Origin: Macrostomum lignano
Taxonomy: Eukaryota
Length of the DNA: 25,688 nucleotides
Direction: 5' to 3'
NCBI GenBank assembly: GCA_002269645.1
Contig: NIVC01005121.1
Location: forward strand, 1 to 25,688
Shown: positions 1 through 25,688 of the stretch, piece after piece
Numbering within the stretch: position 1 is the stretch's first letter
Layout of the letters: every line of letters begins with the position of its first letter
Notes under the pieces: model-generated
Seen by the model: the letters and a program-made list of their open reading frames with translations, nothing else
Databases searched by the model: none
Told to the model about the DNA's origin: nothing
Position numbers and translations under genes: made by a program

Positions 1-47
1 TAATGCTTAATTAGGCTCGCCTGGATCCGGGGGTGGATGTTCTTAGA

Positions 48-126
48 TTAACCCCTAGACTGCGCTGATGAGTTCATGCCATAGACACAGTTTGCGGCTT
101 GGCCTGCCCTGCAGTCTTGGGGTTAA
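48..126 (+). ncRNA. Degenerate type I hammerhead-ribozyme-like fold (probably an inactive relic)
   Basis: 48-64 (ttaacccctagactgcg) pairs with 110-126 (tgcagtcttggggttaa) over 17 positions, with one G-U and one mismatch. The helix closes exactly at CTGATGA (65-71). Stem II-like gttcat/atagac is at 72-86 and stem III-like cag/ctg at 88-90/104-106. The GAAA core is missing and the NUH site reads GCCC. Confidence 0.35.
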
Positions 127-1691
127 AGACCTGATCAATTTGTCGGCTCGAACTCAAGATTATGAAGCCAAATCTTCAACGATACAGTTTGGCAAATGCA
201 AGTTACATTTCTTGGACTTTTCCTATCTATAAATACACTAGAATTGGCAAAAAATCGCTTTGAATAGCTCCGAAACTAGTTCGATACAGTAGAGACATGG
301 TTCTCTCTATGACATCGACAATTAGCGCTCCATTGACTTTGTCGTAAAATTGTGATTGAATGCTAATGCAAATTAAGTAATTTTAATTCAGTTCACTTAA
401 TTGAAATAACTTGATTTCAACGTAAACGTTTTTCTTGTTTGTCTTGTATTTTGTGGCCGCTTTAGAGGCTTGTCATGGAGGATTCATCATTGGGCGGGGA
501 TGTGGTGGGGAACAGTGGAGGGGTATGGGGACAAAAAATTAATGAGCTATCTTAGATAGTGCTAGATTTTCCGCGGGTGATTTAATAGATTGCTTGCTTC
601 TTCCCGTGGCCCCAAACTGTACATGTACATTTAGAGCTCAGCATTAAATCAGCATACATGTAGTTCTCTGAAAACAAAGAATTATGGAGCGTATTTTTCT
701 ACCCTTGACGATCTTTACACATAGCTCCACAAGCTCAATAGAGTTCCTGTGCGAATGGCAATGACTTCAAATGCTAAATTTTTTTTGCTTGGGTGTGCGA
801 GACAATTCGTCTGATAAATTAGATGCGCACTCCAAAACAGGCAGAGCCATTTTTAGGATCAGTGTACCAGTGAAAGAATACATGTATCTCAATCCTAGTA
901 TTGAGTGTCAATGGTCGTATATGTGTAGCCATAAAGTATTGAACATTCCCGGACTTTCTGATCAAGCGCCTTTAATTTTATACAGAACGCGACACATGGT
1001 ATTAGTACAATTTTTTAGGGCGGGGTGGAATTTTATTTAGGCATATGAGGGCAATTAAATCCGTCTAGTCTATTTTTCTATTTCTGCTGAAAGAAGCACT
1101 AGCCTAGTCTCTCTCAGCCCACGAGAATAGAGCAGAAAATGAACATAACAGAACGGAACAGAACAGAACTCTTTTACGATAAAGAATAAACACCAACAGC
1201 GAAAAAAGTCAAGTTGAAAACTCACTGACAATAATTTATTGTTCGTATATAAACTTTTGCCATATAATACTGAATTAAACTTTTAGTTTTTGTTTCACTG
1301 TTAAAAAGCGCGCATTTACAATTTAAACGCGTGAAAGAATAGTTTTCGTGCAAACTACACTAATAGAATAGAATATAACTTACATGTCTGTATAATCTTT
1401 TGTAAGTAACTGTAATCATGATTAAATAGCTAGTCTTTAACTTTAGTGTCTTTCGATTCGAATGAATTAGTTTACAACCATATATTATATTGCTTTTCAA
1501 TATTGTCACATTTAGGTTTGCATTGGATTGGTGTGACTGTGATGTGATTTCATTTATAAAAATTTTCAAAACAACAGGCAACAGTTGGTTTCATTTTATG
1601 TCACAAACTGGGTGCTTTTCACTAGATTTATAGCCTAAAACTCTGGACCTGTATTTAAAAAATCTCTTAGTTCACTCTTGCAATTTGCTCG

Positions 1692-3825
1692 TACAGTTGC
1701 ATCTGCACCACTATCCTGATATAGGGCCTATTTAATTAATTGCTTTTGTTTTCAATGGACTAATTAATTTAAGTGCTTTTAATTACTTTGAATTGTCATC
1801 AATAAAAATGGTATGTTTTACTATTATCTAAATATACTATATATATAATGTATTCAGTGTAAGGATACTCTAGCCCAGGTCCTATTGGCAGTATTGCATA
1901 GACATTTTTATGCATCATCATGAAATTATTATTTTTGAAAGTATGGGCAATACCTAGCTGACCTAGCCAATATGACTAGTAGATAAAGTAGCCAATAGCC
2001 AATAGGTATATAACAAAACTGGTCAAAAAGGCATTTAAACTATTAAGGGACAAGTCAAAAACTTAAGTTTATAAGACAAAAAAATATAGAAATAAGAAAA
2101 CTTACCTAAGTGATTGAAAAACATAAATATAAAGATAAGATTAGCATTAAATAGCTTAAGCCAAAGAGGGAAAATATTCAAATTTTATGTAAAGCATAGC
2201 TATGTTCTAAAAAGGCTCTCTAGATACATGTATGACATTGTATTTTCATAGAAAACTACATCATACTAGTTAGGTAAAACTCAGGTTATAGTTACAGAAG
2301 CAAAAACTAAGAAATCTAAAAAATCCAAAACCCTTGTTAGGCCTATAAGGATTTTTTTGAAATTATCCTATGGTTATTAACAACTAGATAGTTGCCTTTG
2401 CATTTGGGTAAAATATTACTTTTGAAGTTCTGTTTGTTGTATATATATGCTAGCTTTAATTTTTTAATGTATTTATTGTTGCTATCTATAGTTCAAAGAT
2501 CATGTGGTATTTAGTTAGGCTCAAAATGCATATACACATGTCTTTAGGCCCTAGTCATTATTTTTTATACTAAGAAAAATACCAGAACTAGAAATTCTGT
2601 GTATACTTAATTTACATGGCTGAATATTACTGTTTATTGTATCGCTTTAATAAACCCTTAAAAAGGTTTTAGTCTAAGTGATAATTTATATCTAATCAAA
2701 ATTATGACTATTGACTTGACTTCACTGATAAAAACACAAAATTCATCAATAATATATATGGGCCCTGATGAAAAAAAACTTATTCAGTATTAATAAGACA
2801 AGATTTATTTTTATATAGTTTTAGATTTGGTTTTTTACTTATTTTGTTTTTTTAGTTATATTTGTAGTTTCTCTAGGCCCTTTGCATGGGAAATAAAAAT
2901 ATAAATCTTGACTTTATTTCTTATACGACCCTAATAACTTAATGTGCATAAGGAATAAAAATTCTATATTGCTTGAGTCCCTAGGTCTATTCTTAGGACT
3001 TATTAAGAGTTCCCCCTTTAAAAGCATTAAAACTAATATTCATTTTTTATTATTCTACACCTTTCTAACCATTAATCAAGGGTCTCCAATGATCTTTTAA
3101 ATCTTTTCAGGTCCTAAATAGCTAATATTACTAGATATTTTAGGAACTATATATGAGAAATATGTATTCCTATAACTATATATGTATATTTTATCTAAAA
3201 ACCCTTATGTCCATAAATTCCCATGACCATATTTGTAACTATGGTAGAACTCTATTTTATTTCTATTAAAATGCAATGCTTATATTTTCTTACCTTTAAG
3301 CCCTTGTAACTAAGACTTAAGATTTTACCATTTTGAAGATTTATAGGGCTATTCAATAGTATTTTGTTACTTTTTTTACTTTGGCAAATGAAGCTGATTA
3401 CTTTATAAAAAAACAATCAATAAGGAAAAAGTTGTTTAATTTCATGAAAATTTATATGTAAACTTTACATGTAACTGCTTGTTACTTACAGTAGAGTGTT
3501 AAGTATTTTCTGGATGACAATTCACTCTGTATATTGTTGACTTTTCCAGTTTTGGATAAAATTTAAGCGTGCATATAGCAAATGCTCAAATGAGATAGAG
3601 ATATGATTCTTTTTGTGCTAGACACTGACTAGCCAAATATAACTATTTGTTGAAAATCAAGTCTCAGTGTACTGATACAGCTTGGGAAATCTAGATTTTT
3701 TCCTGATTTCCTCTGTCCTACATGTACTCATATTTTTCTAGAATTCTTTCAGAACTTTAAGACATACTCATAAACCAGAAATTTGACAAAACAGGAAATT
3801 GTTTTAGCAATCTTCTTAATGTCAA
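1692..3825. other. AT-rich, CpG-depleted block with no ORF
   Basis: Only 3 CpG found by eye (2643, 2926, 3568) in about 2.1 kb, while the AT-rich flanks keep frequent CpG. No ORF of 60 aa or more lies inside it in the ORF track. Confidence 0.8.
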
Positions 3826-4050
3826 TCGCCTACTGTCAGTAGCATTTTTAGAAACATTATTGGTCGCGAATTTTTTTCGATAATATGTTTTTTTAGACAC
3901 AAAAGATGTTTGAGTCCTAAAAATTGTTCGGCAGATAAAAATTTAGACAAAAGAACAGGAAATTATTAATAATAGACACCTTAAATAATAAAAAAACGTG
4001 CTTTTAAACACAGTGTACTCCACTATCCGCCCTTTTGATAATAAGTAGTA

Positions 4051-4158
4051 CAGTAAAAATTCTGAAAAACTCGGCGTCGAGGTTCGATGTTCTGGCGCCC
4101 AGCGCCATATGTTGGACCGCGGGCGCCAGTGCTCCACTGGGATATTATGTAGATACTG
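4051..4158. mobile_element. Possible degenerate Tc1/pogo-type MITE with a central GC-rich hairpin
   Basis: TA|CAGTA...TACTG|TA ends and a near-central hairpin, ctggcgccc (4092-4100) / gggcgccag (4121-4129). TIR identity beyond 5 bp is poor. Confidence 0.25.
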
Positions 4159-5107
4159 TACCTGAACTGCCCCTGTTCTGCTCATATAAGTGCTTTAAGT
4201 GCTCATATACAATTTCCACCCCATTGCCACAGGTCCATATATTGTGCATTGGCTCTTGGACTTGAACTAGCTAGAGAACGCTTTTTGCCCTTTTCTAGTG
4301 GCTGGATTAACTGTTGACTTTTCTGCATCTTTCAATTTTTCGTCTTTCATCCTGACTCTTTGACTGATCGAATCATTCTGGCTTACATTTTGACGTCGTT
4401 TAGGATCACTTGGAGGAGGCTTTATTTAACCCGGAGCTGTAGCTAACTCAAATTTCATGCGAATTTACTCGCTCAGCTATATGCTACTCTGCAATTTCGC
4501 ATTGAGTTCGCTTTTGTTTGTTCTAGCCCTCATCGTATTTCCAGCTTGTAGTTTTTTATCTATTATCTCATTTAGATAGGTGGATTTTTGACTTGCTGAT
4601 GGCATTGGCATCTCACGTGACTATTGTTTCTCAGCCGCTTACTGCAGCCTATTATTGGCTTATAGTTACTTGTTATTACTTTCATTCAATAGCTTGATTT
4701 GTGAAACGTTCTGCTATAGTTTAGGCATGCAAATGTCTAAAAAAATGCTAGAACACGAATTTGCTCTTGATTTGTCATGCAAACGGTTATCGTTGACACT
4801 GTCGTCATTCTTTAGGCATTTGTCAATCTGCTTTATATTCTGCAGTCTGTAATTTGAATCAGGGCATTATACCACGTGAAAGTATTTGGATTTCTGGATA
4901 TAGTACAAAGCTGTTGCAACTTCCGAGATATTTTTACTTTATAATGCATATACAAAGTAGTAACATGCAAAGCAACGTTTTTAGTAAAGTTGTGACGAGA
5001 ATTGGTATTTACGCTTACGCTTAAAGCAACTCATCGTCAATTTAGTATTCATCAGCTGAGTATAAATGTATTAACGGTTATTCAAAAGTACGATCTATCG
5101 GCATAAC

Positions 5108-6475
5108 TTATTCCTTGTCCTCATTTTCATCATCAATAGACTCAGGAGCTGCTAACAGTTGATGCACGGGTGTTAGCTCAAAGCTCTGCGTGTTGCTACT
5201 TCCGTCTCTTTGCACTTGCAGATGCAGCTGTTGCTGCTGTCCCGTGTTTTTAGGATAACTGCAGCATCGGCTGTTGATGCGCTGAAACTCGTCCTCAGCC
5301 CCAGCATCCGAATCCGATTCAGAATTCGATGATGAACCATCGTTATAATCGTGATCTTCGGCGATCTGCTCCGCCTCTCGGGATCTGCAATTGTTGGCGC
5401 TTAGATCGTTGAAATCCTCTTCGCTGACTAGAGGAATGGCCATGGGATGATTGGCTTGTCGCAGTTCTGACGGCGGGTGCGAATGGTTGGCCTTGCTAGC
5501 ACGCCGGGCCAGTTTCTGATCGACGCTGCCAGCTGGTTGAGCTCCCCAAATCCGTCGCCAGTAGCACAGAACTAAACGGTATCCATCGGCAAAGTTTCTG
5601 TTTAGTATGCCGTAAATAATCCAGTTGTCACAGGCGCTTGATATGCTAAATATGCCAAGGTAGCGATGAATCTGAGGATTGTATTGAAAGCTTGGATCAA
5701 CGCCGAATAAAATCATTACCGGTAGCCAGTGAAGAAAGAATGACACTAGTGATATAAAGAGCGGCAGCGTTGCACGTCTTTCGCGGCTCAGTTTTCTGGC
5801 CAGAAAAGCGGCATTGGCGGCTCCCATGTGCTGTTGCAAGTTTCGTCTTGTGCGCCTGAGTACGGAAAAAATCAATGCGTAGCAGGCGATGCAGACTACC
5901 ACACAAGGCAAGAAGCACAGGACATTGATGTACACGGCAATTGCAATTGGGTGTTTAGTGTAGTTTAAGTGGCAGACGTCGATCACCTGATTGTAGTTGT
6001 ATTGGAATAGCTGAGTGCCTGATGGCAGTGCCACTTGTATCACACTATATGTCCACAGTCCGATGCACCAAAGTGCGCTTCGCTTGTGTCTGAACAGTTG
6101 CACGACCAGGTGAGACTTACAGATAACAATGTAGCGAGTGAGTGCTATCAAAGCGCTAAAGTTGACAGTAGCGGCGCAGCTAAAGAACAGTGCAATACTG
6201 AACAATTTGCACCAGGGGCTGTTTGGCATGCCGGGTTGGTGCCATAGCATTCGAATTGAACCCGGGGCGACTAAACCGGCCAAGAACAGGTCGGCTGCAG
6301 CGAGGTTCGCTACAAAGAGCGAAGTGACATTTTTCATCTTCTTGTGTACTATCACGCAGATTATGATGAGACTGTTGCCAAAAACGCCGATAACTGAGAG
6401 AGCTATTAGCAGGGCCATGTCTAATGCCATATCGCTTTTGCTGTAGTTTATCTTAGTTGTTTGGTTGTCTGGCAT
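5108..6475 (-). CDS. Class A (rhodopsin-like) GPCR, melatonin-receptor-like orphan, intronless, 455 aa
   Basis: Seven hydrophobic segments carry class A motifs: GN (TM1), NLAAADL (TM2), WCK...LTRY (TM3, DRY variant), W in TM4, FLP...CY (TM5), HWLP (TM6) and DNWIIYGILNRNF (TM7/H8, resembling NAIIYGLLNQNF of melatonin receptors). The N-terminus has sequons NQT and NYS, and the C-tail is long and Ser/acidic/Gln-rich. Confidence 0.95.
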   Translation of the reverse strand: MPDNQTTKINYSKSDMALDMALLIALSVIGVFGNSLIIICVIVHKKMKNVTSLFVANLAAADLFLAGLVAPGSIRMLWHQPGMPNSPWCKLFSIALFFSCAATVNFSALIALTRYIVICKSHLVVQLFRHKRSALWCIGLWTYSVIQVALPSGTQLFQYNYNQVIDVCHLNYTKHPIAIAVYINVLCFLPCVVVCIACYALIFSVLRRTRRNLQQHMGAANAAFLARKLSRERRATLPLFISLVSFFLHWLPVMILFGVDPSFQYNPQIHRYLGIFSISSACDNWIIYGILNRNFADGYRLVLCYWRRIWGAQPAGSVDQKLARRASKANHSHPPSELRQANHPMAIPLVSEEDFNDLSANNCRSREAEQIAEDHDYNDGSSSNSESDSDAGAEDEFQRINSRCCSYPKNTGQQQQLHLQVQRDGSSNTQSFELTPVHQLLAAPESIDDENEDKE

Positions 6476-9263
6476 TCTGTCGTTGAATGCGCTTCAAGCG
6501 TCGGTCGCTGTCGTATTAGTAATGTTTTCCTGGGCAAAGTGGAAACAATTGTAGGCTATTGTGTTAGGAAATTAGTTGGCAACAAAGCCTTTTGTTTGGT
6601 CATGGCCTTCAAACACTGTCTGATAGTCGCTGCCTTTGGAGCGTGCTTTTCTGGCTGGAATTTGGAGTTAGAGAGCAAGTGCCTCAGGCCAGGGATTTTG
6701 ATGTAGCCGAGCTTTTTCCCACTCTTCGTTTTTAACCTTATATTTCTGGCCTCTCGCCGTCTCCCGCTCGTGGTTAGGTCTGATTGGCTTTCGCCAGTTT
6801 TTCTATGCTTTTCCTATTCCCATCTTTTTGTTGTGCTCTCGTAAATGTCCTTTTGATTTTGTGGGTTTTCTGACGAGTAAATGGATAAGAAAGCCAGCTC
6901 CCGGGAGATTTCTTATGGTCTTCTACGAGCTATATTTCTAGCTGTCATCAGGAATTCTAAGCTAGATGCAATAAGTGTGTTGCATGTCAAAACCTCGGGT
7001 AATTTTTTTATTTTCCCACATTGGCGGCTGATAGCATGCAGAGCTTCGTGACAAAAATTCTTACTTCGCTTGCGTAAAGACAACTTTATGTGGCACACTA
7101 ACGAATCTAGCCAGTGTCCCTCGAAGTTCCCAGACCCAGTGTGGATATTCACAATATTTGATGATTTCTGACAGACTTGTCACTGTTACACTGTAATTCT
7201 GGCTCCTGCGCTATCAGCTCTGCTCCCTGCCTGTCTGTCTTTCATCGGGTCACGCAAGCCTTGCATTCGAGAAGTTAAGGCAGCGGCTTTAACAATAGCC
7301 CTCAGAGCATTCCAGCTTCCGGTCTGAGAGACTTCTTTTAGCTCGTATTATTAAATTTTCAGTGCCCATAGTTGCGTATTTATCATATAGAAATTTTCAT
7401 CAATATTTAGTTTTTGCACTTAGTATCTAAAAAATGGAATGAGTTCATAATAGTGTGGCCACGCATATATAGAGCCCAATATAACGGAGTTAGATCAACT
7501 AGCTTACTGTAAGTAAAAATATATTGTAGTCATGGAAATGTTACGAGCGTATCCTAGCTAATAGCACTGCTCAGCATTGGCTTAATTATTTCAAAAAGTC
7601 CTATCGTTTTTAACTTTTTTATGGCTTTGTCGATATCGAACGATAGAACGATATCGACTTTGTCGATGGGGTTTAATTATAATTTTATTTCTTTGTAAGT
7701 CTTCATGGCTGCATGTCATATAAGGCTGAGTTGCAAAAATATCTATGCGAAATCTCTGTCACTCAGAGGCTAGTATCCTTTCATGTCGCTTAAGAATGGT
7801 GACGGGTGTTAAAATCGATTTTTTTTATTTCACCGACCATATATTTTCGGCACCGGTGAGCAAGTAAGCTTTCTTTGACTGATAGATTGTGTAAAGATGC
7901 ATTAGATTCTGTCTTGGGAAATGACTGACTGAGCGTGCTTCGAGATATGTTAGCTCTTATTCCCCTTGCAATTCGAAGGCATTATAATTAATATGAGTCA
8001 AAGCGAATGAGTAGCAGATGTTAGTTTATTTTTTGTATAGGGATACGAAACAAAACACTCCAAATCATTTAAATGCCGGATGTTTTGTTAAACGAAACGC
8101 TTGACAAGTTTTTTCACTTGTCAGGATAGCGCTTGACTAATTGTCACTTGTAACTTGTAGATTTGTCACAACTTCTCATGGAACGCATTAGTTGGCGGAA
8201 TGTCACTTGTCACCTGTAATTTGTCTGGCAAGTGGCTTCATGAGATCCACCCCAGCTATATAGAAAATTTAATAAATTTTTAAATGCTATTGAAGAGTGT
8301 ACAAAATATGACTTTTTCTTCAAGGATAAAAATCCAGATATCTAGTATGTTTTCTACAATAGTTCAAATTAACTTTACATCCTTCTTTAACGAAGACAGT
8401 TGCTTTTTCTGTTATTTTTCCGGACCGACTAGTTGCGTGTCTTAACAATATTTTGATTCCTGCTTTGTAGAGCTGCGTTACAAAGTATTGATTTATGGTT
8501 TTATTTCCGTTTCCGTTTCGCCACATTTGATCTGCGACGATGTGAAAGTTTATCTACCTTTATTATGCGAATGTAGCTAGACGAATCTAATTAGTTTATT
8601 TATTTAGTTGCCTTTATCTTACGCTCCCATATCACTCAAAGACATGCGAAAGGTAATCTTGTAAATTCCCCCATATGCGTGTGTGTTTTGGGTAAAGCAA
8701 AGCTGTGTAGCCGAACTTCGGCCCCTTTGTATAGTCCGATGTCTGGGGTTTTGTGTAAACACTTGAGTCGCTGCAGGGACTATCGCTATGTTTTATGAAT
8801 ATTTTGCTGCAATACCGCACTGTATGCATTTTTTATCCACAGTAAATGTATCAGAGGATTTCGTATAGATATTAGCACAAATTAGCATTGGTTTTCCTGC
8901 GACTTGGAGCTTTAAGTTTTTAACGAAACGAGCGGGTATATTAATCAATCAGATTCGCCTCTAGTTCGCGTGCACTTGTGCAACTTATCTACAAACATTG
9001 GCTGAGTTTTTTATTTATGCTGGTGTCTGGCTTAGCTCTGTCTAAATTTAATTTAATGTGTGCTTCATCCCTTTTTTGGGTCGGCGCTCCTTTCTAACTA
9101 ATCTTTATGAAGGCCGCTGCTAGCTTACCATTCTAGTTTTTGGTAGACCACACATGACTTTGCTCGTATGTCTACCCGGAATTTACCAGTGTTTTTACTA
9201 GCCCTCTCTAGTCCAACCCTTGTGGTTTTTGGTATCTCGCTGCTACTCCCGGTCCTTCAGTAA

Positions 9264-9402
9264 AGGCGGGTTCACATTACCACAGTAAGCTCCACGGGTC
9301 TAAGATTTCTCAAATCAAATTTAACATGGGCGTGAACCAACTGTAAATTGATTCAATCAATCTTGGATCCACAGAGCTACGAGCGGTAATGTGAACGGAC
9401 CC
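9264..9402. mobile_element. 139-bp PIF/Harbinger-type (Tourist-like) MITE
   Basis: TAA on both sides (9261-9263, 9403-9405). Imperfect terminal inverted repeats run about 40 bp: aggcgggttcacattacc...aagatt versus the reverse complement gggtccgttcacattacc...aagatt, with a 12-bp perfect core gttcacattacc. No coding capacity. Confidence 0.65.
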
Positions 9403-9961
9403 TAAGGTTACTGCACCACCCTGGTAGTTCGGTAGGCTACTTCTACCACTAGTTCTTGGATCTTCGGGTAGGCAACTTTCCCTTTGCTTCTTCTGTAGTC
9501 TACAGTATCCCTCTCTTCAGTGATTCAATATATGGTTTGTAATTTGGTTGTGACGCTTGTGACGGAATGCATGTAGTGACAAGCAAAGGTTAATTTAATG
9601 GCAGACACCTATACTTTGCAGCACTGCAGTTAAAATGTCATCGTTGTTCTTTCTGTCTCCCAATTCTCTCTGGGTGTCACGTTTGAACGTTCCGTCGCTT
9701 TGTCTGAATTCCTGTCGTGTAAGTTCGTGGTACTGGATTGAATTTGCATCCGAAATCTCATTTTTTCATTTGGATAATGTTTCTTAGTTTTGCTTTATCA
9801 CGACATTCAGTCAGTCAGTCAGACGGTATTATAGCTTTGGTAGATAGCAGCAAATTGTTTTTTTGTTCCGACGCTATGAGAGGACGGATATACGGGGTCG
9901 AACGAATGAGGTAATAAATCTTTTTTGACGTAGATTCTGGAAACATTTATGTATTGTATTC

Positions 9962-9977
9962 GTGTGTGTGTGTGTGT
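9962..9977. repeat. (GT)8 microsatellite
   Basis: Read directly. Confidence 0.9.
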
Positions 9978-10580
9978 TTCCTGGCACTAACTTTCTTCTG
10001 TTTTGCTGATTCTGGCAAAGTGTCCCCGGCGTGGCCGCACGAATTGCTTTGCAAAGTATGTTTTTGTGCGTAGTTTAGTAGGTGTATTATGTGTGGGAAG
10101 CATCTGAATTACACAAAGCATTTCGATAGGAGTTAGGCTTGCGTTCGATCATCAAAAAAAGTTTTTCATGGTCCTCCCATCCGCAACCAAGCCTTTTACT
10201 TCCCTCTTGTGGGCCACTCCTAGATTGCACTTAAGGACTGGATCCCATTATTAAACATTCCTGGTGGTACAGTCGAATGGGCTTTCCATCTGTGTTGACT
10301 AACGACCGATTTCCATCTCGAGTCAGGCATTATTAATAATATAAAGTAAAGGCTTATAAAGTGCATATTTCTAAAATCTAAGGAATGGGATATTAAGATC
10401 AAATTTATAGCGAATGTTTTGCACTTTTAGACAGGACAGTTTTGTTTTATTTTCAAAGACTGAATCGATGTGGTTGTGTTTTAGCTGTTTTGCCTTAATG
10501 CCTTGTGATCGGATTGAGTCGAGACGGGCTAAAGCTTCCAGCGTGACGCTGACGCTGTAATCACAAAATAAATACAGTCT

Positions 10581-10855
10581 TGTGGCGGCCAGACTACGCG
10601 ACCGGCAGCACCAGTGCAGCCGCACTGGAAACCCCCCCCGCCTCTGTCTAGCTGAGGTGGGGTGGGTACGCGCCAAGCTAGCCGGCTCGCTAAGCCGGGG
10701 GGTTGGCGTAGCCAATCACGCCATGCCACCTTTTCGCACCTCCCTTGGCCCCTCAATCTGGCGTTGTTTGTAAATCTCATATAAATACACGCGCAAAGCA
10801 GCACAAACTCTTCGCTGCCATTCCATCTATTGAAACAAAAAGGCCTTCCGCCTCA
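10581..10855 (+). repeat. 5' LTR (275 bp)
   Basis: Starts TGTGGCGG and ends CCGCCTCA, a 7/8 terminal inverted repeat. Matches 12016-12292 except for three homopolymer lengths (C8/C10, G6/G7, C4/C3). Confidence 0.95.
10712..10787 (+). promoter_or_regulatory. Putative LTR Pol II promoter (CCAAT and TATA boxes; also present in the 3' LTR)
   Basis: CCAAT at 10712-10716 and TATAAATA at 10780-10787, with a GC-box-like CCCCGCC near 10636-10642. The order is typical of a U3 region; activity is inferred. Confidence 0.5.
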
Positions 10856-10856
10856 T

Positions 10857-10869
10857 TGGTGAGCCCGAC
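10857..10869 (+). promoter_or_regulatory. Primer-binding site, tRNA-Trp-like
   Basis: TGGTGAGCCCGAC matches 12/13 to TGGTGACCCCGAC, the complement of the common metazoan tRNA-Trp 3' end (recalled consensus). It is followed by a 7-bp hairpin, cccagcg/cgctggg (10871-10889). Confidence 0.7.
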
Positions 10870-10947
10870 ACCCAGCGCGGAACGCTGGGCCTACCTGGTC
10901 GGCCCTGTGCGGTCCTGGCAGCCAACCGCCTTGGCCGACTGCAACGG

Positions 10948-11049
10948 CAGCACCGCAGCACAGCAGCACCGCAGCACCGCAGCACCGCAGCACCGCAGCA
11001 CCGCAGCACAGCAGCACCGCAGCCCAGCAGCACCGCAGCCCAGCAGCAC
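10948..11049 (+). repeat. 8-bp minisatellite (CAGCACCG)~12.7 inside the LTR element
   Basis: 12 full units (cagcaccg, cagcacag, cagcccag) plus a partial unit, read directly. Confidence 0.95.
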
Positions 11050-11258
11050 GAATCGGCCCAGTCAGCCCGCCCCCCGGTAGCTCCTGGGGTCTCGCCTTTC
11101 GGCCCCCGCGTTGGACCAACCAGCGCCACACGCTGCAGCTACTTCTAGGTTAGCACCGCTGCTGCTAGCCTAACGTCCCCAGCCTCTGTGCAGGAGCATC
11201 GATCCGGCTCACGGCGGCAACTGACTGTCGATTGCCTCTGGTGTGGTACGGCCGCGCG

Positions 11259-11947
11259 CCCCTGCTGCCTTCGGCGCCCACCTGGCGCCCTGCTGCCATC
11301 GGCGCCCGCCTGGCGCCCTGCTGCTATCGGTGCCCGCCTGGCGCCCTGCTGCTATCGGCGCACGCCTGGCGTTCTGCTGCCTTCGGCGCCCGCCTGGCGC
11401 CCTGCTGCCTTCGGCGCCCGCCTGGCGCCCTGCTGCCTTCGGCGCCCGCCTCGCGCCCCTGCCGCCTTCGGCGCCCGCCTGGCGCCCTGCTGCTGCCTTC
11501 GGCGCCCGCCTGGCGCCCTGCTGCTGCCTTCGGCGCCCGCCTGGCGCCCTGCTGCTGCCTTCGGCGCCCGCCTGGCGCCCTGCTGCCTTCGGCGCCCGCC
11601 TGGCGCCCTGCTGCCTTCGGCGCCCGCCTGGCGCCCTGCTGCCTTCGGCGCCCGCCTGGCGCCCTGCTGCCTTCGGCGCCCGCCTGGCGCCCTGCTGCCT
11701 TCGGCGCCCGCCCGGCGCCCGCCTGGCGCCCTGCTGCTTTCGGCGCCCGCCCGGAGACCGCTCGGCGACCTGCTGCCATCGGCGCCCGCTCGGCGACCTG
11801 CTGCCATCGGCGCCCGCTCGGCGACCTGCTGCCATCGGCGCCCGCTCGGCGACCTGCTGCCATCGGCGCCCGCTCGGCGACCTGCTGCCATCGGCGCTCT
11901 GCTGCCTTCGGCGCCCGCCTCGCGCCCCCGCCGCCTTCGGCGCCCGC
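11259..11947 (+). repeat. 28-bp GC-rich minisatellite (about 24 units) inside the LTR element
   Basis: Consensus tcggcgcccgcctggcgccctgctgcct: 23/28 G+C, no A, 4 CpG and two GGCGCC palindromes. 31-bp variants occur near 11480-11560 and a ctcggcgacctgctgccat variant near 11760-11890. Confidence 0.95.
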
Positions 11948-12005
11948 TCCTCGGCGCTCTCGCTGCCTCGGCTACCACCCGACGTTCGGGGCCTAGCTCG
12001 GTGCT

Positions 12006-12012
12006 GGGGGAG
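12006..12012 (+). promoter_or_regulatory. Polypurine tract
   Basis: GGGGGAG ending 3 nt before the TG that starts the 3' LTR. Confidence 0.7.
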
Positions 12013-12015
12013 CTG

Positions 12016-12292
12016 TGTGGCGGCCAGACTACGCGACCGGCAGCACCAGTGCAGCCGCACTGGAAACCCCCCCCCCGCCTCTGTCTAGCTGAGGTGGGGT
12101 GGGTACGCGCCAAGCTAGCCGGCTCGCTAAGCCGGGGGGGTTGGCGTAGCCAATCACGCCATGCCACCTTTTCGCACCTCCCTTGGCCCTCAATCTGGCG
12201 TTGTTTGTAAATCTCATATAAATACACGCGCAAAGCAGCACAAACTCTTCGCTGCCATTCCATCTATTGAAACAAAAAGGCCTTCCGCCTCA
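12016..12292 (+). repeat. 3' LTR (277 bp)
   Basis: Direct repeat of 10581-10855, followed by the TSD GTCT. Confidence 0.95.
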
Positions 12293-14973
12293 GTCTAGCT
12301 CTTTTTGACACATCCTTGATTCTAAAGGGCCCATTTATCGCTTCCCTCCCAGCCTCTGACGAGTACAAGTATGTTGTTTTATAGTTTCACCTTTCTTCGT
12401 GCACTTCTTATTTTGCCCGAGGGGGGGCTGTGGAAACGAGACTGGCTTGTCGAGAGGTTAAGCCTAAGTGTCTGTCGATCTGAAGACTCGCGCTAGCGAG
12501 ATGATACTTAGTGCTGGAGGCGGTACAAAGATTCTAGCTCTATTTTAGAGAGGAAATTATTATAGAGAGGACATTGCCAGCTAAAAAAAGAGAATGAAAA
12601 AGGAATATTTTAAATTGGATTTAGACGATGTCTTATCACCGCAGCTGTTTCTGTCTGCTGTCAAGTAGGTGCCGGATCTCTCCAATGAAGAGATTAAATA
12701 CTGGATCGATTATGTCCTTTCGATACAGTTAGTGCACTGAGATTATGTTCAATCGAATCGTCTCAGAATACTAATCGATTTCTAACTCTGCGGGAGGTAA
12801 TTTGTCTTGGTAAGGACAGTAAGCAAAGAAGATTACACTGCTAATCGATGTCTAAGGCCCATTGATTTTCAAGCTGCTCCCATGTGCACGTGTGTCTGCT
12901 CAAGGCTAGATATAACATGTAGTACGATTGAGGCTAGACTGATTAGCATTTCGGTGTCTCAGAGCAGCCCTTTAATTCAATAATTATAGTCGATTTCCAT
13001 GTCTGTTGTTTTCAATTTTCTAGTAGGGCTTCGTTTAGCCCTTGAGTCGTGCTCCAGTGATTTTAAGAGAAGACTTGTATCAGCAATGTTTCAGCAAGTT
13101 GCAAAGCTAAAATTTATTCAAGCAGAATCTTGCAATTAATCACTTGAGAGGCTTAAAAATCCTATTTTGAGTTAAAGGAACCTCCCATGGCTGACCAACC
13201 AGCCGTGTCTTAGTTGGGCTTCAATTTGCACTTTTGTCCGTTGCTCAGACACTTTGTTACTTTTATTTTTAATTTCCTCTTGAATTTTTCGGAGCCTATT
13301 ATCCATTAGGCCTATACTTTTGCCTAATGCCCGGTTTTATTCGAATATGTCTGAAACAGGAAGCTTTTTTAAAGAGATCGAGAATCTGTGGTGAGGGGCT
13401 GACTTTAAAGGCCTCTGAAATATTTTGCAGAAGTTTCTCTTGCAGTTTACTTGGGGGTTCAATCCGCATTGGGCTTCTCTATAGGCTTTGTAATCCAATC
13501 AGATTTCCATGCCAATGCTTGCATGCTGGCTCCCTTTTTGCCTACTAGTATTACCCTCTCTCTCTCTCTAATTCCCTATTCTCCGATTTCTTTCCTTCTC
13601 TGGGCAACAAGTTCTCTCTGCTATCAGCTTTATCGAGTTCTTATTTTCAGCATATACTACGAGCGTATTTATCTCACTATGGGATTCGCTCTGATTAAAG
13701 AGTTTAGTCGGCCGCGTGCGATTAGCGATCGCGTATATTTTATTTGTAGCTTGTTTATTTTCCTATTCTGCTTTACATTTCTTGGAAATTTTGTTTGGAT
13801 GCTTGAATTTGCGCTCAAATTTAATACCGCCGTTAATCAGAAAAAAATTAAAGCGTAGTCGATACGAACTCAAGTGCTCAATAGTACAAATTAAAGACTA
13901 AAAATAGAAAAAATGCCTAATCTTAAAATAATTTCCACCATTATACGAGCATATAGATTTTCCGGCAAGTTGGTTGTTCAATTACTTTCTGTTCAAATAA
14001 GTTACTGTCGCCACAATGAAGTATCGATTGATGCGGGCGACGCCTAATCTCATTAAATTTGTATTAGTTTGATCCGTACTGGTTCGCTTGCTAGCAATTT
14101 TCCCCTTAGATGCGGGAGTAGTTCCTGGAGTAGAAATTGGGACTAGCGATTTTCCCGTTGCGGGTGCGGGGAGTTTTGGTCAATCTAATTTGGCTGCACG
14201 GACTCTCGGCAACGATGGGCGCGGCGTCAACTTGCAATCCCGCGTTCTGTCCTGTTTTCCATATAGCTCTGCACTGGGTCCGTAGCAGCCTTAGTCCGAT
14301 GCCTCTGCCCCTCGCGTGCTGCGAGGTGAGTATTCGGGAAATAGGGGAGTGGGAAATTTTTGCCTGCTCGATTTTCTCCTCCCTTCATCCTCTTCTTCCT
14401 TAAATTTCCCCCCGTTCCGCGGATAAACTGCCTGTCCGCGCATCCTGCATGGTCCGCGTATGGGTGGGGCTACATGGGTTTTGGTAAGAGATCCTCTCCT
14501 GAAATTGTCGATTTTTCCTATGCGTTTCAGTTGCCAATAGGGGAGGCTGAGGTGGGGTAGGTAATTCGGTTTTAGACAATTCTCAACTGCAAGCCTAGAA
14601 GCCTGGCGTCGTTTCCCTCTTGACTTGGCGGTCGCTGCGACAGTGTCCAGTTTCCAGTTCTCACATGCATGAGGGTAGCGGGTCTCTCGATTTTTTTTGT
14701 ATTTCCCCTTTTTCCTCTTTGTGCTCACTGCATGTTGGGGGAAGACGGGTATTTTGAGACGTTTCCTATAATGGGAAGAAATGACTTCCTTAATTTCGTC
14801 TTTAGAGCGCTGAGAAACAAGCCAGGACAGACAGTGAACTAGGTCGAAAAGTTGATGCGGTGCAGCGTTTTTTAATTCTCAATTCGCCTTGATGACAGGG
14901 TGGCTTAGTCACCACTCGGGAATTACATTTGAAACCTATGACAAACACTAAATCCCGTGACACTTTTAAGGAA

Positions 14974-15522
14974 TCAAACAATCGGCATCTTCAGGCAATT
15001 ATACCAGAAAGAAGGTAATTTTTTAAGCCTAGTAAGCCAATATGATGCAAATAAGCAGGTATGGGTAGCAAAGTTAGATGGCACTGATTGAGAGGCAAGG
15101 GCATAGGTCAGGACACTCGCCCCTCTACCACCAAGTCGGATGTTCATGGCGGGCTTTAGCTGTTTAATGTACAACGCCTCAGGAATAGACAACTTCATAC
15201 TCTGGCGGTTGCGATCAATAATTTCAAAGGGCCTGTCAACAAAAAAGTGACAAAAATTGGACCTGGGATAGAAGAGAACAAGCAAGGGGATAATTAGGGC
15301 ATGTCTAACTTTTGCGCATTTGTTGCACATCAGGAGGTGGTCGTACACAGCGCTTGCTATTGCACAGTCCTCCTTAACCCGTGTGTGTAGGTGCTTTTCA
15401 TTTTTACCTATGTAAAACCCGCATTGCTCAGCAACGCTCGAGAATTTGTAGATGACTCCCGCACACAAGGTTTTCGGTACACTGGACTTGAGTCTGTCTA
15501 TTTGGTGGAGACGTTTGCTCAT
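14974..15522 (-). mobile_element. Decayed Penelope-like element fragment: GIY-YIG endonuclease domain
   Basis: The ORF reads GVIYKFS...CGFYIGKNEKHLHTRVKED...SAVYDHL...FEII...KLSIPEALYIKQLKPAMN. This matches the PLE endonuclease pattern (GIY, YIG, R..EH, EA..I...KP..N), but the usual T after YIG and the H of EH are substituted. No RT domain is seen upstream. Confidence 0.8.
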
Positions 15523-16007
15523 TAAGTGAGACTTGCTTTCACTAGGTGTTGATTATCTTGATTTATGTAGCACAGCTGTAGCTGTGATTTGCGTAATCAC
15601 AATATATCAGTATCTATCGATGGGAAATTGTCGCCGCCTGATCCTGTATTGACGTTTTTCCACTATTGCATTGCAATTGGAACTACATTCACTCTATAGT
15701 TTTTCACCTTAGCACTCCAGAACTTGCTACAAGTGTACTGTTAATATTTGTTGAATATCAACTCTCGATTTCGAAACATGATGTGGGGCAAGCGGCATAC
15801 ATCAGCTATTGACAGCAAGGTACTTTTATAATTTGCTACAGAATTCCCAGGGCTGCATGCATAGGATGCCGGCCACTAGCTGTATGGTTATAAAAGATTT
15901 TCAACTGTAAAAGATTACACGTGTTTTGAAATTTCGATTCTAGCCACACCTTTGACTAGAAATTTATTATTTTTAATGTAAAAATGCGCCCCGTCTGGTG
16001 TTCTGCA

Positions 16008-16083
16008 ATTGCGCAGCGCATCTGAGGGCTGCGCACAGCCTGTGCATAGTGCTGGCACTGCGGGGGGTCGTGACTCCACACCC
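16008..16083 (-). mobile_element. Truncated, diverged copy of the 3' body of the adjacent SINE, in inverted orientation
   Basis: 16008-16039 matches the reverse complement of 16351-16382 at 28/32, and all four differences are transitions. Similarity continues with gaps to the ggggggtcg...cacacc block, and an A-rich tail-like end lies near 15961-15985. Confidence 0.7.
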
Positions 16084-16140
16084 TGTACATGTATATGTCT
16101 GCTGCAGCTCAGACTGCTACCCTATCACAGTCTCACAGTG

Positions 16141-16437
16141 GGGGTTGTAGCCTAGTGGTTAGAGTGTCTGACTCACGACTGAAAGGTCGGGGATTCGATT
16201 CTTGACCCTTTCGCGGCACTTTGAACAATTTGTGTCCTTGAGCAAGACACAAATCTGCATTGCTTCAGTTCACTCAGCTGTAAAATGGGTGCCAGCATTA
16301 GCTGGGGTAATTGAGGGTGTGTGGCGACCCCCCAGTCCTTGGACTGAACAGCCGTACGCAGCCTTCAGATGCGCCGCGCAATAGCTGCCGCTGAGCTGTC
16401 GGTTGCACATCTGCCTATTGGGGCAGGTGTAATCAAC

Positions 16438-16491
<54 letters not shown>

Positions 16492-16502
16492 CATTATTAT
16501 TA
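16141..16502 (+). mobile_element. tRNA-derived SINE with a CORE-like central domain and an (ATT)n tail
   Basis: Pol III A box tagcctagtgg (16148-16158) and degenerate B box gattcgattct (16192-16202). Central tgtgtccttgagcaagacac...cagctgtaaaatgggt (16231-16290) resembles the MIR/AFC CORE consensus. It ends in a simple-repeat tail. Confidence 0.85.
16438..16502 (+). repeat. (ATT)~21 microsatellite, the SINE tail
   Basis: Read directly; one interruption near 16492. Confidence 0.95.
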
Positions 16503-16755
16503 CAACAGGGTGAACTGCAGCTCAGCCTAATTCGCCGCTAACTCGTGTTAGACGTTTTGAAAGATGACGCAAACAGCCTTATTAAGCTGCGTAGGAATCC
16601 CGGCCCCAATGCTGCTTAGCTTGCATACATGGATAACTCTGTAACACTAGCACAATATTACATGTATCTAATAAATATTTGTCCTTTTTCACTGGTTAAA
16701 ATTCCGAAATGTCATCTTAAATCTTCAGTGATAGCAAGTGTTTGGAGGACAAAAC

Positions 16756-17187
16756 ATGGAGCAGGCTCCTCAGCGGCAGCAGATGCAGAAACAGCAAATA
16801 ACCATTTTTGCTGTCTCTTCTCTCGCCTCCGCCGAGGCGATTGCAGCCGCTGAATTGCTAGCTTCAGCTCCTCTAATTGCTTGCGATCGTTGCAATTTGA
16901 AACTGCCGGCAGTAGACATGCCCAGTCATCGGCAGGTGTGCGTTGTCGATCCTGACTTGTTCGCCACTCTGGCCCTGCGGCCATCCACTGCGCCAGCTGA
17001 CTCTTACGGTTGTCCGGTGTGCGGCCGGTTTCAGGCCAGCGCGGCCAAGCTGGCTGAGCACAGAGCTCGATGGCATGATTTTACTGGGACTGGCAGTAAG
17101 CCGAAGTACAGGTGCCATCGGTGTCGATTGATCTGCGTTGGGGTTACTGGACTCAGGGAGCATATGCGGTTGAGACACGGCTCGTGA
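16756..17187 (+). CDS. Small intronless zinc-finger protein (143 aa): one C2HC and two C2H2 fingers
   Basis: ATG in an aaaacATGG context at 16756 (the track's 16738 start is non-ATG). Motifs are CDRC-x11-H-x3-C, CPVC-x12-H-x4-H and CHRC-x12-H-x4-H; TGA at 17185-17187. Confidence 0.8.
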   Translation: MEQAPQRQQMQKQQITIFAVSSLASAEAIAAAELLASAPLIACDRCNLKLPAVDMPSHRQVCVVDPDLFATLALRPSTAPADSYGCPVCGRFQASAAKLAEHRARWHDFTGTGSKPKYRCHRCRLICVGVTGLREHMRLRHGS

Positions 17188-17451
17188 CTGAATCTATAGT
17201 TTTTTTTCTATTTCTGATTTGTAGATCAGATAGCAAGTTGGATTGCTTTATTGGGGAATACCAATCCCAAAGAAGTTAAGAAGATCAGTTTTACGTCAAT
17301 AAGATCAAACTAAATTTTAGCAATTTTTCTACGAAATAACAGACTAACAACTTTCGAAAATGGCTGATGAAAAATGTATTTGTTTTAGTCGTTTTAGAGA
17401 AAATGATTAGATGTAGATGTTTAGATCATATGATACCGATAAAAAGGCCAT

Positions 17452-17918
17452 AAGGTGGGGCTAAAATAAACCTGTTTAGGTCCTAAGATTAGGCTAAAAT
17501 AGGCCCCTTTTAGGTCCTAAGATTAGGCTAAAATAGGCCCGTTTTATGTCCTAAGATTAGGCTAAAGTATGTTTATTTAGGTCCTAAGATTGGGCTAAAG
17601 TATGTTCATTTAGGTCCTAAGATTGGGCTAAAGTATGTTCATTTAGGTCTTGAGATTGGGCTAAAATAGGCCCGTTTTAGGTCCTTAGATTGGGCTAAGT
17701 AGGCCCGTTTTGTCATAAGATTGGGCTAAAGTAGGCCTGTTTTAGGTCCTAAGATTAGCCTAAAGTATGTTCATTTAGGTCCTAGGATTGGGCTAAAGTA
17801 TGTTCATTTTAGATCCTAAGATTGGGCTAAAATAGGCCCGTTTTATGTCAAGATTGGGCTGAAATCGGCCTGTTTTAGGTCCTAAGATTGGGCTAAAGTA
17901 TGTTCATTTAGGTCTTAA
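17452..17918. repeat. 33-34 bp minisatellite, about 14 units, two subtypes
   Basis: Shared taggtcctaagatt(a/g)ggctaaa followed by either ataggcccgttt or gtatgttcatt. Confidence 0.95.
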
Positions 17919-18672
17919 GCAAACGCGGGATTACTTTTGTTGGCTATACTGGTATATCGCTCAAATATTATTTCAAATTTTCGCTATAACGATGATTTTT
18001 TTTCACTATAAGTAGCAACGGATATTCTATAGATGTTCTTGCTCTATCCATGAGCGATTGAATTCCATTTATTAATACTACTAATTGAAGTCTGGTTTTT
18101 CACAATGCAACAGACTGCTTTCATTGTATAGAATATTATTTGTGTTGTTTGTGCTTGCTGCTGTATAAACATGTTGCTGCGCCTTTTGTTTTGCCAAAGT
18201 TTTCATGTGATTTTTATTTCGCGTCGCCTAATATTTTTCTGTGAATTCTTTCTTTTTCGCTTGCTTTGTTCGGGTTTCCTGTGCGTGCCATGCTCCCATA
18301 CATAACATTGATTTATTTCGCAACATTGATTGCTAAACCATATTGATCACATGTTTTTTCAAGTAAATTGTCTTTGAACTGTCTAAAAGTAGGCGCAATA
18401 AAACTAGCCCTTACGCTCGTACTCTATTATTTACATTAGTTCAATCTAACAACATCTAACTCGTATACCGCGTATTATCTACGATAATTGATGTAAGCTT
18501 TCATTTTACTGTCGTTTGATAGACAACTTTCAGATACCTTTGTTGTATCGATTTTACAATCAGGGAGTATGTATTGGTAAGAAGCAGTGTTTCCTCTGTA
18601 ATGCTCAGGAGGATGCTAGGAAATATTCTATGAAAGGTCATGAGCAACCCTATAAAACCTTAAACCCTATAC

Positions 18673-20079
18673 GATTCGGGCTGGCTCTCTCTGAAATGCT
18701 CGGCTGCGGTTCTGTGGAAGATTCGGGCTGCTGGCTCTCTCTGAAATGCTCGGCTGCGGTTCTGTGGAAGATTCGGGCTGCTGGCTCTCTCTGAAATGCT
18801 ATGGCTGCGGTTCTGTGGAAGATTCGGGCTGCTGGCTCTCTCTGAAATGCTCGGCTGCGGTTCTGTGGAAGATTCGGGCTGCTGGCTCTCTCTGAAATGC
18901 TCGGCTGCGGTTCTGTGGAAGATTCGGGCTGGCTTCTCTCTCTGAAATGCTCGGCTGCGGTTCTGTGGAAGATTCGGGCTGCTGGCTCTCTCTGAAATGC
19001 TCGGCTGCGGTTCTGTGGAAGATTCGGGCTGGCTTCTCTCTCTGAAATGCTCGGCTGCGGTTCTGTGGAAGATTCGGGCTGCTGGCTCTCTCTGAAATGC
19101 TCGGCTGCGGTTCTGTGGAAGATTCGGGCTGCTGGCTCTCTCTGAAATGCTCGGCTGCGGTTCTGTGGAAGATTCGGGCTGCTGGCTCTCTCTGAAATGC
19201 TCGGCTGCGGTTCTGTGGAAGATTCGGGCTGCTGGCTCTCTCTGAAATGCTATGGCTGCGGTTCTGTGGAAGATTCGGGCTGCTGGCTCTCTCTGAAATG
19301 CTCGGCTGCGGTTCTGTGGAAGATTCGGGCTGCTGGCTCTCTCTGAAATGCTCGGCTGCGGTTCTGTGGAAGATTCGGGCTGCTGGCTCTCTCTGAAATG
19401 CTAGGCTGCGGTTCTGTGGAAGATTCGGGCTGCTGGCTCTCTCTGAAATGCTCGGCTGCGGTTCTGTGGAAGATTCGGGCTGGCTTCTCTCTCTGAAATG
19501 CTAGGCTGCGGTTCTGTGGAAGATTCGGGCTGGCTTCTCTCTCTGAAATGCTCGGCTGCGGTTCTGTGGAAGATTCGGGCTGCTGGCTCTCTGAAATGCT
19601 CGGCTGCGGTTCTGTGGAAGATTCGGGCTGCTGGCTCTCTGAAATGCTCGGCTGCGGTTCTGTGGAAGATTCGGGCTGCTGGCTCTCTCTGAAATGCTCG
19701 CTGCGGTTCTGTGGAAGATTCGGGCTGCTGGCTCTCTCTGAAATGCTCGGCTGCGGTTCTGTGGAAGATTCGGGCTGCTGGCTCTCTGAAATGCTCGGCT
19801 GCGGTTCTGTGGAAGATTCGGGCTGCTGGCTCTCTCTGAAATGCTAGGCTGCGGTTCTGTGGAAGATTCGGGCTGCTGGCTCTCTCTGAAATGCTCGGCT
19901 GCGGTTCTGTGGAAGATTCGGGCTGCTGGCTCTCTCTGAAATGCTCGGCTGCGGTTCTGTGGAAGATTCGGGCTGCTGGCTCTCTCTGAAATGCTAGGCT
20001 GCGGTTCTGTGGAAGATTCGGGCTGGCTCTCTCTGAAATGCTAGGCTGCGGTTCTGTGGAAGATTCGGGCTGGCTCTCT
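18673..20079. repeat. 50-bp tandem array, about 28 units
   Basis: Unit gaaatgctcggctgcggttctgtggaagattcgggctgctggctctctct; period measured as 50 (18693 to 18743). There are no unique spacers. Confidence 0.97.
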
Positions 20080-20400
20080 ATATCAAATCTCCGCCCTGAT
20101 CACGCCCAATATATTGCGTGATGGTGTAAAATGTCTTCCTTTTTTCTATATGGTTATCATGCCTTCAGCGTGTCAGACTCTTTATTAACTTTAGCGCATA
20201 GAATATTTTGGGACAGAAAAATTGCTTCATATCGTGCCTGATTTGACATGCCAGCGGTCACGTTCTAATTCGTGCTTTTAGGTATAGCCTAGTCGGAATG
20301 GAGAGTGTTAAGTTGCTTGACGGAGAAAATATAGAATGTTTGTCGGGAATAGGGCGACAGCTTTCGGTGTGCTGAACAGTAGGGTCCCACATGTTTCCGT

Positions 20401-20986
20401 GCCATCTAATCTATAGAGTCTAGTCTCATATGATCTATAATAATTTCAATTCATCTAAATTTAAAATCTTGTCTCCATCTGATCTATTTAACCTCTCTTC
20501 TCAAGTTCTCATCGAATGTATAGAATATCTGATCTACAGTCTCATCTCATCAAATCTATAGGATCTCGTCTCATCTGATCTATAATAATCTCAACTCATC
20601 TAAATTTAGAATCTCGTATCATCTGATCTATAAAATCTTATCTCATCTGATCTATAGAATCTTATCTCATCTCATCTGATCGGACCTATTAAACTTTTTT
20701 CATCTCATCTATAGAATCTCGACTCATCTGGTCTATAAAATCTTATCTCATGTCATCTATAGAATCTTATCTCATCTCATCTATAGAGTCTCGTTTCATC
20801 TGATCTATAGAAACGAGTCTTATCTGATTTATAAAATTTCGTCTCATCTAGTCTATAAGTCTCGTCTCATCTGATCTATAGAATCTCGTCGCATCTAATC
20901 TATAGAATGTCATCTCATCCGATCTATAGAATCTCGTCTCATCTAATCTATAGAATCTTATCTCATCTATAGAATCTCATCTCATG
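20401..20986. repeat. Degenerate ~24-bp tandem array
   Basis: Consensus close to atctatagaatctcgtctcatctg, with many substitutions and 5-nt (tctca) indels. Confidence 0.9.
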
Positions 20987-21781
20987 TCTAGTGCCAGCGA
21001 AAAAAATGTAAAATCATGTTGACTTTTGCTTCTTACCAGTAAAGTTTATAATTGAAAAATGTTGTATTTGAAGATAAAATTTTAAACTGAAAAAGAAACC
21101 AAAACATTAAACAGCTGGTCAATGTAAATGATGTAGCATTAATGAAAGAAATCTGCAAATCTACATCACACTGAAAGTACTATGCACTGAATATTGAATA
21201 ATAAGCTGTCTAAAGTGTTTACAATGTGTTTACTACAAGGTTGATACCGAGTGCAGACAAGTATCTACAGAAAGGAATTATTAAGAGTAGAAAGCATTTA
21301 AATAATCTGGATTTTATTATATTACTAGAATATTAATCTGGTAGGATGATTGCAGGGTATTGACAAATGACGAGACAAGTATTAAGTTACACGAAGATAA
21401 GATTTATGTTAATTACAGTTTACAAGTTCGAAGTTAGACAAATATTGGGCCTGAACTGATCATAAAACTCAAGGTTATGTCTATTCTTCCAGTCAGTCAG
21501 CTAGTGTTAAGAATGTAAATTGGGTTGTTAATATTGGCCAAGCTTGCAAACTTCTATTGCAGTTCTATATCGCTATATATGTCTGACACAAAACGACGTA
21601 CTCTGGGATGCTTCTATAATGACTGTGGCCGTAGAGCCGTATCTGAAGCGTGCTGGAGTCGCTGTAGAATAAATGAGTTGCGTCTAAAGAGCATCAACGT
21701 CACTATGAATTAGAGTCTCATTCAGATTTATAACAGCTCTATGTAGTCTACTTGAGTCAGTAGAAAGTTAAGCGCTAACAC

Positions 21782-21894
21782 AGCGACTCTTGGACGACTT
21801 TTTCGTGACTCGCTCCTGACTCAAAAGTCACCTCTCCATCGCATTGCAGTGCTTTGAGTCGTTAAAAATTCACAAGCGTCGTCCCAGAGTTGCT
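21782..21894. repeat. Imperfect foldback (nested inverted repeats)
   Basis: 21782-21798 versus 21878-21894 match 15/17 as an inverted repeat. The inner pair gactcaaa (21818-21825) / tttgagtc (21853-21860) is perfect. Confidence 0.6.
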
Positions 21895-22185
21895 AGTGAG
21901 GTGCTTGCAATGACTCTAGCGATTCCGGTCACGCTAGTCACGCTTGAACGGGAATTAGTGAGCACAACAAGAAAACACGAGCACAAGCCTTAGAACATGT
22001 ACACTCGAAATGTACATTCAATAATGTGACTGGGTGCCGCTTCTTTCTAAAATTAGAACGACTCAAACGTCTATGTGCATTTAATAAATTAAACGTGCCT
22101 CTTAATGACTCGCTATGAAACTGGAAAAAACTTAATTCACGAAAAAATATCGTTCATAAAAATACGAGTAATTCAATAAACCTTC

Positions 22186-22670
22186 TCAAGCCATACGAGA
22201 AGCATTGGGATCTTGGCCGCAGTTGTTGCAAATCTGATCATCTGTCTGACAAGCAATGCTATTTTGCTGCTTCTGCTGCTGCTGCTTTTGCTGTTTAACT
22301 TCTGGCTGCTGCTGCTGCTGCTGTTGCGGCGGCAGCTTCGGAGGCCATTCAAGCGTTTCAAGCAGGTCCACTGGTCTACCCGAACCGTCACAATCTCCCG
22401 GTTGAACTTGGTGAACAGGCAGTCGAGATCAACTTGGAGTTTAGCCACGCGTGTGTAAAACACGCGCGAACCAGCGCTGCTGCAGGCTTCGCCGTTTCCA
22501 GTTTGCTGCTGCTCCGGTGGCTGCTCCTGCAGTTGCTCCTGCGGCTGCTCCGGCTCCGACTGATTTTCGGGTCCGGGCGCCTGCAGGCTGATCTCCTCCA
22601 TGGTCTCTGAGATTCGACGACAGCGCTCCTCTGTCTCTTTGATCGACTCCGCGCGTCGCTGTTCGTAGCG
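22186..22670 (-). CDS. Stathmin-like repeat protein, exon 3 (last coding exon; apparent 1-nt shift near 22373)
   Basis: Acceptor tttttattccacccccAG, then phase 0 RYEQRRAESIKETEERCRRISETMEEI..., homologous to the start of exon 2. One extra C at 22373-22374 gives ...VDPVDLLETLEWPPKLPPQQQ...SIACQTD...MA* (stop 22186-22188). Uncorrected, the frame ends at 22173. Confidence 0.75.
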
Positions 22671-22782
22671 CTGGGGGTGGAATAAAAATTCAATATACCC
22701 GCTTTATTTACTACTTGTAAGCGGCTGAATCAGTAAGATAGCTGTAGTGCATGTTAAATAATAGAAGGAGCGTCATCCAGTT

Positions 22783-23286
22783 GACAGGGGTCATCAAAGC
22801 TAGCCAGTGTAAGTTAGGTAAAGGACAGAGGGTCATCTGACCCCAAAGCTAGCCAGTGTAAGTTAGGTAAAGGACAGGGGGTCATCTGACCCCAAAGCTA
22901 GCCAGTGTAAGTTAGGTAAAGGACAGGGGGGTCATCTGACCCCAAAGCTAGCCAGTGTAAGTTAGGTAAAGGACAGGGGGGTCATCTGACCCCAAAGCTA
23001 GCCAGTGTAAGTTAGGTAAAGGACAGGGGGGTCATCTGACCCCAAAGCTAGCCAGTGTAAGTTAGGTAAAGGACAGGGGGTCATCTGACCCAAAGCTAGC
23101 CAGTGTAAGTTAGGTAAAGGACAGGGGGGTCATCTGACCCCAAAGCTAGCCAGTGTAAGTTAGGTAAAGGACAGGGGGTCATCTGACCCCAAAGCTAGCC
23201 AGTGTAAGTTAGGTAAAGGACAGGGGGGTCATCTGACCCCAAAGCTAGCCAGTGTAAGCTAGGTAAAGGACAGGGGGTCATTTGAC
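22783..23286. repeat. 49-50 bp intronic minisatellite, about 10 units, each with a GGGGTCA-TC-TGACCCC palindrome
   Basis: Unit aaagctagccagtgtaagttaggtaaaggacaggggggtcatctgacccc. Copies start at 22796, 22845, 22894, 22944, 22994, 23044, 23092, 23142, 23191 and 23241, and differ almost only in G/C run length. Confidence 0.97.
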
Positions 23287-23410
23287 AAAAGGCTTGCCAT
23301 AGGGAGACGGGAGTGGAGGTAGGGAGAGGAGGTCATTGACCCCTCAAAATTAGATCAATAATTGCCCCATGTCCCTAATAAACAATAAAAACCAATGAAA
23401 CTCAGCGAAC

Positions 23411-23955
23411 CTCTTTCCTCCGCTGGGCGTCAGCCAGTTTCTTCTCCAGCGCCATCTTCAGCTCGTGCCGGCCCGGCGCCTCGGGTAGGCGGCCAGCCGC
23501 TGTCTCAGCCGGGCCGGCATCTCCGCGGAGATCGACGCGTCGGCTGCGCTGGCAGCTGCAGCGGGCGCGTCGTTCCCGTTGGTTTGGCCAACAACGAAAG
23601 CTGTCGCTGGTCGATGCTGCCACGAAATTGATGTCGATGTAGTAGCAGTCGGTGCTGATGCAGTTGCAGCAGTTGTCGATGTCGACGTCCTAGACGATGT
23701 CGACGGCGAGTAGCCCAAGCCGCCGCCGAAAGCCAGTAGCGGCGGGCCAGCGAACAGGGCGCAGTTGGTTCGCTCCACCTCGCTGTTGAAACGGCCCAGA
23801 ACCTCCTGTAGGTCGTGGCGTAGTCGAACGTAGCGCTGGACAACTTCGGCTCGAGACGGCGGGCGTCGGGCATGGAGGGTCTCCATCGCCTCGGCGACTC
23901 GGCGGCATCGAGCTTCGGCTTCGCGAGCGCTGGCAGCGCGCTTTGCGAATTGTTT
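23411..23955 (-). CDS. Stathmin-like repeat protein, exon 2 (apparent 1-nt shift near 23472-23474)
   Basis: Acceptor tttcAG|aaacaa gives phase 0 KQFAKRAASAREAEARCRRVAEAMETL...PATAFVV...MPARLRQRL. One more base in the G3 run (minus strand) joins this to HELKMALEKKLADAQRRKE and the donor GAG|GTTCGC. The exon is 545 nt, one short of a multiple of 3. Confidence 0.75.
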
Positions 23956-24349
23956 CTGAAATCGAGTTTGTTGAAACTTTTCACCTTTATCTGTATTTAC
24001 AACATGCTCATTCCCTGCATGCTACTGGTTAGTTAGCATCAGTAGTGTAGTAGAGATATGCAAATAAAGTTTCTTTATTACTCAAGTAATTCTTTCATGC
24101 AAATGAGTTACCTGACCAGCCTTATTTCATTCCAGGTGGACAAGGAGAAATTATTTACAAAGCGGCACGCAAACCCAGGCAGGGCATTAGTCAAACACCC
24201 ATAATTAATAGCGAAACTTAAATGCTTGATTCATCAAAATGAGAGCTTGAGCAAATGAGAACGAATGTGAACCGCGCAAAGGCATTTTCGCGTGTGCTAA
24301 ATTACTAGGTCAATGGGCGTTGTCGCGGTGAAAGTTCCCTTAAACTAAC

Positions 24350-24619
24350 CTGGCGTCTTTGCTCGGCTCTGGCCAGCTTCTGGTCAAGCTGCTCGTTAGT
24401 TGGTCGACACTTGCGCTCGCTAAGCAGGCGTTTACGCAGTCGATCGGGCAAGGCGGTGGTGGCGGTCCCGACGGTCTCAGCCTCGACAACTTGCGTCGTG
24501 GTTGCGTCGTGCATCTGAGCGTCTTCTGTGTCATTACCGTTACAATTAGTAGTGTCAGTAACGTCCGTAATTACAAAAGCCGTAGCCGTTTTTACTGATT
24601 GATTGTCACTAGTTGACAT
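24350..24619 (-). CDS. Stathmin-like repeat protein, exon 1 (90 codons)
   Basis: aaatcATG start, then MSTSDNQSVKTATAFVI...LPDRLRKRLL...NEQLDQKLARAEQRRQ and the donor CAG|GTTAGT in phase 0. EQLDQKLARAEQRR resembles the stathmin helix EEIQKKLEAAEERR. Confidence 0.8.
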
Positions 24620-25250
24620 GATTTAATATATTCTTTTTAGTATTTCCTGCCAAATTCTCAACTCTCGTCAAACTATCGGATAGACTTTAATAACATCCAA
24701 TAATCTTAATGGCTAATTTATAATTATATACTGAGCTACTAACGCCTCACGAGCTGTCGTTTCTCTCAGCATTCGTTGGGTGTTTTTGGACTTTTATTGA
24801 TTTCAGTCAGCTGAGCGGAGTGGGGGGGGGCAGTGGAACGAGTTTTAATATAAGATAGGGGGCGAGGGAGAGAAACCCCTGTCTGTTTACTGGCCTGTTT
24901 ATCGAAGGGAGTAGGGCCGGTAGAGGCTTCTCTTTCATTTTCTCTCCTGAAGGCTGGGTAATGGCAGGGGAGGAATGTACATTAAGCTTGTGAAGAGTGT
25001 ACACTGCCGCCGCGGAAAATGGGGTGGCGGACTGGAGGGGGAGAGAAGCGCAGCTGGAAGGACTTTGAAGCGCAGTGTACATCTAATTTCAGGAATTGGC
25101 GGAGGCCACACGGTGGAGAGAGAAAATATCGCGGGGTAGAGAGAAGACGGAAAATGCCTTTTTGGACTTGCCGTGAACTTATTTCACCCTTCTGGCTGGA
25201 AATAGTCCTTGTCCGTAGCGTAGTCTAGGCATCAGAATAAAACGGCTTAA

Positions 25251-25688
25251 TCTCTACCTATAAAAATCAAAACTCTGTGTGTGTGTGTGTGTGTGGACAA
25301 TTTTGATCGCTATGGACTCCCAAACCGCTCAACCAAATTACACCAAACTTTACACCCACCCTAAACTTACTACGGAGAATGTCTTAGGCTACCTTTTAAT
25401 TTCCTAGACTCAAGTCTTCCTACCTAAAAGTGCAAAAAAACTGCTCAAAATGCGCGATTTTTTCACTAAATCCTCCATAGCGCCGCTTCACTTCTACCGA
25501 TTCTCTTCAAATTTGACACAGACAATTTTCAACTATTTTGACACAATCGTGTAAAATTTCAAATCTCAAAGTTAATCCCTGAGCGGTGCTGTGCACTTTT
25601 AAAAGTTTGGCTGCTTTTTTTCAGCGAGGCAGCCACCCCAACCTCCGCCCGCCTGCCTCTCTTTCCCGATCTGGCAAAGGGTGTGAGT
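25251..25688 (+). mobile_element. 5' part of a non-autonomous Helitron-like element (runs off the window)
   Basis: A|TCTCTACCTATAAAAATC start, then (TG)10 at 25276-25295. The motif aaaccgctcaaccaaattacaccaaactttacac follows and recurs as accgattctcttcaaatttgacac near 25498-25520. This layout is typical of invertebrate Helitron-N/DINE-like repeats; the 3' CTRR end is not visible. Confidence 0.55.

What the first reader, a model, noticed from the sequence alone, without database searches (positions are those of the whole stretch)
10581..12292. Intact, very young non-coding mini LTR retrotransposon (TRIM-like)
Seen: every cis element needed for mobilisation (TG..CA LTRs with 7/8 inverted ends, 4-bp GTCT TSD, PBS, PPT, CCAAT/TATA in the LTR) and no gag or pol in 1160 internal bp. 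The LTRs show no substitutions over ~275 bp, only three homopolymer length differences. Known: LTRs are identical at insertion, and TRIMs are mobilised in trans; few are described in animals compared with plants. Inference: a recently or currently active parasite of an autonomous gypsy element, possibly an undescribed family.
Basis: partly seen in the sequence, partly recalled or inferred. Interest (0 to 1): 0.8.

Follow-up and report, generated by a model that had tools for sequence, protein, structure and literature searches.

The report
Small non-coding LTR retrotransposon, flatworm genome
This is a real 1.7-kb LTR retrotransposon insertion in the flatworm Macrostomum lignano that has lost all its genes and must borrow another element's enzymes to move; it is an ordinary kind of genomic parasite, newly noted in this species, and whether it is still active could not be tested.

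Summary
Window 10581-12292 has two direct repeats of 275 and 277 bp with no substitutions. They have TG..CA ends and a 4-bp GTCT duplication on each side. The 1160-bp interior matches no protein family.

The host is the flatworm Macrostomum lignano. One base after the 5' LTR sits TGGTGAGCCCGA. This matches exactly the tRNA-Trp primer-binding consensus published for the CsRn1 clade of Ty3/gypsy elements, which also make 4-bp duplications. M. lignano has nine CsRN1 families.

Two minisatellites fill 64% of the interior: an 8-bp unit x13 and a 28-bp unit x23.

The public Mlig_3_7 assembly carries the same insertion at the same site on a distinct haplotype, so it is not an assembly artefact. There the arrays are shorter (x10, x17), and the homopolymer differences fall in the opposite LTRs, so they are sequencing noise.

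The flanks of the two haplotypes differ by 0.75%, yet 969 bp of the element show no substitution. This is unexplained, and the element is not a private new insertion.

Genome copy number, solo LTRs, empty sites, transcripts and the autonomous partner could not be tested.

Verdict: a new member of a known kind (TRIM-like non-autonomous LTR element). Recent activity is plausible but unproven.

The parts
10577..10580 (+). 5' copy of the 4-bp target-site duplication GTCT
   Evidence: In the Mlig_3_7 copy this reads GTT, a 1-nt indel.
10581..10855 (+). 5' LTR, 275 bp, TG..CA, terminal octamer TGTGGCGG
   Evidence: No substitutions against the 3' LTR or against both LTRs of the second haplotype.
10712..10716 (+). 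CCAAT box in U3
   Evidence: motif scan. Function is inferred.
10780..10786 (+). TATAAAT, the putative TATA box. It predicts a start near 10810, leaving 45 nt or less for R+U5.
   Evidence: No AATAAA/ATTAAA and no heat-shock element in the LTR. U3/R/U5 limits are not determined.
10857..10868 (+). Primer-binding site TGGTGAGCCCGA, 1 nt after the LTR, tRNA-Trp type
   Evidence: Exact match to the CsRn1-clade consensus TGGTGA(G/C)CCCG(T/A) in PMC2582038. Unique in the window, 0.01 expected.
10871..10889 (+). Perfect 7-bp stem, 5-nt loop hairpin (CCCAGCG CGGAA CGCTGGG) just after the PBS
   Evidence: Present in the MFE and centroid folds of the leader. Leader z-score is -2.0. A role in packaging is an inference.
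10947..11049 (+). Tandem array of the 8-bp unit GCAGCACC, 12.9 copies
   Evidence: 9.9 copies in the Mlig_3_7 haplotype.
11050..11259 (+). Unique central interior, 210 bp, 67% G+C
   Evidence: Identical in the second haplotype apart from one homopolymer length difference. Fold z-score -1.95.
11260..11897 (+). Tandem array of a 28-bp unit (CTGCTGCCTTCGGCGCCCGCCTGGCGCC), 22.6 copies, decaying into degenerate units up to about 11960
   Evidence: Runs of identical units. 16.8 copies in the second haplotype. GGCGCC occurs 36 times in the interior against about 3 expected.
12006..12012 (+). Short polypurine tract GGGGGAG, 3 nt before the 3' LTR
   Evidence: The only purine run of 6 nt or more in the interior. 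ta-TRIM shows the same 3-nt spacing.
12016..12292 (+). 3' LTR, 277 bp, ends CCGCCTCA
12293..12296 (+). 3' copy of the target-site duplication GTCT

Best explanation
Window 10581-12292 is one integration of a non-autonomous LTR retrotransposon in the Macrostomum lignano genome. It is TRIM-like by architecture and encodes no gag or pol.

Proposed cycle:
1. RNA polymerase II starts in the 5' LTR, downstream of CCAAT and TATAAAT. The transcript ends in the 3' LTR.
2. The RNA is packaged into particles made by an autonomous Ty3/Mdg4 (gypsy) element, most likely of the CsRn1 clade.
3. Host tRNA-Trp anneals to TGGTGAGCCCGA next to the 5' LTR and primes minus-strand DNA.
4. GGGGGAG before the 3' LTR primes the plus strand.
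5. The helper's integrase recognises the TG..CA ends and inserts the cDNA, making a 4-bp duplication (GTCT).

The interior carries no genes. It is mostly two minisatellites that change copy number quickly.

Shown: the structure, the PBS match, the duplication, the lack of coding similarity, and the presence of the insertion on two haplotypes.

Inferred: transcription, trans-mobilisation, the identity of the helper, and recent activity.
For: - LTR pair with no substitutions, TG..CA ends, 7/8 inverted termini and a 4-bp duplication.
- The PBS is a 12/12 match to the published CsRn1-clade tRNA-Trp consensus. That clade also makes 4-bp duplications and has TGT... LTR starts. The pattern is unique in the window and lies 1 nt from the LTR.
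- M. lignano has nine CsRN1 families among 137 LTR families.
- The only purine run of 6 nt or more in the interior abuts the 3' LTR.
- CCAAT and TATA boxes lie in the LTR.
- No protein-family or protein-database match for any interior frame. No Rfam family.
- The host was identified through a GPCR and a second gene matching M. lignano proteins.
- The same element sits at the same site in NIVC01001279.1 of Mlig_3_7. LTRs and unique interior are identical there, and only array copy number and homopolymer lengths differ.
- TE insertions are polymorphic between the same two haplotypes 9-10 kb away, so LTR elements have moved recently in this genome.
Against: - Only one locus is known. No other copy or solo LTR appears in the window or in about 65 kb of further M. 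lignano DNA.
- PBS usage can vary between families of one clade, so the link to CsRn1 is probable, not certain.
- The PPT is only 7 nt.
- No canonical polyadenylation signal lies in the LTR, and R+U5 would be 45 nt or less.
- The insertion is shared by two haplotypes that differ by 0.75% in their flanks. This argues against a very recent event, unless it was copied across by gene conversion.
Confidence: 0.8

Rival explanations
1. It is a single dead-end derivative: one autonomous element that lost its whole coding region by deletion or recombination, with minisatellites expanding in the leftover UTRs. It never propagated as a family.
For: Only one locus was seen. The same genome region holds a clear deletion derivative with 100% identical LTRs (L003 17609-20288), so such derivatives do arise here.
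Against: That derivative still carries gag, protease and integrase remnants. This element has none in any frame. It keeps every cis signal intact. A derivative deleted before integration has itself been mobilised in trans, because it has its own duplication.
Confidence: 0.2
2. The insertion is not young. Its LTRs and its two allelic copies look identical because they were homogenised, either biologically (gene conversion between LTRs, alleles or homeologues) or technically (short-read polishing pulling a multi-copy repeat towards its family consensus).
For: The flanks of the two haplotypes differ by 91 substitutions in 12.1 kb, some within 80-150 bp of the element. Yet 969 bp of non-array element sequence show none, against about 7 expected (Poisson P about 7e-4). 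Mlig_3_7 was polished with Pilon using Illumina reads.
Against: Long-read consensus normally keeps copy-specific substitutions. Homogenisation by polishing needs many near-identical copies elsewhere, which would itself mean recent amplification. The alternative, a young insertion carried onto the second haplotype by a short conversion tract (window 10498-12369), fits equally well.
Confidence: 0.3
3. It is an assembly artefact or a chance direct repeat, not a retroelement insertion.
For: GC-rich tandem arrays and homopolymers are hard to assemble. Array lengths differ between the two versions.
Against: The window and Mlig_3_7 contig NIVC01001279.1 are two distinct sequences that differ at flanking SNPs and at two other TE insertions. 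Both carry the same LTR-interior-LTR structure at the same site. The duplication, the PBS at +1 and the PPT at -3 are not expected from misassembly.
Confidence: 0.02

Closest known systems
ta-TRIM of taeniid tapeworms (Koziol et al. 2015, PMC4558846)
   Same: A flatworm host and a non-coding LTR-PBS-interior-PPT-LTR layout. TG..CA ends, mostly 4-bp duplications, and a PPT separated from the 3' LTR by 3 nt. No canonical AATAAA. A helper is inferred from shared PBS, LTR ends and duplication length.
   Different: ta-TRIM has LTRs of about 198 bp and an interior of about 590 bp, a tRNA-Leu PBS 4 nt from the LTR, a 15-nt PPT, and a Saci2/lennie helper. Here the LTR is 275 bp and the interior 963-1160 bp, mostly minisatellite. 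The PBS is tRNA-Trp type at +1 and the PPT is 7 nt. No sequence similarity was tested or claimed. For ta-TRIM the copy number (>1000 loci) and expression are known; here they are unknown.
CsRn1-clade Ty3/gypsy elements (CsRn1, PwRn1, AgCR; Bae et al. 2008, PMC2582038)
   Same: The PBS is identical to the clade consensus TGGTGA(G/C)CCCG(T/A). The duplication is 4 bp, the LTR starts TGT, and the LTRs are a few hundred bp long. The clade is present in M. lignano with nine families.
   Different: Those elements are about 5-kb autonomous elements with gag (CHCC motif) and pol. This one has no coding sequence. Its LTR ends TCA, where the paper gives ACA for LTR retrotransposons in general and AAA or ATA in some CsRn1-like elements. 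It would be a dependant of the clade, not a member in the phylogenetic (RT-based) sense.
Classical plant TRIMs and animal TRIMs (PbTRIM in ants PMC3532108; bivalve TRIMs PMC6934838)
   Same: Small, gene-less LTR retrotransposons mobilised in trans, with a PBS, a PPT and a target-site duplication.
   Different: Classical TRIMs are 0.5-1 kb with interiors of 100-300 bp. This element is 1.5-1.7 kb. It fits only the broader '<4 kb' definition.
LARDs (large retrotransposon derivatives)
   Same: Non-autonomous LTR elements with a non-coding interior.
   Different: LARDs are >4 kb. This one is far smaller.

Membership tests
LTR retrotransposon (any) | Two long direct terminal repeats bounded by TG..CA with short inverted termini | tested here: met
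   275/277-bp repeats, no substitutions, TGTGGCGG..CCGCCTCA.
LTR retrotransposon (any) | Target-site duplication of 4-6 bp flanking the element | tested here: met
   GTCT on both sides. 3' copy GTCT and 5' copy GTT in the second haplotype.
LTR retrotransposon (any) | tRNA primer-binding site just after the 5' LTR and a polypurine tract just before the 3' LTR | tested here: met
   The PBS starts TGG at +1 and is a 12-nt match to a published tRNA-Trp PBS consensus. The PPT GGGGGAG at -3 is the only purine run of 6 nt or more in the interior, but it is short.
TRIM (non-autonomous, <4 kb sensu Wicker 2007 as quoted in PMC4558846) | No gag/pol coding capacity | tested here: met
   No Pfam family at or near threshold in 10 interior frames. 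No hit for LTR or interior ORFs in 5.8 billion proteins. Only four weak low-complexity hits in 1.84 billion.
TRIM (non-autonomous, <4 kb sensu Wicker 2007 as quoted in PMC4558846) | Total length <4 kb, typically 0.5-1 kb, with LTRs of about 100-250 bp and an interior of 100-300 bp in the classical sense | tested here: inconclusive
   1712 bp (1513 bp in the other haplotype), LTR 275 bp, interior 1160/963 bp. This meets the <4 kb limit and exceeds the classical sizes. Without the two arrays the interior is about 420 bp.
TRIM (non-autonomous, <4 kb sensu Wicker 2007 as quoted in PMC4558846) | A dispersed multi-copy family with solo LTRs, i.e. evidence of repeated trans-mobilisation | not testable with these tools
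   The M. lignano genome is not in any searchable DNA collection (searches found nothing). No extra copy appears in the window or in loci L001-L003.
Dependant of a CsRn1-clade Ty3/Mdg4 element | Same primer tRNA (tRNA-Trp PBS TGGTGA(G/C)CCCG(T/A)) and the same duplication length (4 bp) as the helper | tested here: met
   Caveat: PBS choice can differ between families of one clade.
Dependant of a CsRn1-clade Ty3/Mdg4 element | LTR termini (integrase recognition) and leader shared with an autonomous element in the same genome | not testable with these tools
   No M. lignano CsRN1 sequence could be retrieved.
Cassandra-type TRIM (pol III gene inside the LTR) | A 5S rRNA or tRNA-like gene in the LTR | tested here: not met
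   No Rfam match even at E<=1. No tRNA.
Heat-inducible HSE-bearing LTR families of M. lignano (PMC12801592) | A canonical heat-shock element in the LTR (the paper's regular expression) | tested here: not met
   No match in the LTR on either strand. The neighbouring element in L003 has three.

The most novel reading that the evidence does not exclude
This is one copy of a currently active, multi-copy, gene-less LTR family in M. lignano that hijacks CsRn1-clade particles through a shared tRNA-Trp PBS. Its interior has been replaced by fast-evolving GC-rich minisatellites. These arrays are dense in the palindrome GGCGCC (36 copies) and might act in RNA dimerisation or packaging, or might seed satellite DNA. 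The substitution-free island shared by two otherwise diverged haplotypes would then reflect conversion of the insertion onto the homologous or homeologous chromosome. That would be a second, non-replicative way for the element to spread in a hidden polyploid.
Probability: 0.15. Interest if true: 0.55.

Novelty: new member of a known kind. Interest (0 to 1): 0.33.

Why it matters
M. lignano is a transgenic model flatworm. About 21% of its genome is LTR retrotransposon, and some families are strongly induced by heat.

Both published LTR surveys would have missed this element class. One starts from reverse transcriptase. The other required a duplication of at least 5 bp and discarded unclassified elements. 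Gene-less dependants like this one are therefore a blind spot in the annotation.

If this is a family, it offers a simple system for studying trans-mobilisation. It has a PBS-defined helper clade in an animal where constructs can be injected. It would also supply polymorphic markers, from both insertion presence and array length. If it is a single copy, it is a routine annotation item.

Tried and rejected
1. Other copies through proteins. A chimeric query of LTR and interior ORF translations gave no hit in 5.8 billion proteins. The 340-aa array ORF gave four weak low-complexity hits in 1.84 billion. For M. lignano the database holds only the NCBI annotation, which excludes repeats.

2. Other copies through DNA. 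Exact patterns from the LTR, the LTR/PBS junction and the 28-mer gave nothing in metagenome, GTDB genome or viral contigs. This was expected, because none of these holds the flatworm genome.

3. Empty-site allele.
- A chimeric query of neighbouring ORFs found BOX15_Mlig026264g1 on contig NIVC01004726.1.
- The 10-kb flank stops 687 bp short of the insertion site.
- That contig is almost identical to the element-bearing contig anyway.
- The only other haplotype I could read carries the insertion.

4. Host tRNA-Trp. No tRNA genes in the window or in L001-L003.

5. Autonomous partner in the window. No open frame of 75 codons or more outside the element looks like pol.

6. RNA families. Nothing in Rfam, even at E<=1.

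7. Heat-shock elements and AATAAA in the LTR: none.

8. Literature. No paper links Macrostomum to non-autonomous elements or TRIMs. A search for the PBS string returned only unrelated primers.

9. I first assumed the window was the Mlig_3_7 contig. I rejected this because the GPCR differs by 2 residues and the flanks by 0.6-1.3%.

Full report
**1. What is in the sequence**

Window 10581-12292 is bounded by two direct repeats, 10581-10855 (275 bp) and 12016-12292 (277 bp).
- Aligned, they show no substitutions. The only differences are three homopolymer lengths: C8/C10, G6/G7 and C4/C3.
- They begin TG and end CA. The terminal octamers TGTGGCGG and CCGCCTCA are inverted repeats at 7 of 8 positions.
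- The tetranucleotide GTCT flanks both ends, at 10577-10580 and 12293-12296.
- The element is a G+C island: LTRs 58%, interior 76%, in flanks of 40%.
- The LTR carries CCAAT at 10712 and TATAAAT at 10780. It has no AATAAA/ATTAAA and no heat-shock element.

**2. The priming sites are better than chance**

One base after the 5' LTR lies TGGTGAGCCCGA (10857-10868). Bae et al. 2008 give 5'-TGGTGA(G/C)CCCG(T/A)-3' as the conserved primer-binding site of CsRn1-clade Ty3/gypsy elements. It is complementary to the 3' end of tRNA-Trp. The same paper reports 4-bp duplications and LTRs that start TGT.
- This pattern occurs once in the 25.7-kb window, at this position, with 0.01 matches expected.
- Directly after it is a perfect 7-bp hairpin (10871-10889), which appears in both the MFE and centroid folds.

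Before the 3' LTR, GGGGGAG (12006-12012) is followed by CTG.
- It is short for a polypurine tract.
- It is still the only purine run of 6 nt or more in the 1160-bp, pyrimidine-rich interior.
- The tapeworm ta-TRIM shows the same 3-nt spacing.

**3. The interior does not code**

Because of its G+C content, all six frames are largely open, with 215-289 codons between stops. Even so:
- Ten open frames gave no Pfam match near threshold.
- A combined query of LTR and interior ORFs found nothing among 5.8 billion proteins.
- The longest ORF found only four weak low-complexity matches among 1.84 billion representatives.
- Rfam finds nothing, even at E<=1. There is no 5S or tRNA gene in the LTR as in Cassandra elements.

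Tandem arrays make up 64% of the interior: GCAGCACC x12.9 (10947-11049) and a 28-bp unit x22.6 (11260-11897).
- A 28-bp period is not a multiple of three, so it cannot hold a reading frame.
- The 28-bp array contains runs of identical units, more than ten of type A and four of type B. It decays into degenerate units at its 3' edge. This is the signature of recent in-place expansion.

**4. Host and context**

An intronless rhodopsin-type GPCR at 5108-6475 (minus strand) is 99.6% identical to M. lignano BOX15_Mlig009868g1. A second gene at 22176-24622 matches BOX15_Mlig026264g1/023543g1. The window is therefore M. lignano DNA.

The element lies 4.1 kb upstream of the GPCR, in the opposite orientation. 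The public annotation has no gene call over it.

**5. A second haplotype carries the same insertion**

Looking up the GPCR returned NIVC01001279.1:204475-225842 of assembly Mlig_3_7 (L003).
- It is collinear with the window but not identical to it. There are 53 substitutions in 9.2 kb on the left of the element and 38 in 2.9 kb on the right. These are clean, isolated SNPs.
- The GPCR differs by two residues.
- Two transposon insertions are present there and absent from the window, where clean empty sites remain.

So the window and this contig are two real haplotypes: alleles, homeologues of this hidden polyploid, or different lines.

The contig carries the element at the same site (L003 4374-5886, record about 208,848-210,360).
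- All four LTRs are free of substitutions.
- The homopolymer differences fall in the opposite LTRs from those in the window, so they are long-read noise.
- The unique interior is identical.
- The arrays are shorter: 8-mer x9.9 and 28-mer x16.8. The element is 1513 bp there.

This rules out an assembly artefact. It also shows that the minisatellites change quickly.

**6. An unexplained feature bearing on age**

Suppose the insertion predates the split of the two haplotypes and evolves like its flanks (0.75%). Then the 969 bp of non-array element sequence should show about 7 differences. None is seen (Poisson P about 7e-4), although SNPs lie 84 bp to the left and 78 bp to the right.

Three readings remain open:
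- A young insertion was copied onto the second chromosome by a short conversion tract or by close double recombination.
- Illumina polishing (Pilon) pulled a multi-copy repeat towards its consensus. That would itself imply many near-identical copies.
- Chance.

In every case the element is not a private, brand-new insertion. Perfect LTR identity alone cannot date it.

**7. What could not be tested**

The M. lignano genome is not in any searchable DNA collection. Its TE proteins are excluded from the annotation.
- No further copy or solo LTR occurs in the window or in about 65 kb of extra M. lignano sequence. That is only 0.01% of the genome.
- An attempt to read the homologous site on contig NIVC01004726.1 stopped 687 bp short. 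That contig is nearly identical to NIVC01001279.1 in any case.
- Copy number, solo LTRs, empty alleles, transcripts, the host tRNA-Trp and the helper element all remain open.

**8. Mechanism**

The best-supported reading is a gene-less LTR retrotransposon mobilised in trans.
- It would be transcribed from the LTR promoter.
- It would be packaged and reverse-transcribed in particles of a CsRn1-clade Ty3/Mdg4 element, using tRNA-Trp. M. lignano has nine such families.
- That element's integrase would insert it with a 4-bp duplication.

The helper assignment rests on PBS identity and duplication length. The same logic linked ta-TRIM to lennie. It is weakened because PBS choice can vary within a clade.

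**9. Comparison and novelty**

Under the '<4 kb' definition this is a TRIM. By classical sizes it is oversized, though the interior shrinks to about 420 bp without the arrays.
- TRIMs are already known in ants, bivalves and tapeworms.
- Nothing comparable is reported for Macrostomum in the searchable literature.
- Both published M. lignano LTR surveys would have missed it by design: one is RT-first, the other used LTRharvest with a minimum duplication of 5 bp and dropped unclassified elements.

It is a new member of a known kind, of moderate to low interest. The CsRn1-type PBS, the minisatellite-dominated interior and the substitution-free island add some value.

Noticed in passing
L003 17609-20288 (NIVC01001279.1); empty site at window 380-384 (ATTTT): A 2680-bp LTR element present in Mlig_3_7 but absent from the window, with a 5-bp duplication. 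Its 249-bp LTRs are 100% identical, and each has three canonical heat-shock elements by the regex of PMC12801592. This fits their heat-inducible Mlig-id115|Mag family. The interior keeps a 699-codon gag/protease frame and an integrase-core fragment, but RT and RNase H are deleted. It is a polymorphic deletion derivative.
   Followed up: partly
L003 15109-16617; empty site at window 1361-1364 (TAAT): A 1509-bp AT-rich (29% G+C) element with 11-bp perfect terminal inverted repeats GGGCATTTCCG, flanked by TAAT. It is present in Mlig_3_7 and absent from the window. It is probably a non-autonomous DNA transposon insertion polymorphism.
   Followed up: partly
window 10498-12369 compared with L003: A substitution-free island barely larger than the element, inside flanks that differ by 0.75% between the two haplotypes. 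The cause is unresolved: conversion tract, polishing artefact or chance.
   Followed up: partly
window 17451-17919, 18680-20072, 20414-20985, 22795-23286: Four further minisatellite arrays: 33/34 bp x14, 50 bp x28, 24 bp x19 and 50 bp x10. The 24-bp array has at least 72 units in L001 and L002, so array length is highly variable between haplotypes.
   Followed up: no
window 14977-15552 (minus strand); window 15196-15395: This open frame contains 'GVIYKF..C...YIGKN'. From memory it resembles the GIY-YIG endonuclease motif of Penelope-like elements, but Pfam gives no hit. Next to it, a 200-bp segment of the window is missing from both Mlig_3_7 contigs.
   Followed up: no
whole window compared with NIVC01001279.1 and NIVC01004726.1: The window is not the public Mlig_3_7 sequence. 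It differs from both contigs, which are nearly identical to each other: 34 against 2 differences over window 12979-15195. Its GPCR differs from BOX15_Mlig009868g1 at S93G and E445A.
   Followed up: partly
window 16756-17187 (plus strand): A 143-codon ORF with C2H2-like zinc-finger motifs and only weak Pfam hits. It has no match in the protein database and no gene call at the equivalent place in Mlig_3_7.
   Followed up: no
window 10856-12015: The palindrome GGCGCC occurs 36 times in the interior against about 3 expected from composition, twice per 28-bp unit. Whether this matters for RNA pairing or is only a by-product of the repeat was not tested.
   Followed up: no
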